DNA of 64,000 nt from an uncultured Rikenella sp. (GTDB taxonomy: Bacteria > Bacteroidota > Bacteroidia > Bacteroidales > VadinHA17), in NCBI GenBank assembly GCA_964488645.1, contig CAZAVK010000003.1, forward strand, positions 43,145-107,144, in the 5' to 3' direction. The position numbers were made by a program, and so were the translations under genes. The notes below the pieces were generated by a model, which saw only the letters and a list, made by a program, of their open reading frames with translations, did no database searches and was not told the DNA's origin. Numbering within the stretch: position 1 is the first letter of the stretch; the number at the start of each line of letters is the position of its first letter. Below are positions 1 through 64,000 of the stretch, piece by piece.

Positions 1-63
1 GTGCCGCAGGTTGGCCTCCTTCTCTTCCCAACTGATATTGCACTGTATGAGAGAAGCTTTCAT
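1..63 (-). CDS. carbon-nitrogen hydrolase (nitrilase/omega-amidase-like) family protein; first 21 codons only, gene continues past the window start
   Basis: The reverse complement of 1..63 reads MKASLIQCNISWEEKEANLRH. This matches the usual N-terminus of CN-hydrolase amidohydrolases (MKxxLxQxxIxWExxxxNL). It is absent from the ORF track because the window edge truncates it. Confidence 0.4.
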   Translation of the reverse strand, partial: MKASLIQCNISWEEKEANLRH

Positions 64-70
64 ACAACAA

Positions 71-93
71 AAAACAGGCACGAGGCCTGTTTG
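71..93 (-). terminator. hairpin plus U-tract downstream of the 111..1271 gene
   Basis: Stem acaggc (74-79) pairs with gcctgt (85-90) around a 5-nt loop. On the minus strand the hairpin is followed by UUUUUUGUUG. Confidence 0.45.
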
Positions 94-110
94 TTTGTGA
101 GGGGTATGGA

Positions 111-1271
111 TTATTTTCTTGCCTTATCGGCGTAGTATTCGCCGAAAATATTGTTTATCAGCGGCTTATAATAAAGCCAGAAAAATCTTTTCGGATCATT
201 CGGGTTCTCCGAATAGAGCAATGCCTTTGCACTCTTCTGTACATTCCTGAACCTGGCGGTCCAGAATGGTATCGTATTGTTTGCAAAGTCGCCCGAGAAG
301 TAGTAGGTGCGCTGTACCAGCGGCTCCTGTGTCACTGCCGGAAAAACTGCCGACAGGTCGTTTGCTTCAAGCAGTTCGTTGCCTTTGGGAGTGGTATTGA
401 GCACAAACTCAGAGATTACGTTGTTGCGTCCCGGATCGATAATATCGAAACTGTTTGTAAATGTCACCAGGGGTGGCAGTCCGAATCTCTCTGCCACCAT
501 TCCGGCGGTTCTTATCACAGGCATTGCCGAGGTCAGGTGTTCGCCCTCTTCGAGTACAATTATGCTGTTTTCTCTGAGCAGCACCACTCCCGGTCTTGTG
601 AATGTCCACGGCTCCCGGTACTGCTTCCTGTAGAGGGCAGGCATCCATGCAGGCACCCGGTGTGCCGATACCGTATCGAGTGACTTGTAGTACTGGCCCA
701 TCCATCCCGTTGAGCTGATGCCCAGCAGCTCTTCCACCTTGTACTTCTCAAGCCCGGCGGTGGGGTAGTCGAATGTATTGTACTCAAGAAGCACCAGCTT
801 GTCACGCTTCTTCATCTCGGCCATGAGCAGGTAGTCATTGTTGTTGAGCCCTCCGTAGAGCTTCCGTGACCTTCGTGTCTTCTTTATCCCCTGATACCAG
901 TCATTGAAAAAGACCCCGTAGGTGTCGGTATAGTACATGGCATCATTCTTCTCAGCCAGGTCAATCAGTTCGGTAAGGCGGAAATCCTTCTTCCTGAACT
1001 GCTTCTCCCTGACGGGCCTGAGCGGTTCAAAGCCATAGTAATCTTTTGCTGCCGAGAAACTTCCCCCCTTCTCTCCCCTGACATATCTTGAGTTGGTCAG
1101 TATGTAGACAAACGAGCGGTGGCCCAGCCTGTCAAGCGTTGGAACGGTCTTGTCAAGTATTACAACGTCAATTGGCTTCTTCTCCTGGAACGCCCATCTG
1201 AGGAAGCTCACGGCCGGTATCAACAGCAGCACTGCCAGAATTATTAAAGTGATCAGCAGAGGTCTTTTCAT
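111..1271 (-). CDS. hypothetical membrane-anchored protein (no family recognised)
   Basis: Frame of ORF 111..1463. I start it at the internal ATG at 1271, which gives MKRPLLITLIILAVLLLIPAVSF (a single N-terminal TM or signal anchor). The upstream 64 codons lie in AT-rich sequence that looks intergenic. Confidence 0.6.
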   Translation of the reverse strand: MKRPLLITLIILAVLLLIPAVSFLRWAFQEKKPIDVVILDKTVPTLDRLGHRSFVYILTNSRYVRGEKGGSFSAAKDYYGFEPLRPVREKQFRKKDFRLTELIDLAEKNDAMYYTDTYGVFFNDWYQGIKKTRRSRKLYGGLNNNDYLLMAEMKKRDKLVLLEYNTFDYPTAGLEKYKVEELLGISSTGWMGQYYKSLDTVSAHRVPAWMPALYRKQYREPWTFTRPGVVLLRENSIIVLEEGEHLTSAMPVIRTAGMVAERFGLPPLVTFTNSFDIIDPGRNNVISEFVLNTTPKGNELLEANDLSAVFPAVTQEPLVQRTYYFSGDFANNTIPFWTARFRNVQKSAKALLYSENPNDPKRFFWLYYKPLINNIFGEYYADKARK

Positions 1272-1463
1272 TTTACCAGAATTTGATAATATCCTGTTTC
1301 TAAACGAATTCTTGATGCAAACAGTATGTACGAACAGAAATTTAATTGCTAAATGTATTAATTTATTTGATTCGTGGAAAATAATTTCCATAAAATGGGC
1401 TGTTGCGGTGTCCATCAACCGATTTATTGTGATAATTTGCAGCCGGATCATAGAGAACGGCAT

Positions 1464-2768
1464 ATGTTTTCAAATCAGCCACTTGCAGACAGATTGCGGC
1501 CGCGTTCGCTGGATGAGTTTGCCGGCCAGGAGCATCTGGTTGGCGATGACGGGGTTCTGAGGAAGGTGATCGAATCGGGCAGTGTTCCCTCTTTCATTCT
1601 GTGGGGACCGCCCGGAGTAGGAAAGACCACCCTGGCGCGGCTGGTCGCTTCGGGGCTGGAGCGGCCATTTTTCCAGCTGAGTGCGGTACACAGCGGTGTA
1701 AAGGAGGTACGCGAGACCATCGAGAAGGCCAGGAGCCACCAGTTCTTCAACACCCCCAACCCCATTCTCTTCATCGACGAGATACACCGTTTCAACAAGT
1801 CTCAGCAGGACTCTCTCCTGGGGGCTGTTGAGCAGGGTGTCCTGACCCTGATCGGGGCCACCACCGAGAACCCCTCGTTCGAGGTGATCACCCCGCTCCT
1901 CTCCCGCTGCCAGGTGTATGTACTGAAGCCGCTGGATGACAAGACGCTTGTCATGCTGGTAGACAGGGCGATAGCCAATGATTACTACCTCTCGCGATAC
2001 AGGATAAGGGTTGATGAGTATGAGGCGTTGCTACGCATCAGCGGAGGAGATGCCCGGAAGCTTTACAACGCCCTGGAACTGACCATCTCTCTGGAGGTAA
2101 GCCGCGAGACTGAAGAGATTGTAATCACTGACAGCCTGGTGCTTGACCATGTGCAGCAGAACCTGGCGCTCTATGACAAGGGTGGCGAGCAGCACTATGA
2201 CATAATCTCGGCCTTCATCAAGTCACTGCGAGGCTCCGACCCCAATGCGGCCGTCTACTGGCTGGCCCGCATGGTCGAGGGGGGTGAGGATGTGAAATTC
2301 ATTGCACGCCGCATGGTGATACTGGCTGCCGAGGATATCGGACTGGCCAACCCGAACGCACTGCTGCTGGCACAGGCCTGCTTCGATGCGGTGAATCTCA
2401 CCGGGTGGCCCGAGGCAAGGATAATACTCTCCGAAACAGCAATCTACCTGGCAACATCACCCAAGAGCAATGCCTCTTACAAGGCTATTGAAAATGCACT
2501 CAGGGCAGTCAGGGAGCACGGCCCCCTACCTGTGCCGCTGCACCTGCGGAATGCCCCGACAGGCCTGATGAAAGAGCTGGGATATGGGCGGGATTACCGC
2601 TATGCACATGATTTCGAAGGGAACTTCGTGGCTGAAAACTACCTGCCTGAGAAGATCAGCGGAACGGTGTTCTATCAGCCGGGCGGAAACAGACGTGAGG
2701 AGGAGATACGGAAAGAACTTGAGGCGCGATGGAAGAAATTTTACAATTATGGAGAGGCAGACAAATAA
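1464..2768 (+). CDS. rarA: replication-associated recombination protein A (RarA/MgsA AAA+ ATPase)
   Basis: Walker [10 protein letters not shown], Walker B/sensor [14 protein letters not shown], and a C-terminal MgsA-type region ([14 protein letters not shown]). Start moved to ATG 1464 ([19 protein letters not shown]), the usual RarA N-terminus. Confidence 0.9.
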
Positions 2769-2915
2769 ATTTTAGTAAATTGTTCCCATGAAAGTCAATG
2801 TACTGAAATTAATCATACCTGCCGGCAACCTGCGTCATGGGTCTGGAAGGAGAAGAATACAACCTTATGACAAACTTCATGTAACTATCTTCAATAACAT
2901 CTAACTCAAGTAATT

Positions 2916-3617
2916 ATGAAAAAATTAATTACTCTGATGGCGATTTTCATGGTGGCATCGGTCTGCAGTGCCCAATCGCTTGATGAGATTGTAAACAAGT
3001 ATTATGCAGCCAGTGGTATCGAGCACCTTGAGAAGGCCCAGACGGCAGTCCTGAAAGGAAACGTCAGCATGATGGGTATGGATCTTCCAATGACCGTTAT
3101 GGTCAAACGTCCCAATAAGATAAGGGTGGTACAGGAGTTCAGCGGCATGGAGATCATCATGACATATGACGGTGAAAAGGGTTTTATGATTAACCCTTTG
3201 TCAGGTATAACCACTCCCACAGAGCTTCCCCTCGACCAGGTTTCCGGAGTCCTCGAGCAGAATGTGCTGGACGATCAGCTGATGGCAGCCTTCAGGGCCG
3301 GCAAGGCCACCCTAAGCGGTGAAGAGAGCGTGGATGGAAAGCCCGCCTACAAGATAACCGTTCAGAGCCCCGGGGGCAATGAGGTTATTCTCTTCATTGA
3401 CAAGGGGAGTTTTCTGATAGTCAAAACGATGGTCACCACCGAACAGATGGGTCAGGTCATGGAGGTTGAGACATATGTCAGGAAATACAAGGTGATCAAC
3501 GGTGTCACCTTCGGGTCGGAGGTTGCCCAATACATCAGCGGTCAGGAATTTGGCGGAATGACCATTGAAACCATCGAGTTCGACAAGCCGCTGGATGATT
3601 CGCTCTTCTGGCTGTAG
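2916..3617 (+). CDS. secreted LolA-fold-like (outer-membrane lipoprotein-sorting-like) protein; function uncertain
   Basis: Signal peptide MKKLITLMAIFMVASVCSAQS. The beta-rich sequence resembles the LolA-like or DUF4367-type proteins common in Bacteroidota. Confidence 0.5.
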   Translation: MKKLITLMAIFMVASVCSAQSLDEIVNKYYAASGIEHLEKAQTAVLKGNVSMMGMDLPMTVMVKRPNKIRVVQEFSGMEIIMTYDGEKGFMINPLSGITTPTELPLDQVSGVLEQNVLDDQLMAAFRAGKATLSGEESVDGKPAYKITVQSPGGNEVILFIDKGSFLIVKTMVTTEQMGQVMEVETYVRKYKVINGVTFGSEVAQYISGQEFGGMTIETIEFDKPLDDSLFWL

Positions 3618-3790
3618 CAATCTGCCGGAGACTGCAGTCACAGACCGGAAGCCGCAGCAAGGGCCGGAAGGCTGCAACCACATACAGGTTGCTAATGCTT
3701 TCTGTCAGAAGCTGTAGCAACGCACAAAGCTGCAGTAAAAGAGATAAACCGCCTGACACAGGCAGAGAGTTGCAGTAAAAAGCAGGAGGC
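3611..3790. repeat. degenerate ~20-bp periodic repeat (GCTGYAGYAA...CCGGAA), about 7 units
   Basis: Units begin at 3611 gctgtagcaa, 3631 actgcagtca, 3651 gccgcagcaa, 3671 gctgcaacca, 3711 gctgtagcaa, 3729 gctgcagtaa and 3769 gttgcagtaa. The period is not a multiple of 3, so the array is non-coding. Confidence 0.55.
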
Positions 3791-3820
3791 TGTCTCCCGG
3801 TGAGACAGCCTCCCCTTTTT
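3785..3820. terminator. bidirectional intrinsic terminator (3' end of rnpB on the minus strand; LolA-like gene on the plus strand)
   Basis: Perfect 12-bp stem ggaggctgtctc (3785-3796) with gagacagcctcc (3802-3813) and loop ccggt. T-runs flank it on both strands (ccttttt on plus, CUGCUUUUUA on minus). Confidence 0.8.
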
Positions 3821-3825
3821 CCTTG

Positions 3826-4198
3826 GCAGGCCTGTAAGCCGGATTCTGTGGTGGTGCCACTCCTTCAAGAGGATAATTCTGCACCCTGTCCGTCATTTAT
3901 CTTGGCACGCCATTGCTGGCCTGCTCGAACGACCTACCCCCCGGCTCGGGCGAGCAGCCCTCGGGCGCCGGTATACATGGTCTTTCAACCCATCAGGTGT
4001 ACGGCTCGCGACGTCACCGCCGCGACCGGTGAGCTCTTACCTCACCTTTTCACCATTTTCCGCCCTGCGGGCAGATTGTTGTTTTCTGTTACACTACTAT
4101 ACCCTTGCGGATATCTTCCCGTTAGGAAGGATGGTGCTCTGTGTTGCCCGGACTTTCCTCCCCGGCACAGATGCCGGAGCGACGGACCAGCCTGCCGG
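3826..4198 (-). ncRNA. rnpB: RNase P RNA, bacterial type A
   Basis: The minus strand carries the universally conserved blocks: GGAAAGUCCGGGC (reverse complement of 4146-4158), GGUAAGAGCUCACC, AGAUAAAUGAC and ACAGAAUCCGGCUUA. The P1 helix pairs 5' GGCAGGC with 3' GCCUGCC. A TATCTTTG promoter box precedes it and a terminator follows it. End coordinates are approximate, about +/-5 nt. Confidence 0.9.
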
Positions 4199-4201
4199 CT
4201 G

Positions 4202-4209
4202 CAAAGATA
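4202..4209 (-). promoter_or_regulatory. Bacteroidota -7 promoter box TAnnTTTG (TATCTTTG) for rnpB
   Basis: Plus-strand caaagata equals TATCTTTG on the minus strand. It sits a few nt upstream of the inferred RNase P RNA 5' end. Confidence 0.6.
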
Positions 4210-4314
4210 GGAAATAAAATGACCGGCTGCCTTGACAGTCAAGTCACAGGCCCGGAAAACTTCTTTGTAATAATCTGGCATTCACCATCTGCCTGTCATC
4301 TTTTCAGATATCAC

Positions 4315-4394
4315 CCCGATTCCGGTCAGCGTCGGATTTTGGTTATCCCGGTTCCGGCCAGTGTCGGCTTTTGGTTACCCCGGTTCCGTCATCA
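4315..4394. repeat. 32-bp tandem repeat, about 2.4 copies, directly 3' of the aldehyde dehydrogenase gene
   Basis: Unit 1 is cccgattccggtcagcgtcggattttggttat (4315-4346) and unit 2 is cccggttccggccagtgtcggcttttggttac (4347-4378). A partial third copy, cccggttccg..., covers the stop codon at 4392-4394. Confidence 0.7.
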
Positions 4395-5762
4395 GGGTCT
4401 GAATCGGCTTATAGTCTTGGTATTTAGGAACTCATATAGTCCTTCCGTGGAGAGCTCCCGTCCATAACCAGACTCTTTCACCCCGCCGAACGGCAGGCCG
4501 GGTTCCGATCTGACGAATCCGTTGACAGCCACCGTTCCTGTATCTATCTGCCGTGCCAGCTCCATTGCCTTCTCCTCTCCGGCTGTCCATAGAGAGGCCC
4601 CCAGTCCGAACGGGGTTCCGTTTGCCAGCCTGATGGCTTCTTCCGCTGATCTGAACCTGAAGAGCGGGGCCACCGGCCCGAAGGTTTCCTCACGGGCGAG
4701 CGGTGACTGCAACGGCACCTGCTCCACCACTGCCGGCATGAAGAGAGCCGGGTGTCCGCTCCCTTTCAGTCCGCCGCACAGCAGCCTGGCTCCGGCTGCC
4801 AGTGTACGCTCCAGCTGTCCTGCCAGTTCATCTGCCGCCGCCGCATTGACCATGGGTCCCACCTCCGTGGCCGGATCAAGCGGATCGCCCGTACGAAGCC
4901 CGGATGCCCCGGCAGTGAAGGCCTCCCGGAAGCGGTCATAAATATCTTCATGAATGATCATCCGCTTGGCGGCTATACAGCTCTGCCCGTTGTTCTGGAA
5001 CCTCGAGAAGAGAGCCGCCCTCACTGCAGCATCAACATCAGCATCGGCAAAGACTATGAATGGGTCACTGCCTCCCAGTTCCATCACCATCTTTTTCAGT
5101 TCCCTTCCTGCCACGGCGGCTATCCTTCTTCCCGCCCCGGTGCTTCCCGTCAGCGATACGCCCCTTATGCGGCTGTCTGCTATCAGCTGCTCCACCTGGT
5201 CATGTGTCGGGAAGAGGTTCCGGAAGAGCCCTTCGGGGAATCCTGCCTCCATCACCGCCTCCTCAATCGCCTGTGCACAGCGCGGCACGGAGGATGCATG
5301 CTTCAGCAGGGCGGCATTGCCTCCGGCCATTGCCGGTACCATGAAGCGATAGACCTGCCAGAAAGGAAAGTTCCATGGCATTATACCCAGGATGACTCCC
5401 TGCGGCTCATGCACCACCACGCTCTCTGCTGCTGAGGAGGGCCGCCGCTCCGGTTCAAGGAGCCGCGGTGCATTCTCACTGTACCAGCGACATAGCAGCG
5501 CACACTTATCAGCCTCGGCAAGGCCCTGGGTGACAGGCTTTCCCATCTCCTCGGCCATCAGCCGTGCAAAGAGCTCCCGCCGTTGCAGGGTCACCTCGCC
5601 CAGTGCAGCCACCAGACGGCACCGCCCCGCAACAGCTGTGCTGCTCCACTCACTGAACCGCTCCCATGCGGTTGCAACACTCTCTTCAACAGTTTTATCA
5701 TCCGTCTCCGGAAAACGGGCCCGCTCAATGCGGCGCCACGGATCGTAACTTATGTATGCCAT
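4392..5762 (-). CDS. NAD(P)-dependent aldehyde dehydrogenase (succinate-semialdehyde dehydrogenase-like)
   Basis: 456 aa with aldehyde dehydrogenase family motifs, including ELGGSDPFIV, GQSCIAAKR (catalytic Cys region) and EETFGPV. Confidence 0.85.
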   Translation of the reverse strand: MAYISYDPWRRIERARFPETDDKTVEESVATAWERFSEWSSTAVAGRCRLVAALGEVTLQRRELFARLMAEEMGKPVTQGLAEADKCALLCRWYSENAPRLLEPERRPSSAAESVVVHEPQGVILGIMPWNFPFWQVYRFMVPAMAGGNAALLKHASSVPRCAQAIEEAVMEAGFPEGLFRNLFPTHDQVEQLIADSRIRGVSLTGSTGAGRRIAAVAGRELKKMVMELGGSDPFIVFADADVDAAVRAALFSRFQNNGQSCIAAKRMIIHEDIYDRFREAFTAGASGLRTGDPLDPATEVGPMVNAAAADELAGQLERTLAAGARLLCGGLKGSGHPALFMPAVVEQVPLQSPLAREETFGPVAPLFRFRSAEEAIRLANGTPFGLGASLWTAGEEKAMELARQIDTGTVAVNGFVRSEPGLPFGGVKESGYGRELSTEGLYEFLNTKTISRFRP

Positions 5763-6073
5763 CAGCCTTGCTTATTGATTCTCACCAGTGTAGCGCCCCG
5801 GTAACCATACCTGGCAAAAGACGCATCCTCACAACTGCAGGCAGGGTACTCCTTCCTCACTATCTCCCGAAGGGCCTCTCTAAGCCTGCCGCTGCCGGCG
5901 CCATGGATCAGTACAATCTCCCTCTCGCCAGCCCTTATCGCGCTGTTGAGCTCACCCCTGACGCGCTCGAGCTGCCTGGCCAGCAGGCCGGCTCCGCCGC
6001 CGCGGAGATGCAGATCTGCCTCCCTGGGCGGACGACTCACCCGTAACTTCCTGTTGCCTTCGTTCCAACGCAT
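5762..6073 (-). CDS. Smr (MutS2 C-terminal-like) domain protein
   Basis: 103 aa containing LHLRGG...AIRAGEREIVLIHGAGSGRLREALREIV, typical of a Smr domain. Its stop TGA shares one nt with the downstream ATG (TGATG at 5760-5764). Confidence 0.7.
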   Translation of the reverse strand: MRWNEGNRKLRVSRPPREADLHLRGGGAGLLARQLERVRGELNSAIRAGEREIVLIHGAGSGRLREALREIVRKEYPACSCEDASFARYGYRGATLVRINKQG

Positions 6074-6103
6074 ATCCTGTCAGATGATCTCAAAATTAAC
6101 TAT

Positions 6104-6322
6104 TTTTGCCCGTTCAGTGAATGGCTGGCAGCACTCAGAGAGCAATATTTTACCCGCTCAATGAAGGCGGCTGGTATTCAGAGATCAATATATTGCCCCC
6201 TCAATGAAAGGCGACTGATATTCAGAGATCAATATTTTGCCCCCTCAGTAGAAGGCGGCTGGCAATCATGGATAAAAATTTTACCCGCTCAGTGAACGGC
6301 GGGTAGCCCTCAGTGATCAAAA
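6104..6322. repeat. 44-bp imperfect tandem repeat, 5 copies, running into the queA start codon
   Basis: Units begin at 6104, 6148, 6193, 6236 and 6279. The approximate consensus is TTTTRCCCSCTCARTGAAGGCGGCTGGYAWTCAGAGATCAATA. Confidence 0.8.
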
Positions 6323-7557
6323 TGAGCGATAATTTATACGGAAACATACGGATTGGTGACTACAGCTATGATCTGCCGCAGTCAAAGATTGCCCGTTATC
6401 CGCTGGATATCAGGGACCGGTCACGGCTGCTGCTCTGGGATGGCAGCGCCATCAGTGACCGGCGTTTCAGTGAGCTCCCTCTGCTGGCTGACCGGGATGC
6501 CCCAATGGTATTCAACAACACCCGTGTCATACGTGCCCGGCTGCTCTTCACGAAGGATAGCGGTGCAGTGATAGAGATATTCTGCCTTGAACCGCTGCAT
6601 CCCGATGAGTTTTCAGTGAACCTCGCATCGTCGGGGCCGGTACGGTGGAAGTGCCTGATAGGCAACCAGAAAAGGTGGAAGCATGGAGTGCTTGTACTCC
6701 CTTTTTTCCATGCTGGCAGCAAGGTGCTCCTCACGGCCGAACGGGTGGGCAGTGATGGAGAGGCCTCCATTGTCAGCTTCAGCTGGGATGCCCCGGGGAT
6801 CTTTTTTGCCGGTGTGCTTGAGGCGCTGGGACACATGCCTATACCGCCCTATCTGGGCAGGGATGATGAGGCCGGTGACACTACCTCTTATCAGACCACC
6901 TATGCCGCTGTTGACGGGTCGGTAGCTGCTCCCACAGCCGGTCTCCATTTCACGCCGGAGGTACTGACAGATCTTGACAATGCCGGTATCCTGAGAGATG
7001 AGATCACGCTTCACGTCAGTGCCGGCACCTTCAGGCCGGTGAAGTCGGAACTCATATGTGACCACATGATGCACGCAGAGCACTTCTATGTGACGAGGGC
7101 AACCATTGAGAGGCTGGCTGAGAGGAAGGTAACCGCGGTGGGCACCACAACCGTCAGGGCCCTTGAGAGCCTCTACTGGCTCGGGGTGCGATGCATTGCC
7201 GGCAACTGGTCAGGCGGGGGCGTGCCGCTGGTATCGCAATGGGAGCCCTATGACCGGGTCCATGAACCTGTCGTGCGGGAGGCCATGGCGGCCCTGCTGC
7301 GGGTGATGGACAGCAGCGGCAGGGAGACTCTGGAAGCGCGCACTGAGATGATCATCGTTCCCGGCTACCGTTTCAGGATGGTCAGCAGCATGATCACCAA
7401 CTTCCATCAGCCACGAAGTACGCTGCTGCTGCTGGTGGCAGCCTTTGCCGGGGAGAGCTGGCGGGAGATCTACAGTCACGCCCTTGCGGAAGGATACCGC
7501 TTCCTCAGCTACGGGGACAGCATGCTGCTCATGCCGGCAGGCCGGCAGAAAGGGTAG
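6322..7557 (+). CDS. queA: S-adenosylmethionine:tRNA ribosyltransferase-isomerase
   Basis: YDLPQSKIARYPL at the N-terminus, MPIPPYL, AAPTAGLHFT, VGTTTVRALES and ITNFHQPRSTLLLLV are QueA signatures. I prefer ATG 6322 to the GTG at 6313. Confidence 0.9.
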   Translation: MSDNLYGNIRIGDYSYDLPQSKIARYPLDIRDRSRLLLWDGSAISDRRFSELPLLADRDAPMVFNNTRVIRARLLFTKDSGAVIEIFCLEPLHPDEFSVNLASSGPVRWKCLIGNQKRWKHGVLVLPFFHAGSKVLLTAERVGSDGEASIVSFSWDAPGIFFAGVLEALGHMPIPPYLGRDDEAGDTTSYQTTYAAVDGSVAAPTAGLHFTPEVLTDLDNAGILRDEITLHVSAGTFRPVKSELICDHMMHAEHFYVTRATIERLAERKVTAVGTTTVRALESLYWLGVRCIAGNWSGGGVPLVSQWEPYDRVHEPVVREAMAALLRVMDSSGRETLEARTEMIIVPGYRFRMVSSMITNFHQPRSTLLLLVAAFAGESWREIYSHALAEGYRFLSYGDSMLLMPAGRQKG

Positions 7558-7642
7558 TCTCCCATGGCGGAACGCCATCCGGCAGGAATCTGCCAGCAAC
7601 AATTGACAAGTATGGTCCGGCCAATAGCGGCAGACAGCCTGA

Positions 7643-8692
7643 TCAGCCCTCCTCCTCCATCAGTGCCTTGAGCCGCTCGGCAAAGATCTGTACATCTTCG
7701 AGGGTGGTATCCCAACTGGTCATCAGGCGGTATTCGGATATCTCCTGGTTCCACGGATAGAAGAAGTATTCCCTGCTGAGCCTTATCGCCACCTTATCAG
7801 GCATTATTACAAAAACACCGTTTGCCTCGACCTTTTGGGTTATCCTGATCCCATCAATCTCCCTGAGTCTCTTCTGCAGCTCGCGCGCCATCCTGTTTGA
7901 GTGTGCTGCACACTCCTTCCACAGACCGTTTGAGTACATTGCAATATACTGTGCTGCAATGAACCGCATCTTAGAAGCCAGTTGCATCCCCTGCTTCCTG
8001 ATATATCTGAATCCGTCAGAGAGACCCGGTCTGAGGAAGCAGACCGCCTCGCCGTACATCATGCCGTTCTTTGTGCCGCCGAATGACAGCACGTCGACCC
8101 CGGCATCGGTTGTGAAGCTGCGCAGAGGCAGGCCGAGGCTGGCGGCGGCATTGGCTATACGTGCGCCGTCCATATGAAGCAGCATCTCATGCCGATGAGC
8201 GAAATCAGCCAGTTCTCTGACCTCATCAGGGGTATAGACCGTTCCCATCTCGGTCGCCTGTGATATTGAAATCACTTTCGGCTGGCTATGGTGCTCGAAA
8301 TCAAATCCATGCATATGACGACCCAGCATTGAAGGGTCAATCTTCCCCGCCGGTGAGTCAACGGTGAGTAGCTTGCACCCTGCAAACTTCTCAGGGGCTC
8401 CGCACTCATCGGTCTCAAGGTGGGCCGTATGTGCCGTCAGCACCGAGTTCCATGACCTCATCACCCCTGTCAGGCCGAGCACATTGGCGCCGGTACCCGT
8501 GAACACGAAAAAGATCTCTGCCTCATTACCAAGCTCTCCCTTCAGCAGCTCTTTGGCCCTCTCGGTGAATATGTCATCACCATAGCCCGTCACATGCCCC
8601 CTGTTGACACGCAGCAGCTCTTTCATCACGGCAGGATGTACACCTGAATTGTTGTCGCTTGCAAAGCCTCTTTTTATTACCGGTTCGCTCAT
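7643..8692 (-). CDS. ltaE: low-specificity L-threonine aldolase (PLP-dependent beta-eliminating lyase family)
   Basis: FASDNNSGVHPAVM...GYGDD at the N-terminus, and a GGTKNG PLP-lysine region. Confidence 0.8.
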   Translation of the reverse strand: MSEPVIKRGFASDNNSGVHPAVMKELLRVNRGHVTGYGDDIFTERAKELLKGELGNEAEIFFVFTGTGANVLGLTGVMRSWNSVLTAHTAHLETDECGAPEKFAGCKLLTVDSPAGKIDPSMLGRHMHGFDFEHHSQPKVISISQATEMGTVYTPDEVRELADFAHRHEMLLHMDGARIANAAASLGLPLRSFTTDAGVDVLSFGGTKNGMMYGEAVCFLRPGLSDGFRYIRKQGMQLASKMRFIAAQYIAMYSNGLWKECAAHSNRMARELQKRLREIDGIRITQKVEANGVFVIMPDKVAIRLSREYFFYPWNQEISEYRLMTSWDTTLEDVQIFAERLKALMEEEG

Positions 8693-8781
8693 AAAACTGT
8701 CCTATTAAACTCCCTGCAATTTAGCCAAAAGGATCTGTACAGACCATGCTCTTTAACTATCTTTACATTTTTTGATGAGTC

Positions 8782-9540
8782 ATGGCACGCTATTTCATCT
8801 ATCTGAGCTTCCGCGGCACCGCCTATCACGGCTGGCAGATACAACCCGGAAAGCATACCGTACAGGGTCTGCTCACCAGGGCCCTGGACACTCTTCTTTC
8901 GCGGCAGCTCTCCGTCACCGGTGCCGGCCGTACTGACACCGGAGTACATGCGTCACTCTTCTGTGCCCATTTCGATACGGCAGATGAGTCCATTGACCGT
9001 GACAGGCAGTTCATCTACCGGCTCAACAGCCTCCTGCCTGATGACATAGCCGTCTCGGGGATAGTCCGTGTGAGGGATGATGCCAGTGCGCGGTTTGATG
9101 CCCTTTCCCGCACCTATCGCTATACGATCACCCGGGTGAAGGATCCCTTTCACACCGATACCACATGGCTCCTTTACCATGATCTCGACCTCAGCCAGAT
9201 GAATGAGGCTGCCTCCATACTCACCCGCAAGCGCGACTTTGCCAGCTTCTGCCGGCTGCATGGCAGCAACCGAACCACCATATGTACGGTTACTGCAGCC
9301 CACTGGCATGAAGAGCCCGGGCTATATATATTTACAATCACTGCCGATCGCTTCCTGAGGAATATGGTAAGGGCCATTGTAGGGACGATGATCCCTGTAG
9401 GACGCGGCAAACTGTCACCCGGTGAGTTCGGCACAATAGTGGAGGGTCGTGACCGTGGGCTGGCAGGACAGTCAGCGCCGCCACACGGGCTCTCGCTGAC
9501 AGCCATTGAATACCCGGAGGAGCTCTTTATCAGGAGATGA
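8782..9540 (+). CDS. truA: tRNA pseudouridine(38-40) synthase
   Basis: MARYFIYLSFRGTAYHGWQIQP...GAGRTDTGVHA (catalytic Asp motif). Confidence 0.9.
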   Translation: MARYFIYLSFRGTAYHGWQIQPGKHTVQGLLTRALDTLLSRQLSVTGAGRTDTGVHASLFCAHFDTADESIDRDRQFIYRLNSLLPDDIAVSGIVRVRDDASARFDALSRTYRYTITRVKDPFHTDTTWLLYHDLDLSQMNEAASILTRKRDFASFCRLHGSNRTTICTVTAAHWHEEPGLYIFTITADRFLRNMVRAIVGTMIPVGRGKLSPGEFGTIVEGRDRGLAGQSAPPHGLSLTAIEYPEELFIRR

Positions 9541-9564
9541 TCCTGCAGGGAGGCAGGGAGGTGG

Positions 9565-10311
9565 TCAGGCATCCTGCCATATCTCCCAGGCCAGCTCAGC
9601 CTGTCTGTGGAGCATCGCAAGGCCGTTAACGGTAATACAGCCCTGTTCTGCCCCCCTTTCCAGGAACCGGGTGACGGGCGGGTTATATACCAGGTCATAA
9701 AGGAGCTGCCCCTCATGAAGAGAGTCGTAGTCAACCGGCGGCATGGAGTCTGTGTCGGGGCTCATTCCAAGCGGGGTGGCATTGACTATGACCCCTGCCT
9801 TACGGACAACCTCTGCCGGAAGGGTATCATATGAGTACCCTCCTTCCACCGGTTTTCGCGATACCGGTATTGCTCTGACACTGAGCTTTTCCAGGGCATA
9901 CCTGATGCTTCTGGCTGCTCCTCCCGTACCGAGCACCAGCGCTGTGCCGGGAGTCCTGACCAGGTGCTCCTGCAGTGTCATCCTGAATGCCGGCTCGTCA
10001 GTATTGTATCCCTTAAGCCATCTCCGGCCGTTGTGCCACTTCACTGCCACGGTGTTGACAGCGCCTATAAGTGCGGCATCATGATCAACCTCGTCGAGGT
10101 ATTTCATCACCTTCACCTTCCATGGTATGGTAACATTGAATCCGCATAGTGAGGGCTCACTATCAAGCAGCGACGGCAGATGCTCAATTACAGGCAGTTC
10201 AAAGGAATGATAGGCATACCCTTCAAGCCCTTCGCGCCTGAATTTTTCCGTGAAATAGCGTTGTGAGAAGGAGTGTCCGAGCGAAAAGCCTATGATACCA
10301 TAGAGGTTCAT
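9565..10311 (-). CDS. aroE: shikimate dehydrogenase
   Basis: YGIIGFSLGHSFS...FNVTIPWK...GTGGAARS are AroE motifs. Confidence 0.85.
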   Translation of the reverse strand: MNLYGIIGFSLGHSFSQRYFTEKFRREGLEGYAYHSFELPVIEHLPSLLDSEPSLCGFNVTIPWKVKVMKYLDEVDHDAALIGAVNTVAVKWHNGRRWLKGYNTDEPAFRMTLQEHLVRTPGTALVLGTGGAARSIRYALEKLSVRAIPVSRKPVEGGYSYDTLPAEVVRKAGVIVNATPLGMSPDTDSMPPVDYDSLHEGQLLYDLVYNPPVTRFLERGAEQGCITVNGLAMLHRQAELAWEIWQDA

Positions 10312-10312
10312 C

Positions 10313-11086
10313 TCATACTCTCGGCAGGAACCTGAAGAAGGTATCGCTTCTGAGCCCTACCCTGAGCGACTCGAGGGCAATTATCTCGTTAGGGGCAATA
10401 TTTCCCAGGTTGACATTGGCGCCGAAGTTGGCGATAAACCATGCCTGCTGCGATTTGAGCGGCGCCTCCCACAAGACGTTGCCGAACCCCACCTTTTTCG
10501 AGATAGCATTCACAAGCTCCTTGTTTACTGTTCCGTCATCATTGTAAATCCCGATTGTTCCCGACTCGCGCGCCTCGGCAATGACCTTGACCGATCCGGC
10601 CTCAAGCTCGCTCTTCATCATCTCCACCCACTGCTCAGGCTTATAGACCACACTCGTTTTCTTTGATCCCACCTCGGAGATAACCGTGAACTCACGGGAG
10701 AGCCTTCTGATATAGTCAAGCTTCACATCATGGTCCATCTCATAGGAGCCGTCTGAGACCTCAACCATCGTCAGACCGGCCCTATGCAGCAGGTCCACAT
10801 ATTCATCGTACATATCCCTGATGATATATGCCTCAAAGAGGGTACCCCCGAGATAGACCCTGATACCGGCCTGGTGGTAGATATCGATCTTCTGTTTCAC
10901 TCCGGGTGTAAGCAGGGAGGTGCCGAATCCCAGCTTAACCAGGTCAACATATTCGCTGCCCACCTGGACAAAGTCTTCAGCTTCCCTGATACTCAGACCT
11001 TTGTCCATCACCATGGTCATTCCCTCTTCTCTGGGCCTGGGCGGCCTGACCGGAATATGGGTTAGAAAATGAATGGCTTTTTCCAT
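10313..11086 (-). CDS. phosphosulfolactate synthase (ComA) family protein
   Basis: 257 aa. PRPREEGMTMVMDKGL...YVDLVKLGFGTSLL...IRVYLGGTLFE resembles the (2R)-phospho-3-sulfolactate synthase family. It ends 1 nt before the aroE start. Confidence 0.7.
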   Translation of the reverse strand: MEKAIHFLTHIPVRPPRPREEGMTMVMDKGLSIREAEDFVQVGSEYVDLVKLGFGTSLLTPGVKQKIDIYHQAGIRVYLGGTLFEAYIIRDMYDEYVDLLHRAGLTMVEVSDGSYEMDHDVKLDYIRRLSREFTVISEVGSKKTSVVYKPEQWVEMMKSELEAGSVKVIAEARESGTIGIYNDDGTVNKELVNAISKKVGFGNVLWEAPLKSQQAWFIANFGANVNLGNIAPNEIIALESLRVGLRSDTFFRFLPRV

Positions 11087-11111
11087 GCTGCAAGGGTTAA
11101 GATTTCATGAG

Positions 11112-12518
11112 TCAGCCTCTCTTTCTCAGGAGCCTCCTCATCGTTTGAGTCAGTTTCTCTTCGGGGAAGAGTACAAAATATTTATCAATCAACTCATTAT
11201 CCAGTCTCACTGCTCTTGCGAGGCTTCCCGTTGCTTCTGCCGTAAGGCCTGCATGAAGGTATATTGCTGCCAGCAGGTAGTAGATTCCGGGCAGGTCGCC
11301 GCTCACCCTGGCGGCTCTCTTCAACAGGCGTATTGCCCCATTCAATGCCCGGCTGCTGATGATCAGCATTCCCAGTTCTATCCACGCCTCATCGTCATAG
11401 CCATCCAGCACCAGTGTCTCGATGAAACATCGTGCTGCCTCCCTGAAGTCGCCCATCATGACATAGGCCCTTCCCAGGGAGAGCCAGTAGTCAGGGTTCT
11501 CCGGATCAAGCTCAATAGCCTTCAGCAGTGGAATGATACTCTCTGAGGGTCTCTCCCGTGTCAGGGAGAGCAGTGCCAGTCCGTACCATGGCTCAGGAAA
11601 GTCGGGAGCCAGGTCAATGGCCTCGGTATAGCATCTGCGTGCGCTCTCCTCATCGCCTGACTTGTCGTAACACTCTGCAAGATAAGTCAGACCCTCATAA
11701 CTGTCAGGCTCTTCCTCAACAAACTCCCGGTACAGCTCCATTGCCTCCCGGTATCTCTCGAGATTACTGAGGATATTGGCCTTGTTGAAAAGTGCAAAAC
11801 TGTTCCCCGGATTGAGGGCGAGAGCATAGTCATAGGCCTCCATCGCCTTTTCGTAGTCGCCCTTGCGGTTGCAGGCGAGTCCCAGGTTATACCAGGCTGA
11901 ATCAGAGTTAGGATCCTCTTCGAGATAAAGGTTGTAATAGTTTATGCTCCGGTCCAGGTCTCCGGTCTTTGCATATGCATAGGCCAGGTCGTACAGGTGA
12001 GTGGGGAAACCGGGTTCAAGGTCTGCCAGGCGGTGGAGGTAAGGTATCATCTCCTCGTAGTAGTTGAGATTCTGCAGCAGGGTGGTAATTGAATAGAGGA
12101 TTCCCTCCTGCTCATCCTCCTCAGCCGACAGGGCCAGCTCAAAAGCCTTCTTCGCACCGCTGATATCGCCAAGCATTGCCAGGGCAGAGGCTTTACAGAG
12201 CCATATATCGCTGTTGCCCGGTTCAATGCTTTCAAGTTTCTTGGCAATTGAGAGTGCCTCCGTGGCCCTGCCCTTTTCGAGGAGCACACGGGCCTTCCTG
12301 ATCATTATAGGCACTGATCCGGGGTGCAGTTCGCATGCCAGGTTGGTAGCCTCAAAGGCGTATCCGGTATTATTGCCTTCCAGGTAATAGTCTATAATTG
12401 CCTCGAACTCACTGACATCAAAATAGCAGGTCTCCTTGTTCCTGCGCATCCTCTCATAGCGGAGAATCATCTCACCGACATCACTGTCGGGTGAATATCC
12501 GTACTTCTCGTCTTCCAT
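11112..12518 (-). CDS. tetratricopeptide (TPR) repeat protein
   Basis: Repeated A/Y/L TPR heptads run through the protein (AWYNLGLACNRKGDYEKAMEAYDYALALNP and similar). Start set at ATG 12518 (MEDEKYG), which lies just downstream of a TACATTTG box. The longer ORF would begin upstream of that box. Confidence 0.8.
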   Translation of the reverse strand: MEDEKYGYSPDSDVGEMILRYERMRRNKETCYFDVSEFEAIIDYYLEGNNTGYAFEATNLACELHPGSVPIMIRKARVLLEKGRATEALSIAKKLESIEPGNSDIWLCKASALAMLGDISGAKKAFELALSAEEDEQEGILYSITTLLQNLNYYEEMIPYLHRLADLEPGFPTHLYDLAYAYAKTGDLDRSINYYNLYLEEDPNSDSAWYNLGLACNRKGDYEKAMEAYDYALALNPGNSFALFNKANILSNLERYREAMELYREFVEEEPDSYEGLTYLAECYDKSGDEESARRCYTEAIDLAPDFPEPWYGLALLSLTRERPSESIIPLLKAIELDPENPDYWLSLGRAYVMMGDFREAARCFIETLVLDGYDDEAWIELGMLIISSRALNGAIRLLKRAARVSGDLPGIYYLLAAIYLHAGLTAEATGSLARAVRLDNELIDKYFVLFPEEKLTQTMRRLLRKRG

Positions 12519-12537
12519 CTCCCCACAAAATATTGTG

Positions 12538-12545
12538 CAAATGTA
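12538..12545 (-). promoter_or_regulatory. -7 promoter box TAnnTTTG (TACATTTG) for the TPR gene
   Basis: Plus-strand caaatgta is the reverse complement of TACATTTG. It lies 20 nt upstream of ATG 12518. Confidence 0.5.
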
Positions 12546-12746
12546 ACCAAATAATGGTTTGCCCCCTCTCCGGACAGGTTCAATTATCAACAGGGCCCCT
12601 TTTTTACCAACATGATAAACAGATGTTTGTATTTTTTTTAATAGCCGACGCAACCTTCTTCACCCGGAATTCATCTTACAATTGATTTGAAACCTTACCC
12701 TCAACCCAATATATTACCCTAGAATTAACCTAAATTCTACCTTCTG

Positions 12747-12774
12747 AAAACCGGGCACCAGGCCCGGTTTTTTT
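12747..12774 (+). terminator. orphan intrinsic terminator in a divergent intergenic region
   Basis: Stem ccgggc (12751-12756) pairs with gcccgg (12762-12767), loop accag, then T7 (12768-12774). An A-run precedes the hairpin, so it could act on either strand. Confidence 0.6.
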
Positions 12775-12831
12775 CACCCTTCCATATTAAACCCTCTCAC
12801 TCTTCGTTGTATTATATTATAAACGACTGTC

Positions 12832-13830
12832 ATGATGAGACAAGCTCTTTTTTTCATCACTGTGCTCATCATTCTGATTTTTGCCGGCACCGGCTGCAGG
12901 AAGGAGCCGCTGAAGATCAATTATGAGCTTGGTTCTTTTCCAGATTCGGTCATTGCGCTGACCGGTCTGAATACCCAGTATGACGATTACAATATGGATA
13001 TTGAGGCCGGGCGGCACCAGGCTCTCCTGCCGGTGGTGTTCTCATCGAACAGGGGCAGTCAGGGAGGACAGTTTGACCTGGTATATGGTTACATCAGCTA
13101 CACCTTTGGTCAGACTACCGGGCAGTTCACGTTTGGATCAGAGACCACTACCGATGCGTTCCTGGAACGTCTGACGGCCGCTTTCAACAGTGATGGTGAT
13201 GAGCTGGGCCCCTACCGTTTCTTCAACCGTCAGAACGGCCTTGAATATATGGCGGCTGCCAGCGGAACGGGGGGTGAGGGGCTCGATATCGTCTATCTGA
13301 GCTATGTGCCGGCCTATCCTGCAGTGCCCTTCATCGGTCAGCCTGTCCCGGCATCGGTGTTCAACTCCCCTTTCGATGATGCCTACCTCTCATTGAACAG
13401 CACCCTCGATACCGCCTGGTTCTGTTCTGACCGCAGCGGCAATTTTGATATCTACTCCGTTGCCAGGCCGGCGGGGCTCACCCTGGATGAGTGGTTCACC
13501 TCTCCCCCGGCGACGGCAGCCAGGGTTGACAGCGTCAACAGCAGCCATAATGAGAAGTGTCCATTCGTGCTGGGCCGTTATATGGTGTTTGCCTCGGATA
13601 TGCCGGGCGGCCTCGGGGGCTATGACCTGTGGTACTCGGTCTTCCGTGACGGCAAATGGAGTGCTCCGGTCAACATGGGACCGGGTATCAACACCCCGTC
13701 GAATGAGTACAGACCGGTACTGGGAAGCGACAACCGTTTTGAGAATCACTTCCTGATCTTCTCCTCAGACCGTCCCGGCGGCAAGGGAGGTTACGACCTC
13801 TACTTCACCGGCGTCACCCTTACGAAATAG
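12832..13830 (+). CDS. TolB-like / PD40 (WD40-like beta-propeller repeat) lipoprotein
   Basis: Lipoprotein signal MMRQALFFITVLIILIFAGTGC. Repeated PD40-type motifs are present (FCSDRSGNFDIY, FASDMPGGLGGYDLWYS, FSSDRPGGKGGYDLY). Confidence 0.7.
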   Translation: MMRQALFFITVLIILIFAGTGCRKEPLKINYELGSFPDSVIALTGLNTQYDDYNMDIEAGRHQALLPVVFSSNRGSQGGQFDLVYGYISYTFGQTTGQFTFGSETTTDAFLERLTAAFNSDGDELGPYRFFNRQNGLEYMAAASGTGGEGLDIVYLSYVPAYPAVPFIGQPVPASVFNSPFDDAYLSLNSTLDTAWFCSDRSGNFDIYSVARPAGLTLDEWFTSPPATAARVDSVNSSHNEKCPFVLGRYMVFASDMPGGLGGYDLWYSVFRDGKWSAPVNMGPGINTPSNEYRPVLGSDNRFENHFLIFSSDRPGGKGGYDLYFTGVTLTK

Positions 13831-13833
13831 TTC

Positions 13834-14697
13834 TTATCTCCGGCAGGCCTGCAGCGTATTGAGCAGCAGCTGCACCCTGGTCATCGGTCCCACTCCTCCC
13901 GGGACGGGGGTTATCCATGAGCAGCGGGGTGCCACGTTGTCAAAGTCAACGTCGCCTTTAAGCCGCCATCCCGACTTGGTTTCCGGTGCCTCAACCCTGG
14001 TGGTTCCCACATCTATCACCACAGCCCCCTCCTTCACCATATCAGCGGTGATGAAGCCGGGCTTGCCCATGGCTGCGATGATTATGTCGGCTCGTCTTAC
14101 CACTGACGGCAGATCGCGCGTACGGCTGTGCACCACGGTTACGGTACAGTCGATCCCCTTCTGTGATAGGAGGATGCTTACCGGCCTTCCCACGATGTTG
14201 CTGCGTCCGACCACAACACATTCAGCGCCTTTCAGCGGAATATTGTAGCGCTTCAGCAGCTCCATGATTCCTGCCGGGGTGGCCGAGACAAATGCCGGCA
14301 GTCCGGTTGCCATACGCCCCACATTCTCGGGGTGGAACCCGTCAACATCCTTATCCGGGGCAATGGTCTCAATCACCCTGCTCTCGGAGATATGTGCCGG
14401 CAGCGGCAGCTGCACGATCAGTCCGTCAAGGTCAGGGGCATTGTTTAGTTCACGCACCTTCCCGAGGAGTTCCTCCTCGGTTACGGTATCAGGCATACGG
14501 ATAAGTGTGGAGCGGAACCCCACCTCCTCGCAATCCTTCACCTTGTGCGAAACGTAGGTCTCGCTGCCTCCGTCGTTGCCCACCAGGATAGCTGCCAGAT
14601 GCGGTACGCGCTGGCCGCGGCTCTTCATTTCTGCTACCGTTGCGGCAATCTCGCCCCTGATCTCGGCAGCTGTCTTTTTTCCATCAATCAAATTCAT
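13834..14697 (-). CDS. folD: bifunctional methylenetetrahydrofolate dehydrogenase/cyclohydrolase
   Basis: [33 protein letters not shown] and [10 protein letters not shown] are FolD motifs. Confidence 0.9.
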
Positions 14698-14803
14698 ATC
14701 TGCAGTTTGTAATTATCTTTTTCCTGACTCATGTCATTCAGATTGCTTCCCCGTTGCCTTGCTCCCTTTTTCCTCCCATCTCCATCATTTTCCGGCTCCT
14801 TCA

Positions 14804-14958
14804 GCCTGCCTCTCTCCCCTTCCATCTCCCAGGCCCGGTCTCTCTCAATTTCCGTTCTCCGGCAGGTCTCTCTCAATTTCCGTTCTCCGGCAGGGCCTCT
14901 CTCTCAATTTCCATCTCCCCACCCCCGGCCTCTATCTCAATTTCCGACTCCAGGCCCG
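14804..14958. repeat. 28-34-bp tandem repeat, about 5 copies, inside a ~220-bp polypyrimidine (plus strand) / polypurine (minus strand) tract
   Basis: Two copies of gtctctctcaatttccgttctccggcag sit at 14838-14865 and 14866-14893. Degenerate copies lie at 14804-14837, 14895-14927 and 14928-14958. The core is CTCTCTCAATTTCC, which reads GGAAAUUGAGAGAG on the transcribed minus strand. Confidence 0.8.
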
Positions 14959-14979
14959 GTGTACGGCATAGAGACCGTT

Positions 14980-16302
14980 TTACCGTCTTCTCAGGGCCAT
15001 CTTTGACAGGTCACCACCTTTGGCGGCCACCTTCATGATCTTGCGGGTATCATCAAACTGTTTCAGGAGCCTGTTGACCTCCGGCACCGTTGTGCCGCTG
15101 CCGGCTGCTATGCGCTTCCTGCGGCTGCCGTTGAGCAGTGCAGGGTTGGCTCTCTCAGCCGGAGTCATACTTGAGATGATCGCCTCTATCCCCTTGAATG
15201 CGTTATCATCAATGTCAAGGTTCTTGATCGCCTTGCCTACTCCGGGAATCATTCCCATCAGCTCCTTGACGTTACCCATCTTTTTGATCTGCTGTATCTG
15301 TGCGATGAAGTCGTTAAAGTCGAACTGATCCTTTGCCAGCTTCTTCTGCAGCTTTCTCGCCTCGGTCTCATCATACTGCTCCTGTGCCTTCTCCACCAGG
15401 CTGACGATGTCGCCCATGCCCAGTATCCTGTCAGCCATCCTCTCAGGGTAGAAGATATCGATGGCGTCCATCTTCTCACCGGTGCTGACGAACTTGACCG
15501 GCTTGTTGACCACCGATCTGATTGAGAGTGCTGCTCCGCCGCGTGTGTCGCCGTCGAGTTTTGTCAGCACCACCCCGTCATAGTCGATCCTCTCATTGAA
15601 CTCGAATGCGGTGTTGACGGCATCCTGTCCGGTCATCGAGTCGACCACGAAGAGTGTCTCATGCGGATTGACTGCGTTCTTTACTGCCGCGATCTCATTC
15701 ATCATCTCCTCATCTACAGCCAGTCGTCCGGCGGTATCTATGATAACCAGGTCATGCCCCATCTTCCTGGCCTCCCTGACGGCATTGCGTGCTATCTCCA
15801 CCGGGTTGCGGCTTCCCTCTTCGGTATATACGGGCACCGATATCTGTTCTCCCAGCACCCTGAGCTGTTCGATGGCCGCGGGCCTGTAGACGTCGCCTGC
15901 CACCAGCAGCGGGTTCTTGCCCCGTTTGCTCTTGAGCATCCTTGCCAGCTTGGCGCTGAAGGTGGTCTTGCCGCTTCCCTGCAGCCCTGCTATCAGCACC
16001 ACCGCCGGGTTTGCCTTTATATTGATATCACTCTTTTCACCTCCCATGAGCAGGGCCAGCTCATCATGAACTATCTTGACCATCATCTGTGATGGCTTGA
16101 CCGCCTGCAGCACATTCTGCCCCATGGCCTTCTGCTTGACTGTGTCAGTGAACTGCTTGGCAATCTTGAAGTTCACGTCTGCATCAAGCAGTGCCCTTCT
16201 CACATCCTTCAACGTCTCTGCCACGTTTATCTCAGAGATCACCCCTTCACCCTTCAGTATCTTGAAGGAGCGCTCGAGCCGTTCTGTCAGGTTTTCAAAC
16301 AT
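14980..16302 (-). CDS. ffh: signal recognition particle protein
   Basis: An NG domain (GLQGSGKTT, DTAGR, TKLDGD) followed by a Met-rich M domain. Confidence 0.95.
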   Translation of the reverse strand: MFENLTERLERSFKILKGEGVISEINVAETLKDVRRALLDADVNFKIAKQFTDTVKQKAMGQNVLQAVKPSQMMVKIVHDELALLMGGEKSDINIKANPAVVLIAGLQGSGKTTFSAKLARMLKSKRGKNPLLVAGDVYRPAAIEQLRVLGEQISVPVYTEEGSRNPVEIARNAVREARKMGHDLVIIDTAGRLAVDEEMMNEIAAVKNAVNPHETLFVVDSMTGQDAVNTAFEFNERIDYDGVVLTKLDGDTRGGAALSIRSVVNKPVKFVSTGEKMDAIDIFYPERMADRILGMGDIVSLVEKAQEQYDETEARKLQKKLAKDQFDFNDFIAQIQQIKKMGNVKELMGMIPGVGKAIKNLDIDDNAFKGIEAIISSMTPAERANPALLNGSRRKRIAAGSGTTVPEVNRLLKQFDDTRKIMKVAAKGGDLSKMALRRR

Positions 16303-16325
16303 ACAATATCATGTTATTTAACTAA

Positions 16326-18113
16326 TTACATTCTGTCAGGCGCTTCTATTCCCAGCAGGAACAATCCCTTCTCAAGCACCCTTCCGGTCAGTTCGGAGAG
16401 CCTGAGGCGGAAGTTGCGCATCTCCTTCCCCTCTTCACCCAGGATGGAGTAGTCATGATAGAACTGGTTGTACTCCCTTGCAAGCTCATAGCAATAGTTG
16501 GCCATCAGTGCCGGGCTCAGCTCCGCGGCTGCCTCCTTCACCAGCGATGGGAACTCATTAAGCATCCTTATCAGACTAATCTCCTTTACATTGGGTACAA
16601 TCACCTCGCCTTGTTCTCCAGCATCGGCCAGGCCGGTCTCCTCAGCCTTTCTCATTACTGACCTGATGCGGGCATATGTATACTGAATAAAGGGGCCGGT
16701 ATTGCCGTTGAAGTCAATTGACTCCTGCGGGCTGAAGGTCATGTTCTTCTTCGGGTCAACCTTGAGTATGAAGTATTTCAGTGCTCCCAGTCCGATCTGC
16801 CTGCAGATGTTATCCTTCTCGCTCTCGGGGAATCCTTCCAGCTTTCCCAGCTCCTTTGACATATCGGTGGCAGTGCTGATCATCTCAGCTATGAGATCGT
16901 CGGCATCGACCACGGTTCCTTCGCGTGACTTCATCCTTCCATCAGGCAGTTCCACCATCCCGTAAGAGAAGTGATATAGCCCCGAGGCCCACTCATAGCC
17001 CATCTTCAGCAGAGCGGCGGTCAGCACCTGGAAGTGGTAGTTCTGCTCATTGCCAACCACATAGATATGGCGGTCGAAGTTGAAGTCATCATGCCTGATC
17101 ACTGCAGTTCCGAAGTCCTGTGTCATATAGACCGCTGTTCCGTCTGATCTCAGCAGCAGCTTACGGTCAAGTTTCTCGGCGGTGAGGTCTATCCAGACCG
17201 ATCCATCCTCCTCCCTGAGGAGCTGCCCCTGTTCGAGTGAGCGCAGCACTATCTCCTTTCCGATCTTGTATGTATCAGATTCGTAATATATTTTATCAAA
17301 CCCGATGCCGAGTGCACGGTAAGTCTCATCAAACCCTTCATAGACCCACGAGTTCATCATCTGCCACAGAGCCACCGTCTCCGGTTCACCCTGTTCCCAT
17401 TTAATCAGCAGTTCCCTGGCCTCTTTCATCAGGGGGGCATTGTCTCGTGCCTCCGTGGTACTGGCTCCCTGCGCGATCAATCCTGCCGACTGCTCCTTCA
17501 GCCTGGTCTCAAAGAGTACATAAAAGTCGCCCACGAAGTGGTCACCCTTGACTCCCTCTGACATGGGAGTGCGGCCATTTCCCCACTTCTGCCAGGCAAG
17601 CATCGACTTGCAGATATGTATTCCACGGTCATTGACAATATTGGTTCTGATCACCCTGTTACCGGCAGCGGTGAGCAGGCGTGCCAGTGAGTAGCCCAGG
17701 AGATTGTTCCGTATATGTCCCAGGTGCAGCGGTTTATTGGTATTTGGTGATGAGTACTCTATGACCACCGTGGGTGACTTGCTGGTGGCAACTGCGAAGC
17801 CGTAGTCAGGGTCACTGTGCATTTCGATCAGCCGCCTCCCCCACATCTCCGGTGAGATGGAGATATTGAGAAATCCCCTGATGATGGTTGTCTCACTGAC
17901 GGCCCTGATCTCCTCCTCAAGATATGCGGCAACCGCCCGGGCCGTCTCTTCCGGGGAGAGCCGTGACAGCCGGGTGAGCGGAAAGACCACCAGGGTGAAG
18001 TCCCCGGCAAACTCCTTTCGGGTCTTCTGTATCTGGATAAGAGCATCATCGGGGTCAATGCCCCACAGCTGTATTATCGCCTCCCTTATCCCTTGCCTTA
18101 ACAGTTTCTCCAT
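16326..18113 (-). CDS. argS: arginine--tRNA ligase
   Basis: Class I HIGH-type motif PNTNKPLHLGHIRN, plus a C-terminal anticodon-binding region. Start set at ATG 18113 (MEKLLRQ) because the TATATTTG box at 18135-18142 lies inside the longer ORF. Confidence 0.9.
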   Translation of the reverse strand: MEKLLRQGIREAIIQLWGIDPDDALIQIQKTRKEFAGDFTLVVFPLTRLSRLSPEETARAVAAYLEEEIRAVSETTIIRGFLNISISPEMWGRRLIEMHSDPDYGFAVATSKSPTVVIEYSSPNTNKPLHLGHIRNNLLGYSLARLLTAAGNRVIRTNIVNDRGIHICKSMLAWQKWGNGRTPMSEGVKGDHFVGDFYVLFETRLKEQSAGLIAQGASTTEARDNAPLMKEARELLIKWEQGEPETVALWQMMNSWVYEGFDETYRALGIGFDKIYYESDTYKIGKEIVLRSLEQGQLLREEDGSVWIDLTAEKLDRKLLLRSDGTAVYMTQDFGTAVIRHDDFNFDRHIYVVGNEQNYHFQVLTAALLKMGYEWASGLYHFSYGMVELPDGRMKSREGTVVDADDLIAEMISTATDMSKELGKLEGFPESEKDNICRQIGLGALKYFILKVDPKKNMTFSPQESIDFNGNTGPFIQYTYARIRSVMRKAEETGLADAGEQGEVIVPNVKEISLIRMLNEFPSLVKEAAAELSPALMANYCYELAREYNQFYHDYSILGEEGKEMRNFRLRLSELTGRVLEKGLFLLGIEAPDRM

Positions 18114-18134
18114 CCCGGTAAAAATTATCGGATG

Positions 18135-18142
18135 CAAATATA
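18135..18142 (-). promoter_or_regulatory. -7 promoter box TAnnTTTG (TATATTTG) for argS (argS-ffh-folD are co-oriented)
   Basis: Plus-strand caaatata is the reverse complement of TATATTTG. It lies 22 nt upstream of ATG 18113. Confidence 0.55.
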
Positions 18143-18324
18143 ACACATATGTTTTTTACTTTTAGCCCATTTCAGGGCTCCGCAGATGGGGATAAAATCT
18201 TTGAAAAAGTTGATAACTAGTTATTATTTTTTGACGAAAGCCGGCCGGCATAGGAAAAAACGGTCTATCTTTAACTTGTCATAAAAAGGCGTCAGGGCCA
18301 CATAAGGGTAAGGAATCAGATCAT

Positions 18325-18783
18325 ATGGTTAAGCTACAGGACATTCGAATTGAGGCGACAGCTAAAACCCCTCAGGTTAGTTTCACGGCATCTACCGGAA
18401 ATCTAACATTTATTGGAAAGTCCCTCCCGGAAAACGCATCGGGCTTCTTCGAGCCCATTTACAAGTGGGCTGTGGAATATGCCAAGAATCCGGCTGAGAG
18501 TACCAACCTGAAATTCAATGTAGATTACTTCAATACCTCGTCCGTTATATGGATGGGTAAGATACTCAAGACATTAACCAAGATCAAGAAGAGTGAGCAC
18601 ATTCTGTTTGTGCATCTCTATTTTGACATCGAGGAGTATGACTCCATGGGTGAAGAGGATGTCAGGGAGTCTCTCTCGCCGTTTCTTGATGTCACCGCCG
18701 ATGCCACCTGTAGTGTGGGTATCAGGCTCTACGGCATTGATGAGGATGGTAACATACTGAAGGAGAACATGGTCCTTATCTGA
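18325..18783 (+). CDS. DUF1987 (SiaC-like regulatory phosphoprotein fold) protein
   Basis: The pattern I.ATAKTPQVSF...GNLTFIGKSLPENASGFFEPIYKWAVEY...LKFNVDYFNTSS...ILKTL matches the DUF1987/SiaC pattern (TP..F, G.S.PEN, W, Y.NTSS). Confidence 0.7.
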   Translation: MVKLQDIRIEATAKTPQVSFTASTGNLTFIGKSLPENASGFFEPIYKWAVEYAKNPAESTNLKFNVDYFNTSSVIWMGKILKTLTKIKKSEHILFVHLYFDIEEYDSMGEEDVRESLSPFLDVTADATCSVGIRLYGIDEDGNILKENMVLI

Positions 18784-18846
18784 GTCCTTCGGATTCTGAT
18801 TTCTTGCACATTTAGCCTATCTTTACGGGAGATAACTGCTTTTATC

Positions 18847-20562
18847 ATGAAAAGAGTTAGTCTCATTCCTCTCATCTTAATTCTATCGGTTATGAACCTA
18901 TTCGGTCAGGGGCGCAACAGGCAGCCCGTTGTAGCCGGCAGTTTCTACCCTGCGTCGGGTGAGAAGCTCAGAGGCGACCTTGCAGGCTATTTTGCCTCTT
19001 TCAGTGCACCGGGCCGCAGTGCATTGATAAGGGCAATCATCGTTCCGCATGCCGGATACATTTATTCAGGACACACCGCTGCCGCCGGTTTTGCCGCCAT
19101 CCCTGCCGAGGCGGAGTATGACAATATCTTCCTAATCGGGGTGAGTCACCGGTACGGCTTTGACGGGGCTGCAGTCTTCACCTCGGGTGACCTGGTCACC
19201 CCGCTGGGCACCCTCAGGGTCAACCGTGAGCTGGGCGAACAACTGAAATCGACCGGCAAGTGGTTCATCACCAGGGATGATGCTCACGGGCCGGAGCACT
19301 CACTGGAGGTACAGTTGCCCTTCATACAGTACCACTTTAAAAAGGTGCCTCCGGTAATCCCGATTCTTATCGGCACCCGCAATACCAACATTCTGAAGGC
19401 ATTGGCTACCAGCCTGCAACCATGGTTCAATGAGCGCAATCTCTTTGTCATCAGCAGTGATTTCTCACACTACCCCTCATACGAGGATGCCCGTTATGCT
19501 GACCGGCTCGCCAGTGATGCCATCATCAGGGGCGATCCGAACGGTTTCCTGCGCACTATAAGAGAGATTGAGTCATCGGGTACCGCCGGCCTTGTCACCG
19601 CCATGTGCGGCTGGCCGGCAGGACTGGTGCTGCTTTACATGACAGAGAAGAGCGAGGGGCTCCGGTTCCGCAACGTCGAGTACACCAACTCGGGCGATTC
19701 GCCGATCGGCTCCCGCAGTGAGGTGGTGGGATACAATGCCATTATACTCGAGAAAAGAGGCGGCAGCGACACCGGCAGCGATGCCGCGAGTGGAAGACCG
19801 GGCGGGGCAGCCTCCACAACTGCCACGGGTTTCCGGGGCAGCATGCCACGAGGCCCGTTTGCCTACTCCGGCACAGATAATTGCCGTGAGAGCGGCAGCC
19901 GTCCGGCTGCCGCGACCGGTCCGATGAGCGGGGATACCCATCTCTCCGCCACGGCATCAGACCGATCTGCCCCGTGGCTGACCGCCGCCGGCGAGCCCTT
20001 CACCCTCACTCCGGCTGAGAAGAGGACGCTGCTGGAGATTGCGCGCGAATCGATCATGGCACAGCTGGATGGGCGCAAGCCGGCAGCCGTGTCTGAGGCG
20101 AGGCTTACGCCGAAGCTGAAGGAGCCACTCGGCGCCTTTGTGACCATCACGAAGAAGGGGCAGCTCAGAGGATGTATCGGCCGGTTCACCGCCACCGAGC
20201 CCCTGTGGCTGGTGGTCTCAACCATGGCCGGCGAGGCAGCTTTCAGTGACCCGCGGTTTACCCCGCTGAAAAGGTCTGAGTATCCCTCCATTGAGATTGA
20301 AATATCGGTCCTGGGACCGATGCAGAAGATCAGTGATATCAGTGAGATCCGGCTGGGTCATCACGGCATCTATATCAGAAAAGGCTACCGTTCAGGCACT
20401 TTCCTCCCCCAGGTGGCTGACGGACGCGACTGGAGCACAGAGGAGTTCCTGAGTTACTGCTCACGTGATAAGGCCGGCATCGGATGGGACGGCTGGCGTG
20501 ACAAGGATACCGAGATCTTTGTCTACGAAGCACTGGTCTTCAGTGAAAAGGAGACCCCATGA
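18847..20562 (+). CDS. fused AmmeMemoRadiSam system protein B (Memo-like) and protein A (AMMECR1-like), with an N-terminal signal peptide
   Basis: Signal peptide MKRVSLIPLILILSVMNLFGQG. The Memo part has VAGSFYPAS, IIVPHAGYIYSG, EHSLEVQLPF and SSDFSHY. A roughly 90-aa low-complexity G/S/A/P/T linker follows. The AMMECR1 part has GAFVTITKKGQLRGCIGRF and FSDPRF. Confidence 0.85.
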   Translation: MKRVSLIPLILILSVMNLFGQGRNRQPVVAGSFYPASGEKLRGDLAGYFASFSAPGRSALIRAIIVPHAGYIYSGHTAAAGFAAIPAEAEYDNIFLIGVSHRYGFDGAAVFTSGDLVTPLGTLRVNRELGEQLKSTGKWFITRDDAHGPEHSLEVQLPFIQYHFKKVPPVIPILIGTRNTNILKALATSLQPWFNERNLFVISSDFSHYPSYEDARYADRLASDAIIRGDPNGFLRTIREIESSGTAGLVTAMCGWPAGLVLLYMTEKSEGLRFRNVEYTNSGDSPIGSRSEVVGYNAIILEKRGGSDTGSDAASGRPGGAASTTATGFRGSMPRGPFAYSGTDNCRESGSRPAAATGPMSGDTHLSATASDRSAPWLTAAGEPFTLTPAEKRTLLEIARESIMAQLDGRKPAAVSEARLTPKLKEPLGAFVTITKKGQLRGCIGRFTATEPLWLVVSTMAGEAAFSDPRFTPLKRSEYPSIEIEISVLGPMQKISDISEIRLGHHGIYIRKGYRSGTFLPQVADGRDWSTEEFLSYCSRDKAGIGWDGWRDKDTEIFVYEALVFSEKETP

Positions 20563-22982
20563 CCTATCATGTCTTTCCAATCGGGATGACCTTTCTGGTC
20601 ATCTACCTCTTTTCGGCATACCTGTCATCTGCCGGATTCATTACCCGTGATTTGCACCGCCGGCTCTGGAACTGGTTTCTGCTCATCGGGTTCCTCACAG
20701 CAGGTATGTCGGGCATCTTCCTGGCTCTCAGGGCCAACTACCGCTGGGAGCTCCCTTTCACCGAGCAGTTGCTCCACTGGCATGTTGAGGCGGGTGCCAC
20801 AATGGTTGTACTGGCTGTCATTCACCTTATCCGTCACTTCAGGTATTATTCCGGGAGGAGCGGCAATGCCGTGTCTGCTGCTGCCTCTCCTCCTCCGGCA
20901 GCCGATCCCGCGGTTGCCGGCCGTCTAAGGCCGCTTCTGCTGCTTATAGGATTTGTCAGCTCCTCGGCGCAGTTTATCATGATGCGTGAGGCGGCCATCC
21001 TTGGTGGCGGCACCGAGGCCACTGCAGGGCTCTATCTCTGGCTCTGGCTCATCATCGCTGCCGGCGGGGCCCTGGCCGGCAGGCACTCTTCAACCGGTTC
21101 GGTGAAAAGGATGGTATGGACTCTTCTGGGGGCCACTGCCCTGGCCCCTGCCGCCTTCATAATGATGAATCTCATTATCCTCAATCCCGGCGAGACTCCC
21201 TCGCTGCTGCAGTCGGTGATCATCATTGCTGTCAGTGTTGCTCCGGTCACATTTCTGTCGGCCCTCATCTTCGTCCGCCTCTCCGACATAAGGCAGCAAG
21301 CAGGTCTCTCGGCTGCCGGCGGCAGCTTCGGCGCAGAAACAGCCGGATCGGTGGCAGCCGGCCTCTTCACCGCCCTCACGGTGTCACTGAAGATTCCCAA
21401 CTACCAGCTTTATATCCTGATCCTGCTCCTCGCCTCAGGCTGCGCAGCCTGGCTCCTGGGCTACCCCTTCCGGACAAGGATCATTGTCCTTCTGTCACTG
21501 ATACCGCTGCTGATACTGATTCTTATCTCACGGCCTGACCGGGTATTCAGGAGCCTGCTGCTGCAGGGTATAGTGGCAGAGAAGAGCATTGACACCCCGT
21601 TCGGCAATATCACCACGGGCAGTTACGGGGGTGAACAGGTTGTCTACTATGACCACCGCCCCCTCTTCTTTGAAGATGACATCATTACTGCTGAAGAGAA
21701 CATACATTATGCTCTCCTGCAACGGAGCAGCTATGACAGCGTGTTGCTTATCTCAGGCGGTCTCCGCAGGCATCTCCCCCATCTGGAGGCGTATCCGGTC
21801 AACTCCCTCACCTACCTGGAGATGGATCCCGGACTGATAGCAGCAGAAGGTGCCGCTGACACCCTCTGCGGAACGATGCGGGTCAGGGTTGTCAGAGATG
21901 ACCCCGTGACCTTCCTGAGAAAGGACAGAACTAGGTACGATGCCGTCATTCAGCTGATCCCTCCCCCATCAACGCTGTCAGTCAACAGGTTCTACACCAT
22001 TGAGTATTTCCGCATGATCAGGGATCACCTCTCGCCCGGGGGCATCTTCATGTCAACACCCATGCCCTGGTACAGCTACTCTCCTGAGAGCTACCGTAAG
22101 GGTTTCTCTCCGCTCTTCAACTCCCTCTCGGAGGTCTTCAGCCATATCTCCCTGATACCTGGCTCATTGCTCTACGTGGTAGCTTCAGATGATACGGTAA
22201 CCTCATCAGTGGTCCGGCTGAGCGATGAGAGAGGTGGCCCCGGAGAGTGGGTCAACCGTGACTACCTTGATGACAATGAGATAGAGCGGAACGCCGGGAA
22301 GGTACTGCTTCAGATTGACCGCGATGCCGGGCTGAACATGGCACTCAGGCCAAGGAGCACCCTCTTCACCAGTCTCCTGTCGCTTGAGCAGAGAGGGTTG
22401 CGCGGAGGAGCCATTGCCCTGCTAACGTTGCTGATAGTGATACCCTTTCTCTTCACAGGCAGGGGCGGATATGTGATGTTTGCCTCTTCAGCAGGCCTGG
22501 CAGGTTTCGGCATGATCATGATATTCATGCTCCAGGTGGTTGCAGGCAATATCTATATCCTCTCGGCGGTGATACTCACGCTGCTCATGGCCGGACTGGC
22601 TGCCGGGGCGGCGCTGGGTGACCGTATGCGGCTGCAGAGGCTTCTCACATGCTCTATGCTGCTATTCGCCCTCTTCACCGCCGCCGGTATGCTTGCCCCG
22701 CGCCTTATCACCATGGCGCCCCTGCCGGTGATGGCATTCATCATTATCTCCCTGACGGCAGCCGGAATCCTTACCGGTTCCATCTACCGCATACTTACCT
22801 CACGCAGCAAGGAGAGCATCACCGGCAATATCTATGCAGCCGACATGGCCGGATCAGCCCTGGGGTATCTCACTGCCGCCACCCTCATTGTTCCCCTGGC
22901 AGGCATGGCCGATGCATGCTTCATCATGGCACTGAATGTTTTGATTGCCGGTATTGTTGCATCTGTAACAAGAAAAGAGTAG
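20559..22982 (+). CDS. polytopic membrane protein (about 16-17 TM by eye) with a central spermidine-synthase-like (SAM-fold) domain
   Basis: 807 aa. About 10 hydrophobic segments come first, then a ~300-aa soluble region (VLLISGGLRRH...LEMDP...VRDDPVTFL...YDAVIQLIPPPS...FYTIEYF...LSPGGIF) resembling SpeE with its motifs degenerated, then 6-7 more TM segments. ATGA overlap with the upstream gene. Confidence 0.7.
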   Translation: MTYHVFPIGMTFLVIYLFSAYLSSAGFITRDLHRRLWNWFLLIGFLTAGMSGIFLALRANYRWELPFTEQLLHWHVEAGATMVVLAVIHLIRHFRYYSGRSGNAVSAAASPPPAADPAVAGRLRPLLLLIGFVSSSAQFIMMREAAILGGGTEATAGLYLWLWLIIAAGGALAGRHSSTGSVKRMVWTLLGATALAPAAFIMMNLIILNPGETPSLLQSVIIIAVSVAPVTFLSALIFVRLSDIRQQAGLSAAGGSFGAETAGSVAAGLFTALTVSLKIPNYQLYILILLLASGCAAWLLGYPFRTRIIVLLSLIPLLILILISRPDRVFRSLLLQGIVAEKSIDTPFGNITTGSYGGEQVVYYDHRPLFFEDDIITAEENIHYALLQRSSYDSVLLISGGLRRHLPHLEAYPVNSLTYLEMDPGLIAAEGAADTLCGTMRVRVVRDDPVTFLRKDRTRYDAVIQLIPPPSTLSVNRFYTIEYFRMIRDHLSPGGIFMSTPMPWYSYSPESYRKGFSPLFNSLSEVFSHISLIPGSLLYVVASDDTVTSSVVRLSDERGGPGEWVNRDYLDDNEIERNAGKVLLQIDRDAGLNMALRPRSTLFTSLLSLEQRGLRGGAIALLTLLIVIPFLFTGRGGYVMFASSAGLAGFGMIMIFMLQVVAGNIYILSAVILTLLMAGLAAGAALGDRMRLQRLLTCSMLLFALFTAAGMLAPRLITMAPLPVMAFIIISLTAAGILTGSIYRILTSRSKESITGNIYAADMAGSALGYLTAATLIVPLAGMADACFIMALNVLIAGIVASVTRKE

Positions 22983-23014
22983 ATTTATAGCCGGGGATCA
23001 GAACCTTCAATCCA

Positions 23015-24133
23015 TTGAAAAAGAAAGATAACAAGATAAGCAGGAGAACTTTTGCCCGGCGCGGATCACTGGCCCTGGCAGCCGGGGTCGTTGCTCCGTT
23101 TCCTGCCGGTGCCCTGAGGCCTGCACCTGCCGAGCGGCTCGCCATGTTCCAGGAGCAGAGCCCGCGGGGAGTGGTATGTCTCATCTGCCCGAATGCCTGT
23201 ACTCTCAAGGATGGCGAAGTGAGTGACTGTCGCAACCGGATAGCCAGGAAATCAAAGCTTTATACCATGGCTTTCGGCAATCCATGTGCTATCAACATCG
23301 ATCCTGTCGAGAAGAAGCCGCTCTTCCATTTCCTGCCTGGAACAACCTCGTTTTCCATTGCTACTGCCGGGTGTAACCTGTCATGTCTCAACTGCCAGAA
23401 CTGGACCATCTCACAGACCTCTCCCGACAAGACCCGTAACTATGACATGCCTCCTTCGAGTGTGGTGTCTGAGGCTGCCGCGGCGGGTTGCCGCACCATC
23501 TCATATACCTACTCCGAGCCGGTCACATTTTACGAGTATGTTTATGAAACCTCCAGGCTGGCGCACAGTGCCGGCATCCGGAACATCATGGTCTCCAACG
23601 GCTATATCAACCACGACCCGCTGAAGCAGCTCTGCCGCTATATCGACGCAGCAAATATCGATCTCAAGTCATTCAGTGACAGCACCTATCTCAAGCTCAC
23701 CGGGGGCCGGCTGCAGCCGGTACTGGATACTCTGAAGACCTATCGCGATGAGGGTGTCTGGCTTGAGATCACCAACCTGATCGTGCCGGGCTGGACAGAC
23801 AAGCCGGACGAAATCAAACGGTTATGCAACTGGCTGGCAACAAACGGTTTCAGTGAGACGCCCCTCCACTTCAGCCGCTTCCAGCCACTCTATAAGCTGG
23901 AACACCTCCCCCCGACACCGGCGGCCATCCTGAAGAAAGCAGCCGAACTCGCTGCAGCAGAAGGAATCAGATATGTCTATATCGGCAATATGCCGGGCGC
24001 CGGCGCAGAGGATACGATCTGTCCCTCCTGCGGGAACAGACTGGTTGACCGCAGCGGGTTCAGGATCGTATCATCCGCCATCAGGAACGGAAAATGCAGC
24101 TGTGGCACCAGTATACCAGGGGTGTGGAGCTGA
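23015..24133 (+). CDS. AmmeMemoRadiSam system radical SAM enzyme (AmrS). The annotated TTG start adds a Tat-type signal; the alternative start is ATG 23144.
   Basis: An N-terminal Cys cluster VVCLICPNAC...DCRNR and the radical SAM motif GCNLSCLNCQNW. The N-terminal 43 codons encode MKKKDNKISRRTFARRGSLALAAGVVAPFPAGA. Confidence 0.8.
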   Translation: MKKKDNKISRRTFARRGSLALAAGVVAPFPAGALRPAPAERLAMFQEQSPRGVVCLICPNACTLKDGEVSDCRNRIARKSKLYTMAFGNPCAINIDPVEKKPLFHFLPGTTSFSIATAGCNLSCLNCQNWTISQTSPDKTRNYDMPPSSVVSEAAAAGCRTISYTYSEPVTFYEYVYETSRLAHSAGIRNIMVSNGYINHDPLKQLCRYIDAANIDLKSFSDSTYLKLTGGRLQPVLDTLKTYRDEGVWLEITNLIVPGWTDKPDEIKRLCNWLATNGFSETPLHFSRFQPLYKLEHLPPTPAAILKKAAELAAAEGIRYVYIGNMPGAGAEDTICPSCGNRLVDRSGFRIVSSAIRNGKCSCGTSIPGVWS

Positions 24134-24157
24134 ACTCATCAACAGTACCAATATTGA

Positions 24158-26170
<2,013 letters not shown>

Positions 26171-26220
26171 TTGATGCCTCAGCCCATGGAAAAACAAAAA
26201 ATAAATAGGTTTGCATTGTC

Positions 26221-26787
26221 ATGGGACTTTTCTACAATTTGAGGTTACAAGCCGGCAGAATAAGGCTCAGGAAGCTCTCTTCCGGTCTGCGGAGAGTCTC
26301 TGAAGAGTTCAGCCTTGACAGGGTCAAGCGGGTAGGTATCCTGTGGGATGCCTCCTCCGAGCAGGATTTCCAGCACATCTCGGCATTGAACAGGAAGCTG
26401 TCGGAGAGTGGCCGCACGGTTGAAGTTATCGCATGGATACCCGGCAAAAACGTTCCTGACAGGCTGACCGGTCTCACCTATGTAAGGTTTCTCAGGCGCA
26501 GCGATCTGAACTGGGCGCTCTTTCCCGTGTCAGATGATGCCCGGAAGTTCATGGAGACGAAGTATGATCTGCTGATTGACATCAACCCCTCATCACTGTT
26601 CCAGCTCAGCGTTATCGCCGGCCTTTCGCCCGCGCCCATGAAGGTGGGGCCTGACACCGCCGACAGGCCTGAGGAGGCCCCCTATGATATTATGATCAAA
26701 GCTCCCGGCCCCTTCAGCATTGCTGCATTCCTTGAGAATGCAATGCATTACCTGTCGCTCATCAAGCCGCCTGTGGTACCGGCCTGA
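26221..26787 (+). CDS. hypothetical protein (no family recognised)
   Basis: 188-aa ORF with coding-like composition. Its 3' end overlaps the secA 3' end by 40 nt (convergent). Confidence 0.5.
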
Positions 26788-29700
26788 GCAGCCCCCTGTC
26801 CGTGGCAGTGCTTGTACTTCTTTCCGCTGCCGCATGGGCAAAGCTCATTCCTGCCCACCTTCTTCTCCACCCTGACCGGTGCCATCTGCCGCTGCCGCTG
26901 GTCGGGTGCTCCCCCGTCGCCGCCGCGGTAGCTGTCGAAGTCGCTCTTCTGTGTTCTCAGCCTGCTGTGGTCAGTCTGGCGGCGGTGCTGTGCCTGCCGT
27001 ACATTTTCAGGTGCAACGGGTATGGTTCCCTTCATCAGCAGGCTCACCACATCCTGATTCACCTTGTTGACGACAGCCTTGAAGAGTTCGAATGATTCAA
27101 ACTTGTAAATGAGCAGCGGATCCTTCTGCTCATAGGTAGCTGCCTGGACGGCCTGCTTCAGATCGTCCATCTCCCGCAGGTGCTCCCGCCATGCATCATC
27201 TATGGTGGCGAGTACCGCCGTCTTCTCAAATGAGCGCAGCAACTCCTTCCCCTCGCTCTCCACCGAGGCCTGCAGGTTGGTAATGACGTTATAGGTCCGT
27301 ACGCCGTCAGTGATGGGCACCACCACATTCTCATAGGTGCCCGACATCCTCTCGTAGACATCCTTCAGCACCGGGTATGCCGTTGCCGAGATCACTTCAC
27401 CCTTGCGCCGGTAGGCCTCGAGCACCCTGGCATAGACGGCATCGGTCACCTCCTGGTCGCTTCCCTTGATGAAATCGCTCCTGGGCACCGGTGAATCGAT
27501 GGAGAGCGAGCGGATAAGTGCCAGCTGGAACTCTTCCCAGTCAGAGGTATCCTTGTAGGTTGTGGTGACATTTTCGGTCACGTCATACATCATGTTCGCT
27601 ATATCCACTGCCAGCCTCTCGCCCAGCAGTGCATGACGGCGCTTGCTGTAGATCACCTCGCGCTGTGAGTTCATCACATCATCATACTCCAGCAGTCTCT
27701 TCCTGATACCGAAGTTGTTCTCCTCAACCTTCTTCTGGGCCCTCTCAATCGACCTGGTGATCATCTGGTGCTGTATCATCTCACCATCCTTCAGGCCGAG
27801 CCGGTCCATGATGCCTGCTATCCTCTCCGATCCGAACAGTCTCATCAGGTCATCCTCGAGTGATACGAAGAACTGTGATGAGCCCGGGTCTCCCTGTCGT
27901 CCTGCCCTTCCTCTCAGCTGCCTGTCGACGCGCCGCGACTCATGCCTTTCGGTGCCGATAATCGCCAGTCCGCCCGCCTTTTTCACCTCGGGGGTGAGCT
28001 TGATGTCGGTACCCCTTCCCGCCATATTGGTTGCGATGGTGATGGTACCGGTTTTGCCGGCCTCTGCCACAATCTCGGCCTCGCGCTGGTGGAGCTTGGC
28101 GTTCAGTACATTATGCTTCAGCCCCTTCATCTTGAGCATACGGCTGAGCAGCTCGGAGATCTCAACCGAGGTGGTGCCCACCAGTACCGGCCGGCCCGCC
28201 TTGTTGAGGCTCACTATCTCATCTATCACCGCATTGTACTTCTCACGCTTGGTCTTATAGACCAGGTCTTCGCGGTCATCCCTGATCACCGGAACGTTGG
28301 TGGGGATAACCACCACGTCGAGCTTATAGATATTCCAGAACTCACCCGCCTCGGTAATGGCGGTACCGGTCATGCCTGCCAGCTTGTGGTACATCCTGAA
28401 GTAGTTCTGGAGGGTGATGGTTGCATATGTCTGTGTGGCAGCCTCAACCTTCACATTCTCCTTTGCCTCGATGGCCTGATGCAGTCCGTCTGAGTAGCGT
28501 CGTCCCTCAAGGATTCGTCCGGTCTGTTCATCCACGATCTTTACCTTGTTGTCCATCACCACATATTCCACATCCTTCTCGAAGAGGGTATATGCTTTCA
28601 TCAGCTGTGTCATGGTATGGACCCTTTCCGACTTCATGGCAAAGTCCTGCAGCAACTCATCCTTGGCCCGCATCTTCTCCTTCTCGTCAGAGATATTTCT
28701 CTCGATATCCGCTATCTGACTGCCCACGTCAGGCAGCACGAAGAAGCTGGCATCCTCCACGGAGGTTGATATGAGGTCATGTCCCTTCTCGGTCAGTTCG
28801 ATCGAGTTTGCCTTCTCATCGATCACGAAGTAGAGCTCTTCGGTCACTTTCGGCATCTCCTTCGAGTTATTCTGCATATAGAAGTTCTCGGTCTTCTGCA
28901 GTTGAGTCCTTATCCCCTCTTCGCTCAGGTACTTGATCAGTGCGCTGTTCTTCGGCAGGCCCTTGTATGCCCTCAGCAGCAGCATCCCCCCCTTGTCGGT
29001 GTCTCCCTCTGCCAGCAGTTTCTTTGAGTCGGCCAGCAGTTGTGTCACCAGGCGGCGCTGTGCGCTGACCAGTTTTTCCACCTTCCCCTTGTACTCATCA
29101 AACTGCATGGTATCGCTCTTGGCGGTGGGTCCTGAGATAATCAGCGGCGTACGGGCATCATCAATCAGCACCGAGTCAACCTCGTCAACAATGGCATAGT
29201 GGTGCTTGCGCTGTACCAGGTCTTCAGGGTTGATAGCCATGTTGTCACGCAGGTAATCAAACCCGAACTCGTTGTTGGTTCCGAAGGTAACATCAGAGTT
29301 GTATGCCTTCCTCCGTGCCGGAGAGTTGGGCTCATGCTTGTCAATGCAGTCAACCGTCAGCCCGTGGAACTCATAGAGCGGGCCCATCCATTCCGAGTCG
29401 CGCTTTGAGAGGTAGTCATTAACCGTTACAATATGTACTCCCCTGCCTGCCAGGGCATTGAGGAATACCGGCAGGGTAGCCACCAGGGTCTTTCCCTCAC
29501 CGGTAGCCATCTCCGAGATCTTCCCCTTGTGGAGTGCCACCCCGCCTATCAGCTGAACGTCATAGTGTACCATGTCCCACACTATCTCGTTCCCGCCGGC
29601 TATCCAGCGGTTTTTCCAGTAGGCCTTTTCACCTGAGACTGTGATGGATGGTCTGTGTGCTGCCAGTTCACGGTCCCAGTCGCGTGCAGTCACCTCCAGC

Positions 29701-30083
29701 ACCTCATTCTCCTTGAAGCGTCGGGCTGTCTCCCTGACGATGGCAAAAGCCAGCGGCAACACCTCATCGAGCTTCTTCTCTATCTTGATAAGCACCTCCT
29801 TGTCGAGCTTGTCCACCTGGTTGTAGAGCTCCTCCTTGCGATAGACATCCTCTTCATTTTCAGCTTCTCTCCGTAGCTCACTTATCTCCTTCTCTTCCTG
29901 TGAGATAAAGCTTCTCACCTCTTCTCGGAGTTCAAGGCTTCGCTCCCGGAGTCCGTCATGTGAGAGAGGGGTAAGTTGTTCAGCCTCCTTCTGAATTTTT
30001 GCGATAAAGGGGTTGATCTCTTTAAGGTCACGCTCCTCCTTGTTTCCAAGGAATATGGATAATATTTTATCTATGGCACTCAT
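26748..30083 (-). CDS. secA: preprotein translocase ATPase SecA
   Basis: MATGEGKTL (Walker A), [18 protein letters not shown] and [10 protein letters not shown], plus the C-terminal zinc motif [14 protein letters not shown]. Start set at ATG 30083 ([13 protein letters not shown]), downstream of the TAATTTTG box. Confidence 0.95.
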
Positions 30084-30106
30084 TGTTCCTCTCTTAAAAA
30101 ACAGTG

Positions 30107-30114
30107 CAAAATTA
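30107..30114 (-). promoter_or_regulatory. -7 promoter box TAnnTTTG (TAATTTTG) for secA
   Basis: Plus-strand caaaatta is the reverse complement of TAATTTTG. It lies 24 nt upstream of ATG 30083. Confidence 0.55.
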
Positions 30115-30249
30115 ATACAATTTACGGTTTCAGGGGGTAAAAACAGTCTGCAAAGAGCCTTCCGCATGTCATGGGCTCTGTTGCAGCCGGGTTAACCTGC
30201 TGTAACGGAGGCCTGCTTTTTTGCGGGGGGGTGTGAGTGCGGGCAGGCC

Positions 30250-30284
30250 GGAAAAAGGAAAGCCGGACACCGGGTCCGGCTTTC
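30250..30284 (-). terminator. intrinsic terminator of the ferritin gene
   Basis: 11-bp stem gaaagccggac (30258-30268) with gtccggctttc (30274-30284). On the minus strand it is followed by CUUUUUCC. Confidence 0.8.
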
Positions 30285-30317
30285 ATGATCAATGCCAGGG
30301 CTGAAAGGGCATCCCTT

Positions 30318-30809
30318 CTAGTCGTCGGCTCTCATCTTCATTATGTCTCGGTCAAGCATATAGAGGCCTTTGGGTCCTGCAAGCTTCAGCTTGTCTATTA
30401 TGGCCTGCGCGCTGCTCTCTTCCTCAACCTGCTCTGCAACAAACCACTGTATCCAGTTTACCGTGGCAAAGTCCTTCTCGGCCATGGCTGTCTGCAGCAC
30501 CTCATTGATACTGGCTGAGATAAACTGTTCATGCTTCAGTACCTCATCAAACATTTCGGCCACACCCTTGAACTTTACCGGCGGTTTTGCAAAGGCCGGC
30601 ACTTCGGCTGCTCCGCCGCGGTCATTGACGTACCTCATGAACTTGAGCATATGCTCTTTCTCCTCATCTGCCTGGGCATAAAGCCAGTTGGCTATCCCGG
30701 CAAGTCCTTCCGTCTCTGCCCATGAAGCCATGGCGAGGTAAAGGTTTGAAGAATATCCTTCTCTTTCAATCTGACGGTTGCAGATCTCGTGTACTTTTTT
30801 TGTCAACAT
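30318..30809 (-). CDS. ftnA: ferritin (non-heme, Ftn type)
   Basis: QIEREGYSSNLYLAMASW...AQADEEKEHMLKF carries the ferroxidase-centre residues of the ferritin family. Confidence 0.85.
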   Translation of the reverse strand: MLTKKVHEICNRQIEREGYSSNLYLAMASWAETEGLAGIANWLYAQADEEKEHMLKFMRYVNDRGGAAEVPAFAKPPVKFKGVAEMFDEVLKHEQFISASINEVLQTAMAEKDFATVNWIQWFVAEQVEEESSAQAIIDKLKLAGPKGLYMLDRDIMKMRADD

Positions 30810-30857
30810 CGTATTATGATTTTTAAGGTTCTGTTATACGTCTATAAAACAATCAGA

Positions 30858-30865
30858 CAAATATA
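30858..30865 (-). promoter_or_regulatory. -7 promoter box TAnnTTTG (TATATTTG) for ferritin
   Basis: Plus-strand caaatata is the reverse complement of TATATTTG. It lies about 50 nt upstream of ATG 30809 and just after the response-regulator stop codon. Confidence 0.5.
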
Positions 30866-30869
30866 ATGT

Positions 30870-31235
30870 TTATCCGATCAGTTCTTTTACTTTCTGAACC
30901 AGTTCAGCGTGGTGGAAGGGTTTTGACATCACCGCGTCTGCGCCCAGTTTTCCGGCAATTTTCAGGTAGCTCCCCGGCCCGGCCTTTCCTCCGCCGCTGA
31001 TAGCGATGAAGCGGGTTTGCGGTTTCAGCTCCCTGATTTTCATGATTACGGCAATCCCGTCCTCCTCGGGCATCAGCAAATCGGTTATAACCAGATCAAC
31101 CACAGAGGGTTTGAAGCGTGCCATTGCTTCCCTTCCGTCGGCTGCGGTTATTACGGTATATTTCCGGTTCTCAAATGTCTCCCTCAGCATCTCCCTGAGG
31201 TCGGCATCATCTTCAACAATCATTATTCCCGGCAT
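30870..31235 (-). CDS. single-domain response regulator (receiver only, CheY-like)
   Basis: 121 aa with IMIVEDD, DLVITDLLMPEEDG (phospho-acceptor Asp) and SKPF. There is no output domain. Confidence 0.85.
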   Translation of the reverse strand: MPGIMIVEDDADLREMLRETFENRKYTVITAADGREAMARFKPSVVDLVITDLLMPEEDGIAVIMKIRELKPQTRFIAISGGGKAGPGSYLKIAGKLGADAVMSKPFHHAELVQKVKELIG

Positions 31236-31261
31236 GCTGTACAGTTTTGAACTACTTACAA

Positions 31262-32089
31262 TCAGCTGGCTGTTTCCGTCTCCGTTACTCCCGGCAAAGA
31301 TATCTCAAAGGTTGTTCCTTCACCGGGTACCGAGCTGACACTGACGTTTCCGCCCATCTCCCTGACCAGGTCATTCACCACCGTCAGTCCTATTCCGCTC
31401 CTGTTTCCGTCGCCGGTGGTATAGAATGGTTTGAATATCTGCCGTACGGTTTTCTCATCCATTCCCTTTCCGGTATCCCTGAAGCTGATTCTCACCAGGC
31501 TCTCCGGCTCTTCTCCGGTGGCAGGGCTATTATCCTGTGTAACAGTAACTGTCAGCGTCCCCCCCTTCTCTCTCATGGCCTGTATTGCGTTCAGCATAAT
31601 ATTCAGCATCACCCTGAAGAGCTGTGCCGGCGGCACCATCACTGCTGCCCTGGGTGCCCTGATGTTCCTCCTGATGGTGACTCCCTCGGGGATTGAGGGT
31701 CTGATATGATCTATCGTATCTGCCAGTACTTCCGTAACCTTAACCGGAACTCTCTTTACGGCTGCCTCTTTCCCGAGCTCGAGCAGCTGGGCTGTCAGCT
31801 GTCTGGCGCGGTCAGCCGCGCTGATTATGCGGCGTATGTTCTCTTCCGTCTTCTCTGTGTCGCCGAGGGTTTCCAGGGCCATTCCGCCATAGCCGTATAT
31901 CAGTGTAAGCACCGAGTTGAGATCATGTGCAATTCCTCCGGCCAGTGCGCCTACCCTGGTATCCGGTGCCGGCCTGTTTTTTGCCGTTCCCGGACCAGTG
32001 GCTGATGAGTCTGTTCCCATATCTGTTACCTGTTTCATAAAGGGTTCTCTCTTTTGCTTCCCGGGAGGCGGTTCATCATATTCCCGCAC
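31262..32089 (-). CDS. sensor-less histidine kinase (HisKA plus HATPase_c only)
   Basis: H-box GGIAHDLNSVL, N-box MLNIMLNAIQAM, and G-boxes FRDTGKGM and GIGLTVV. The region upstream of the H-box is only about 50 aa and has no TM segment. The start could instead be the internal M18. Confidence 0.8.
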   Translation of the reverse strand: MREYDEPPPGKQKREPFMKQVTDMGTDSSATGPGTAKNRPAPDTRVGALAGGIAHDLNSVLTLIYGYGGMALETLGDTEKTEENIRRIISAADRARQLTAQLLELGKEAAVKRVPVKVTEVLADTIDHIRPSIPEGVTIRRNIRAPRAAVMVPPAQLFRVMLNIMLNAIQAMREKGGTLTVTVTQDNSPATGEEPESLVRISFRDTGKGMDEKTVRQIFKPFYTTGDGNRSGIGLTVVNDLVREMGGNVSVSSVPGEGTTFEISLPGVTETETAS

Positions 32090-32117
32090 TGGTACTCATT
32101 CCGCTTCAGCCGCGGGA

Positions 32118-33884
32118 TTATTCAAAATCAAGATTGAAGGTTCGTTTCAGTTCCTTCAGCGAGGGGTTCCTTGCGGCCAGATGGTTGAACTTCTGCTCGG
32201 GAGAATAGAGGATCTCGTTCCGTTCGGTTGGCTCGACCGTTGTTTTCAGTTTAATATAGCCATTCTCCAGTGACTGTCGCAGATGGTTCTCGAGTGGCTG
32301 CCGGAAAGTCTGGTCTATTGTCTCCTTGAGGGTAAGGTTGTCAAGTCTGACCTGTATGGTTCCATCAGGCTCTGCTTCCGGTCTGACCGACCGCAGTGCA
32401 TTGGCTATCCTGGGGCTCTCTTCCATGATCTCTTCCGCGAAGCTTATCCACGCGGCATCGAGCTCTTCTGCAGTGAACTCGCGGCGGGGGATCTCCTGTA
32501 TTGTTTCAGGCGGCGGCTCTGACACCTTCTCCTCCTCCCTTGCATTACCGCTGATCACCTTTCTGATGGAGATCTTTGCCGGTTCATCTGCCGCGGGCGT
32601 TGTCCGTGGCGGGGTCTGGCGGGTGGTCTGTGCCGGCTGCTCCGCTGCTGATACCGGCAGTTGCATATCAGGAGCTGCGGCAGCCGGCCCCTGTGTAGTG
32701 CCTGTACCGGGCGGACCCGCCACAGGGTAATCGCTTTCTGTGGTCAGCGGCCGCTGCTCAGCTTTTTTTTTTGGTTCCTCCCCTGCGGCCCGGCCAGATA
32801 GATTGCACAAGCGAAGCAGGGCCAGCTCAACATGGAGCCGCTGGTTCTTGCTGGCACGGAAATTCAGGAGGCAGTGTGACCCGATATCGAGTGCCCCGTA
32901 GATAAAGGGAAGCGGTGAGACGGCAGCCTGCCTGGCATAGCGCTGCCTGATCAGCGGAGAGGTCTCAAGCAGCCTGACCGTCACCTCATCACGGCTCACC
33001 AGCAGGTCTCGCATATGGCTGTTGAGCCCCGCCATGAAGTTATAGCCATCGAATCCCTTGTTCAGTATCTCATTGTAAGTGAGCAACACCGACGACACAT
33101 CTCCCTCCAGCGCTGCATCAACTATGCGGAAATAGTACTCATAGTCAAGTACATTTAGATTGGTGATCACATCGGCATAAGTGATGCTCCTGCCGCTGAA
33201 ACTGACTATCTGGTCGAAGATCGACAGGGCATCGCGCATGGCGCCGTCAGCCTTGGTTGCAATCACGTGCAGTGCCTCATGCTCGGCGGTAACACCCTCA
33301 TTGCCCGCCACCCAGCTCAGCCTGGCTACGATATCATCGACGCCGATGCGGTTGAAGTCGAAGATCTGGCAACGCGAAAGGATTGTGGGAATTATCTTGT
33401 GCTTCTCGGTGGTGGCCAGGATGAATATAACGTGGGCGGGAGGCTCCTCAAGTGTCTTGAGAAATGCATTGAAAGCCGACGGCGACAACATATGCACCTC
33501 ATCGATGATGTAGACACTGTACTTGCCTATCTGTGGCGGTATCCGCACCTGGTCAGTCAGGTTGCGTATATCATCAACGCTGTTGTTGGAGGCAGCATCA
33601 AGCTCATGTATATTGAATGATGCCTGTGAGTTGAATGAGGTGCATGACTCGCACTTGTCACATGGTTCGCCCTCCGGAGAGATATCCGAACAGTTGATCG
33701 TCTTGGCAAAAATACGGGCGCAGGTGGTCTTCCCCACTCCCCTCGGCCCGCAGAAAAGATACGCCTGGGCAAGCATGTTGTTCCTGATGGCATTCTTCAG
33801 GGTGGTGGTAATGGTGTCCTGTCCCACCACCATATCAAAGGTTGCAGGCCTGTATTTGCGGGCAGAAACAATAAAATTATCCAT
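32118..33884 (-). CDS. dnaX: DNA polymerase III subunit tau (dnaX); a possible gamma product from slippage at codons 371-374
   Basis: GPRGVGKTT, the Zn module CDKCESC, IIDEVHML and SRCQ, followed by a Pro/Thr/Ala-rich linker and a tau C-terminus. Confidence 0.95.
   Translation of the reverse strand: MDNFIVSARKYRPATFDMVVGQDTITTTLKNAIRNNMLAQAYLFCGPRGVGKTTCARIFAKTINCSDISPEGEPCDKCESCTSFNSQASFNIHELDAASNNSVDDIRNLTDQVRIPPQIGKYSVYIIDEVHMLSPSAFNAFLKTLEEPPAHVIFILATTEKHKIIPTILSRCQIFDFNRIGVDDIVARLSWVAGNEGVTAEHEALHVIATKADGAMRDALSIFDQIVSFSGRSITYADVITNLNVLDYEYYFRIVDAALEGDVSSVLLTYNEILNKGFDGYNFMAGLNSHMRDLLVSRDEVTVRLLETSPLIRQRYARQAAVSPLPFIYGALDIGSHCLLNFRASKNQRLHVELALLRLCNLSGRAAGEEPKKKAEQRPLTTESDYPVAGPPGTGTTQGPAAAAPDMQLPVSAAEQPAQTTRQTPPRTTPAADEPAKISIRKVISGNAREEEKVSEPPPETIQEIPRREFTAEELDAAWISFAEEIMEESPRIANALRSVRPEAEPDGTIQVRLDNLTLKETIDQTFRQPLENHLRQSLENGYIKLKTTVEPTERNEILYSPEQKFNHLAARNPSLKELKRTFNLDFE
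32763..32772 (-). other. A10 slippery run in dnaX (CCA AAA AAA AAA GCU GAG); candidate -1 frameshift or transcriptional slippage site
   Basis: T10 on the plus strand at 32763-32772. The -1 frame reads AAA AAA AAA AGC UGA. The site lies directly after clamp-loader domain III. Confidence 0.5.
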
Positions 33885-33918
33885 ACCGGGTTAAACAGTA
33901 ATATAGAGATACAGGAGA

Positions 33919-33926
33919 CAAATATA
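33919..33926 (-). promoter_or_regulatory. -7 promoter box TAnnTTTG (TATATTTG) for dnaX
   Basis: Plus-strand caaatata is the reverse complement of TATATTTG. It lies 35 nt upstream of ATG 33884. Confidence 0.5.
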
Positions 33927-33969
33927 GTCAAATAGTTTTCCTAATATTTTTTTTGAAAATTAATTGTCT

Positions 33970-33977
33970 TACTTTTG
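33970..33977 (+). promoter_or_regulatory. -7 promoter box TAnnTTTG (TACTTTTG) for rpsF-rpsR-rplI
   Basis: An exact match, 40 nt upstream of ATG 34017. A T-rich stretch with TTTG sits upstream at 33952-33955. Confidence 0.6.
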
Positions 33978-34016
33978 CAACCCGATTTAATCAAACCAAA
34001 TTAAACCAATTAAGAG

Positions 34017-34370
34017 ATGTTGAATCAGTACGAAACCGTTTTCATTGCAACTCCCGTTTTGTCTGAGAATCAGATGAAGGAAGCGGTTCAGAAGTTCAAG
34101 AAGATCATCACTGACAACGAAGGTGAGATTGTTCATGAAGAGAACTGGGGTCTGAAGAAACTCGCTTATCCAATTCAGAAGAAGTCGACCGGGTTTTATT
34201 ACCTGGTTGAGTTCCGCGGGCCGGGTGAGCTGGTAGACAAACTGGAAGTTCAGTACAGGAGGGATGAGAGGATCATCCGCTTCCTGACATTCCGTATGGA
34301 CAAGTATGCCATTGAGTATGCTGAGAGGAAAAGAAAAATGAAGGAAACCGAAAAAGTCAGTGAGGAGTAG
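34017..34370 (+). CDS. rpsF: 30S ribosomal protein S6
   Basis: [13 protein letters not shown]...[10 protein letters not shown]; sits in rpsF-rpsR-rplI order. Confidence 0.95.
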
Positions 34371-34372
34371 TT

Positions 34373-34642
34373 ATGGCACAGGGAAATTCAGAAATCAGGT
34401 ACCTGACACCGCCGACAGTAGAGATCAAGAAGAAGAAGTACTGCAGGTTCAGGAAGAACAAGATCAAGTATATTGACTACAAGGATCCGGAGTTTCTAAA
34501 GAAGTTTCTCAATGAGCAGGGGAAGATTCTTCCGCGCCGTCTCACCGGCACCTCGCTCAAGTACCAGAGGCGTGTTGCCAGGGCTATCAAGCGCTCGCGC
34601 CATCTTGCGATGCTTCCTTATGTTGCTGACCTTTTAAAGTAG
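34373..34642 (+). CDS. rpsR: 30S ribosomal protein S18
   Basis: [18 protein letters not shown]...ILPRRLTG...[19 protein letters not shown]. Confidence 0.95.
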
Positions 34643-34655
34643 TGGAGGAGAAGAG

Positions 34656-35102
34656 ATGAAGGTTATATTAAGGCAGGATATAGAGAAGCTGGGACAGAAA
34701 GACGATGTGGTCACTGTCAGGACAGGTTATGCACGGAACTATCTTATCCCCAGGGGTTACGCTGTTCAGGCCACCGATTCGGCCATAAAGGTTCACAATG
34801 AGAACCTGCGTCAGCGTGCCCATAAGGAGGCGAAGATCAGGCAGGAGGCTGAGGATCTGGCAGCCAGGCTGGCCGATGTGAAGCTGGTCATAGGTGCCAA
34901 GGTTAGCTCGGCAGGAAAGATCTTCGGGTCGGTCAACACCATTCAACTGGCTGAAGCATTCAGCTCAAAGGGTTTTGAGATTGACCGCAAGAACATCATC
35001 CTCGGTGAGGAGGCTATCAAGGAGACGGGCAGCTACAAGGCCGTTGTCAGGCTTCACCGCGAGGTTAAGGTTGAGGTGGAGTTTGACGTTGTCGCCGAAT
35101 AG
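34656..35102 (+). CDS. rplI: 50S ribosomal protein L9
   Basis: MKVILRQDIEKLGQKDDVVTVRTGYARNYLIP. Confidence 0.95.
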   Translation: MKVILRQDIEKLGQKDDVVTVRTGYARNYLIPRGYAVQATDSAIKVHNENLRQRAHKEAKIRQEAEDLAARLADVKLVIGAKVSSAGKIFGSVNTIQLAEAFSSKGFEIDRKNIILGEEAIKETGSYKAVVRLHREVKVEVEFDVVAE

Positions 35103-35129
35103 GACACAACAATCATACAATGACAGAAC

Positions 35130-35160
35130 GGGAGGCTGCCCTTTTAAGGTGCAGCCTCCC
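35130..35160. terminator. hairpin between the convergent rplI and ridA genes
   Basis: 10-bp stem gggaggctgc with gcagcctccc and an 11-nt loop. The U-tract is weak. Confidence 0.5.
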
Positions 35161-35244
35161 CTCGTTATGTAAACTGTCCGGCAGCGGGTGAGAGGGTATT
35201 GTGTCCGCCAGGTTGATCCGGCCCGGTAACGGAACCGTCACTCT

Positions 35245-35622
35245 CTATTTCACTGCCACGGTCTCGATCTCTATCAGTGCCCCCAGCGGCAGCCCCTTCA
35301 CTGCAAATGCGGCCCTGGCAGGCTGATCGGAGGTATAGTACCTTGCATAGACCTCATTCATTGCCTTGAAATCAGACATGTCAGAGAGCAGGCAGGTAGA
35401 CTTGACCACATTCCCGAGGGTATAGCCGGCTGCCTCCAGTATTGCCTTCACATTCTCAAGTACCTGTCTGGTCTGTTCAGTGATGCCGCCATCCACTATC
35501 TTTCCGGTAGCCGGATCTATCGGTACCTGTCCCGAGATATAGAGTGTACCGTTGGCCTCTACAGCCTGACTGTAGGGACCGATTGCGCCCGGAGCCTTGC
35601 TGGTGCTGATAATCTTTTTCAT
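35245..35622 (-). CDS. ridA: RidA family reactive-intermediate/imine deaminase
   Basis: 125 aa. [12 protein letters not shown]...LYISGQVP...[19 protein letters not shown] matches the YjgF/RidA family. Confidence 0.9.
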
Positions 35623-35640
35623 ACTGTTTTGGTTTAATGG

Positions 35641-38403
35641 TTAGTAGTTTTCATGGAAGTCCTTTCTCCTCTCATATTTCAGATCCTGCAACATACTGCC
35701 CCTGGCCCGTATGGTGAAGCTCCAGCTCTTCATGTAGCCGGTGGGAATCCATGAGAAGCTCATATCCCAGCAGTGCAGGTCGCGGCTGATGCCAACCCGT
35801 GTCATGGTAATAGCCTTTTGCGTGAAGTCGTAGCCGGTATTGTAGTTTATGGCCATCTTTGATGTCAGCTTCAGATCTCCTGACAGGCTTACAGACTGCA
35901 TCGCGGTTCCTTTCAGTCCCTGCTTGTTGTAGCCGTAGTTGTATGCCACTCTGAGTGACCATGGCACATCGAACCGTGCATAGCCATACTCATCGAGGCT
36001 CTGGTTTGTCAGTGGCAGGTTGCTGCCCGGAGCCCCTCCAGGTGGTCCGCCCGGCCTTGTATCCTCCCCGGGGCGCTGTACCGGTCCTTCCCTTCCGCTC
36101 CTCTCCCGGCCGCCGAGGAGCTGGCCCAGATCGAAGTCTACACTGGCATTGAAGTTGAGCATACGGGCCAGGCCAAGCCCCTGGCTGACAGCCAGCTGGC
36201 TTACCGAAGCGCCCTTGTCATTAATGCCGTAGATTGAAAATGCGGAGCTGGCCTGTATGTTTATGTTCTGTGCCAGGGTGGTCCGGAATGACATGTTTAC
36301 CGGCGACCAGTTCAGTGAGTCGGCAAAGATATTGTAGCTGGTATTCATTGAGAGGTTCTCAATCAGCTTCACCTTGCGCGGCTTACCGGTGGTGTCATTG
36401 CGGGCGTACACCTTTGCCTCGACAATGTTTGAAAGGCTGAATGAGACCGATCCTGACCGCCGGCCGGTGGAGGGAGTGCCGTACATACTTCCCTCATAGA
36501 TAGAATACTCCCTCATCCTGCCGGTAGTGTCATACTGAACCATGCGGTACATGTCACTGGTAAGCCTGTCAGTGTTGGGTGAATAGGAAAAGCTGACCGA
36601 GGGTCTCATGACGTGCCTGATGGACTCAACCCGTGATCGCTTCCCGGTGAACTGAAACAGTCCGTAAACGGTAGGGTTAAATGATGCGCCGATACCCGGA
36701 ACCAGCGCCTGGCCGTAAGTGAGCCCCCGGATGGTATCATTGACAACCGAGGGTATGACCAGGTTTTTGCTCTCATCATAGTAGTCGGGATCCCATCTCT
36801 TCTCGATCTTCTGGGTGTAGAGAACACCGGTATATCTCAGCGAGGGGGAGATGGAGAAGTTGTTGAACGGCCTCACCTGGAAGCTGAGCGGGATCTCATG
36901 CTTGAAGCCGTTCCGCATATTCTTCCAGACCGACCTTGTAAAGAGCAGGCTGTCATAGGTATTGATCTGGTTCTCAAACGAGGCGGTATACTGTGTGGTA
37001 ATATCGTGATACCATTTGCTCTTCCCGGCAAAATTCTTCGGCCTGAACGGATAGATGCGCGAGACGCTGAACTGCGCCTGCGGCAGCTTGAGCTGCATCG
37101 TCTTGTTCTGCACGTTCTGCGTCTGGTTCAGGCTGGTGGAAAAGTTGAACGGGGTACCCTCCCATCTCCGCTGGTAGCTGATGCTTGACTGCCTGGTGGT
37201 GGTGACGTGCTGGGTAACGTCATAGCTGTTGTTGCGGTCATAGCCGCTTGAGCTCATATTCACGCTGGCCGAGAACTGTGAGCCGGGGTTCGCCTTGGCA
37301 TCCTGTGAGTGTGACCATTTGATGCTGTAGTTCGACAGCTTGCTGTAGTCAGGCATGCCCCTGTAACTTTCAATATTGTTTGCATAGCTGAACCCGATGG
37401 AGCCTGAGAAGCGGTATCTCAGCCGGTAGGTGGTGGCGGCATCGGCCAGCCAGGTGCCGTTGGTGTAGACGGTGCCCGTCAGCTTCAGGTCGAAGTAATC
37501 GCTCAACGCAAAATAGTATCCGCCATTCTGCAGGAAATATCCCCGCCGGGCCTCCTGTCCGTACCTGGGCATCACAATGCCCGAAGCCCTCTTCTGCTGC
37601 ACCGGGAAGAAGCCGAAAGGGAGTATCAGCGGGAGCGGAATGTCTGCCACCACCATGTATGCAGGGCCGGAGACGATCTTCTCCCCCGGGTAGACCTTTG
37701 CCTTCGGAAGGGCCAGGTAGAAATGGGGCTCATCGGCATCACAGGTGGTGAACCTGCTGCGGTTGACATGCAGGGTACCGTCATCATGCCTCTTGGTGGT
37801 CTGGCTCTTAAGGAACCCTCCCTCCTGCTCGGTGGTCACATTCCGGATTAGGCCCTGCTTCGACTTGAAATTATAGGTTATCTGTTCAGACTCAAACTCC
37901 TCGGCCTTGTCCTTATAAACCGGCTTGCCTGTTCTGGCCGCAGCGCTGTCGAGTCTGTATGTGGCAAACAGCGATCCGGTATCCATATCGAGGACAATGG
38001 TATCGGCTGTCAGCTCCATCGTCCCGTAGGTAAGCTTCGCGCGCTGCACCAGGAACTCCTTCCGCTGACGCAGGTCAGTCTTTATATATCCGTCAGAGAG
38101 GTAGTGTATCGGTTCATCCACGGCATCAGGAGATATGGTCAGCCGCTTCATCCGCGAAAGCGAGTCGAGCTTCTGCAGCCAGGGATCACCCTTCAGGGTG
38201 TCACTCACGGCCTGCAGGCTGTCAGCCGGGGCTGTGGCAGCCACCTTCACCGTATCGGGCAGTGCCTTCCGGAGAGTATCATGCCTGACCGGCTCCTGGG
38301 CATGCAATGCAGGCAAAAAAAGCAGTGGCACAAATATTGTCACAAACAGTCTTCGTGAGGCAGAATGGAAGTTAAATGCTATTTTTGCGTAAATTTTAAG
38401 CAT
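35641..38403 (-). CDS. lptD: putative LPS-assembly protein LptD (Bacteroidota type)
   Basis: 920 aa with a signal peptide (...LLFLPALHAQ), an OstA-like N-terminal region, and a long beta-strand-rich, aromatic-rich C-terminus ending in an aromatic residue. It is divergent from the amidase gene, as is usual in Bacteroidota. Confidence 0.6.
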   Translation of the reverse strand: MLKIYAKIAFNFHSASRRLFVTIFVPLLFLPALHAQEPVRHDTLRKALPDTVKVAATAPADSLQAVSDTLKGDPWLQKLDSLSRMKRLTISPDAVDEPIHYLSDGYIKTDLRQRKEFLVQRAKLTYGTMELTADTIVLDMDTGSLFATYRLDSAAARTGKPVYKDKAEEFESEQITYNFKSKQGLIRNVTTEQEGGFLKSQTTKRHDDGTLHVNRSRFTTCDADEPHFYLALPKAKVYPGEKIVSGPAYMVVADIPLPLILPFGFFPVQQKRASGIVMPRYGQEARRGYFLQNGGYYFALSDYFDLKLTGTVYTNGTWLADAATTYRLRYRFSGSIGFSYANNIESYRGMPDYSKLSNYSIKWSHSQDAKANPGSQFSASVNMSSSGYDRNNSYDVTQHVTTTRQSSISYQRRWEGTPFNFSTSLNQTQNVQNKTMQLKLPQAQFSVSRIYPFRPKNFAGKSKWYHDITTQYTASFENQINTYDSLLFTRSVWKNMRNGFKHEIPLSFQVRPFNNFSISPSLRYTGVLYTQKIEKRWDPDYYDESKNLVIPSVVNDTIRGLTYGQALVPGIGASFNPTVYGLFQFTGKRSRVESIRHVMRPSVSFSYSPNTDRLTSDMYRMVQYDTTGRMREYSIYEGSMYGTPSTGRRSGSVSFSLSNIVEAKVYARNDTTGKPRKVKLIENLSMNTSYNIFADSLNWSPVNMSFRTTLAQNINIQASSAFSIYGINDKGASVSQLAVSQGLGLARMLNFNASVDFDLGQLLGGRERSGREGPVQRPGEDTRPGGPPGGAPGSNLPLTNQSLDEYGYARFDVPWSLRVAYNYGYNKQGLKGTAMQSVSLSGDLKLTSKMAINYNTGYDFTQKAITMTRVGISRDLHCWDMSFSWIPTGYMKSWSFTIRARGSMLQDLKYERRKDFHENY

Positions 38404-38449
38404 CTTCTTGGAGCCGGTGACAAAACTAATTAAAATTCACTCAGCTGTA

Positions 38450-39889
38450 ATGCCGCAGAATAGCAAAATACGGGGATTGAGGCCTATTCTGACAGCCTTT
38501 TTCCTGGTTGCGTCAATAACCATGCCGCGGTCTGTTCTTTTGTCACAGCCGGTTACTGAACAGAAACAGTGGGTGGTTGTGATCGATCCCGGTCATGGCG
38601 GCAAGGATCCCGGCGCAATCGGCTCCAGGGCCAGGGAGAAGAATATCAACCTTGCGGTTGCACTGAAGACAGGGAGCTATATCACCAGGTACCTGGATGA
38701 TGTCAGGGTAATCTATACCCGATCTGACGATACCTTCATCGGTCTTGCCGAACGGGCAGAGGTAGCCAATCGTAACAAGGCTGACCTCTTCATATCCATC
38801 CACTCCAATGCCATGGATGACAAGCGTTTTTCCGGGGCAGAGACCTACGTGCTGGGGCATACGAATGATGAGGCCAACCTGAAGGTAGCGATGAAGGAGA
38901 ACTCGGTTATCACTTTTGAGCAGGATTACCAGACAAAGTATGAAGGGTTTGATCCCAACTCAGCAGAATCATATATCATCTTCTCTCTCATGCAGAACAC
39001 CTACCTCAAGCAGAGTACCGAGTTCGCCACCCTGCTGCAGAACCAGTTCCGTGACCGGGTTGGTCGCAAGGACAGGGGGGTACGGCAGGCCGGATTCCAG
39101 GTGCTGCGGGAGAATGCAATGCCCTCGGTGCTGGTGGAACTGGCCTTCATAACCAACCCCGAAGAGGAAAAGTTTCTTATGTCGGAGCAGGGGCAGGACT
39201 ACATGGCCTCCGCCATTTTCAGGGCCTTCAGGGATTACAAGCAGGCAATTGACAGCAGGTCAGGCATTCGTAACGGCAGTGCAACAGCTGCCGGAGCCGC
39301 CGCTCCAACTGCAGTGACCAACGCTCCTCCTGCGGGAACCACCACTGCTCCTGCGGGAACCACCAATGCTTCTGCCGGAACCACCAACGCTTCTGCCGGA
39401 ACCACCAATGCTTCTGCCGGAACCACCAATGCTTCTGCCGGAACCACCAATGCTTCTGCCGGAACTACCAATACTCCTGCGGGAACCGCCATTGCTCCTG
39501 CCGCGACTGGGGCGGTGGCTGACCCTTCAGCCGCCGGGCAGCAGGCCGTCACAGGGAAAGCGACTGCCGGTGATGGGTCAGGGGCGGCTGCAGTCCGGCA
39601 GCAGGAGGCAGGTCATCAGGCCGATCAGATCTTTTTCATGGTTCAGGTTGCTGCCATGCCTGCAGGCAAAGAGTTGAGCAAGAGCTTCCTGAGCGGCCTT
39701 GATCCTCTCACGGTGATTGAAGATGGCGAACGCATTAAATATGCGGCAGGAAAATTCGTAATATATGATGAGGCCCTGCAGCACAGGAGGAAGCTGACAG
39801 CCCGTTACCCCGATGCCTTTGTAATTGCAGTGAGGAACGGTCGCATCATCCCGCTCAGGGAAGCGATCGAAGCACAGAAAAGAAAGTAA
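38450..39889 (+). CDS. N-acetylmuramoyl-L-alanine amidase (Amidase_3) with a low-complexity repeat linker and a C-terminal SPOR-like domain
   Basis: VVVIDPGHGGKDPGA, DLFISIHSNA and GAETYV. The linker holds about 8 (A/P)AGTTNAS heptads. The C-terminus reads IFFMVQVAAM...AAGKF...YPDAFVIA. I prefer ATG 38450 to the TTG at 38408. Confidence 0.85.
   Translation: MPQNSKIRGLRPILTAFFLVASITMPRSVLLSQPVTEQKQWVVVIDPGHGGKDPGAIGSRAREKNINLAVALKTGSYITRYLDDVRVIYTRSDDTFIGLAERAEVANRNKADLFISIHSNAMDDKRFSGAETYVLGHTNDEANLKVAMKENSVITFEQDYQTKYEGFDPNSAESYIIFSLMQNTYLKQSTEFATLLQNQFRDRVGRKDRGVRQAGFQVLRENAMPSVLVELAFITNPEEEKFLMSEQGQDYMASAIFRAFRDYKQAIDSRSGIRNGSATAAGAAAPTAVTNAPPAGTTTAPAGTTNASAGTTNASAGTTNASAGTTNASAGTTNASAGTTNTPAGTAIAPAATGAVADPSAAGQQAVTGKATAGDGSGAAAVRQQEAGHQADQIFFMVQVAAMPAGKELSKSFLSGLDPLTVIEDGERIKYAAGKFVIYDEALQHRRKLTARYPDAFVIAVRNGRIIPLREAIEAQKRK
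39326..39503 (+). repeat. 21-bp in-frame tandem repeat, about 8.5 copies (heptad AGTTNAS)
   Basis: gccggaaccaccaatgcttct is repeated near-identically from 39361 to 39470, with degenerate copies flanking it. Confidence 0.9.
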
Positions 39890-39891
39890 CA

Positions 39892-40839
39892 GTGAAAAAG
39901 AAGATCACCCATGAGGTCCTGGTAGGGTCGGTAGCCCTTATCACGATTATTGCATTCATACTCATGTATGAGTTCCTGAAGGGAACTGCCCTGTTCACAA
40001 GGACCAACACCTACCACATAGTGTATGACAACATTGCCGGCCTGACCGAATCCAATCCGGTTGAGATCAACGGCTTTCATGCCGGAGTGGTTCAGACGGT
40101 AAAGCTGATCAATGATGGTTCGGGCCGCATCCTTGTCTCCCTTTCGGTTGACCGCCACTTCAACATACCGAAGGATACGAGGGCAGAGATAACGACCGCG
40201 AGCCTGATAGCCGGGATGAAGGTCATCATGCGCATGGGTGAGAGCCGCGAGATGTGCCACAACCATGATACCATCGGCGGCTATGTGGCCACCTCCATCA
40301 TTGACAGGCTGGGTGATGCCTTTGCCCCGGTAGAGGGAAACATCACGGGTATCATCGTGAAGCTGGACTCGCTGATCGGTTCTCTCAACACCCTCTTCAC
40401 CCCCGAAGTGTCAGCTGATTTCAGATCGGCCGTCTCTGATGCAAGCGTCACAGTGGCGGGCCTGAAGGAGGTAACTGCCGGCAAGAAGGACGAGCTGCAG
40501 GCTATCATCGATGATCTTAAGGCCTTTACAGCCATACTCTCCTCAAACGGTCCGGCACTGGACTCCTCGCTCCGCAGCCTGGCAGAGGTGTCAGAGGCAA
40601 TTGCCGAATCTGATCCGCGCTCCTCACTGGCTTCACTGCGCTCCTCCCTCGTTGGACTGGATTCCATTGTAAGCGGACTCAGCCAGGGAGAGGGGTCAGC
40701 CGGGAAGCTGATCACCGATGACAGCCTCTATATAAACCTGAACAACGCCCTCGAAAGTCTCGATATCCTGATCCGTGACATGACCAGGAATCCCAAGAAG
40801 TATGTCCACTTCTCCCTTTTTGGCAAAAAGGCAGAGTAG
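39892..40839 (+). CDS. mlaD: MlaD/MCE family protein
   Basis: An N-terminal TM segment, then an MCE domain (YHIVYDNIAGLTESNPVEINGFHAGVVQTVKL), then a coiled-coil tail. It uses a GTG start 2 nt after the amidase stop codon. Confidence 0.8.
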   Translation: MKKKITHEVLVGSVALITIIAFILMYEFLKGTALFTRTNTYHIVYDNIAGLTESNPVEINGFHAGVVQTVKLINDGSGRILVSLSVDRHFNIPKDTRAEITTASLIAGMKVIMRMGESREMCHNHDTIGGYVATSIIDRLGDAFAPVEGNITGIIVKLDSLIGSLNTLFTPEVSADFRSAVSDASVTVAGLKEVTAGKKDELQAIIDDLKAFTAILSSNGPALDSSLRSLAEVSEAIAESDPRSSLASLRSSLVGLDSIVSGLSQGEGSAGKLITDDSLYINLNNALESLDILIRDMTRNPKKYVHFSLFGKKAE

Positions 40840-41156
40840 TTTGTTGGAAAAATGCCAAACAATACACAATCATATAGTTGTAACGGGCAAAAAAAGTGAC
40901 CGTCTAACAGTGTCAATTCAGACAGGCCGGTCTTCTATTTTCTAATCTGCTGGTGGCCACAACCTTCATTTCAACTATCTGAAAATGTGTACATTATAAA
41001 TTTTGACCAATGACCTACTTTTTAATACACTGATGGTCATGACAGTATAGAAGAAATGAAAAAGTCAAGGAAAAAAAGTTTTTTTATTTAGCTTTTTTTT
41101 ACAAATATTGTCTCGGCTTTAAGAGCAGCAGCGAGGATTTTTTAATTTCAATCTGA

Positions 41157-42590
41157 ATGAGCAAATCACACGAGGAGGTTTGGAATAACTGTCTGGAAAT
41201 AATCCGTGATATTATTCCCTCAGCCAGTTATAAAACCTGGTTTGAGCCTATTGTCCCCCTCAGGCTTGAGAAGAACGTCCTGACCATTCAGGTTCCTTCC
41301 CCTTTTTTCTATGAGTATCTTGAGGAGCAGTACATTGATATTCTCCGCAAGACTCTCAGGCGCGAGATAGGCAATGATGCCAAGCTTGAGTACAACATCA
41401 TCATGGAGAATACGGGCTATGCCAGTGACAAGGGCTTCACCACGCTCAAGTTTCCCTCGCAGAACAAGACCAATCTTCAGAACAAGCCGGTACAGGTTCC
41501 TTTTGAGGCAGCCCGCCCGGCCATCAGGAATCCCTTTATCATCCCGGGCATCAAGAAGCTTCATTTTGATCCGAGGCTCAATCCCGACTACTCTTTTGCC
41601 AACTTTGTGGAGGGTGAGTGCAACCGTCTTGCCCGTTCAGCCGGTATTGCGGTTGGAAGCAATCCTGGTGGCACTGCCTTCAATCCGCTTATGATCTACG
41701 GTGATTCAGGTCTCGGAAAGACTCACCTGGCGCAGGCTATCGGCATCCTTGTCAAGGAGAAGCATCCTGACAAGACCGTCCTCTATGTCAATGCCAACAA
41801 GTTCCAGATGCAGTTTGTAGAGTCGGTCCGGAACAATAACAAGAACGACTTCCTCCATTTCTACCAGATGATCGATGTGCTGATCATTGATGACGTTCAT
41901 GAGTTTGCCGGCAAGGAGAAGACCCAGGACACCTTTTTCCACATCTTCAATCACCTGCATCAGTCGGGCAAGCAGCTTATCATCACCTGTGACAAGCCCC
42001 CGGTAGAGCTGCAGGGGATGGAGCAACGCCTTCTCTCGCGGTTCAAGTGGGGCCTTCTGGCCGATCTTCAGAAGCCTGACTATGAGACCCGGCTGGCCAT
42101 ACTGCGGAAGAAGGCCTACAATGACGGCATTGAGCTTCCTGACGAGATCTTTGAGTTCCTGGCAGAGAATATTTCATCCAACATACGTGAACTGGAATCG
42201 GGGCTTATCTCGCTCTATGCCCAGTCAACCCTTAACCGCAAGGAGGTGACCCTGGAGCTGGCACGCCAGATGGTAGACAGGCTGGTGAACACGCAACGCC
42301 GTGAGATCACCATCGACTATATCCAGAAGGTTGTATGTGATTACTACAAGATACCGGTAGAACAGATCCAGAGCAAGACCCGCAAGCGTGAGATAGTGCA
42401 GGCGAGGCAGGTCTCCATGTATTTTTCAAAGAGTCTCACCAAGGCATCGCTTGCCAGTATCGGATCAGCCATCGGCGGCAAGGATCACGCCACCGTGCTG
42501 CATGCCTGCAAGACAGTCAACAACCTCATTGATACTGACCGTCACTTCAGGCATCAGATCATGGAGATAGAAAAAAAACTCAAGGTATGA
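41157..42590 (+). CDS. dnaA: chromosomal replication initiator protein DnaA
   Basis: FNPLMIYGDSGLGKTHL (Walker A), IIDDVH, and the C-terminal DNA-binding domain (RKREIVQARQVSMYF...IGGKDHATVLHA). Confidence 0.95.
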   Translation: MSKSHEEVWNNCLEIIRDIIPSASYKTWFEPIVPLRLEKNVLTIQVPSPFFYEYLEEQYIDILRKTLRREIGNDAKLEYNIIMENTGYASDKGFTTLKFPSQNKTNLQNKPVQVPFEAARPAIRNPFIIPGIKKLHFDPRLNPDYSFANFVEGECNRLARSAGIAVGSNPGGTAFNPLMIYGDSGLGKTHLAQAIGILVKEKHPDKTVLYVNANKFQMQFVESVRNNNKNDFLHFYQMIDVLIIDDVHEFAGKEKTQDTFFHIFNHLHQSGKQLIITCDKPPVELQGMEQRLLSRFKWGLLADLQKPDYETRLAILRKKAYNDGIELPDEIFEFLAENISSNIRELESGLISLYAQSTLNRKEVTLELARQMVDRLVNTQRREITIDYIQKVVCDYYKIPVEQIQSKTRKREIVQARQVSMYFSKSLTKASLASIGSAIGGKDHATVLHACKTVNNLIDTDRHFRHQIMEIEKKLKV

Positions 42591-43756
42591 ACCATCAGAT
42601 CAGTCAGCTGAAAGAGCAGTTTTTCAGGATGTACGGGGACAAGGCGGGAGAGCCTGTCCTTTTTTTTTCTCCCGGCAGGGTAAACCTCATCGGTGAGCAC
42701 ACTGACTACAACAACGGCTATGTCTTTCCCTGTGCCCTCGACTACGGCACCTACCTGCTTATCCGCCGGTCAGCCGGCAACACCATCCGTCTCAGCAGCC
42801 TCAACTTCCCGGGCGAGGTGGTTGTATCAGCTGCTTCACCGTTCACCCCGTTGCCGGGCAGCTGGACCAACTACCCGGTGGGGGTTATCAATGAGTTCGC
42901 ACTCAAGGGCATAGCTGCGCCGGGGCTCGAGCTCCTCTTCATGGGCAACATACCCAACGGGGCAGGCCTCTCATCATCCGCCTCGATAGAGATGGTCACC
43001 GCGGTGGCGCTGAATGAGATCACCGGTGCCGGGCTGCCCATGATGGAGATGGTCCTGATGAGCCAGCATGCAGAGAACCATTTCGTCGGAATGAACTGCG
43101 GCATCATGGATCAGTTCGCGGTGGGTTTCGGAAAGAGGGATCATGCCATCAGCCTCAACTGCGACACTCTTGATTATGAGTATGCGCCCCTGATGCTGGG
43201 TGACCGCAGGCTGATCATCACCAACACCAACAAGCGCAGGGGGCTCACCGACTCGAAGTACAATGAGCGCAGGGCAGAGTGTGACATGGCGGTGAAGATC
43301 ATTTCGGCCCGCCGGCCGCTGCGCCACCTGAGTGAGCTGACAGATGATGATCTGCCAATGGTTGAGCGGCTCATCACCGACCCGGTCATACTACGCAGGG
43401 CAAGGCATGTCATCACCGAGAACGGAAGGACCCTGAAGGCAATCACTGCTCTCAGGAACAATGACATAGCTGGTTTCGGAAAGCTCATGAACGCCTCTCA
43501 TGACTCGCTGCGCGATGATTATGAGGTGACAGGTCATGAACTCGATACCCTGGTTTATGAAGGCCGCCGGCTGCCGGGGGTCATCGGCACCAGGATGACC
43601 GGGGCAGGGTTCGGCGGGTGCACTGTCTCAATCGTGGAGGCGGAGCATGCAGAGGGGTTCATGAAGGAACTGGGGGCATTGTACAGTTCGAAGACAGGAC
43701 TGGCCGCAGAGTTCTACCTGCCGGCTGTCGGCGGGGGCGCCGGGAAGATCGGATAA
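42587..43756 (+). CDS. galK: galactokinase
   Basis: PGRVNLIGEHTDYN and PNGAGLSSSAS are GHMP kinase motifs, followed by GAGFGGC. ATGA overlap with the dnaA stop codon. Confidence 0.9.
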   Translation: MNHQISQLKEQFFRMYGDKAGEPVLFFSPGRVNLIGEHTDYNNGYVFPCALDYGTYLLIRRSAGNTIRLSSLNFPGEVVVSAASPFTPLPGSWTNYPVGVINEFALKGIAAPGLELLFMGNIPNGAGLSSSASIEMVTAVALNEITGAGLPMMEMVLMSQHAENHFVGMNCGIMDQFAVGFGKRDHAISLNCDTLDYEYAPLMLGDRRLIITNTNKRRGLTDSKYNERRAECDMAVKIISARRPLRHLSELTDDDLPMVERLITDPVILRRARHVITENGRTLKAITALRNNDIAGFGKLMNASHDSLRDDYEVTGHELDTLVYEGRRLPGVIGTRMTGAGFGGCTVSIVEAEHAEGFMKELGALYSSKTGLAAEFYLPAVGGGAGKIG

Positions 43757-43801
43757 ACCGTATAAAACCGGGTCCGGGGCCGGCAGCTGACATTGCCGGA
43801 T

Positions 43802-46576
43802 TCAGAGATCCATCACGCACCTGAATCCGACCGTTGCGCTGCGGTCGAACCCCGGTGAGACAAGCAGTTGCATCTGTGTATATGTCAGCGGCTGCGGCCC
43901 GCCCCTGACATACCACCAGCTTGACTCGGGCCTGAACCAGCTTCCTCCCCTTATGATATTGAAATAGTAGGCGCCGTCACACCACACATCACCGGTCATC
44001 TGCCATACGTTACCAACCAGGTCGGCGACGCCCCACGGGCTCTCCCCTTTCGGGAATGCATCCACCGGGGTTGGTCTGCCAAAGCCGTTATTGCATTTGG
44101 TGGCATGAAACTCAGTGCCCCAGGGCCACTCGCGTCCGTCGGTACCCTGCGCCGCCAGTTGCCACTCGCTCTCGGAAGGCAGCCTTTTCCCTGCCCAGGC
44201 GGCATAGGCCCTGGCATCCTCCAGGCTTATCCACACCACCGGATAGCGCTCCTGTCCGCTGACCGGCATACCTTTCTCCCAGTGTCTCAGATAGTTGGAT
44301 GTATCAGCAGGTATATACCTGGTGGCCCTGATGAATTGCAGGTACTGCTCATTGGTAACCGGATAGCGGTCTATCAGGAAGCTGTCCACGGCAGCAGTAA
44401 TCTCCCTGCCTGTATTGGGATAGGGTATGAATTCGTCATTGACCCTGAGAGAATATTTTATTGTTGCGGCCGGTACCAGTACCATCTCGGGTGGCACCAC
44501 TCCTGCCCGGAAGGTCTTTTTTCTCTCTGACACCAGCCACATCGGGCCGGAGGCCGGCTGAAGCACCCTCTCGTCGAGCAGTATCCCTTCATCATCAGTC
44601 AGTTCAATCACTATTTTTCCGCCGCTGATCCCCAGCATGGCGGCTGCATCCAGCAGGGTATCCGCTGGTGCCGTGAAGGTTATCCCCCTGTTGCCATACC
44701 CGGGTGCGCCGCCTGTTACGGTCACCCTTCCCTCATGTCTCACCGAAATCTGTATCTTCTCTCCCGCGAGCCTGGCAGAGATCAGCCGCGGCAGCATTGC
44801 TATGCAGTCCACTGCGCTCTCACGCCGGGTACCGTTGTAGGCCGGGCTCCATCCGGGCAGGACCGACGGCACCATCAGCCTGCCGCCCGTGCTGACCGGC
44901 TCAATCTCCTCATGTCTCCAGAGTGAGACAAGGTGCCGCCCGGTGGTATCACCTGCAGTGAAGAGAGGTGCACTGAACCCCCGGTGGTCCATGCTTAGTA
45001 TGGTGAACAGCTCCTTATCGCCGCTGATCCAGCTGTTGACATAGACCCTGTCAGCGCTGCTGCTGACCAGCGGCGTCCAGTTGCCTCCGGTGAAGGCGTC
45101 ACTGTTGCGCCTGAGAAGATAAGTCGTCTGAGAGAGATATTGCAGATCACGGCTGAACTCATCATCCCTGCCTCCGGGCCGGTACATGTTCAGCTCGGTG
45201 CCATAGCCGTTGAAGAAGGCTATAGAGATCTCACGGTGAAGCACATCTTCTCCCACATCAGCCACCCTGAAGATTGCAAAATCGGGTCTGATGAGTTTGT
45301 TCAGATTCAGCTCAGGGCTCAGGAAGATTGCGTTATGTACCCTGGCAGCCACTATCCCCGGCATATCTCTCACCACCGGCATACCTTCGGAGTAGAATAT
45401 TACCCCTTCCCTGACCCTGTCAGCCGTCTGCTGCAGCTCTGCCGATGATCCTCCCTGCGTATCGAGGATCACGCCGTCAGCCTCAGTCGCCGAGATCATC
45501 TCCGCCATACCCTTCAGCTGATCCTGCATACGGGTGCTTCTGTCCCACGGGTTGAAGGCTATAAAGAGCCGGCACCCCTCTGTCCGGGCCATCCTTCCAA
45601 GCCGTCTGAGTGCCTCTGTTCCTCCGGGCAGATCACGGTAGAGATCCCACTGGTTCCTCTCATCCAGCCCCAGCCTGGGCCATGTCGGCCATAGTCCGTA
45701 TACATCAACATGGCCGAAGAGGCTGTTGTATCCCGACAGGAAGCTCCGGAAGCCCTCATTGCCGGTGAAGCGGTCGAAGTACTGCCTGTCCCATGCCATC
45801 TGCTGAATCATCAGGTAACTGCTCCTGATCCATTTCAGGTCATCGCGCCGGTAGAGCCCGTCATCAAACTGCTCCAGCTCATAGAGCCACCGCCGGGCGA
45901 ACATCTGCCTGAGTCCCTCCTGCCAGCCTCCCCTGTAGATATCGGCATAGATGTGATATGTTACCGAGGCCCCCGGAGGCAGCAGCGTCTCATACCTCTT
46001 CATGGTGCCCCCGTCACTGCCTCTCCGGCGTGCTATCGCAGCCACCGAGTATTCACCTCCTGTCCTGAACGCCGAGAATCCCATCTCCCAGGCGTTGTCA
46101 GGCAGGATGACCCGCACCGGGCTCTTCCCGGGAAGGAAGAGGTTTGCCCTTGCCAGGTCAGGCGGGCCGTAACCGGTTATCCAGGCAAGATTCTCCTTTT
46201 CGCCGAACGGTACCACATCCGAAATAGCAATCGTATCCCGCCATGTATTGCGCAGCACCAGTTGTGCCAATGCCCTGCCGGCGCCACTGTCGGCAACACT
46301 CCATGTCGCCTCTGCCCCTCCCGGATAAACCATTGTGTATCGTCTCCCCGATAATCCGGCAGGCACATCAGCAGAAGAGAAGTATACCCCGTCAAGTCTG
46401 AAGCTGAAGAGTGCCTTCGGCCCCGGGAGAGTGACCAAGGTGCTGTCATCAAGTACAAGTGCCGTCATGACCGCACCGTTCTCCCTTCTTATCTCAACAT
46501 CAAGGAGCGACTGGCCTGCAAGGGAAATGCAGATAAATAAAAAAAGAAGGGAAAACCGAAACCTATTCGCGCACAT
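43802..46576 (-). CDS. secreted multidomain protein: unknown ~650-aa N-terminal region fused to a C-terminal FGE/SUMF1 (formylglycine-generating-enzyme-like) domain
   Basis: Signal peptide MCANRFRFSLLFLFICISLAGQS. The C-terminal 250 aa read IDRYPVTNEQYLQF...RLPSESEWQLAA...WPWG...GNVWQM...RGGSW...GFRCV, typical of the FGE-sulfatase fold. Confidence 0.7.
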   Translation of the reverse strand: MCANRFRFSLLFLFICISLAGQSLLDVEIRRENGAVMTALVLDDSTLVTLPGPKALFSFRLDGVYFSSADVPAGLSGRRYTMVYPGGAEATWSVADSGAGRALAQLVLRNTWRDTIAISDVVPFGEKENLAWITGYGPPDLARANLFLPGKSPVRVILPDNAWEMGFSAFRTGGEYSVAAIARRRGSDGGTMKRYETLLPPGASVTYHIYADIYRGGWQEGLRQMFARRWLYELEQFDDGLYRRDDLKWIRSSYLMIQQMAWDRQYFDRFTGNEGFRSFLSGYNSLFGHVDVYGLWPTWPRLGLDERNQWDLYRDLPGGTEALRRLGRMARTEGCRLFIAFNPWDRSTRMQDQLKGMAEMISATEADGVILDTQGGSSAELQQTADRVREGVIFYSEGMPVVRDMPGIVAARVHNAIFLSPELNLNKLIRPDFAIFRVADVGEDVLHREISIAFFNGYGTELNMYRPGGRDDEFSRDLQYLSQTTYLLRRNSDAFTGGNWTPLVSSSADRVYVNSWISGDKELFTILSMDHRGFSAPLFTAGDTTGRHLVSLWRHEEIEPVSTGGRLMVPSVLPGWSPAYNGTRRESAVDCIAMLPRLISARLAGEKIQISVRHEGRVTVTGGAPGYGNRGITFTAPADTLLDAAAMLGISGGKIVIELTDDEGILLDERVLQPASGPMWLVSERKKTFRAGVVPPEMVLVPAATIKYSLRVNDEFIPYPNTGREITAAVDSFLIDRYPVTNEQYLQFIRATRYIPADTSNYLRHWEKGMPVSGQERYPVVWISLEDARAYAAWAGKRLPSESEWQLAAQGTDGREWPWGTEFHATKCNNGFGRPTPVDAFPKGESPWGVADLVGNVWQMTGDVWCDGAYYFNIIRGGSWFRPESSWWYVRGGPQPLTYTQMQLLVSPGFDRSATVGFRCVMDL

Positions 46577-46748
46577 TGCAGTTTAACCTGATATAACTGG
46601 CTCCTGATGATCAGGAGTGCAATTTAGGATATTGTATCTGAATTAAAAAAAAGAAGGTTCAGCAAATGAATTAATTCTGCCAGCTTTACGGGTCAGCATC
46701 AGCAGAGGATGCTGTTTCCGGGAGCAGAAGCATTTTGAGGGTGTTCAA

Positions 46749-46955
46749 ATGAAGAAGGTCAAGTACAAAGGTTTATTGCTGGTTATCGCGATTTTCGCAG
46801 CGATAATGGTACTTCCCGGATGTGCTGCCTCAAAGAAGCGTGAATATGCGGCGGTACGCAAGAAGAATTATCTTGACACCACGCAGCTCGGACGCAACAG
46901 GTATTTTTTCTCCAAGCAATATCAGAAAAAGCTCTACAAGTTCAAGAAGAGGTAG
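46749..46955 (+). CDS. small, very basic lipoprotein (hypothetical)
   Basis: 68 aa. Lipobox LPGC after a hydrophobic segment, and a Lys/Arg/Tyr-rich tail. Confidence 0.5.
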   Translation: MKKVKYKGLLLVIAIFAAIMVLPGCAASKKREYAAVRKKNYLDTTQLGRNRYFFSKQYQKKLYKFKKR

Positions 46956-46957
46956 CG

Positions 46958-47728
46958 CTACTCCTCACAGTTAACCACCAGTCCGTCCCATGCCAGGGTC
47001 ACATTGACGGGCAATTCACTGTTGACCTCCGCATGCTTCCCCATCTGATGGCTGATGTGTGTAATATAGGCTTTCCTGGGTGAGATCTCCCGGATAAGCT
47101 CAAGGGCCTCTCCCAGGCTATAGTGGGAGATATGCTTCTCCTTTCTGAGGGCATTTATTACCAGGTACTTCACGCCTATCAGCTTCTCCCTGGTCTCTTC
47201 GGATATGTAGTTTGCATCAGTGATGTAGGCAACATCTCCTATCCTGAATCCGAATATCGGCAACCGGTAGTGGAACACCCTGAGCGGAATGATTGTGTCT
47301 CCTCCGATGGTGAAGGGGTAATCATCAATGTTGTGCAGCTCCATCCGCGGCACGCCCGGGTACTGATGTGCCGAGAAGACATATGCATACTCCTTTCTCA
47401 CCGCTGCCTGTACCCGCTCCTCGGCATAGATATCAATAGCTGCCTGGCTCCGGTAATTGAATGCCCTGAGATCATCCATACCGGCTATATGATCCTTGTG
47501 CTCGTGTGTAAGCAGTATGGCATCAATCTTTTTCACTCCTGCATTCAGCATCTGCTGCCTGAAATCAGGGCCGGCATCAATTACGAATGTATTGCGGCCG
47601 GTCTCTACCAGCAGTGAGGTCCTGAGTCGTTTATCCTTAGAGTCGGGAGATGCACAGACAGCGCATTCACAAGCAATTACAGGCACTCCCTGAGATGTTC
47701 CGGTACCAAGAAAGGTGATCTTCACCAT
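46958..47728 (-). CDS. MBL-fold metallo-hydrolase
   Basis: ITFLGTGTSQGVP and LLTHEHKDHIAG (HxHxDH motif). Confidence 0.85.
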   Translation of the reverse strand: MVKITFLGTGTSQGVPVIACECAVCASPDSKDKRLRTSLLVETGRNTFVIDAGPDFRQQMLNAGVKKIDAILLTHEHKDHIAGMDDLRAFNYRSQAAIDIYAEERVQAAVRKEYAYVFSAHQYPGVPRMELHNIDDYPFTIGGDTIIPLRVFHYRLPIFGFRIGDVAYITDANYISEETREKLIGVKYLVINALRKEKHISHYSLGEALELIREISPRKAYITHISHQMGKHAEVNSELPVNVTLAWDGLVVNCEE

Positions 47729-47861
47729 AGCGTTTTCCTCTGTGCAAACATACTCCGAAAATGAGAGACCTGCAATAGGCTCTTTTTACTCTTTCCCCGG
47801 AGGTTATACCTCTGCAGCCCGTATGATTTTAGTATGTTTACATTCTGAACCGGGATCTTTC

Positions 47862-48572
47862 ATGTCAGGGGTTCTATATATGCTTCCGGTTACTCTGGGT
47901 GAATCACCTGCAGAGTATTCCGTGCCGGCTGAGGTGATCAGGATCACCCTCTCCCTCAGGCTCTTTGCCGTGGAGGAGATTCGTACGGCCAGGCGCTGGC
48001 TGCGGCGTCTTGACAGCTCTTTTCCCATTGATGACACCCTCTTTTTCCCGATAGGCAAACATTCCGGCCTGTCGGCAGTAAACGAGCTCCTTGACCGTAT
48101 TGAGTCGGGAAGTGATGCCGGGGTGATGAGTGAAGCAGGGATGCCCGGCCTGGCTGACCCAGGAGCCATCGTTGTTTCTGCCGCACATGAGCGAGGTATC
48201 AGGGTGGTACCCCTGGCCGGGCCCTCATCGGTGATACTGGCGCTGGCTGCCTCAGGCCTCAACGGGCAGTCATTCGCCTTCAGGGGTTACCTGCCGTCAG
48301 ACAGGGGCGAGCGCCGTAAAATGATCAGGGAACTGGAGAGAAGATCATCTGACGGTACAACGCAGGTCTTCATGGAGACACCCTTCCGGAACCGGAAGCT
48401 GCTGGAGGATATACTGGAGATCTGCCAGCCGGACACCAGGCTCTGTATCGCCGCAGAGATCACCCTGCCGTCTGAGTACATTCGCACCATGACAGTGTCA
48501 CAATGGCGCAGGCAGGTGCCTGACCTGGATAAAAGACCGGCAATATTCCTGATAGCTACGGGGGTCAGGTGA
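47862..48572 (+). CDS. SAM-dependent methyltransferase of the tetrapyrrole-methylase (RsmI-like) fold
   Basis: LYMLPVTLGE...SEAGMPGLADPG...VPLAGPSSVILALAASGL...FAFRGYLP. Start set at ATG 47862; the longer ORF would overlap the convergent MBL gene. Confidence 0.7.
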   Translation: MSGVLYMLPVTLGESPAEYSVPAEVIRITLSLRLFAVEEIRTARRWLRRLDSSFPIDDTLFFPIGKHSGLSAVNELLDRIESGSDAGVMSEAGMPGLADPGAIVVSAAHERGIRVVPLAGPSSVILALAASGLNGQSFAFRGYLPSDRGERRKMIRELERRSSDGTTQVFMETPFRNRKLLEDILEICQPDTRLCIAAEITLPSEYIRTMTVSQWRRQVPDLDKRPAIFLIATGVR

Positions 48573-48665
48573 TCCGGGTGCTACAGCCCTACCGGAGACC
48601 CTGGCTGCGGCAGGCTGCCGCCGATGCCTCCGGGCTGCCGGCGCAGGAGCAACGGAAGGACCCGG

Positions 48666-49178
48666 TTATTTCTTCGCCTTCCGTGTCAGCTCCACCACCT
48701 CTATATCGAAAAGCAGGGGCGTATATCCCGGGATAATCGAATAGTAGTAGCCGTAGGCATCATAATAGCCATATCCCATTGATCCGTAGGCAAGCCTGGA
48801 GGGCAGCAATACCCTGGCCTTCGTCCCCATTCTCATCTTCAGCAGGGCCAGAGACCACCCCTCGATGATATCCTTTGTTCCGACCATGAGTCTGAACGGC
48901 TTGTCAGCATCGAGGTTGCTGTCGAACACCTTTCCGTCAAGGAATGTGCCTTTGTATCTGACACCCACCGTATCGCCCTCACGCGCCGGATCGCCGGTGC
49001 CCGGGTTCAGTTCAATGAAATAGATGCCATTGGCATCGGGTGACACGGTAATATTATTCTTTGAAATATAGTCCTGTATAAGACTTCTCTCCTCCTCCTC
49101 GTACTTCCTGGCAGAATTACAGGATACGATCACGAAAGCTGCGGTTACAAAGAGTGCAGCAACAAGTTTTCTTCCCAT
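48666..49178 (-). CDS. FKBP-type peptidyl-prolyl isomerase lipoprotein
   Basis: GDTVGVRYKGTFLDGKVFDS...IEGWSLALLKMRMG. The signal and lipobox (AAFVIVSC) follow ATG 49178. The start could be as far upstream as 49217. Confidence 0.8.
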   Translation of the reverse strand: MGRKLVAALFVTAAFVIVSCNSARKYEEEERSLIQDYISKNNITVSPDANGIYFIELNPGTGDPAREGDTVGVRYKGTFLDGKVFDSNLDADKPFRLMVGTKDIIEGWSLALLKMRMGTKARVLLPSRLAYGSMGYGYYDAYGYYYSIIPGYTPLLFDIEVVELTRKAKK

Positions 49179-49218
49179 TTTACTAGATTTCCCTCTTCCC
49201 ATCAAAATCTGTTCCAAA

Positions 49219-49725
49219 CTATTTTATCTCCCTGACCTTAACCCGGAAGACCAGTATTGCCCTTCCGGGTACCATATCGCCGTCACCGGTCAGTCCGTAG
49301 GCCAGGTATGGCGGTAGTATGAAGATATAGTCACTGCCCGCCTGCATCATCTGCAGGCCTTCATTTATGCCGCTCGGGGCCTCACTGTACCCTATGGTTA
49401 TGGTCTGGTTCCCGCTGTAGCACAATTTTCCGTCGAGCAGGGTGCACACATAGTCGTAGGTCACGGCGTCACCGGTCTTTGGCCTGGGGCCGCTGCCTTC
49501 TTCCATAACAGCATACCAGAGTCCGGTATTGGTTTCGGTAAATTTCTGTTCGCTTCCGCTGATATATCCGGTGATCTCGTCGCGGTCATGTATAATCCGT
49601 GCCTTGTTGAGTTCAATCAGGTCGGCATCACTCTTCCTTATGGCATTGCTCCTGTTATCGGGCTTGTTCTGGCATCCGTCTGCCAGCAGCAGCAGCATCA
49701 CTGCCATCATGGTTGTTGTTCTCAT
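49219..49725 (-). CDS. FKBP-type peptidyl-prolyl isomerase lipoprotein
   Basis: GDAVTYDYVCTLLDGKL...INEGLQMMQAGS. Start at ATG 49725 (MRTTTMMAVMLLLLADGC), an ATGA overlap with the nrnA stop codon. Confidence 0.8.
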   Translation of the reverse strand: MRTTTMMAVMLLLLADGCQNKPDNRSNAIRKSDADLIELNKARIIHDRDEITGYISGSEQKFTETNTGLWYAVMEEGSGPRPKTGDAVTYDYVCTLLDGKLCYSGNQTITIGYSEAPSGINEGLQMMQAGSDYIFILPPYLAYGLTGDGDMVPGRAILVFRVKVREIK

Positions 49726-50768
49726 TTCCTTATCTCCCTTGCTGCCTCTTCCAGTTTGTTTCGGAATAATGGCAGAGTCTTCTCGAAGTGATCTATCACC
49801 TCGTGTACCGTACCCTTCATCTCTCCTCCAGCTGCGTTGCGGTGTCCGCCGCCGTTGAAGCACATTCGTGACAGTTCATTGGCATTGAAGCTCCCCTTTG
49901 ACCTGAGTGACATCTTGACGAAACCGGTCCGTTCAACGAAGAGAACTGACAGCACTATATCCTTCATGGTAAGCAGTACATTGGCAAACCCTTCGGTATC
50001 GCCCTTGACATGGTTGAAGTTCTCGAGGTCCTCCTTTGTAAGCCATATATATGCTGTATGCAGTTCGGGGTGCACCACCATGCGGCTGTGCAGTGAGAAG
50101 CCCTTCAGCCTGATACGTTCAGGTGAGAAGTTGCTGAAGATATGGTTATAGACTCTCTCGCGGTCCACTCCCTTGTCGAGCAGGTGCCCCACGGTACGCA
50201 TGGTGTCTCCGCTGAAGAAGCCATGCTCGAAGTTGCCGGTATCGGTCACTATGCCAACGTAGACAGCCGTGAAGAAGTCATTGTCATCAAACTCACCCCC
50301 CTCCATGCCGTTCACCAGGAAGTAGACAAGCTCTGAAGTCGAGCTGCGGTTCACATCAGATATTATCAGGTCGGCAAAATTGCCCGGATCGGGGTGATGG
50401 TCTATCATCACCTTCCTGGCACGGGAGTCTGTGACCAGTTGTTCGGCCTTGCCCATACGTGAGGTTGTGTTGAAATCAACCATTACAATAAGGTCAGCCC
50501 TCTCTATCAGCCTGGCACCCTGTTCCGAATTGTGATGAAAATCAACTATGCGATCCACGTCATTCATCCAGAGCAGGAATTTCTGCAAAGAGTTGGGGGA
50601 GATCATATCTGCCTCCTTCCCCCGTGAGACTATCCATCTCCTCAGCGCCAGCATGGCACCTATGGCATCACCGTCAGGATTGATGTGGCAGATGAGCACT
50701 ATATGCTCAGCCTCATCAATCAGCTTTTTTAATTCTTTTGTATATTTGCCGACTTCATGCACGGTCAA
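49722..50768 (-). CDS. nrnA: DHH-family bifunctional oligoribonuclease/pAp phosphatase (NrnA-like)
   Basis: CHINPDGDAIG, MIDHH and a DHHA1 C-terminus with GGGHRNAAGG. Confidence 0.85.
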   Translation of the reverse strand: MTVHEVGKYTKELKKLIDEAEHIVLICHINPDGDAIGAMLALRRWIVSRGKEADMISPNSLQKFLLWMNDVDRIVDFHHNSEQGARLIERADLIVMVDFNTTSRMGKAEQLVTDSRARKVMIDHHPDPGNFADLIISDVNRSSTSELVYFLVNGMEGGEFDDNDFFTAVYVGIVTDTGNFEHGFFSGDTMRTVGHLLDKGVDRERVYNHIFSNFSPERIRLKGFSLHSRMVVHPELHTAYIWLTKEDLENFNHVKGDTEGFANVLLTMKDIVLSVLFVERTGFVKMSLRSKGSFNANELSRMCFNGGGHRNAAGGEMKGTVHEVIDHFEKTLPLFRNKLEEAAREIRK

Positions 50769-50785
50769 AGCTTTTTTAGCGGCGA

Positions 50786-50793
50786 CAAAGGTA
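50786..50793 (-). promoter_or_regulatory. -7 promoter box TAnnTTTG (TACCTTTG) for nrnA and the two FKBP genes
   Basis: Plus-strand caaaggta is the reverse complement of TACCTTTG. It lies 18 nt upstream of ATG 50768. Confidence 0.5.
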
Positions 50794-50848
50794 GTAAAAA
50801 TAACAAGCTTTAAAAACGAAGCTGAATTAAGTGGATAACCCTTACATC

Positions 50849-51268
50849 ATGAGCAACAACATCACTTTTTCGATTATCAAGCCCGATGCCTTCGGGCGGG
50901 GCGATTCAGGCCGCATACTTGCACGCATCACCGATGCAGGGTTCCGGCTCTCAGGCCTCAGGATGGTGCAGATGACCACCCGCCAGGCAGAGGAGTTCTA
51001 TGCAGTTCACCGCGAAAGACCGTTTTATCATGACCTGGTCAGGTTCATGACCTCCGGGCCGGTCATTGTCATGGCACTCATCCACAGCGATGCCGTAGAA
51101 GCATTCCGCAGACTGATAGGAGCCACTGACCCGGCAAAGGCAGAACCGGGTACCATCAGGGCCGAGTTCGGAACAAGCGTACAGGCAAATGCCGTACATG
51201 GCTCCGACTCCCCCGAAAATGCGTTGCGTGAGATATCATTCTTCTTTTCAGCCACCGAGCTCTTCTGA
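50849..51268 (+). CDS. ndk: nucleoside-diphosphate kinase
   Basis: TFSIIKPDA...NAVHGSDS (active-site His). I prefer ATG 50849 to the GTG at 50831. Confidence 0.95.
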   Translation: MSNNITFSIIKPDAFGRGDSGRILARITDAGFRLSGLRMVQMTTRQAEEFYAVHRERPFYHDLVRFMTSGPVIVMALIHSDAVEAFRRLIGATDPAKAEPGTIRAEFGTSVQANAVHGSDSPENALREISFFFSATELF

Positions 51269-51310
51269 CAAAACAAAATCTTTGCTTCCGTGTTGAGGAA
51301 GAAAAATGTG

Positions 51311-53065
51311 ATGAACAACCCGGTTATTCAGGACTTCTCCGACAAAAAGAGACTGGAGAAGTTCTCCTCTGCATACACCCTCTCCGATATGGAGATCTTC
51401 ATCTTCCCGGAGCTCTTTTATCCGCTGGTGCTTGCCAACATCATGTCGCCCATCATCTGGAAGTGGCGTGATGACCCCTGGTTTGCCGGGATAAGCCGCA
51501 AGAACTTCAACAGCCGGGCCAACCGGATCAAGCAATATATCATTGACAACTATATCTTTAACCTCGACCTTGAGACCTGGGGGCTGACAGACAAGGAGAG
51601 AGAGATTGCCCGTTTCGGCGATTTCTTTGATACCCGGCTGCTCAAGCAGTCAAACGCGCTGTTCGGCTATGAGGGTGACAAGTACTATTTCACAATAGAT
51701 ATCAGGCGTCATTTCGGGCTTGACAGGTATGACTCCTCGGTCATTCCCTACTGGAAGACCGAGACGGTTGAGGCGATGAGCGCCTTCCGGCACAAGGAGC
51801 ATTACGGCATCGGCGCAGGCGAGTGTGTCAGCCTGTCAGCTCTCTATGCGGCAGCCATGTTCATTGTGGGCGGGGTGCCACTGGAGAAGATCTTCATGAT
51901 GGCCACCCCCCTGCACTCACAGAACTTCATCGACAACAAGGAGGGGCTGCTGACCAATAACCGACGCATACTTACGAAGAACATGTGGTTCAACGGCACC
52001 TCTCTCTCAGCCAAGGCCAGAAGAGCTCTTGAGAATGAGAGGGTAACCATCGTGTCACACATAACCGGACACATACATACCGTCTATGAAAAGGCGACCA
52101 TCGAGAGGAGTGCCTATGAGAGGTTCGGGGTGAAGCTGCGTGAGTTTGTAAGTACTCCCCTTACCTCCACCGTATTCATCAACTTCCTCAGATTCAAGAC
52201 TGAATATAAATGCCTGTTCCAGTACCATTACCTGCGTACAGGAACAGATTATTACATCACCCTCGAGAAGCTGCTTGAATATGAGCACTCATCAAAGCAG
52301 AGTCTGAACGGGGATACCCGCAACAGGCTGCTGGCCGAGGTTGACCAGGAGGAGTTCCAGTACCAGCCCGTCAACGGGAAGATCATTCTCAATGAGGTTG
52401 AGAAATATCTCGATGAGAAGGCTGCATCAGGAGAGGAGATCACTGCAGCCATGTTCCTGGAACGGTTCCCTACAGAGCACACTGACTGTGTCGAAAAGAT
52501 GTTTGCCGACCTGGGCAGTTTCATTGCTACCGAGCCCAGACTGCCTGAGATCAAAGGAAAAGAGTTTGTCACCGAGCCTTATCCGGTTATTGCGGTCACA
52601 GACAGCCGCGACGAGATCATCCGGAAGATCACTGCCATGGCCGGCGCCTCGGAGATGGCACTTCTCACACTCTATGTTTACCGTGAGATGGGCATGACTG
52701 ACTGGCTCCCCTTTGTCAAGGCAGCCATTGAGCGCAACCCGGTTTCTCACGATACTCTCGGGGGTAAAAGTGCAGATGAGATCTACACTGTCATCAGCAG
52801 CCTCCCGGACATATCTATCTACGACTCTGGGCGTATGGCACAGCCAGATGAGGTATGGACATTCGGCAGGGGTGACGGTGCAGAGAAGGCATTCCTCATG
52901 GCGGAGGCACTTATTTTCAACAACCCGGAGGCAGTGGTCGGGATTATAATGCAGAACCAGCATGTGTCGGTACATTTCTCGGGGCAGGAGTATCTTTTCA
53001 ACAGCAGCAAGGGGCACCAGCGCAGCATCACCATAAGGAGGGGCAGCTACTCGGTCACTCAGTGA
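51311..53065 (+). CDS. conserved-looking hypothetical protein (584 aa, cytoplasmic, no family recognised)
   Basis: A long ORF with even coding composition. The only motif I can point to is GIGAGECVSLSALYAAAMF followed by ATPLHSQNFID, which loosely resembles a transglutaminase-like Cys...His...Asp core. Confidence 0.6.
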   Translation: MNNPVIQDFSDKKRLEKFSSAYTLSDMEIFIFPELFYPLVLANIMSPIIWKWRDDPWFAGISRKNFNSRANRIKQYIIDNYIFNLDLETWGLTDKEREIARFGDFFDTRLLKQSNALFGYEGDKYYFTIDIRRHFGLDRYDSSVIPYWKTETVEAMSAFRHKEHYGIGAGECVSLSALYAAAMFIVGGVPLEKIFMMATPLHSQNFIDNKEGLLTNNRRILTKNMWFNGTSLSAKARRALENERVTIVSHITGHIHTVYEKATIERSAYERFGVKLREFVSTPLTSTVFINFLRFKTEYKCLFQYHYLRTGTDYYITLEKLLEYEHSSKQSLNGDTRNRLLAEVDQEEFQYQPVNGKIILNEVEKYLDEKAASGEEITAAMFLERFPTEHTDCVEKMFADLGSFIATEPRLPEIKGKEFVTEPYPVIAVTDSRDEIIRKITAMAGASEMALLTLYVYREMGMTDWLPFVKAAIERNPVSHDTLGGKSADEIYTVISSLPDISIYDSGRMAQPDEVWTFGRGDGAEKAFLMAEALIFNNPEAVVGIIMQNQHVSVHFSGQEYLFNSSKGHQRSITIRRGSYSVTQ

Positions 53066-53349
53066 AGCACAATCTCCCTGATCAGCTCCTCGCCGGCATG
53101 GCTGTTGATACGGTTCATGAGCTGCCCGCGCATCATCATCAGCTCATTGCGCACCACCGATGAGGTGAGGTAGAGGTGCAGCACCCCATCTTTCACATAA
53201 ACCTTTCTGGTACGTGCTGTTATAGCCCTGCCGGCAATCGTCTCCCAGGTGTTTATGACGGCTGCATCCTTCAGACCCTGCTCAAGGCGGTACTCCCTGA
53301 TCAGGCTCTCGAGAGCCTCTCCCAGCGTGATTGTCCTGTTCCGCCTCAT
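53059..53349 (-). CDS. DUF721 domain protein (DciA-like)
   Basis: 96 aa lying immediately downstream of recF. LGEALESLIREY...WETIAG....T.KVYVKDGVLHLYLTSSVVRNEL is the DUF721 pattern. Confidence 0.75.
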   Translation of the reverse strand: MRRNRTITLGEALESLIREYRLEQGLKDAAVINTWETIAGRAITARTRKVYVKDGVLHLYLTSSVVRNELMMMRGQLMNRINSHAGEELIREIVLH

Positions 53350-53350
53350 T

Positions 53351-54463
53351 TTACCTCCCCCCGTTGGTTATCTCCTCCTCGATACCCTGTTTCCCTATCC
53401 GGTAGAGCCTGAAATCGACCCCGGCACTGTCAAGGATGCGATGGATACGTTCCTGTTGTGTATCGGTTATGAATACCTGTCCGAACTCGCCCGATCCCAC
53501 CAGCCTGATGATCTCCTCCACCCGGCCGAGATCGAACTTGTCGAAGATATCATCGAGGAGCAGTGCCGGTGCCAGTCCGTTCACCCTGGTTATCAGTGCG
53601 AAGTTAGCCAGCCTCAATGCCACGATGAACGATTTCTGCTGTCCCTGGCTGGCCGTAGTGCGTGCCGAATGGCCGTCAATCTCAAAGATCAGGTCATCAC
53701 GGTGTATCCCGGTGGTGGTATACTGCAGCAGGAAGTCCTTCTCCCTTGAGCCGGCCAGCAGCTGCAGGTAGTCACCCCCCTTCAGGTGTGACCGGTAACT
53801 GATCGAGACCTTCTCGGCATTGCCTGAAATCTTGCCGTAGTATGACCGGAAGAGGGGCAGCAGTTCGGCGGTGAGCCTTGAGCGCGCCTGGAAAATCACC
53901 CCGGCTGCCTCTGCCAGCTGTCCGTCATATATCTCCAGCAGCCCCGGGCTGTCACTGCCGGAACGCAGAATCTTGTTCCGCTGTGCCAGCATCCTGTTGT
54001 AGCGCATGAGTGCATCAAGGTAAACCGGGTCATACTGACTGATGATCATATTGAGGAACCGCCTGCGTTCATCACTGCCTCCCGTGATAAGGGTGCTGTC
54101 AGCCGGCGAGAGCATCACCACCGGGAAGCGGCCCACATGGTCAGACATACGCTGATACTCCTTGCCATTCATCCTGAACACCTTCTGTCTGGCCTTCTGG
54201 AATGCACAGTAAAGCTCATTGGCATCGCCATTGCTGACAAAGGTGCCCCTGATCATGAAATACTCCTCACCATGCCTGATACTGAGGGTATCAGAGCTAT
54301 TGAAGAAGCTTTTTGTGAGTGAAAGGTAATGGATCGCATCCAGGATATTGGTCTTGCCCACCCCGTTGTTGCCGACAAAGCAGTTGAATCCCGGTGAGAG
54401 GTCAAGGGTAACCTCCTCATAGTTTTTGAAGTTGGTCAGTTCAAGCCTTGAGAGATGCATCAC
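53351..54463 (-). CDS. recF: DNA replication and repair protein RecF
   Basis: FVGNNGVGKTNILDAI (Walker A), the SMC signature SQGQQKS, and LLLDDIFDKFD (Walker B). Confidence 0.95.
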   Translation of the reverse strand: MMHLSRLELTNFKNYEEVTLDLSPGFNCFVGNNGVGKTNILDAIHYLSLTKSFFNSSDTLSIRHGEEYFMIRGTFVSNGDANELYCAFQKARQKVFRMNGKEYQRMSDHVGRFPVVMLSPADSTLITGGSDERRRFLNMIISQYDPVYLDALMRYNRMLAQRNKILRSGSDSPGLLEIYDGQLAEAAGVIFQARSRLTAELLPLFRSYYGKISGNAEKVSISYRSHLKGGDYLQLLAGSREKDFLLQYTTTGIHRDDLIFEIDGHSARTTASQGQQKSFIVALRLANFALITRVNGLAPALLLDDIFDKFDLGRVEEIIRLVGSGEFGQVFITDTQQERIHRILDSAGVDFRLYRIGKQGIEEEITNGGR

Positions 54464-54488
54464 CTGATGAGATTGCTTTCCGGAGGGT

Positions 54489-54496
54489 CAAAGTTA
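54489..54496 (-). promoter_or_regulatory. -7 promoter box TAnnTTTG (TAACTTTG) for recF
   Basis: Plus-strand caaagtta is the reverse complement of TAACTTTG. It lies 26 nt upstream of ATG 54463. Confidence 0.5.
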
Positions 54497-54579
54497 CGAA
54501 AAGAAACAGCTGCACGGCGCGTCAGATTGCGGCCGGGAGATTTTTTTTCATCTTTGTTTTTATATAAGGGCATAAATAG

Positions 54580-54587
54580 TACTTTTG
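54580..54587 (+). promoter_or_regulatory. -7 promoter box TAnnTTTG (TACTTTTG) for the TPR-ribH pair
   Basis: An exact match, 38 nt upstream of ATG 54625. Confidence 0.55.
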
Positions 54588-54624
54588 CGGAGTTGTTTTC
54601 AGACCTGTAACAGAGTAGATTCAT

Positions 54625-55311
54625 ATGAGCAAAAAGAAGAAGGCTGCAGCCCCCAAGGGGATTGAGAGTGTAGAGCAGACACTGACAAAGACCGAACAGT
54701 TCCTTGAAGAGAATTACAAGCCGCTGCTGTATGTACTGGCCGGCGCAGTGGTACTGGTAGGTCTGGTCTGGCTGCTGCGCATGTATACCGGCAAAAAGAA
54801 TGAAGAGGCTCTCAGCCAGATGTACATGGCCGAGATCTATTTCGGGAATGATTCCCTCAGGCTGGCTCTCAACGGCGACGGCAACAACCTCGGATTCATT
54901 GATATTGCAAAAGAGTACCGCAACACCAGGTCAGGCCGGCTGGCCAATTTCTATGCCGGCGCCTGTCTCATACACCTGGGTGAGTATGAGGAGGCCATCA
55001 GGTATCTCAACCGTTTCAGGGTGAAGGATGAGGTTCTTGCTCCCCAGGCAAAGGGACTGATAGGTGATGCCAGGGTTGAGCTGGGCGACAAGGATGCAGG
55101 TATTAAATATTATCTCGAGGCTGCAGAGATGGCCGACAACTCATTCTTCAGTCCCATCTGCCTGCTCAAGGCCGGTATGATCTATGAGACTGACGGCAAG
55201 TACAGTGAGGCACTCAGGCTCTATGAGCGTATACGTGACAAGTACCCCGAGAGCAATGAGGGACGCAGCATTGACAAGTACATTGCCAGGGTCAAACTGC
55301 ATACCGACTGA
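54625..55311 (+). CDS. membrane-anchored TPR-like protein (YfgM-like architecture)
   Basis: An N-terminal Lys-rich segment, one TM segment (LLYVLAGAVVLVGLVWLL), then TPR-like helices. Confidence 0.65.
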   Translation: MSKKKKAAAPKGIESVEQTLTKTEQFLEENYKPLLYVLAGAVVLVGLVWLLRMYTGKKNEEALSQMYMAEIYFGNDSLRLALNGDGNNLGFIDIAKEYRNTRSGRLANFYAGACLIHLGEYEEAIRYLNRFRVKDEVLAPQAKGLIGDARVELGDKDAGIKYYLEAAEMADNSFFSPICLLKAGMIYETDGKYSEALRLYERIRDKYPESNEGRSIDKYIARVKLHTD

Positions 55312-55314
55312 TTG

Positions 55315-55803
55315 ATGGCCACGCGCGACCTGTCAGACTATAATCCGTCTCTTGTACCCGACGCTTCCGGCATGCGGTTCGGCATCGTGGTTGCCGACTG
55401 GAACAGCGAAGTGACCCACTCCCTTCTCAGGGGTGCGACAGAGACCCTCAGGCGTCATGGGGTCTCTGATGATGATATTGTTGTCAGGCATGTGCCCGGT
55501 GCCTTTGAGCTCACACTGGGCGCCCAGTGGCTGGCCGAGTATGATGACCCGGACGCGGTTATCTGCCTCGGTTGCGTGATACAGGGCGAGACGCCGCACT
55601 TCACCTACATATGCCAGGGTGTTACGCATGGTATCACCCAGCTCAACCTCGACTACAACATCCCGTTCATCTTTGGAGTACTCACCACCCTCACCCTTGA
55701 GCAGGCCCTCGAGAGAGCCGGCGGAACATTCGGCAACAAAGGCGATGAGGCTGCGGTAACTGCCATCCGTATGGCTGCCCTGCAACGGCTTATGGAAGAG
55801 TAG
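55315..55803 (+). CDS. ribH: 6,7-dimethyl-8-ribityllumazine synthase
   Basis: FGIVVADWNSEVT..LL.G, VPGAFELT, LGCVIQGETPHF and GNKGDEAA. Confidence 0.9.
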   Translation: MATRDLSDYNPSLVPDASGMRFGIVVADWNSEVTHSLLRGATETLRRHGVSDDDIVVRHVPGAFELTLGAQWLAEYDDPDAVICLGCVIQGETPHFTYICQGVTHGITQLNLDYNIPFIFGVLTTLTLEQALERAGGTFGNKGDEAAVTAIRMAALQRLMEE

Positions 55804-55806
55804 TTG

Positions 55807-58800
55807 CTATCTCCTGCAGAGGCCGCGGTAAGGGCAGTAGTCGCACCGGCGCCGGAAGGGTGTCATCACAAAATCCTCATCATCAGAGAATATCTTACCC
55901 AGTGAGAGGTTCAGTCCGGCGGCGAACTCAGCCATGAATGACTGCCACTCGCCTCTGACAGCTCCGGTACCGTTCAGTCCCGCCACATCAGCGTATGGCG
56001 AGAACTGCCCCGAACCTATCTGCTGTATCCAGTATATTGCCGGCAGTATCACCCTGTCAGGGTATGCCGGTCTGATCAGCGTGCAGTAGAGCAGTGTCTG
56101 CCGCAGGGCATCAGCCTGTCTCTCCCTGGTCTCATCGAAGAGCCCTTCGGCTGTGACCTTCTCCCTCCTGGGGGTGCCGGTCTTGTAGTCCACCACCCTC
56201 ACCACTCCGCCGGTGGTATCAATGCGGTCTGCCCTGCCACCCAGCCGTATGACTGTCTCTCCCCTGCCTGTTGCGACCGGGAATTCAGCTTTCACCTCCT
56301 CCTCCAGGCCAAGCAGCCCGAGATCGGTGATTCTGCCGTCATACTCCAGCAGTACGCGCAGGTACCTCTCCATCACCTCGATGATAATCATCCCCTTGCC
56401 CGAGAGGAGTGTCTCCCTGTCCCACTGCATCTCGCGCATGGCGGCACTGATCAGCAGGTTCCTGATCTCCTCACGCCTTCCAGCCATCCCTGCCAGCCGG
56501 CTGCCCGCCCCGGTCACTCCCCTAAGCGGCTCGTAGATCGATTTCACTGCATCATGAAGTATGTTCCCGAACCGCCGGTGATCGATCTCGGTTCCCAACT
56601 CCTCCTCCTCGGGCATATCACATACATACCTGAAATAGAATCGCATGCGACAATAGAGCCAGGTGTTCACAGCACTGGGCGACAGGTACTTCCCCTCTTC
56701 ACGGTCACCGCTGTAACGGCTGAGCAGGCTGTCGGTATGGTGCTCCCTGCGGGCAATGGTTCCGGGCATCACGGCGCTGCGGCCGACGGTGATCCAGACG
56801 GTCTCACGCTCAGGAGCAAAGGAGGGAGTATAGACCATCCGTGCGAGGTAGCGGCTCATCTCGCCGCTGTTGAGGCCCTGTGCAGCCGAGTTGTAGAGGA
56901 ACCACCCCTTCGTGGGTCTGCGCAGCAGCCTGTAAAAGTAATAGGCGAATACCGCCTCCTGTTCATTGACCGTCGGCAGGCCGAAGGCACGCCTGATATT
57001 GTAGGGTATGAAGCTGTTGTCATAGGAGATGGCAGGAAATATTCCCTCATTCAGGGAGAGGAAGATGATATTGTCAAACTCCAGTGCCCTGGTCTCGAGC
57101 ACCCCCATCACCTGCAGCCCCTTCAGCGGTTCACCGGAGAAAGGGATAATCATCCTGCGGAAGATACGGTCAAGCAGCCTGATGCAGGTGTCGTGACCCA
57201 ATTCCAGGCTATGACTGCCGATCAGGTTTGATATCCTGACGGTTGCAGTGATTGCCATGCGCAGGTACTCGCGATCGGTGCTGTAGCTTACTCCCTCACT
57301 CTCAGCGCTGAAGGTAGCCTCCTCCAGCATCTCCATCACCCCGGTGAGGTATCCGGGCAGGGCGGCGCCTTCAGCCGGCACCTCAAAGAGTCTCCCCGAA
57401 GATCTCTCTCCGGAGAGTATCCCGGCACCGACCCTTATCATGTTACCCGATATGATCTTCCTGATCAGGGCGGTGCCGTCGTCGCCTGCCAGCAGCCGGT
57501 AGTACTGGTGGCGCAGGAGGGCTATGAGGTCGCTGCTGCGGAAAGAGACCATGCCGCTGCTCCTCCTGGCCGACCTCACCATCGTCATCAGCTGCCTGAG
57601 GAATGAGTAGAGCGGGGTGAGCCTGAAAGGGTGCCCCATGGTCACGTTGACATCCTCCACCGTTTCGGGCAGTGAGTCAATCAGCGGCATGAGCAGCTTC
57701 TCATCAGCCAGTATCACGGCTGTTGAGGTGAGATCCATACCTTTGGGAACGATCTCCTCCTCGAGCAGCCGGGCAGCCATCACTGCCTGTGCAGTATCTG
57801 ACGGGGTATCTATGATATGCCACCTCCCCCCCGCAGAGCTGGGAGCATGAGACCCTTCAGGTGAACCCGGAGGCCCTGCGAATGCAGATGGAGACTCCGC
57901 AGGTGAAACAGGAGGCTCCGCGAATGCGGCAGAAGACCCTGCAGGTGAATCCGGAGGACCTGCGAATGCAGATGGAGACCCTGCAGGTGAACCCGGAGAC
58001 CCCGCGAATGCAGATGGAGGCCCTGCAGGTGAGCCCGGAGGCCCCGCAAATGCCGCTGGAGATCCTGCAGGTGAAACAGCTGACTCCGCGCCGGCGGCGC
58101 AGTTGCCGAACACCTTCCTGTTTTCGGCTATGAAGAGTGAAGCCTTGTGCCCCGGCTCATCCATGAAGAAGTGGTCATCATCCCAGTAGAAGTCTGCCAC
58201 GCCCTGCTGTTTCATATAGAGAAAGAGTCTCTTCTCACAGCTGTTGAGGGCATTCAGCCCCGCTATGTGCCACCTTTTTCCCTCCGGCAGCTGCAGCGTG
58301 CCTGCCATCGCCTGCTCTGCCACCTCGCGGCAGAGCATCCCGTCGCCGGCCGCTCCCTCAGCAATCATCGCCTCCCGGAAGGCGGAGTAGAGCGTTGCCA
58401 GCCTCCCCCATACGTCGCGGAAGCGGGTGCGTGCCTGGCTCGTCTCCGCCCCCGCGGGGTTAAACGAGCTCCAGAAGCGGCGTACGATTGAGACCTGCTC
58501 GTCGGTGAGCCCGCCAAACCGTTCATCGATCTCCTTCATGTCAGAGATATTGGCATAGAGCTTAGCCGCATCTGCCATATAGAGGTCAATATCATTGAAA
58601 TCGCCGGCTATCACCTCTCCCCACGACCAGAAGTCATCAAAAGCCATCTCGCTGCCGTATAGCTCCCTGTAGACCCTATAGAGGGTGAATATCTGCCGGT
58701 CGGTATCTGCCGGCACCAGGGTTGTCATTGAGCGGAAGAGGTCGCTGACCGTCATCATGGCCGGTGCCCACATCGGTTTGTCACTGAGCCGTGCCAGTGC

Positions 58801-58911
58801 CCGGGTGAGCCAGAGGCCTGCCCGGCGGCTGGGCAGTACCACCACCTGCTGATCCATGCTGCTGCCGCAGCACTCATAAAGCCTCTTTGCCACCCTGTCG
58901 AGAAAGTTCAT
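55807..58911 (-). CDS. AddB-like PD-(D/E)XK nuclease subunit with an iron-sulfur cluster motif
   Basis: The C-terminal nuclease domain has CRMRFYF...RIDT...VVDYKTG...CDYCPYRGLC (C-x2-C-x5-C, as in AddB). I prefer the start at M12 (58911), directly after the upstream stop codon. It contains a 78-aa Pro/Ala/Ser tandem repeat. Confidence 0.75.
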   Translation of the reverse strand: MNFLDRVAKRLYECCGSSMDQQVVVLPSRRAGLWLTRALARLSDKPMWAPAMMTVSDLFRSMTTLVPADTDRQIFTLYRVYRELYGSEMAFDDFWSWGEVIAGDFNDIDLYMADAAKLYANISDMKEIDERFGGLTDEQVSIVRRFWSSFNPAGAETSQARTRFRDVWGRLATLYSAFREAMIAEGAAGDGMLCREVAEQAMAGTLQLPEGKRWHIAGLNALNSCEKRLFLYMKQQGVADFYWDDDHFFMDEPGHKASLFIAENRKVFGNCAAGAESAVSPAGSPAAFAGPPGSPAGPPSAFAGSPGSPAGSPSAFAGPPDSPAGSSAAFAEPPVSPAESPSAFAGPPGSPEGSHAPSSAGGRWHIIDTPSDTAQAVMAARLLEEEIVPKGMDLTSTAVILADEKLLMPLIDSLPETVEDVNVTMGHPFRLTPLYSFLRQLMTMVRSARRSSGMVSFRSSDLIALLRHQYYRLLAGDDGTALIRKIISGNMIRVGAGILSGERSSGRLFEVPAEGAALPGYLTGVMEMLEEATFSAESEGVSYSTDREYLRMAITATVRISNLIGSHSLELGHDTCIRLLDRIFRRMIIPFSGEPLKGLQVMGVLETRALEFDNIIFLSLNEGIFPAISYDNSFIPYNIRRAFGLPTVNEQEAVFAYYFYRLLRRPTKGWFLYNSAAQGLNSGEMSRYLARMVYTPSFAPERETVWITVGRSAVMPGTIARREHHTDSLLSRYSGDREEGKYLSPSAVNTWLYCRMRFYFRYVCDMPEEEELGTEIDHRRFGNILHDAVKSIYEPLRGVTGAGSRLAGMAGRREEIRNLLISAAMREMQWDRETLLSGKGMIIIEVMERYLRVLLEYDGRITDLGLLGLEEEVKAEFPVATGRGETVIRLGGRADRIDTTGGVVRVVDYKTGTPRREKVTAEGLFDETRERQADALRQTLLYCTLIRPAYPDRVILPAIYWIQQIGSGQFSPYADVAGLNGTGAVRGEWQSFMAEFAAGLNLSLGKIFSDDEDFVMTPFRRRCDYCPYRGLCRR
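57847..58080 (-). repeat. 48-bp in-frame tandem repeat, about 5 copies (16-aa unit PAGSPSAFAGPPGS-like), inside the AddB-like gene
   Basis: ctgcaggtgaacccggaggccctgcgaatgcagatggagac and variants are repeated. Translation: SPAGSPAAFAGPPGSPAGPPSAFAGSPGSPAGSPSAFAGPPDSPAGSSAAFAEPPVSPAESPSAFAGPPGSPEGS. Confidence 0.9.
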
Positions 58912-58913
58912 AT

Positions 58914-59873
58914 TCAGCTCTTTTTCCAGAGTCTCCCCTGCCATGTATCACGTTGCTGCAGCCTGCCGGCAAACATTCCGGCTATCTCGCTGCTGCGCAC
59001 CTTCCAGTCACGCGGGTCATCAAGCAGCCGTCGCGGCGCCTCGCCGCTGATACGGTCAATCATGATGGCCGGCGAGAGCCTCTCTGTGAACGAAACCACC
59101 AAGTCAAGGTATTCTTCGAGCGAGAAGAGACTGAACCGTTCAGGGTCACGGTGGTATTCGGCAGCCATAGCGGTATTCCGTATCAGCTGCAGCTGCCGTA
59201 TCTTCAATGATGTCAGCGGCAGCTGCGAGATCAGGTCTGCACTCTCCACTATCTGCTGCGGTCTCTCTCCCGGCAGCCCGAAGATCAGATGTGCCCCCAC
59301 GTTCAGTCCGCGTGCAGCGGTCTCCCGAATTGCCCTGACCGAGGTTGCGAAGTCATGCCCGCGGTTCACCCTCATTAGTGTCTCATCATTTACCGACTCA
59401 ACACCATACTCCACCGCCACGAAGTACTCATGTGCCAGCAGTGCCAGCCTGTCGAGCAGTTCGTCATCCACACAGTCAGGACGCGTTCCTATAACGATGC
59501 CTGTCACCGCAGGATCACCGAGTGCCTCGGCATAGAGTGCCATCAGGCTGTCAAGGTCTGCGTAGGTGTTGGTATATGCCTGGAAGTAGGCAATGAAACG
59601 GTATGCCCTGCGATATCTGCGGCGGTGAAACTCTATCCCTTCGGTTATCTGCCCGGTTATGCTCTTCTCCGGTGTGCAGTAGGCGGGCAGGAAGGCCTCA
59701 TTGTTGCAGTAGGTGCACCCGCCCGCCCCCAGGGTGCCGTCGCGGTTCGGACAGGTGAACCCTGCATTTATGCTCAGTTTCTGTACCCTGCCCCCGAAGA
59801 GCCTGGTGAGCCAGTCAGCATACGAGTTGTACCTGCGGTCCTGCTGCCACTCATATTTCATCCCGCCGCTCAT
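58914..59873 (-). CDS. TIGR01212-family radical SAM protein (YhcC-like)
   Basis: VQKLSINAGFTCPNRDGTLGAGGCTYCNN is the characteristic CPNRDG...GGC.YC motif. ATGA overlap with the upstream AddA-like gene. Confidence 0.8.
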   Translation of the reverse strand: MSGGMKYEWQQDRRYNSYADWLTRLFGGRVQKLSINAGFTCPNRDGTLGAGGCTYCNNEAFLPAYCTPEKSITGQITEGIEFHRRRYRRAYRFIAYFQAYTNTYADLDSLMALYAEALGDPAVTGIVIGTRPDCVDDELLDRLALLAHEYFVAVEYGVESVNDETLMRVNRGHDFATSVRAIRETAARGLNVGAHLIFGLPGERPQQIVESADLISQLPLTSLKIRQLQLIRNTAMAAEYHRDPERFSLFSLEEYLDLVVSFTERLSPAIMIDRISGEAPRRLLDDPRDWKVRSSEIAGMFAGRLQQRDTWQGRLWKKS

Positions 59874-62800
59874 GCCTCTTCAATAATAGTTTTGTCCACA
59901 TACCAGAGGTATGATTTCACGTTGCGGTATCCCATTCCCCTCAGCAGCTCCCGGTATACTGCAGCCTGCTTTCGGTGCTGCGGTACCGGCTCGCCGAACT
60001 TATAGTCGACCGCAGTGATGGCATCACCGCTGATCATAACCCTGTCGGGTCTCCTTGCCGTTCCGGAGGGCAGAATCACTGAAGCCTCCGTCATTACCCG
60101 GCAGCTCCCATCGAACCATTGCCGCACCCTCTCACCGGCGATCATCTCCTTCAGCCGTTTAACGGTACCGCTGCGTCTCTCTTCCGGCAGCCGTCCATTG
60201 CGGCAGGCGCGGTCTACGGCCCGCTCCACATCATCAGCCGTTACAATGCTGCTCAGTATCTCATGCATAACTATCCCGTAGGCCCTGCCCCCCGGTTCAA
60301 GCAGTTTCATCTCATCAGCCGGCACGGTGCCGCCCGTTCTGAGCCTGAGGCCGGTACGCGGCGGAGCGACACGGTAGCTGCTGATCCCCCTGTGTGCCGC
60401 AGGCTCATCATGATCAATGACCGGCATCTCACCGCACTCAATCGTTATCATCTCCTCTCCCTCACTCACCCTGAACTCATCGGGCAGTTCACGGAGCGAA
60501 TCATTGAGCAGATTCGCGGTACTGGCCTTCCTGCCCGGGGCAGATGACCCGGTATCGGGTGCCATAACCAGCAGGACATCAACAGCCCTGGTGAAGGCCA
60601 CATACATCAGGTTCACCGCATCGAGCCATTCGGAAGCCTTCTCCAGGGCAGCCTCGGCAGCAAAGAGCGAGTCATCGAGGCGTGCGGTGAACTCAGGCAG
60701 TACCGCCGGCATGGGCCTGAATGGTGCAGGTACATCGGTGATCCACAACAGCCGGCTGGTGAATCCCCGCCTGGCGACCTCCCACCCTGCGAAGGGTACA
60801 ATCACAACTTTCCCCTGAAGTCCCTTCGCCTTGTGTATCGTCATGATTCTCATTGCCTCCTGACGTTCTGACTGGCTGATGGTGCTATGACGCCCCTCCT
60901 CATCCCACCACCCGATGAAGGCCGACAGATCCGAGCTGTAACGGCTGGTCCAGTTGAGCACCACGTCACGGAAAGCTGCTATATAGGCAATGTTCGCACT
61001 CTTTTCTCCCAGCCTGAAGAAGCGTATCATGCTTCCGACAGCATTGCTGAGAGAGAGGTTTCGTAATCCCTCCAGCTCCTCCTCCCATCCGTCAGGCAGG
61101 ATTCTGCCTGTCTCGCCGGCCTCGTCTCCCGCATATAGATCAGGGTCTCCTCCGCCGTTTGCCAGTACGTATGAGCGTACCATCTGGCTGCGGTTGATCC
61201 TGCTCTCAGGGTCGGCCAGGTATCTCAGGCATGCAACCATCAGGGTGACTGCCGGGTTGCGTTCCAGCAGCAGCGACTCACCCGAGGTGACCTCATAGTT
61301 GTATCTCCTCCGCTTCTCCGGGGGGGCGGCGGCGCTGTACTCGAGGATGCGGCTGATAATGCTCTTTCCCTCCTCATTCGTCCGGCAGAGGAAAAGGATA
61401 TCACCGGCGCGGCAGCCGTGGTCCTGCAGCTCTTCGATCACCGCAGGCAGTTCATGCAGCACTCTCTCCTTCCAGCCTTCATCCTCCCGCTCCCTGAAGA
61501 GTGTCACCCTGACCCATCCGCCCGGCTTCTCTTCTGTGCCTTCCTGTTCCGATCCCTTGTAGATATCTTTTATGCTCAGGCGGTCGGTCTGCAACCTTTC
61601 GTCGCACTGTGCCGGTATCGCGTCAGGGCGGAAGAGCAGGTTATTGAACCTTATGATATTGAGTCTGCTGCGGTAGTTGGTCTGCAGTTCTACTGTCTGC
61701 ACCGCCTCCTCTCCGAAGGCTGCCGCCGCCTCACCGTGTATTATGCGCCAGTCGCTGTTGCGCCAGCGATAAATAGACTGCTTCACGTCTCCCACCACCA
61801 GGTTGTCCATCCCCCGTGAGAGCGTCTCGGCCATCAGCGGCCTGAAGTTGTTCCACTGTATCCGTGAAGTGTCCTGGAATTCGTCAATGATGTAGTGATC
61901 ATATGCCGCGCCTATCTTCTCATAGATGAACGGGGTATCATCATCGGCTATCAGCCTGCTTATCAGCTCTCCCGAGTCTGACAGCAGGAAGAGGTTACGG
62001 TTGTGTGCCTCCTCGCGCACCTGCTGGCTGATTGCTCCCAGTATCCCCATCACATGTATGGTTCGCATCTGTGCCATTGCGGCGTTGTATAACGGATACT
62101 GCTCATCGAAGAGGCGCGATATTGACTTCACCACCCTGCCGAGGCCCTGCTCCATGGCGCTCCCGAATGCCTGTACCGTGTCCGGCGGAGCGCCTGCGGC
62201 ATGGTACTTCCCCTCGTCGGCCGCCTTGTTCCAGGTAGCACCCGGACTGGAGAGATCACCCCGGGCATATTTCTCCAGGGCTGCCCCCACTCCTCCCCTG
62301 CTTTTTGAGAGGAAGTCATCAGGGGTCAGTCCGCACCCGGTAAATATCCGCACCCCCTCTTCTGCCAGGCCGATCAGCTCTGACTCAAACGCTCTCCTGG
62401 CGGCGAACACCTTTCCCGCATACTCAGCCATCACCCGGTAGTCACCGATCATATCGCGCTCCGCATCGGTCAGCTGCCGGAACTCCTCCCTGAAGACCTC
62501 GCCGGCTATCTCCATGATCTCGCGCCTGATATCCCAGCCCTTGCTGTCATCAAGGCGTGATGCAACGTATGACGAGATCCAGCCGAGCAGCTTCGGGTCG
62601 CTGTCGAGCCCGGCCAGGAGGTCATCCACGGCATCAGAGAGGATAGTCTCATGCTCAAGCTCAATCTCATACCCTGCCGGGATATCTATCTCACGGGCGA
62701 ATGCCCTGATCACCCGCTGGAAGAAGGAGTCGATGGTACCCACCGCAAAGCGGGAGTAGTCCTGCAGGATATTCTCCAGGGCCTTAGGCGCGTTTCTCTT

Positions 62801-63103
62801 CACTGTAGCCTCAGCCTTATGGCGGTCAGGCCACACTGCAGGGAAATGACGGTTGAGATACTCTGCAAACCGGCTTCGCTCAGCAGCACCCTCGGGGGTA
62901 TCAAGCCCGAGCAGGTAGAGCCTGCGAAGGATGCGATCCTTCATCTCGGCTGCAGCCGCATTGGTGAAGGTGACCGCCAGTATGGCACGGTATTCACCGG
63001 GATCATGAAGCACCCTGGAGAGGTAGAAGGCGGTCAGTGCATGAGTCTTTCCCGTGCCGGCAGAGGCACTGTATTTCAATAGTTTGCCCGGTGAATTCAT
63101 CAT
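59870..63103 (-). CDS. AddA/UvrD-like helicase-nuclease subunit
   Basis: ASAGTGKTHAL (Walker A), IIDEFQDTS, and VGDVKQSIYRWR. The C-terminal PD-(D/E)XK module reads RPDRV...AVDYKFG. Confidence 0.8.
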   Translation of the reverse strand: MMNSPGKLLKYSASAGTGKTHALTAFYLSRVLHDPGEYRAILAVTFTNAAAAEMKDRILRRLYLLGLDTPEGAAERSRFAEYLNRHFPAVWPDRHKAEATVKRNAPKALENILQDYSRFAVGTIDSFFQRVIRAFAREIDIPAGYEIELEHETILSDAVDDLLAGLDSDPKLLGWISSYVASRLDDSKGWDIRREIMEIAGEVFREEFRQLTDAERDMIGDYRVMAEYAGKVFAARRAFESELIGLAEEGVRIFTGCGLTPDDFLSKSRGGVGAALEKYARGDLSSPGATWNKAADEGKYHAAGAPPDTVQAFGSAMEQGLGRVVKSISRLFDEQYPLYNAAMAQMRTIHVMGILGAISQQVREEAHNRNLFLLSDSGELISRLIADDDTPFIYEKIGAAYDHYIIDEFQDTSRIQWNNFRPLMAETLSRGMDNLVVGDVKQSIYRWRNSDWRIIHGEAAAAFGEEAVQTVELQTNYRSRLNIIRFNNLLFRPDAIPAQCDERLQTDRLSIKDIYKGSEQEGTEEKPGGWVRVTLFREREDEGWKERVLHELPAVIEELQDHGCRAGDILFLCRTNEEGKSIISRILEYSAAAPPEKRRRYNYEVTSGESLLLERNPAVTLMVACLRYLADPESRINRSQMVRSYVLANGGGDPDLYAGDEAGETGRILPDGWEEELEGLRNLSLSNAVGSMIRFFRLGEKSANIAYIAAFRDVVLNWTSRYSSDLSAFIGWWDEEGRHSTISQSERQEAMRIMTIHKAKGLQGKVVIVPFAGWEVARRGFTSRLLWITDVPAPFRPMPAVLPEFTARLDDSLFAAEAALEKASEWLDAVNLMYVAFTRAVDVLLVMAPDTGSSAPGRKASTANLLNDSLRELPDEFRVSEGEEMITIECGEMPVIDHDEPAAHRGISSYRVAPPRTGLRLRTGGTVPADEMKLLEPGGRAYGIVMHEILSSIVTADDVERAVDRACRNGRLPEERRSGTVKRLKEMIAGERVRQWFDGSCRVMTEASVILPSGTARRPDRVMISGDAITAVDYKFGEPVPQHRKQAAVYRELLRGMGYRNVKSYLWYVDKTIIEEA

Positions 63104-63177
63104 GTGAAAAATAGTGAAAAATCTATCTCATCCGAGAACCGGCCGGAACTAGTTTTCAACATATTGAGTTAAAGCCT

Positions 63178-63185
63178 TACTTTTG
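63178..63185 (+). promoter_or_regulatory. -7 promoter box TAnnTTTG (TACTTTTG) only 4 nt upstream of the mnmA ATG
   Basis: An exact match in ccttacttttgctgcATG. Confidence 0.5.
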
Positions 63186-63189
63186 CTGC

Positions 63190-64000
63190 ATGAAAGGGAA
63201 GGTTGTCATAGGGCTGTCAGGCGGGGTAGACTCGAGCGTGGCTGCATGGCTGCTGCAGGAGCAGGGGTATGAGGTGGAGGGTATCTTCATGATCAACTGG
63301 CATGACAGCCGCGGCCTGCTGAAGGGTTACTGTCCCTATGATGAGGATATCACCTTTGCCGAGATGGTGGCCCGGAAGCTGAAAATCAGGCTCCGTGTTG
63401 CCGATCTCAGTGATGAATACCGCCACCGCGTGGTTGATTATATGTTCAGTGAGTATAGTGCCGGCCGCACTCCCAATCCTGACATTCTGTGCAACCGCGA
63501 GATCAAGTTCGACTCCTTTGTGCGTGAGGCCCGCAGGCATGGTGCCGAATATATTGCCACCGGGCACTACTGCCGCAATGAGCAGACGCTGGCCGGAGGG
63601 GTTAAGGTCAACCGGCTGCTTGCCGGTATTGACCGTGCCAAGGACCAGAGCTACTTCCTCTGCCAGGTGGGTCAGCATCAGCTTGACAACGTGCTCTTCC
63701 CGCTGGGCGGGCTCACCAAACCCCGTGTGCGTGCCATAGCCGCTGAGCTGGGTCTGGCCACCGCCGTGAGGAGAGACTCGCAGGGTATCTGCTTTGTCGG
63801 CAAGGTTGACCTGCCCACCTTCCTGCAGCAGCAGCTGGAGGCGAGAAGAGGTGACATAATCTATGTTCCCGACGGCACTCACTTTACCATCTGGCCCGAC
63901 GGACTGCCTGCAGATACGCCTGATGATGAAGAACTGGCTGCCATGGCAGCCCCTCACATACTGAGGAGGGATGAGGGCAGGATTGCCGGTGAACACAACG
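63190..64000 (+). CDS. mnmA: tRNA 2-thiouridine(34) synthase MnmA; N-terminal ~270 codons, open at the window end
   Basis: Absent from the ORF track because no stop codon falls in the window. From ATG 63190 it reads MKGKVVIGLSGGVDSSVAAWLLQEQGYEVEGIFMINWHD (PP-loop SGGVDSS), and TPNPDILCNREIKF is in frame at 63469. Confidence 0.85.
   Translation, partial: MKGKVVIGLSGGVDSSVAAWLLQEQGYEVEGIFMINWHDSRGLLKGYCPYDEDITFAEMVARKLKIRLRVADLSDEYRHRVVDYMFSEYSAGRTPNPDILCNREIKFDSFVREARRHGAEYIATGHYCRNEQTLAGGVKVNRLLAGIDRAKDQSYFLCQVGQHQLDNVLFPLGGLTKPRVRAIAAELGLATAVRRDSQGICFVGKVDLPTFLQQQLEARRGDIIYVPDGTHFTIWPDGLPADTPDDEELAAMAAPHILRRDEGRIAGEHN

What the first reader, a model, noticed from the sequence alone, without database searches (positions are those of the whole stretch)
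20559..22982. 807-aa membrane protein: His-bearing 3-TM head, MFS-like TM bundle, degenerate spermidine-synthase domain, second TM bundle
The soluble domain (about residues 335-640) aligns by eye to SpeE, but its catalytic and binding motifs are changed:
- GGGDGG becomes SGGLRR.
- The DxxDP aminopropyl-transfer motif becomes LIPPPS.
- VEID becomes LEMD.

Canonical aminopropyltransferase chemistry is therefore doubtful, although (dc)SAM or nucleoside binding may survive.

The first three TM segments carry paired histidines (LLHWHVEAG and VIHLIRH), reminiscent of b-type haem or metal ligands. My manual positive-inside count places the Arg/Lys-rich loops RDLHRRLW, GRHSSTGSVKRM, GDRMRLQRL and YRILTSRSKES in the cytoplasm. 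That puts the SpeE-like domain on the non-cytoplasmic side. This topology call is low confidence.
Basis: partly seen in the sequence, partly recalled or inferred. Interest (0 to 1): 0.55.

Follow-up and report, generated by a model that had tools for sequence, protein, structure and literature searches.

The report
Membrane partner of Memo-AMMECR1-radical-SAM system
This 807-residue membrane protein carries a spermidine-synthase-shaped domain that has lost its catalytic residues, and it belongs to a widespread, uncharacterised family that almost always sits next to the enigmatic Memo/AMMECR1/radical-SAM genes, which ties that system to the membrane and probably to electron transfer.

Summary
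ORF 20559-22982 (+) encodes 807 aa with 17 predicted TM helices: a 3-TM head, then 7 TM, a SpeE-fold domain, then 7 TM. The soluble domain is SpeE-like by sequence and by fold, but the dcSAM-selecting loop and both catalytic Asp positions are gone.

New findings:
- The two bundles are homologous parallel 6-TM repeats (hhalign 98.4%), each with one extra helix. This gives an MFS-like 6+1 | domain | 1+6 core.
- The family is large: 3,055 clusters (50% identity) at E<1e-30. It occurs in Bacteroidota, Chlorobi, Desulfobacterota, Planctomycetota and DPANN archaea.
- In 11 of 12 distant contexts, and in every assessable Bacteroidales locus, the gene lies beside a radical SAM gene and a Memo(+AMMECR1) gene.
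- An accessory redox module comes in three forms: an N-terminal head with invariant H75-x13-H89 (weak DUF4405 match), a C-terminal Fer4_5 fusion, or a separate Fer4_5 gene.
- Family-wide positive-inside counts (24.3 vs 8.5 K+R) put the SpeE-like domain outside the cytoplasm.

Best reading: a dedicated membrane, redox-coupled fourth subunit of the Amr system, not an aminopropyltransferase. Its chemistry is unknown.

The parts
20559..22982 (+). Whole gene: 807-aa, 17-TM membrane protein, the proposed fourth component of the Amr cluster
   Evidence: ORF list and translation. A 100% identical protein, P0001, is in public data. AF2 model with pLDDT 81.8.
20559..20852 (+). 3-TM head (residues 1-98), cytochrome-b-like. 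H75 and H89 are invariant (H-x13-H on TM3), with H93 and H33 also conserved.
   Evidence: Helices 5-24, 30-61 and 68-98. His conservation. Pfam DUF4405 E=4.9e-4, 21 bits, below the 26.7 cut-off; 5 of 37 heads match. Absent from about half of the family.
20853..20924 (+). Disordered, variable, K/R-rich linker (residues 99-122), predicted cytoplasmic
   Evidence: pLDDT below 50 for residues 99-114. Variable length with low-complexity inserts in homologues. Mean K+R 4.25.
20925..21455 (+). N-lobe: first 6-TM repeat (TM4-TM9, residues 123-299) with conserved Q138, R143, E144, E153, W163 and E260
   Evidence: Helices. Homology to the C-lobe: hhalign 98.4%, E=8.4e-15; reversed control 2.9%. Residue conservation. 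Foldseek top hits are mostly MFS lobes, none significant.
21468..21560 (+). Extra TM10 (residues 304-324) plus amphipathic helix 327-334 with invariant P326/D327/R331. It carries the chain to the other membrane face.
   Evidence: AF2 helices. Hydropathy 2.6. Invariant columns.
21573..22391 (+). SpeE-fold domain (residues 339-611) without aminopropyltransferase catalytic residues: S399-G-G-L-R-R, E421xD423-P, D448, D461, L466-I-P-P-P470
   Evidence: Pfam PF01564 29.1 bits. PDB phmmer 1UIR. Foldseek E=1.5e-10. Family residue statistics. Predicted non-cytoplasmic.
22407..22454 (+). Extra TM11 (residues 617-632), which returns the chain to the first face
   Evidence: AF2 helix. Hydropathy 2.2.
22470..22970 (+). 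C-lobe: second 6-TM repeat (TM12-TM17, residues 638-804) with conserved Q659, G663, M677, Y759, D762 and P779
   Evidence: AF2 helices. hhalign repeat. Conservation.
18847..20562 (+). amrB-amrA fusion (Memo + AMMECR1), translationally coupled upstream neighbour
   Evidence: PF01875 177 bits and PF01871 173 bits. TIGR04336 222 bits and TIGR04335 171 bits, both above cut-off. ATGA overlap.
23015..24133 (+). amrS, the AmmeMemoRadiSam radical SAM enzyme, downstream neighbour
   Evidence: TIGR04337 335.6 bits against a cut-off of 220. PF04055.

Best explanation
The gene encodes the dedicated membrane subunit of a four-gene version of the AmmeMemoRadiSam (AmrA/AmrB/AmrS) system.

Shown:
- Its core is an internal duplication of a 6-TM unit, arranged as two parallel lobes as in MFS transporters.
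- One extra helix follows the first lobe and one precedes the second. A SpeE-fold domain is inserted between these two helices.
- That domain keeps the positions that in class I SAM enzymes hold the ribose and adenine (E421, D448, S-G-G loop). It has lost the dcSAM-selecting Asp and both catalytic Asp residues, so it does not make polyamines by the canonical mechanism.

Inferred:
- The lobes' termini and all K/R-rich loops face the cytoplasm, which puts the SpeE-like domain on the outer face.
- The core acts as a transporter-like or substrate-presenting device for a membrane-soluble or exported molecule handled by the cytoplasmic AmrS/AmrAB enzymes. The SpeE-like domain binds that ligand or transfers it on the far side.
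- The N-terminal 3-TM head is a b-type cytochrome module. It probably forms by dimerisation, with H75 and H89 of each chain ligating two haems.
- The head exchanges electrons between the membrane quinone pool and the complex. In other lineages the same role is filled by a fused or adjacent NapH-type Fer4_5 module.
For: Linkage:
- In 80 Bacteroidales loci the order amrBA > this gene > amrS is kept wherever the contig allows. AMMECR1 is present in 76 loci and AmrS in 75; every gap coincides with a contig end.
- 11 of 12 distant members with unrelated flanking genes have Radical_SAM and Memo(+AMMECR1) within 4 kb, often with overlapping or abutting reading frames. They come from Bacteroidota, Chlorobi, Proteobacteria/Desulfobacterota, Planctomycetota, Woesearchaeota and Nanoarchaeota.

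Family size: 9,917 hits at E<1e-3 and 3,055 at E<1e-30 among representatives of 50% identity clusters.

Core repeat: hhalign 98.4%, E=8.4e-15 over 165 columns; reversed control 2.9%. About 35 of the top 50 Foldseek hits for bundle 1 are MFS-fold transporters. NCBIfam NF037959 'fused MFS/spermidine synthase' matches relatives.

SpeE fold and lost catalytic residues.

Topology: K+R 24.3 vs 8.5 over 144 sequences. Headless members start with K/R-rich N-termini.

Redox module:
- Invariant H75 and H89, plus H93.
- DUF4405 is the only recurrent Pfam hit for the head.
- DUF4405 and FezC bind haem b, and FezC is modelled as a homodimer (PMC11334425).
- DUF4405 corresponds to half a cytochrome b561 (PMC5898192).
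- Fer4_5 is fused C-terminally in about 60 listed relatives and is a separate gene in the cluster of L091.
Against: - The chemistry of AmrA/B/S is itself unknown, so the functional role is inferred from architecture and neighbourhood only.
- Conserved SAM-type binding residues sit oddly with an extracytoplasmic location, where no SAM is expected.
- The topology rests on the positive-inside rule and on the helix count of a predicted model. No dedicated topology predictor or experiment was available.
- The DUF4405 match is below Pfam's threshold and is seen in only 5 of 37 heads.
- No MFS fold hit is individually significant (best E=0.49).
- About half of the family lacks any fused redox module, so electron transfer cannot be essential to the core function.
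- One archaeal member (L090) has no Amr genes within 8 kb.
Confidence: 0.5

Rival explanations
1. It is a genuine membrane-anchored polyamine aminopropyltransferase (PRK03612-type SpeE) that makes spermidine or a related polyamine from dcSAM.
For: The SpeE fold is clear and the best matches are all aminopropyltransferases. PRK03612 is the top NCBIfam hit and its alignment includes TM helices. JGI annotates relatives as 'spermidine synthase'. A minority of the family keeps Asp at position 466 (12 of 144), and P0377 has DLADP.
Against: The target has L466 and P469 in place of both catalytic Asp residues, and SGGLRR in place of GGGDGG. It scores 50.6 against a 472 cut-off, 34.1 against 260 and 23.6 against 249.55. 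The domain is predicted on the non-cytoplasmic side, away from dcSAM. The gene is linked to Amr genes, not to speD or polyamine genes; only 2 of 12 contexts have an arginase- or ADI-type gene.
Confidence: 0.04
2. The real topology is the opposite. The SpeE-like domain faces the cytoplasm and works directly with AmrS as a SAM-, SAH-, MTA- or 5'-deoxyadenosine-binding (or methyl-transferring) module on a membrane-embedded substrate.
For: SAM-type binding positions are strongly conserved: S399 121, G400 136, E421 133 and D448 138 of 144. Half of the family has Asn at position 466 followed by Pro (NLPxP), in the loop where amino-methyltransferases carry (D/N)PPY (the motif comparison is from general knowledge). 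The partners AmrS and AmrAB are cytoplasmic. The genes are translationally coupled.
Against: This would put 4-5 K/R-rich loops on the outside and break an otherwise 5:1 positive-inside bias. It also requires TM8 and TM16 not to span the membrane, although AF2 models them as 22-27-residue helices in both the full and partial models. In MFS-type lobes both ends of each 6-TM unit are cytoplasmic (general knowledge), so one extra helix leads outward.
Confidence: 0.2
3. It is an autonomous transporter, for example for polyamines or another cationic solute. Its inactive SpeE-like domain serves as an external ligand receptor or lid, and its adjacency to Amr genes reflects co-regulation rather than a shared machine.
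For: The core has two homologous 6-TM lobes and the top fold hits are MFS-dominated. The domain keeps an acidic pocket (E379, E380, E421, D448, D461) suited to amines. One member lacks Amr neighbours. Arginase and DDAH/ADI genes are near two clusters.
Against: Adjacency is kept across bacterial and archaeal phyla with otherwise unrelated flanks, frequently with overlapping reading frames. That is stronger than expected for mere co-regulation. A plain solute transporter does not explain the recurrent acquisition of cytochrome-b-like or Fer4_5 modules.
Confidence: 0.15
4. The Amr adjacency is just inherited synteny in one Bacteroidales lineage and says nothing about function.
For: In the 80 closest loci the whole region, including Ffh, ArgS, LigA and DUF6913, is syntenic.
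Against: Distant members in other phyla and in archaea keep only the Amr genes as neighbours, while all other flanking genes differ.
Confidence: 0.02

Closest known systems
Polyamine aminopropyltransferase SpeE (PF01564/TIGR00417); closest structure T. thermophilus triamine/agmatine aminopropyltransferase 1UIR/3ANX; membrane-anchored form PRK03612 (NF002956)
   Same: It has the same two-part fold, an N-terminal beta domain plus a Rossmann domain (Foldseek E=1.5e-10, TM-score 0.64 on the target). It shares the conserved acidic residue after beta2 (E421), the D448 'DA' position and D461. PRK03612-type proteins also carry N-terminal TM helices that align to TM8-TM10 here.
   Different: It lacks the GGGDGG Asp and both Asp residues of DxxDP. 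Scores are far below every equivalog cut-off. It has a second 7-TM bundle after the domain and, in this clade, a 3-TM His-rich head. It is predicted to face away from the cytoplasm. It is linked to Amr genes rather than to polyamine genes.
NCBIfam NF037959 'fused MFS/spermidine synthase' (annotation-only subfamily, no experimental work found)
   Same: Relatives at 22-27% identity reach this model: P0137, P0150, P0210, P0250 and P0269 score 40.6-49.7 bits against a cut-off of 40. NCBI names several homologues this way. The TM-core-plus-SpeE-like idea is the same.
   Different: The window protein itself gives no NF037959 hit at E<=0.01. The model (480 positions) covers only one lobe plus the domain. 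The name says nothing of the Amr linkage, the second lobe or the redox modules.
DUF4405 / FezC / MsrQ-type membrane b-type cytochromes (PF14358, di-haem cytochrome b clan)
   Same: The head gives a weak profile match over TM2-TM3 (positions 2-65 of 66). It has invariant His residues on a TM helix spaced 14 apart, as in di-haem cytochromes b (spacing rule from general knowledge). DUF4405 and FezC bind haem b, and FezC is modelled as a homodimer (PMC11334425).
   Different: It scores below the gathering threshold, and only 5 of 37 heads match. It has three helices, not six. It is fused to a large transporter-like protein. Haem binding is untested.
AmmeMemoRadiSam three-gene system (TIGR04335 AmrA, TIGR04336 AmrB, TIGR04337 AmrS)
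   Same: All three core components are present and score above cut-off immediately beside the gene.
   Different: The system is described as three genes. Here and in many lineages a fourth, membrane gene is intercalated or adjacent. From memory, Burroughs et al. 2019 (J Biol Chem 294:10211) extended the Memo gene contexts toward nucleotide-base and isoprenoid modification. That paper could not be read here, so whether it lists this gene is unknown.
14-TM MFS transporters with two extra central helices (DHA2-type; from general knowledge, not tested)
   Same: The plan is 6 + 2 + 6 helices, with two homologous lobes and both termini on the same side.
   Different: Here a 270-residue enzyme-fold domain is inserted between the two central helices. 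No MFS signature motifs or significant MFS hits were found.

Membership tests
Polyamine aminopropyltransferase (SpeE) | SpeE fold: N-terminal beta-sheet domain plus Rossmann-type domain | tested here: met
   PF01564 scores 29.1 bits against a gathering score of 22.9. Foldseek to 1UIR gives E=1.5e-10 over 294 aligned columns; the top 50 hits are all aminopropyltransferases.
Polyamine aminopropyltransferase (SpeE) | Gly-rich loop GGGDGG whose Asp selects dcSAM over SAM | tested here: not met
   SGGLRR aligns to GGGEGA of 1UIR. The family consensus is S-G-G-x-x-G with no conserved acidic residue.
Polyamine aminopropyltransferase (SpeE) | Catalytic DxxDP motif (Asp that deprotonates the attacking amine, and a second Asp) | tested here: not met
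   The target has Q465-L-I-P-P-P470. In the family, position 466 is N 73, L 14, D 12 of 144, and position 469 is E 50, P 35, D 25.
Polyamine aminopropyltransferase (SpeE) | Score above the NCBIfam equivalog cut-offs | tested here: not met
   NF002956 50.6 vs 472; NF002010 34.1 vs 260; TIGR00417 23.6 vs 249.55.
Polyamine aminopropyltransferase (SpeE) | Catalytic domain has access to cytoplasmic dcSAM | tested here: inconclusive
   The positive-inside count (24.3 vs 8.5 K+R) places the domain outside. No experimental topology or dedicated predictor was available.
Fused MFS/spermidine synthase (NF037959) | HMM score at or above the 40-bit cut-off | tested here: not met
   The window protein gives no hit at E<=0.01. 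Five of nine sampled relatives pass with 40.6-49.7 bits.
Fused MFS/spermidine synthase (NF037959) | MFS-type core: two homologous 6-TM lobes in parallel orientation | tested here: met
   hhalign of TM4-9 against TM12-17 gives 98.4%, E=8.4e-15 over 165 columns; the reversed control gives 2.9%.
Fused MFS/spermidine synthase (NF037959) | Structural similarity to solved MFS transporters | tested here: inconclusive
DUF4405 / di-haem cytochrome b clan | Pfam PF14358 gathering score | tested here: not met
   21.0 bits against 26.7, E=4.9e-4. 5 of 37 heads match at E<=0.01, best 5.7e-5.
DUF4405 / di-haem cytochrome b clan | Conserved transmembrane His residues placed to ligate haem | tested here: met
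   H75 is present in 73 of 73 heads, H89 in 73 of 75, H93 in 72 of 76 and H33 in 61 of 75. H75 and H89 are invariant in 37 diverse heads and lie 14 residues apart on helix 68-98.
DUF4405 / di-haem cytochrome b clan | Haem b binding | not testable with these tools
   This needs expression and a pyridine haemochromagen assay or UV-vis spectrum, as was done for DUF4405 and FezC in PMC11334425.
AmmeMemoRadiSam system | AmrA (AMMECR1), AmrB (Memo) and AmrS (radical SAM) encoded together | tested here: met
   TIGR04335 171.2 vs 99; TIGR04336 222.4 vs 26; TIGR04337 335.6 vs 220, at 18847-20562 and 23015-24133.
AmmeMemoRadiSam system | This gene is a conserved component (gene-neighbourhood conservation beyond local synteny) | tested here: met
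   11 of 12 distant contexts across bacterial phyla and DPANN archaea, and all assessable loci among the 80 Bacteroidales loci.
AmmeMemoRadiSam system | Physical or functional interaction with AmrA/B/S | not testable with these tools
   This needs co-purification, multimer modelling or genetics.

The most novel reading that the evidence does not exclude
The cluster may be a membrane-lipid modification machine. By analogy with the adenosylating radical SAM enzymes HpnH and MqnE, AmrS (with AmrA/B) would build an adenosyl- or nucleoside-bearing isoprenoid or quinone-type lipid at the inner leaflet. The MFS-like two-lobe core would flip that lipid. The catalytically disabled SpeE-fold domain on the outer face would bind its adenosyl head through the retained ribose and adenine positions (E421, D448). 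The cytochrome-b or Fer4_5 module would balance the electrons with the quinone pool.

This reading would reconcile three observations: the conserved nucleoside-binding residues, the extracytoplasmic location, and the isoprenoid/nucleobase link earlier predicted for Memo systems. It is pure inference. AmrS is most similar to glycyl-radical activases, not to HpnH or MqnE.
Probability: 0.07. Interest if true: 0.9.

Novelty: new variant of a known kind. Interest (0 to 1): 0.6.

Why it matters
Memo and AMMECR1 are conserved from archaea to humans, and, as far as I recall, their human homologues are disease-linked. No literature search here returned a biochemical function for the prokaryotic AmrA/AmrB/AmrS system.

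This work shows that in thousands of lineages the system comes with a dedicated membrane protein. That protein looks like a two-lobe transporter, displays a disabled SpeE-fold domain, and repeatedly recruits membrane electron-transfer modules. This gives concrete, testable handles:
- look for a membrane-soluble or exported substrate;
- look for quinone-pool coupling;
- test the isolated domain for adenosyl or amine ligands.

It also warns that 'spermidine synthase' annotations on this large family are almost certainly wrong. If the predicted topology holds, it would be an unusual case of a SAM-enzyme fold placed outside the cytoplasm.

Tried and rejected
- **Shallow repeat test.** The first internal-repeat test, with the 23-sequence alignment, gave only 6% probability. 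It was superseded by the 144-sequence test at 98.4%.
- **Fe-S module as topological anchor.** I tried to use the Fer4_5/CX3CP module of P0377 as an anchor. The module turned out to be C-terminal, not N-terminal as I first assumed, and its own helix count is ambiguous, so it was dropped.
- **Link to polyamine metabolism.** Arginase (L087) and DDAH/ADI (L086) genes occur in only 2 of 12 contexts. I treat this as chance.
- **Head against PDB sequences.** A profile of the head found nothing (best E=1.4, an amino-acid transporter).
- **Literature.** Searches for AmmeMemoRadiSam, AMMECR1 with radical SAM or isoprenoid, membrane-bound spermidine synthase and fused MFS spermidine synthase found no functional study. 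Burroughs et al. 2019 (PMC6664185) is not held, so its content is cited from memory only.
- **Rejected reading.** 'Adjacency is only local synteny' was considered and rejected on the distant contexts.

Full report
**1. Checking the observation**

The ORF at 20559-22982 (+) is real and encodes 807 residues. Its ATG overlaps the stop codon of the upstream gene (ccccATGAcc).

The neighbours are:
- upstream, a Memo+AMMECR1 fusion (18847-20562): TIGR04336 222 bits and TIGR04335 171 bits;
- 32 nt downstream, the AmmeMemoRadiSam radical SAM enzyme (23015-24133): TIGR04337 335.6 bits against a cut-off of 220.

The rest of the region is housekeeping: ArgS, Ffh, FolD, LigA, SecA and ferritin.

An AlphaFold2 model built on 23 homologues is usable (pLDDT 81.8, pTM 0.83). 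It shows three helices in a head (5-24, 30-61, 68-98), a disordered linker, seven helices (123-324), an alpha/beta domain (339-611) and seven more helices (617-804).

**2. The soluble domain**

The domain is SpeE-like well beyond chance:
- Pfam PF01564 scores 29.1 bits against a gathering score of 22.9.
- phmmer to T. thermophilus SpeE 1UIR gives E=2.2e-7.
- Foldseek gives E=1.5e-10 and TM-score 0.64 on the target, and all 50 top PDB hits are aminopropyltransferases.

SGGLRR replaces GGGEGA/GGGDGG, LEMD replaces VDID, and QLIPPP replaces DLTDP. The protein scores far below all SpeE equivalog cut-offs, for example 50.6 against 472.

I aligned 144 diverse family representatives to see which positions are kept:

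| Position(s) | Role in canonical SpeE | State in family (of 144) |
|---|---|---|
| 466 | first catalytic Asp | N 73, L 14, D 12 |
| 469 | second Asp | E 50, P 35, D 25 |
| P470 | Pro of DxxDP | 142 |
| S399 / G400 / G401 | Gly-rich loop | 121 / 136 / 107 |
| E421 | ribose hydroxyls | 133 |
| D448 | adenine | 138 |
| D461 | conserved Asp | 139 |
| E379 / E380 / H383 | EE..H motif | 144 / 140 / 141 |

Canonical aminopropyl transfer is therefore lost, most completely in this Bacteroidales clade. A nucleoside-type or amine-binding pocket is probably kept; that last point is inference from conserved positions.

**3. The transmembrane core**

The two bundles are not unrelated. With the deep alignment, TM4-9 (122-298) and TM12-17 (635-800) align over 165 columns at hhalign probability 98.4% and E=8.4e-15. 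A reversed-sequence control gives 2.9%. A shallow alignment had given only 6%.

The core is thus two homologous, parallel 6-TM lobes. One extra helix (TM10) follows the first lobe and one (TM11) precedes the second, and the SpeE-fold domain is inserted between them.

Each lobe carries the same conserved polar set: Q138/R143/E153 in the first lobe against Q659 in the second, and Y/F257-x-x-E260 against Y759-x-x-D762.

A separate model of bundle 1 (pLDDT 77.8) gave no significant PDB match (best E=0.49). However, about 35 of the top 50 hits are MFS-fold transporters aligned over one lobe (TMq 0.41-0.54). NCBI's model 'fused MFS/spermidine synthase' (NF037959) reaches its cut-off on relatives but not on this protein. 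'MFS-like' is therefore reasonable but not proven.

**4. Topology**

I used the model's helices and the 144-sequence alignment to count charged residues in the loops.
- The other side carries 8.5, or 4.7 without the flanks of the large domain.
- Headless homologues begin with K/R-rich N-termini.

In MFS-type lobes both ends of each 6-TM unit are cytoplasmic (general knowledge), so one extra helix leads outward. I rate this at about 75%. The conserved SAM-type residues are the main counter-argument, and no dedicated predictor or experiment was available.

**5. The head**

H75 and H89 are invariant, H93 is at least 90% conserved, and H33 is present in 61 of 75 heads.

H75 and H89 lie 14 residues apart on one helix. 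This is the spacing of the two haem ligands on a helix of di-haem cytochromes b (general knowledge).

The head matches Pfam DUF4405 weakly: 21 bits against 26.7, covering model positions 2-65 of 66. Among 37 diverse heads, 5 match DUF4405 at E<=0.01, and no other family matches more than two.

DUF4405 and the ferrosome protein FezC, which that study groups with it, have been shown to bind haem b, and FezC is modelled as a homodimer (PMC11334425). DUF4405 corresponds to half of a cytochrome b561 (PMC5898192). A haem-binding head that dimerises is therefore a fair hypothesis, but it is untested.

**6. Family and neighbourhood**

The 120 best homologues are all from uncultured Bacteroidales or Bacteroidota. 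In 80 related genome loci the order SiaC-like > amrBA > this gene > amrS > ligA is kept wherever the contig allows. Because Ffh, ArgS and LigA are syntenic too, this counts as one lineage.

A profile search of 1.84 billion cluster representatives found 9,917 relatives at E<1e-3 and 3,055 at E<1e-30. Three architectures appear:
- core only, about 710 aa: Bacteroidota and DPANN archaea;
- head plus core, about 830 aa: Bacteroidota and Chlorobi;
- core plus a C-terminal Fer4_5/CX3CP module, about 1,000 aa: Desulfobacterota and Planctomycetota.

I looked at 12 distant members whose flanking genes are all different. Eleven have a Radical_SAM gene and a Memo(+AMMECR1) gene within 4 kb, usually directly adjacent and often overlapping. 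One archaeal member (L090) has none within 8 kb. In the archaeal locus L091 a separate 238-aa Fer4_5 gene lies in the same cluster.

The linkage to Amr genes is thus independent of local synteny. A membrane redox module has been recruited in at least three ways.

**7. Interpretation**

- **Shown:** the anatomy, the loss of SpeE catalytic residues, the internal duplication, the family's size and spread, and the near-constant Amr adjacency.
- **Inferred:** that the protein is the membrane subunit of a four-part Amr machine; that its two-lobe core transports or presents a membrane-soluble or exported molecule; that the SpeE-fold domain binds it on the outer face; and that the head (or Fer4_5) exchanges electrons with the quinone pool.
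- **Not known:** the substrate and the chemistry. No functional study of AmrA/B/S was found. The comparative-genomics paper that first extended Memo contexts (Burroughs et al. 2019) could not be read.

Rivals and my estimates:

| Rival | Probability | Note |
|---|---|---|
| Real aminopropyltransferase | 0.04 | contradicted by motifs and scores |
| Cytoplasm-facing SAM- or 5'-dA-binding domain | 0.2 | contradicted by charge bias |
| Autonomous transporter with a receptor domain | 0.15 | does not explain the conserved coupling or the redox modules |
| Mere inherited synteny | 0.02 | refuted by the distant contexts |

**8. Novelty and verdict**

The family is known only as an automatic annotation: 'spermidine synthase', 'fused MFS/spermidine synthase', '4Fe-4S binding protein' or 'hypothetical'. 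As far as the held literature shows, these points have not been described:
- the two-lobe-plus-inserted-domain plan;
- the family-wide loss of catalytic residues;
- the probable outer-face location;
- the alternative redox modules;
- the tight association with Memo/AMMECR1/radical SAM genes across bacteria and DPANN archaea.

I class it as a new variant of a known kind, with interest 0.6. It is not a new kind of system, but it is a useful and unexpected handle on a long-standing orphan system.

Noticed in passing
window 18325-18783 (+): A SiaC-family (PF09345, 81.9 bits) small gene sits directly upstream of amrBA. It is present in 73 of the 80 Bacteroidales loci; six of the seven without it stop short of that region, and in L069 no match was found. 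At 84-94% aa identity in the closer loci it is about as conserved as Ffh and far more than the Amr genes (64-81%) or the membrane protein (50-69%). It is absent from the distant clusters in other phyla.
   Followed up: partly
L083, L087, L088, L089, L092 (P0377, P0432, P0423, P0443, P0430); P0377 residues ~720-999: In Desulfobacterota, Planctomycetota and Proteobacteria the family carries a C-terminal Fer4_5 module with CX3CP motifs (CHVCP, CFHLCP, CEMLCP) instead of the N-terminal His-rich head. P0377 also keeps a canonical-looking DLADP motif.
   Followed up: partly
L091 15638-16354 (-): In one archaeal cluster a stand-alone 238-aa Fer4_5 protein is encoded next to the radical SAM and Memo+AMMECR1 genes. 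This suggests that the Fe-S membrane module is a partner which can be either fused or separate.
   Followed up: no
L085 11312-12188; L086 12185-13010; L091 10931-11937: TatA and TatC genes lie beside the cluster in all three Amr-linked DPANN archaeal loci. In L091 they sit between the membrane gene and Memo+AMMECR1. This could be shared DPANN synteny or a hint of cofactor-protein export.
   Followed up: no
L090 (P0458, 710 aa): This is the one family member sampled with no Memo, AMMECR1 or radical SAM gene within 8 kb on either side. Its neighbours are a CARDB/CW_binding_2 surface protein and a zinc-ribbon protein.
   Followed up: no
L084 1584-3782 (-): In a Prolixibacteraceae locus a second, 732-aa radical SAM protein is encoded divergently just upstream of Memo+AMMECR1. 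A 23S_rRNA_IVP gene is inserted between amrBA and the membrane gene.
   Followed up: no
L055-L080 vs window 20559-22982: The membrane protein evolves much faster than its partners. In the more distant Bacteroidales sub-clade it is 32-36% identical to the window protein, while AmrS is 59-64%, AMMECR1 48-57% and Memo 44-52%.
   Followed up: partly
window 20853-20924 (residues 99-122) and homologues P0002, P0034, P0056: The linker between head and core is disordered (pLDDT below 50) and variable in length. Some homologues have 20-40-residue Gly/Ser/Pro/Thr-rich, partly repetitive inserts.
   Followed up: no
P0114, P0116 (686 aa), L045: Even within the Bacteroidales clade some members lack the head and start at the first lobe (MRALLFITGF...), so the head is a separable module.
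   Followed up: partly
L087 12006-13049 (+); L086 4727-5572 (+): An arginase-family gene sits downstream of the Planctomycetota cluster, and a DDAH/ADI-family gene sits two genes upstream of the Nanoarchaeota cluster. These are the only hints of guanidino or polyamine metabolism, in 2 of 12 contexts.
   Followed up: partly

Follow-up and report, generated by a model that had tools for sequence, protein, structure and literature searches.

The amrS gene in the window (the whole 64-kb stretch of DNA that was analysed) carries an N-terminal extension that is coding and conserved, has the features of a Tat signal, and co-varies with export signals on its partners. Our best reading, with a probability of about 0.65, is that AmrS is exported by Tat and belongs to an AmmeMemoRadiSam system of the periplasm; export as such and its dependence on Tat we infer, as we do the place of cleavage, the location in the periplasm, and any electron route. 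The locus as a whole is probably built to work outside the cytoplasm.

The sequence-only reading had placed the first usable start of amrS at a TTG that follows an in-frame TAG, with the first ATG only at codon 44, and all of its coordinates agree with ours:

22988..22990, + strand: in-frame TAG that shuts the amrS frame 5' of the start
23015..23017, + strand: TTG start codon of amrS, the first start codon in frame, 32 nt past the stop of the upstream gene
23144..23146, + strand: first ATG (Met44, codon 44), an alternative start picked by some gene callers

The upstream gene stops at 22980-22982. Between TTG 23015 and ATG 23144-23146 there is no further in-frame ATG, GTG, or TTG, and the reading frame 23015..24133 encodes 372 aa. 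Two calls are on record for the gene, one of 372 aa and one of 329 aa; the latter (P0001) is 100% identical and begins at Met44.

Comparison with relatives points to translation from the TTG. This codon is unchanged in six independent relatives (76-82% identity), and its position is identical in L001, L002, L081, L083, and L084. Since the TTG has been kept although the 30-nt spacer 5' of it is scrambled among the six relatives, its reading as a start codon is favoured. Codons 2-43 are under purifying selection (pN 0.13-0.31 versus pS 0.57-0.79 in 15 pairwise comparisons of the six relatives) and carry no frameshifts, an outcome in line with the check proposed earlier, namely that the 43 upstream codons should be conserved at the protein level with synonymous-biased substitutions. 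Differences in extension length amount to whole residues among 24 aligned, independently called homologues, and R11 and F13 are invariant in 24 diverse homologues. An [RK]R-x-F signal is present in 107 of the best 120 homologues (82 RR, 24 KR, and 1 RK, with an h-region after each), and 11 shorter members of this set begin within or just past the signal. These homologues, together with the invariance of the TTG beside an unconserved spacer, bear out the earlier claim that the first 43 codons are coding. The further claim that such a signal is unlikely by chance also stands: the amrS signal is the only [ST]RRxF[LIVMA][KRQ] site in six frames of the 64-kb window, with conservation as the decisive evidence. 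An antisense ORF at 22924..23235 (103 aa) was dismissed, as the substitutions fit the plus-strand frame.

We regard it as very improbable that translation starts only at ATG 23144, with the 129 nt upstream forming an untranslated leader conserved for some other cause. ATG is the preferred start codon, the caller behind P0001 chose it, and the TIGR04337 model starts near Met44, but a leader of this kind is at odds with amino acid selection over codons 2-43 where synonymous sites are saturated, with the invariant TTG, and with length changes in whole residues. It would also leave an intergenic gap of 161 nt, versus 32 nt for the TTG, and would not suit the many signal-bearing orthologues in which the position aligned to Met44 is L, I, S, or R and there is no ATG. 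Met44 corresponds to the [LM] of EA[LM][FY], the first strand motif, and was rejected as a conserved second start: the first strand of the fold accounts for its conservation, and the residue differs in other orthologues. In this genome, both starts may be used, giving exported and cytoplasmic forms.

Codons 1-43 of amrS read MKKKDNKI, SRRTFAR, RGSLALAAGVVAPFPAGA, and LRPAPAERLA, with cleavage predicted before the last segment:

23015..23038, + strand: n-region MKKKDNKI, four Lys and one Asp (from sequence and homologue comparison)
23039..23059, + strand: twin-arginine motif S-R-R-T-F-A-R, residues 9-15, with R11 and F13 invariant
23063..23113, + strand: h-region and c-region GSLALAAGVVAPFPAGA, residues 17-33, with a predicted signal peptidase I site at A31-G32-A33 / L34
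23114..23143, + strand: linker LRPAPAERLA, from the predicted cleavage site to the folded core, of low pLDDT and varying in length by whole residues (24 homologues)

Every piece that had been named earlier (a Lys-rich n-region, S-R-R-T-F-A, a 17-residue h-region, and AGA followed by L) is present. The first 16 residues hold four Lys and four Arg, and most Bacteroidota orthologues of AmrS have KR rather than RR. The h-region spans 17 residues of Ala/Gly/Val/Pro character, including two Pro, and its maximum 11-residue hydropathy is 2.18 here; across operons, it is less hydrophobic than the Sec signal of the partner in 44 of 45 cases (mean 1.85 versus 2.84, Wilcoxon p = 9e-8). In the AlphaFold2 model of AmrS, residues 1-40 are detached (pLDDT 37-56), with a lone helix over residues 10-24, and the fold begins at about residue 41.

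Curated Tat-signal models contributed little: TIGR01409 and PF10518 gave no match to the 52-residue AmrS N-terminus at E up to 10, and its sole match was to TIGR02811 (formate dehydrogenase Tat target, E = 0.082). Such models are very short and HMMER filters discard weak matches; the absent match is a limit of short models, not evidence against the signal. A motif scan found no tatA or tatC in the 64-kb window, but as the window is about 2% of a genome, little follows from this.

The cleavage site is conserved in the 372-aa clade, where [AS]-x-A is kept at positions -3/-1 (AGA/M, SGA/M, SAA/M) and is followed by [MLI]-[RK] (here L34-R35). Cleavage of AmrS is nonetheless uncertain, since its operon partner obeys the Gln+1 rule and AmrS itself does not. 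The missing Gln+1, which marks Bacteroidota signal peptidase I substrates (PMC5837995) and is present in the partner, could instead indicate an uncleaved signal anchor, inserted by Tat N-in/C-out as in Rieske proteins, so that AmrS would be tethered to the inner membrane at its outer face, beside the 17-helix protein encoded upstream. Some AmrS proteins do have plain N-terminal membrane anchors (P0123, P0122, P0148), and having a membrane protein as dedicated partner would fit a complex bound to the membrane. We still consider such an anchor unlikely here: a 17-residue h-region with two Pro and a mean hydropathy near 2 is weak for a stable membrane helix, and [AS]-x-A is kept at -3 and -1 in the closest clade.

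The protein that follows the signal has the features of a cofactor-folded enzyme:

23144..24133, + strand: AmrS catalytic core and stop codon; TIGR04337 covers residues 51-371 and the AlphaFold2 fold runs from about residue 41
23177..23230, + strand: N-terminal Cys cluster C55, C58, C62, C72, all invariant columns; putative auxiliary metal or Fe-S site
23372..23395, + strand: radical SAM motif C120-x3-C124-x2-C127 (CxxxCxxC), invariant columns in 24 homologues
24020..24103, + strand: C-terminal CxxC...CxC (C336, C339, C361, C363), invariant columns; putative zinc ribbon or further cluster site

AmrS scores 335.6 bits against TIGR04337 (AmmeMemoRadiSam radical SAM enzyme; cut-off 220), and PF04055 matches residues 116-270 with 73 bits. 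As a radical SAM Fe-S enzyme with three invariant Cys clusters, AmrS is a cargo that suits Tat. The argument made earlier, that export by Tat would fit a protein folded around its cofactors, is strengthened by an invariant CxxxCxxC and two further Cys clusters. The closest solved relative of AmrS by sequence is pyruvate formate-lyase activating enzyme (PFL-AE; PDB 3c8f, 8fo0; E = 1.6e-9 over residues 116-275), which has the radical SAM core in common with AmrS but is a 245-aa cytoplasmic protein with neither a signal nor the extra Cys clusters.

Both operon partners of AmrS are encoded upstream of it:

18847..20562, + strand: Memo-AMMECR1 fusion, AmmeMemoRadiSam proteins B and A (TIGR04336, 222 bits; TIGR04335, 171 bits; PF01875, PF01871)
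18847..18906, + strand: Sec-type signal peptide of the fusion, MKRVSLIPLILILSVMNLFG, then Gln21 (from sequence; nearly all operon counterparts end ...[GSA]/Q)
20559..22982, + strand: 807-aa membrane protein with 17 predicted helices, its start overlapping the upstream stop by 4 nt
20559..20861, + strand: DUF4405-like three-helix module, residues 1-101 of the 807-aa protein, with H33, H75, H89, and H93
21573..22313, + strand: SpeE-fold domain, residues 339-585 of the 807-aa protein, predicted to face the periplasm

The Memo-AMMECR1 fusion scores above the curated cut-offs of TIGR04336 and TIGR04335, and the arrangement of its gene with amrS is kept in relatives. A Gln directly after the cleavage site is the Bacteroidetes Q-rule (PMC5837995, PMC10653852).

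The AlphaFold2 model of the 807-aa protein (pLDDT 78, pTM 0.79) places 10 + 7 helices around a globular domain. Foldseek matches this domain to 1uir, 3anx, and 6bq2 (E 1e-10 to 1e-8), and among the 50 matches listed for the membrane protein, all fall on the SpeE-fold domain and none on the membrane part. PF01564 also matches the protein (29.1 bits, cut-off 22.9), but we rejected spermidine synthase as its name. The domain is missing the GGG[DE]G of spermidine synthases (decarboxylated SAM) and their catalytic Asp residues, with GGGEG replaced by S-G-G-L-R-R and D-L-A-D-P by Q-L-I-P-P-P-S, and the NCBIfam SpeE models all score far under their cut-offs. Across about 50 orthologues, Lys and Arg counts are 19.0 for odd loops versus 3.9 for even loops, and the domain is predicted to be periplasmic since its loop lies on the Lys/Arg-poor side. 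At the N-terminus, PF14358 matches residues 37-93 (model positions 2-65 of 66) with E 2.5e-4 and 21.9 bits, under the gathering cut-off of 26.7. The four His residues of this module are conserved at 90% or more; the module is missing from about half of the orthologues of the 807-aa protein. These observations go beyond the sequence-only reading: features of export or of membrane location are present in both partners as well, and many members of the AmrS family share the trait.

Across 80 genomes, three features (the Tat-type signal of AmrS, the signal of its partner, and the membrane gene) come and go together. Of 64 Tat-type loci, 55 have the membrane gene immediately 5' of amrS, compared with 0 of 16 others, and Memo-AMMECR1 has a signal peptide in all 44 scorable Tat-type loci but clearly lacks one in 8 of 13 other scorable loci; these counts are raw locus tallies that ignore phylogeny and may reflect few evolutionary events. 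A rough neighbour-joining tree splits the Tat-type sequences into three or more blocks and requires no fewer than 8 changes by Fitch parsimony, though the tree is too crude for counting gains and losses. Cytoplasmic-type loci of related Bacteroidota (for example L064, L066-L068, L073, L074, L079, and L080) have neither the AmrS extension nor the membrane gene, and in most of them Memo is without a signal peptide. The pattern has exceptions: L065 and L070 combine a signal-bearing Memo with an extensionless AmrS, and the N-terminus of AmrS resembles a Sec signal in L075, P0128, and P0146, although Sec export should be incompatible with an Fe-S protein. The same trio recurs in distant lineages with RR signals (L086 and L087). 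Carriers of the operon also include the cultured Mangrovibacterium marinum DSM 28823 (L028) and CP070654.1.

In the wider family, further members likewise seem extracytoplasmic, and textbook RR signals are found in about 30 of 150 AmrS cluster representatives. In five representatives, AmrS is fused to an FMN_bind domain that bears the flavinylation motif D-x-[IV]-[ST]-G-A-T; two of the five have a single N-terminal helix and adjoin an upstream DsbD_2+Fer4_5 membrane gene. Fusions to DsbD_2 and NapH-like modules are seen in other family members. AmrS, AMMECR1, and Memo work as a set, being joined elsewhere into single polypeptides with three different domain orders.

These patterns also bear on whether a translated extension must mean export. 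It could be a vestigial Tat-like peptide, as in NarG, or a helix that docks a cytoplasmic AmrS on the membrane protein, a reading that would spare the need for SAM and reductant outside the cytoplasm. The lone AlphaFold2 helix over residues 10-24, the prevalence of KR rather than RR in Bacteroidota orthologues, and the signal-bearing Memo beside an extensionless AmrS in L065 and L070 would all be compatible with it. We nevertheless judge it quite unlikely. The h-region and AxA site are whole rather than decayed, and the positive charge of the first 16 residues favours an orientation with the N-terminus in and the rest out. Given the Sec signal of the partner in all 44 scorable loci, a cytoplasmic AmrS would sit in a different compartment from proteins to which it is fused elsewhere, and the flavinylation motifs on the FMN_bind-AmrS fusions likewise speak for export.

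Under the preferred reading of Tat export, amrS would be translated from the conserved TTG at 23015, and residues 1-33 would act as a twin-arginine signal peptide (Lys-rich n-region, SRRTFAR, weakly hydrophobic h-region, AGA/L). AmrS would fold and gain its Fe-S clusters in the cytoplasm, the Tat translocase would carry it folded across the inner membrane, and signal peptidase I would likely cut after Ala33. Outside, AmrS would meet the Memo-AMMECR1 fusion, which would leave unfolded via Sec on a cleavable signal of its own, and a second partner, the 17-helix membrane protein with its SpeE-fold domain predicted to be periplasmic. The Sec signal on the partner and the Tat-type signal on AmrS together suggest that the locus encodes an extracytoplasmic version of AmmeMemoRadiSam.

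How such a system would be powered is less straightforward. We know of no SAM or low-potential electron supply for radical SAM chemistry in the periplasm, and the potential of b-type haems is usually too high for the reduction of a radical SAM cluster. The candidate electron route here is the haem-type DUF4405-like module, in place of which relatives have FMN_bind, NapH-like, or DsbD_2 modules. More tentatively, and at somewhat less than even odds, this may be the first extracytoplasmic radical SAM system: a Tat-exported AmrS and a Sec-exported Memo-AMMECR1 at the outer face of the inner membrane, receiving electrons via a DUF4405-like cytochrome b here and via NapH-like, DsbD_2, or flavinylated FMN_bind modules in sister clades, with the co-substrate carried out enzyme-bound or handled by the SpeE-fold domain.

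Parts of this arrangement have counterparts in known systems. The three families of the cytoplasmic AmmeMemoRadiSam system (TIGR04335, TIGR04336, TIGR04337) occur here in one operon, above curated cut-offs and with the radical SAM motif and flanking Cys clusters whole; the differences are the Tat-type signal of AmrS, the Sec-type signal of Memo-AMMECR1, and the 17-helix protein encoded between them. Hydrogenase small subunits, DmsB, FdnH, and NrfC are Tat-exported Fe-S proteins that serve as respiratory electron-transfer subunits, and AmrS resembles them in bearing an N-terminal S/T-R-R-x-F on a protein that would gain Fe-S clusters before transport. To our knowledge, none of them is a radical SAM enzyme or depends on a co-substrate from the cytoplasm such as SAM. 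Extracytosolic electron transfer has been linked to DUF4405 proteins, which are membrane cytochromes with haem b, and flavinylation-associated systems of this kind combine FMN_bind and ApbE with NapH-like proteins and DUF4405 cytochromes (PMC11334425). The present locus is similar in that its membrane protein opens with a DUF4405-like module with four conserved His and that in sister clades AmrS is joined to FMN_bind domains bearing the flavinylation motif and adjoins DsbD_2+Fer4_5 genes; unlike DUF4405 in those systems, the match here is under the Pfam cut-off and the module has three helices, not six. Other radical SAM enzymes are also tied to periplasmic products, including anSME, which acts on sulfatases, and HxsB/C, the maturases of the periplasmic HxsA effector (PMC13128918). 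In these cases, the enzyme stays cytoplasmic and the substrate alone is exported, whereas here the enzyme itself bears the export signal.

The association of Memo, AMMECR1, and a radical SAM enzyme was described by Burroughs et al. 2019 (J Biol Chem 294:10211), according to PMC7159879. Full-text literature searches on AmmeMemoRadiSam, on Tat-exported or periplasmic radical SAM enzymes, and on flavinylation together with radical SAM turned up no description of an exported radical SAM enzyme; Burroughs et al. 2019 may mention signal peptides. Likewise, in full-text searches that combined both terms, no paper tied flavinylation-associated electron transfer to a radical SAM enzyme.

Radical SAM enzymes, which require SAM, a low-potential electron, and shielding from oxygen, are usually regarded as proteins of the cytoplasm. 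This view is challenged by a large, conserved set of AmrS proteins with export signals, whose partners are probably exported too and whose membrane neighbours resemble electron conduits. If export is true, these anaerobes would either have SAM and a strong reductant in the periplasm or export the enzyme preloaded for a single turnover. It would also narrow the search for the function of the Memo-AMMECR1-radical SAM system, relatives of whose Memo and AMMECR1 components have been tied to human disease: the substrate in these bacteria should sit at or past the inner membrane, for example as a lipid or envelope component.

There are consequences for annotation as well. Gene callers that prefer ATG remove the signal, as in the 329-aa call of this amrS gene, and the neighbouring membrane gene is mislabelled as spermidine synthase in some sources.

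The amrS gene, which encodes the radical SAM enzyme (AmrS) of the AmmeMemoRadiSam system, is the third and last gene of a three-gene operon:

18847..20562, + strand, Memo-AMMECR1 fusion, first operon gene, carrying the remaining two system proteins
20559..22982, + strand, membrane protein of 807 aa, second operon gene, with a 4-nt overlap with the first
23015..24133, + strand, amrS ORF, 372 aa

The amrS product scored 335.6 bits against TIGR04337 (cut-off 220), the model match running from residue 51. The gene upstream stops at 22982, and the sequence confirmed what the sequence-only reading had described: a TAG in frame at 22988-22990, the TTG at 23015 as first start codon, and the ATG at 23144 (codon 44) as the next in-frame ATG, GTG or TTG. 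Codons 1-43 (hereafter the extension) read MKKKDNKI-SRRTFAR-RGSLALAAGVVAPFPAGA-LRPAPAERLA. Gene callers disagree here, as public calls of this exact gene include one of 372 aa and one of 329 aa. Translation from the ATG alone, as in the shorter call, is highly improbable. As a start, Met44 is not conserved; it aligns with the [LM] of the first-strand motif EA[LM][FY], a position occupied by L, I, S or R in many signal-bearing orthologues. The window's genome could use both starts.

Comparison with homologues shows the extension to be coding, conserved and signal-like. The 120 closest AmrS homologues all come from Bacteroidales-type metagenome bins; in 107 of them an N-terminal [RK]R-x-F precedes an h-region (RR in 82, KR in 24 and RK in 1), 2 further homologues have RR with a weaker h-region, and the remaining 11 are shorter calls starting inside or just past the signal. 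Aligning 24 diverse homologues showed no variation at R11 or F13; in this alignment the stretch from h-region to core varies in length, always by whole residues. The TTG start lies at the identical position in six independent relatives (76–82% protein identity), among which the 30-nt spacer 5' of it shows no conservation. By Nei-Gojobori counting on the DNA of these six, pS over codons 2-43 was 0.57–0.79 (saturated) and pN just 0.13–0.31; pN of the core was 0.06–0.15. Protein-level conservation, which the sequence-only reading had proposed as a check on the extension, is thus seen both in the homologue motif and in pN versus pS. A 103-aa antisense ORF (22924-23235, - strand) overlaps the signal-coding region and is probably spurious, since the substitutions match the + strand frame.

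The Tat-like features noted in the sequence-only reading also held up: a basic n-region, an S-R-R-x-F motif, a 17-residue h-region and an [AS]-x-A site, which is conserved in AmrS and followed by a basic residue. Across six frames of the whole window, the AmrS site is the sole occurrence of the pattern [ST]RRxF[LIVMA][KRQ]. Mean h-region hydropathy is 1.85, versus 2.84 for the partner's Sec-type signal, and was lower for AmrS in 44 of 45 operons. The cargo contains an invariant CxxxCxxC plus two more Cys clusters, and in an AlphaFold2 model residues 1-40 are detached (pLDDT 37–56, with a lone helix at 10-24) from a core beginning at ~41. Counting against a Tat reading, most Bacteroidota orthologues have K-R instead of R-R, and the +1 Gln that distinguishes Bacteroidota signal peptidase I substrates is missing from AmrS; curated Tat-signal models, which are very short, gave no match on the AmrS N-terminus. 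We regard an uncleaved signal anchor as an unlikely alternative. K-R (e.g., SKRDFLKK, NKREFLK) fills the twin-arginine position in ~55 of 64 signal-bearing loci (these K-R loci are among the fetched relative loci L004-L063, which take in most of the Bacteroidota and Ignavibacteriota loci), and R-R is found in distant phyla and in the clade to which the window belongs.

The Memo-AMMECR1 N-terminus is MKRVSLIPLILILSVMNLFG followed by Q, a Sec-type signal conforming to the Bacteroidetes Q-rule (PMC5837995, PMC10653852). We compared 80 related genome loci, 64 with a Tat-type AmrS and 16 without the extension, correcting three automatic calls by eye. Memo-AMMECR1 had a signal peptide in all 44 scorable Tat-type loci (nearly all ending in [GSA] before a Q) and clearly lacked one in 8 of 13 scorable loci without the extension. 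The membrane gene lay directly upstream of amrS in 55 of 64 Tat-type loci versus 0 of 16 others; of the nine Tat-type loci without it, three were unscorable (<300 nt of upstream sequence) and one had the gene 2 kb further upstream. Exceptions were two loci (L065 and L070) in which Memo had a signal peptide and AmrS no extension, and two more (L051 and L062) were ambiguous. In these raw counts, which are uncorrected for phylogeny, the extension co-varies with export features of its partners; that it is translated without leading to export is quite unlikely.

One locus (L075) and two homologous proteins (P0128 and P0146) have an AmrS N-terminus of Sec-type appearance, strongly hydrophobic and devoid of RR, which is hard to square with an Fe-S cargo; the motif in P0132 is RNRFLG. 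The window's Memo-AMMECR1 fusion has 571 aa versus 481–520 aa in close relatives, the surplus being a low-complexity Gly/Ser/Ala/Pro/Thr linker (~residues 300-390) between both domains. For one close relative (L083:3524-5968), two ORFs (376 and 426 aa) are called in place of a single membrane gene; a frameshift, an assembly error or a genuine split may account for this. The order argS, SiaC-family gene, operon, ligA, DUF6913 gene, secA is conserved (window 24164-26170 and around), with ligA starting 30 nt past the amrS stop; this order among housekeeping genes is more suggestive of a stable core function than of a mobile element.

The best-supported reading, to which we assign a probability of roughly 0.65, is that amrS translation begins at the TTG, giving a Tat signal that sends the folded Fe-S enzyme to the periplasm. 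There, AmrS would meet the Sec-exported Memo-AMMECR1 and the membrane protein's outward-facing domain. We infer the Tat dependence, cleavage, location and electron route of AmrS. A periplasmic AmrS faces two problems: where its SAM would come from once it has left the cytoplasm, and b-type haem, which is normally too oxidising a donor for a radical SAM cluster. Tat signals, the AmmeMemoRadiSam system and the long form in public gene calls are already known; full-text literature searches on the topic, with the main comparative paper outside their scope, found neither an exported radical SAM enzyme nor such an operon type described.

The membrane protein has a predicted layout of 10 helices, a SpeE-fold domain and 7 helices (pLDDT 78, pTM 0.79). 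Lys+Arg sums across ~50 orthologues were 19.0 for odd and 3.9 for even loops, and the SpeE-fold domain, being on the Lys/Arg-poor side, is predicted to be periplasmic. This domain matches SpeE structures, has lost the GGGEG motif and catalytic Asp residues, and is not a canonical aminopropyltransferase; some sources label the product spermidine synthase despite these losses. E421 and D423 are invariant. Profile alignment with SpeE structures puts them at an acidic motif (CDID) that follows the second strand, and we take this to be the ribose-binding position. The first three helices are DUF4405-like (E 2.5e-4, under the Pfam cut-off), with H33, H75, H89 and H93 at least 90% conserved; the module is missing from about half of the orthologues. 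DUF4405 proteins have been shown to bind haem b and proposed to deliver electrons to extracytosolic proteins (PMC11334425).

Independent architectures in other AmrS clades tie the family to transmembrane electron-moving machinery, a further hint at an electron supply. Five cluster representatives (P0131, P0135, P0143, P0146 and P0159; 46–51% identity) are FMN_bind-AmrS fusions (loci L092:658-3785, L093:6455-9600 and L094:3207-6352), all five with the flavinylation (ApbE) motif D-x-[IV]-[ST]-G-A-T. Two have a single N-terminal helix, placing their FMN_bind and AmrS domains on the same membrane side. In these two, P0135 and P0146, which are the fusions with loci fetched, a DsbD_2+Fer4_5 (NapH-like) membrane gene lies upstream and overlaps the fusion gene. 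P0143 unites all four modules in a single polypeptide, and P0125 and P0138 are direct DsbD_2-AmrS fusions.

An exhaustive search of 1.84 billion cluster representatives returned 1402 AmrS relatives at E < 1e-30, and ~30 of the best 150 of these carry textbook RR signals (e.g., MSTTRRRFLAAAAG, SRRDFIKK, GRREFLARAAG, TRRDFLGA). Gene context was inspected for two RR-signal lineages here: in L086 the gene after Tat-AmrS encodes a signal-bearing Memo-AMMECR1, and L087 has a signal-bearing Memo-AMMECR1, Tat-AmrS and a 788-aa SpeE-like membrane gene together. AmrS, AMMECR1 and Memo also occur as single polypeptides in three domain orders (P0196, P0192, P0236, P0123 and P0130), which argues that the three must share a compartment. 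One such triple fusion, P0123, has an N-terminal membrane helix as well.

Past Tat-AmrS and Memo-AMMECR1, the first of these lineages (that of P0121; L086:7104-11909) has genes for a GT4 glycosyltransferase, a histidine phosphatase, a START lipid-binding protein and an alkaline ceramidase, hinting at a lipid-related role there. Directly upstream of the exported-type operon of L027 lies another, divergent AmrS-Memo pair (L027:952-2770; 38% and 26% identity, respectively), which may be a cytoplasmic paralogue system. The Tat-type AmrS P0152 (SRRDFIKK; L089:4260-10089), with Memo/AMMECR1 absent nearby, neighbours a SPASM radical SAM gene, PMT-family glycosyltransferases and a BNR/Ycf48-like beta-propeller gene.

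Follow-up and report, generated by a model that had tools for sequence, protein, structure and literature searches.

The window, i.e. the whole stretch of 64,000 nucleotides analyzed here, carries on its minus strand a dnaX gene (32118..33884) whose zero frame codes for the tau form of the protein (588 aa, 65.5 kDa). The gene was recognized in the list of open reading frames by its Pfam matches (DNA_pol3_delta2, AAA, DNAX_ATPase_lid and DNA_pol3_gamma3) and by the similarity of its product to E. coli DnaX structures (E = 1e-66), and an identical protein (P0001) is present in a public collection. Clamp-loader domain III, the last domain common to gamma and tau, covers aa 237-364 (PF12169; 32793..33176, minus strand), and the alignment to the crystal constructs of E. 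coli gamma 1-373 stops at aa 368 of the query. Seven codons past the end of this domain (aa 364-368) there is a run of ten A (T10 on the template), going from the third base of codon 371 to codon 374 (32763..32772, minus strand). The minus strand reads here GAG GAA CCA AAA AAA AAA GCT GAG CAG CGG CCG CTG, exactly the codons quoted in the original prediction, which had placed the run at the branch point between gamma and tau. We propose it as a site of RNA polymerase realignment. The zero frame continues, also as predicted, into a Pro/Thr/Ala-rich linker and a C-terminal domain that make up the tau-specific part of the protein (32118..32762, minus strand). This part is homologous to alternative-frame ORFs found in relatives in which dnaX consists of two ORFs (see below), and a precomputed match to PF28557 is located in the C-terminal part of the DnaX of relatives.

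The A10 run is the longest homopolymer of the window, where the base composition leads to an expectation of ~0.05 A10/T10 runs per 64 kb. Among the runs of at least 8 nt, the one in dnaX is the only one located deep within a long ORF; of the remaining seven, each lies between genes or at most about 80 nt from an ORF end. The decisive argument against a chance origin of the run is the comparative evidence described in the next paragraphs.

Both non-zero frames close shortly after the run. In the -1 frame the sequence is AAA AAA AAA AGC TGA (KKKS-stop), with the TGA one codon past the run (32758..32760, minus strand), and the predicted gamma would have 375 aa and 41.7 kDa and end in ...EEPKKKS. 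It would be produced from transcripts with eleven A or by a -1 slip of the ribosome, and the reading of the sequence given in the original prediction (one added A or a -1 slip leading to KKK-Ser-stop, and a product of ~375 aa that ends just after domain III) was correct in this respect, both for the Pfam boundary and for the end of the structural alignment. The +1 frame, which had not been considered there, reads KKKLSSGR-stop, with a TGA five codons past the run (32744..32746, minus strand). The fact that this frame is also closed, and conserved as such, would give a predicted second variant, gamma', of 379 aa and 42.1 kDa (...EEPKKKLSSGR). The distances from the run to the end of the stop codon are 5 nt in the -1 frame and 19 nt in the +1 frame.

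We have compared the window with ten close relatives, about 68-75% identical, that were retrieved singly via the contigs encoding the protein. All ten have a run of A10 to A12, nine have the -1 stop one codon past it, and the +1 stop is found within 3-12 codons. The same arrangement of the window, A10 with tau in the zero frame, appears in seven. The wider survey comprised 155 assessable Bacteroidota dnaX loci, a run being counted if it had at least nine A within codons ~350-387; the loci from the genome and metagenome scan were mostly 40-55% identical overall and up to about 70% over the N-terminal part. A run of A9-A13 was present at the equivalent boundary in 106 of the 155 loci, and in most of them it was A10 (n=85, against 11 of A11, 8 of A9 and one each of A12 and A13). 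By comparison, there were only four runs of at least A8 in codons 1-330 of these genes, which add up to 104,878 nt.

The behavior of the reading frames around these runs was very regular. All but one of the 106 loci (n=105) had a single frame open for more than 550 nt, and the remaining two closed 3-47 nt past the run (median 9). Tau was read from the zero frame at 83 loci; at 18 it lay in the -1 frame and at four in the +1 frame. Among the genes with a single ORF, 90% had both alternative frames closed within 24 nt; for positions taken at random in these genes the figure was 17%. In the 84 single-ORF relatives the -1 frame closed at a median of 6 nt versus a background of 26 nt (sign test p = 4e-22) and the +1 frame at 15.5 versus 35 nt (p = 3e-18), p-values that overstate independence since the 106 loci are phylogenetically related, although 105 distinct flank contexts occur among them. 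In 20 of the 22 loci in which tau lies in an alternative frame, the alternative-frame ORF was homologous to the tau C-terminus of the window (E 1e-4 to 1e-13); the remaining two lie on contigs that break off no more than about 80 codons from the run. The nearest relatives in the genome collection belong here, with tau in the -1 frame in L017 (Sunxiuqinia) and L027 (Prolixibacteraceae) and in the +1 frame in L022. Errors in sequencing the homopolymer could explain part of the two-ORF cases from metagenome assemblies; however, the two-ORF cases group coherently (L037/L040/L072 and L146-L148), and Antonov et al. (2013) saw the arrangement in complete genomes. The run itself, the two nearby stops and the position past domain III are thus conserved across the phylum in three frame arrangements that can replace one another, while the information content of the flanks is near zero on both sides. 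This joint conservation of the run and the -1 stop in Bacteroidota is the comparison on which the original prediction had been made to depend, and it supports a truncated DnaX of ~375 aa generated by slippage of either RNA polymerase or the ribosome.

These data also bear on the explanation that no recoding takes place, the run simply coding for a cluster of Lys where the tau linker begins, or being neutral low-complexity sequence, with off-frame stops that are incidental. KKK is indeed found at this position in the 120 nearest protein clusters (120/120), amid a variable and charged linker, and AAA is the preferred Lys codon (72% of the upstream Lys codons in the surveyed genes). Yet the run appears in codon phases 0, 1 and 2 (18, 58 and 30 loci respectively), so that the encoded peptide varies by lineage; selection at the protein level would not give such a spread. 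Besides, the tract is uninterrupted A and AAG was never found inside it, versus 28% of AAG elsewhere. The early closure of both off-frames compared to the background, and the near absence of long A runs elsewhere in these genes, point in the same direction. At 22 loci it is the zero frame that is interrupted, the rest of tau being encoded in a different one, an arrangement that makes no sense without recoding. We consider this explanation very unlikely.

Run length varies from A9 to A13 among relatives, and homopolymers are both mutable and error-prone in assemblies. This could indicate a contingency tract acting at the DNA level, in which replication slippage would switch between tau and a gamma-only phase, or simply a sequencing error in the length of the run in the assembly. 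It has been pointed out that slippage in replication and in transcription cannot always be separated (Baranov et al., PMC1088944). At run lengths other than ten, however, the frames have been re-adjusted so that exactly one of them still encodes tau, a sign that selection has long acted to keep a fixed arrangement, and not of switching. Tau is essential, hence a gamma-only genotype would be lethal and no usable phase would exist. The seven close relatives out of ten that share A10 with a zero-frame tau also argue against this alternative, to which we give hardly any credit. In summary, protein-level selection for KKK, phase variation in the DNA and chance were each rejected.

We have looked at the surroundings of the run for elements that might stimulate frameshifting. 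The palindrome CAGCGGCCGCTG (32745..32756, minus strand) and the CCACAG...CTGTGG stem (32738..32743 with 32720..32725, minus strand) described in the original prediction are present, but their role as stimulators did not find support. The 70 nt downstream of the run did not fold better than shuffled sequences (z = -0.75) and the palindrome permits a stem of 4 bp at most. Both elements are absent from the ten close relatives, which had no consistent structure or z-score in this region. Given the non-significant folding and the lack of conservation, they should not be taken for stimulators. The folds of the 60 nt upstream and of 140 nt spanning the run gave z = +0.38 and +0.22, and an upstream hairpin of the type found in IS elements was rejected as well. 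Four nt upstream of the run there is a Shine-Dalgarno-like GGGGAGG (32777..32783, minus strand), within a match to the Rfam DnaX element (RF00382) that reaches 18.7 bits, compared to a gathering score of 35 (E = 0.04-0.1). What matches is mostly the linear stretch GCAGGGAG..AACCAAAA, the loop having zero length, and no match was found in the ten close relatives (L161-L170); membership in RF00382 was discarded on both counts, the sub-threshold score and the absence in relatives. GGGGAGG probably corresponds to nothing else than Gly-Glu-Glu codons. Purine-rich Glu-Glu codons (GAR GAR) are found at its position in the close relatives, and the upstream flank is uninformative phylum-wide.

These elements matter for the alternative that the main route is -1 programmed ribosomal frameshifting like that of E. 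coli, with ribosomes slipping on A_AAA_AAA of a homogeneous mRNA and stopping at AGC-UGA. Such a route would use the -1 stop, which the window and nine of ten close relatives have one codon past the run, and GGGGAGG with its weak Rfam match might be taken as its upstream signal. However, this match falls under the gathering score and is missing in relatives, the 3' stem-loop does not fold significantly, and no conservation is seen either in it or in the flanks. Bacteroidota make little use of Shine-Dalgarno pairing. The A_AAA_AAG heptamer is missing at the site of the window, where GCU follows the run so that only A_AAA_AAA heptamers are available (in every phase inside A10), and A_AAA_AAA is far less prone to shifting in E. 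coli (PMC5009743). Across the phylum, closure comes earlier in the -1 than in the +1 frame (median 6 vs 15.5 nt) and a -1 shift is the one needed in 18 of the 22 two-ORF relatives, as expected from this route, but the +1 frame is closed and conserved too and four lineages have tau in it. The existence of transcripts with a deleted A or two inserted A would lead one to expect a closed +1 frame; a pure -1 frameshift does not need it. Finally, run length is held at ten A, whereas a ribosomal X_XXY_YYZ site requires just seven. A -1 ribosomal frameshift would yield an identical 375-aa product and could contribute to it; as the main route we regard it as unlikely.

The whole pattern favours, at the level of sequence, transcriptional slippage of the type known in Thermus over a ribosomal frameshift of the E. 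coli type. We estimate at roughly 0.7 the probability that the A10 tract is a programmed branch point between gamma and tau that works mainly by transcriptional realignment. On the T10 template the A-only RNA:DNA hybrid would shift register keeping its base pairs, and the resulting mRNA pool would be a mix of A9, A10, A11, A12 and further lengths. Normal translation of the A10 and A10 +/- 3 species would give tau (588 aa, +/- one Lys), and only these would have the tau-specific part translated. On A11 transcripts ordinary ribosomes would meet AGC-UGA and release gamma (375 aa), and those with A9 or A12 would end at ...LSSGR-stop as gamma' of 379 or 380 aa. The short products would retain clamp-loader domains I-III but have neither the linker nor the C-terminal part; the latter, if E. 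coli tau is a guide, would bind the polymerase and the helicase. Two published observations are relevant here. Selection against slippage-prone runs is evident from about 9 nt in many genomes (PMC1088944), and clusters with both shift directions have been used as a criterion for transcriptional realignment (Antonov et al., 2013; PMC3711429). We infer slippage on A10 by the RNA polymerase of this organism, with the polymerase and not the ribosome as the putative slipping agent, as well as the accumulation of both products and their ratio.

Not all Bacteroidota have the run. A large clade of Bacteroidales from rumen and gut is devoid of it and has an in-frame TAG at the same boundary. The sequence AUUGCAAGG is conserved after the in-frame UAG, and the stop context is TAG-ATTGCAAGG. 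A consensus hairpin after the TAG was not supported (4 pairs, no covariation, broken in L077), the linear motif alone being conserved. This TAG is a candidate for programmed readthrough; we found no description of UAG readthrough as a route to gamma and tau in the searchable literature, and it would be the fourth one. In other Bacteroidota (L061 and L118) there are A_AAA_AAG sites with a -1 stop.

How, and even whether, gamma is produced outside Proteobacteria and Thermus is known only in patches. A tentative wider reading, which we put forward as a possibility, is that A10 is an ancestral device of Bacteroidota (and Chlorobi) that splits dnaX expression nearly evenly at the RNA polymerase, and that the lineages without the run have rebuilt the branch point in other ways. 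If this were true, tau could change between the 0, -1 and +1 frames without constraint, even among members of a single family, and the rebuilt branch points would be either E. coli-like A_AAA_AAG (L061, L118) or UAG readthrough (the rumen and gut Bacteroidales). Gamma and tau give the clamp loader different properties, since only tau tethers polymerase and helicase, and the frequency of slippage, hence the gamma:tau ratio, may respond to nucleotide pools or growth rate. The single-ORF form is the majority among the run-bearing Bacteroidota loci sampled (83/106), and Pedobacter, Mucilaginibacter, Aequorivita and Chitinophaga terrae are among its cultured carriers. If confirmed, many Bacteroidota genomes would have a second dnaX product to annotate, and the exact conservation of ten A would provide a natural reference against which slippage by RNA polymerase could be calibrated in the phylum. 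Since an in-frame UAG and an E. coli-type heptamer are found at one boundary along with the three arrangements of the frames, the phylum is a good system to study how recoding mechanisms replace each other.

Several ways of obtaining two DnaX forms from one gene are known and can be compared with the window. Caulobacter crescentus likewise has both, gamma being generated by partial proteolysis of tau by ClpXP (bioRxiv 10.1101/2022.11.10.516041). This route is post-translational, without a signal at the nucleotide level, and nothing in the window points to it. In E. coli dnaX (RF00382) a -1 programmed ribosomal frameshift takes place at A_AAA_AAG with an upstream Shine-Dalgarno-like element and a 3' stem-loop. 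The window resembles it in that gamma would end one codon into the -1 frame at UGA and in the local sequence (GCAGGGGAGGAACCAAAA...), including a possible Shine-Dalgarno-like element. It differs in the missing AAG, in the stem-loop that is neither significant nor conserved, in the Rfam score (18.7 vs 35), in the closed +1 frame and in the location of the site, about 60 codons nearer to domain III.

Closer to the window are the dnaX genes of Flavobacterium, Cytophaga, Capnocytophaga, Chlorobium/Prosthecochloris and Coraliomargarita, in which poly-A separates two ORFs (Antonov et al., 2013; PMC3711429, Supplementary Fig. S3). The arrangement was seen in complete genomes and programmed transcriptional realignment was predicted (Antonov et al., 2013; PMC3711429). 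They belong to a related group of phyla and share what is apparently the same site and a close stop, with A10 in most species. In our survey this two-ORF arrangement accounts for 22 of the 106 run-bearing loci, the nearest relatives of the window in the genome collection among them. However, their zero frame is the one that ends early and tau requires the slip, whereas in the window the zero frame is that of tau, continuing to 588 aa, and the slip would make gamma. The DNA of the window contains no frameshift and therefore programs that search for frameshifts and annotation pipelines miss the arrangement. A10-bearing two-ORF dnaX genes (Flavobacterium, Cytophaga, Chlorobi) have been known since 2013, and the window is a further example of poly-A dnaX.

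The original prediction had likened the site to both E. coli and Thermus; with neither AAG nor conserved stimulators the first likeness is the less probable one as to the route, and the second is the one favoured. In the dnaX of Thermus thermophilus an A9 run is followed by stops in the -1 and +1 frames alike, and slippage there has been shown experimentally (Larsen et al., 2000, as reported in PMC1088944 and PMC5009743). The window differs in having A10 instead of A9, in belonging to another phylum and in being known from its sequence alone. In both there is a single zero-frame ORF for tau, a sense-strand poly-A and near stops in both non-zero frames; any change in the number of A that is not a multiple of three would lead to gamma, and flanking stimulators would be unneeded. 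All the sequence characteristics of the Thermus type are found in the window and its relatives: a run of at least about nine A, located after domains I-III, followed by stops in both frames, and conserved independently of phase and flanks.

The dnaX ORF of the window (32118..33884, minus strand) has 588 codons, and a domain search of its product recovered DNA_pol3_delta2, AAA, the DnaX ATPase lid and DNA_pol3_gamma3, the last being domain III of the clamp loader (aa 237-364). E. coli DnaX structures match this protein (E = 1e-66), and the alignment with the crystallised gamma core (residues 1-373) stops at its residue 368. The coding strand reads GAG GAA CCA AAA AAA AAA GCT GAG CAG CGG CCG CTG around a run of ten A's (A10; 32763..32772, minus strand) that begins at the third base of codon 371 and ends with codon 374. 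The original prediction had placed the run here, with a -1 frame closing as KKKS-stop, a product of about 375 aa ending right after domain III and a zero frame that continues to 588 aa, all of which we recovered; the -1 stop is the TGA at 32758..32760 (minus strand). It did not mention that the +1 frame also closes (KKKLSSGR-stop), at a TGA in 32744..32746 (minus strand). In simulated transcripts, A10 and A13 gave tau, the full-length DnaX (588 and 589 aa, 65.5 kDa), A11 and A8 gave products of 375 and 374 aa (41.7 kDa), and A9 and A12 of 379 and 380 aa (42.1 kDa). No other homopolymer of the 64 kb is as long as this run; base composition predicts about 0.05 such runs, and it is the sole one of at least 8 located deep within a long ORF. 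The second longest, a T9 at 42660..42668 (element 42645..42683, plus strand), is flanked by an inverted repeat (CGGGAG...CTCCCG) where two long ORFs (41157..42590 and 42587..43756) meet; it might form a hairpin or resemble a terminator, or reflect a mis-set start. Around dnaX (30870..35102), rpsF-rpsR-rplI are found upstream and divergent, and a HisKA/HATPase sensor kinase and a response regulator directly downstream on the same strand; five close relatives (L161, L162, L164, L167 and L170, about 70-75% identical) keep this gene order.

To assess conservation we used 80 dnaX loci from species-representative genomes and 80 from metagenomes, all Bacteroidota, covering Bacteroidales, Flavobacteriales, Sphingobacteriales, Cytophagales and Chitinophagales. 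A run of at least A9 was present within the 50 codons after domain III in 106 of the 155 loci long enough to be assessed, and its length was A10 in 85, A11 in 11, A9 in eight, and A12 and A13 in one each. The first 330 codons of the same genes (104,878 nt in total) contained just four runs of at least A8. Since the run begins in all three codon phases (0, 1 and 2 in 18, 58 and 30 loci), the conservation is not that of the encoded peptide. G never breaks the tract, yet AAG makes up 28% of the upstream Lys codons of these genes, and the flanking bases carry almost zero information on both sides (105 distinct contexts). Among the nearest protein clusters listed (68-100% identical), all 120 had KKK exactly at the run position within an otherwise variable linker. 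The DNA of ten close relatives from these clusters (L161-L170) had A10 in seven, A11 in two and A12 in one, with the -1 stop one codon past the run in nine of them and the +1 stop 3-12 codons past it. The run was absent in 49 of the 155 loci, about a third; those from the genome collection were chiefly Bacteroidaceae-type, plus some Rikenellaceae-type genomes. In a Bacteroidetes MAG (L008) an A10 run lies about 85 codons farther downstream, at codon ~454 (acgAAAAAAAAAAcaataatcctgtaga), with a TAA and a TAG, each in a different frame, within the next 14 nt; it could be a displaced branch point, in which case gamma, the short DnaX, would be longer.

The arrangement of the frames is the most telling feature that this is more than chance. 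In 105 of the 106 run-bearing loci there is exactly one frame without a stop for over 550 nt past the run, and the remaining two close 3-47 nt past it (median 9). Both alternative frames are shut within 24 nt in 90% of the 84 single-ORF genes, against 17% at random positions of the same genes. Compared with each gene's own median, the -1 stop was nearer in 82 of the 84 (p = 4e-22) and the +1 stop in 79 (p = 3e-18); these p values treat related genes as more independent than they are. The expected joint conservation of run and -1 stop is thus found in the phylum. Three interchangeable ARRANGEMENTS exist, with tau in frame 0 (83 loci, as in the window), -1 (18) or +1 (4). When tau is in -1 or +1 the zero-frame ORF stops 3-19 nt past the run, and in 20 of 22 loci the alternative frame was homologous to the C-terminus of the window tau (blastp E 1e-4 to 1e-13); L025 and L150, the remaining two, are on contigs that stop no more than about 80 codons past the run, leaving nothing comparable. 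The window's nearest relatives in the genome collection already differ from it: tau is in -1 in L017 (Sunxiuqinia) and L027 (Prolixibacteraceae) and in +1 in L022. Standard decoding of these two-ORF genomes would give gamma, and tau would need a shift. That the run involves no recoding whatsoever appears very improbable, as does a phenomenon at the level of DNA.

RNA polymerase or the ribosome could each yield the 375-aa product, and the sequence proves neither, but the evidence leans towards RNA polymerase. We estimate at about 0.7 the probability that the window contains a programmed branch point working mainly by transcriptional slippage. The A10 length is constant, whereas a ribosomal X_XXY_YYZ site requires just seven, and this excess favours the polymerase; selection against slippage-prone coding runs is evident from about nine in many genomes (PMC1088944). 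Besides, the conserved +1 closure matters only for mRNAs with one A deleted or two inserted, the same argument as was made for Thermus (PMC5009743, PMC1088944). The presence of tau-in-+1 lineages alongside tau-in--1 points the same way, both shift directions being the criterion of Antonov et al. for transcriptional realignment (PMC3711429). Neither are stimulators conserved, since, apart from the uninformative flanks, the GC-rich palindrome and stem originally noted 3' of the run did not hold up as stimulators: folding downstream, upstream or across the run was no better than in shuffled sequence (z = -0.75, +0.38 and +0.22), and a search of the ten relatives for a consistent structure around it found none. 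The site also lacks AAG, and in E. coli A_AAA_AAA is far less shift-prone than A_AAA_AAG (PMC5009743). The Rfam model of the E. coli-type -1 frameshift element (RF00382) reached 18.7 bits at 32742..32787 (minus strand), under its gathering score of 35, mostly through its linear 5' part and with a zero-length loop, and gave no match in the ten relatives, which again favours the polymerase. The window GCAGGgGAGgAACCAAAA is strikingly like the E. coli site in linear sequence, SD-like element included; being absent from close relatives, this likeness is probably a coincidence of Gly-Glu-Glu-Pro-Lys codons. The ribosome may still contribute, given the SD-like GGGGAGG 4 nt upstream of the window run, the -1 stop nearer than the +1 stop phylum-wide and the -1 shift required in most two-ORF cases; as the main mechanism, ribosomal frameshifting is unlikely. 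So far as sequence can tell, slippage by RNA polymerase on the A10 tract conserved in the phylum is most likely, and the finding originally made is real and its interpretation holds.

Other solutions appear at the same boundary in loci without the run. Some have an in-phase, E. coli-like A_AAA_AAG with the -1 stop one codon later (L061, codon ~377, KKA*; L118, codon ~381, V*), and Pontibacter rugosus (L033) has an A7 at codon ~376 with -1 frame KKS*. Four Bacteroides or Bacteroidaceae loci (L007, L016, L031, L034) have no run, heptamer or stop after domain III and share G-R-(S/K)-(S/P)-x3-(I/L)-(K/R/H)-P-(I/V)-F where others have the A-run, a peptide that might serve in processing or interaction. 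Most strikingly, in three run-less related loci, outside the window, tau continues in the same frame after a TAG at the gamma/tau boundary (L048:2788-2790, L069:4099-4101, L077:4102-4104). Searched at the protein level, the L069 product gave 120 of 120 top clusters listed ending at this point (76-99% identical), from a large clade of rumen and gut Bacteroidales. Two further loci (L171:3629-3631, L173:3611-3613) confirm the TAG, followed in frame by an ORF with the DUF8439 tau C-terminal domain and a normal tau end. The sequence 3' of the boundary TAG is conserved as TAG AT(T/A) GC(A/T) AG(G/A); a hairpin after the TAG was unsupported. TAG is an ordinary stop in L077, because neighbouring ORFs terminate in it. 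This looks like a candidate programmed UAG readthrough making tau, a further gamma/tau route, and we found no report of TAG readthrough in dnaX in the literature searched.

Described routes to gamma are ribosomal frameshifting (E. coli), transcriptional slippage (Thermus) and proteolysis (Caulobacter; bioRxiv 10.1101/2022.11.10.516041). Antonov et al. (2013; PMC3711429) found 17 two-ORF dnaX genes, 12 with poly-A and nine of those reported with 10 A's, from species including Flavobacterium johnsoniae, F. psychrophilum, Cytophaga hutchinsonii, Capnocytophaga ochracea, Chlorobium, Prosthecochloris and Coraliomargarita, and proposed transcriptional realignment. Their method depends on a DNA-level frameshift, which is why they saw only the two-ORF form, whereas the window is single-ORF, a form for which we found no description in Bacteroidota in the literature searched and which is a direct extension of known work. 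The mechanism would not surprise a recoding specialist; the value probably lies in the unannotated single-ORF form being the majority state in Bacteroidota, in a run length kept at exactly ten and in several recoding solutions side by side at one boundary. Originally the site was likened to both E. coli and Thermus. The first likeness fails in three of the four features that define the E. coli-type element, while that to Thermus extends to all features testable from sequence. What the window has is therefore no new mechanism but the tract of Antonov et al. in a single-ORF, Thermus-like arrangement.
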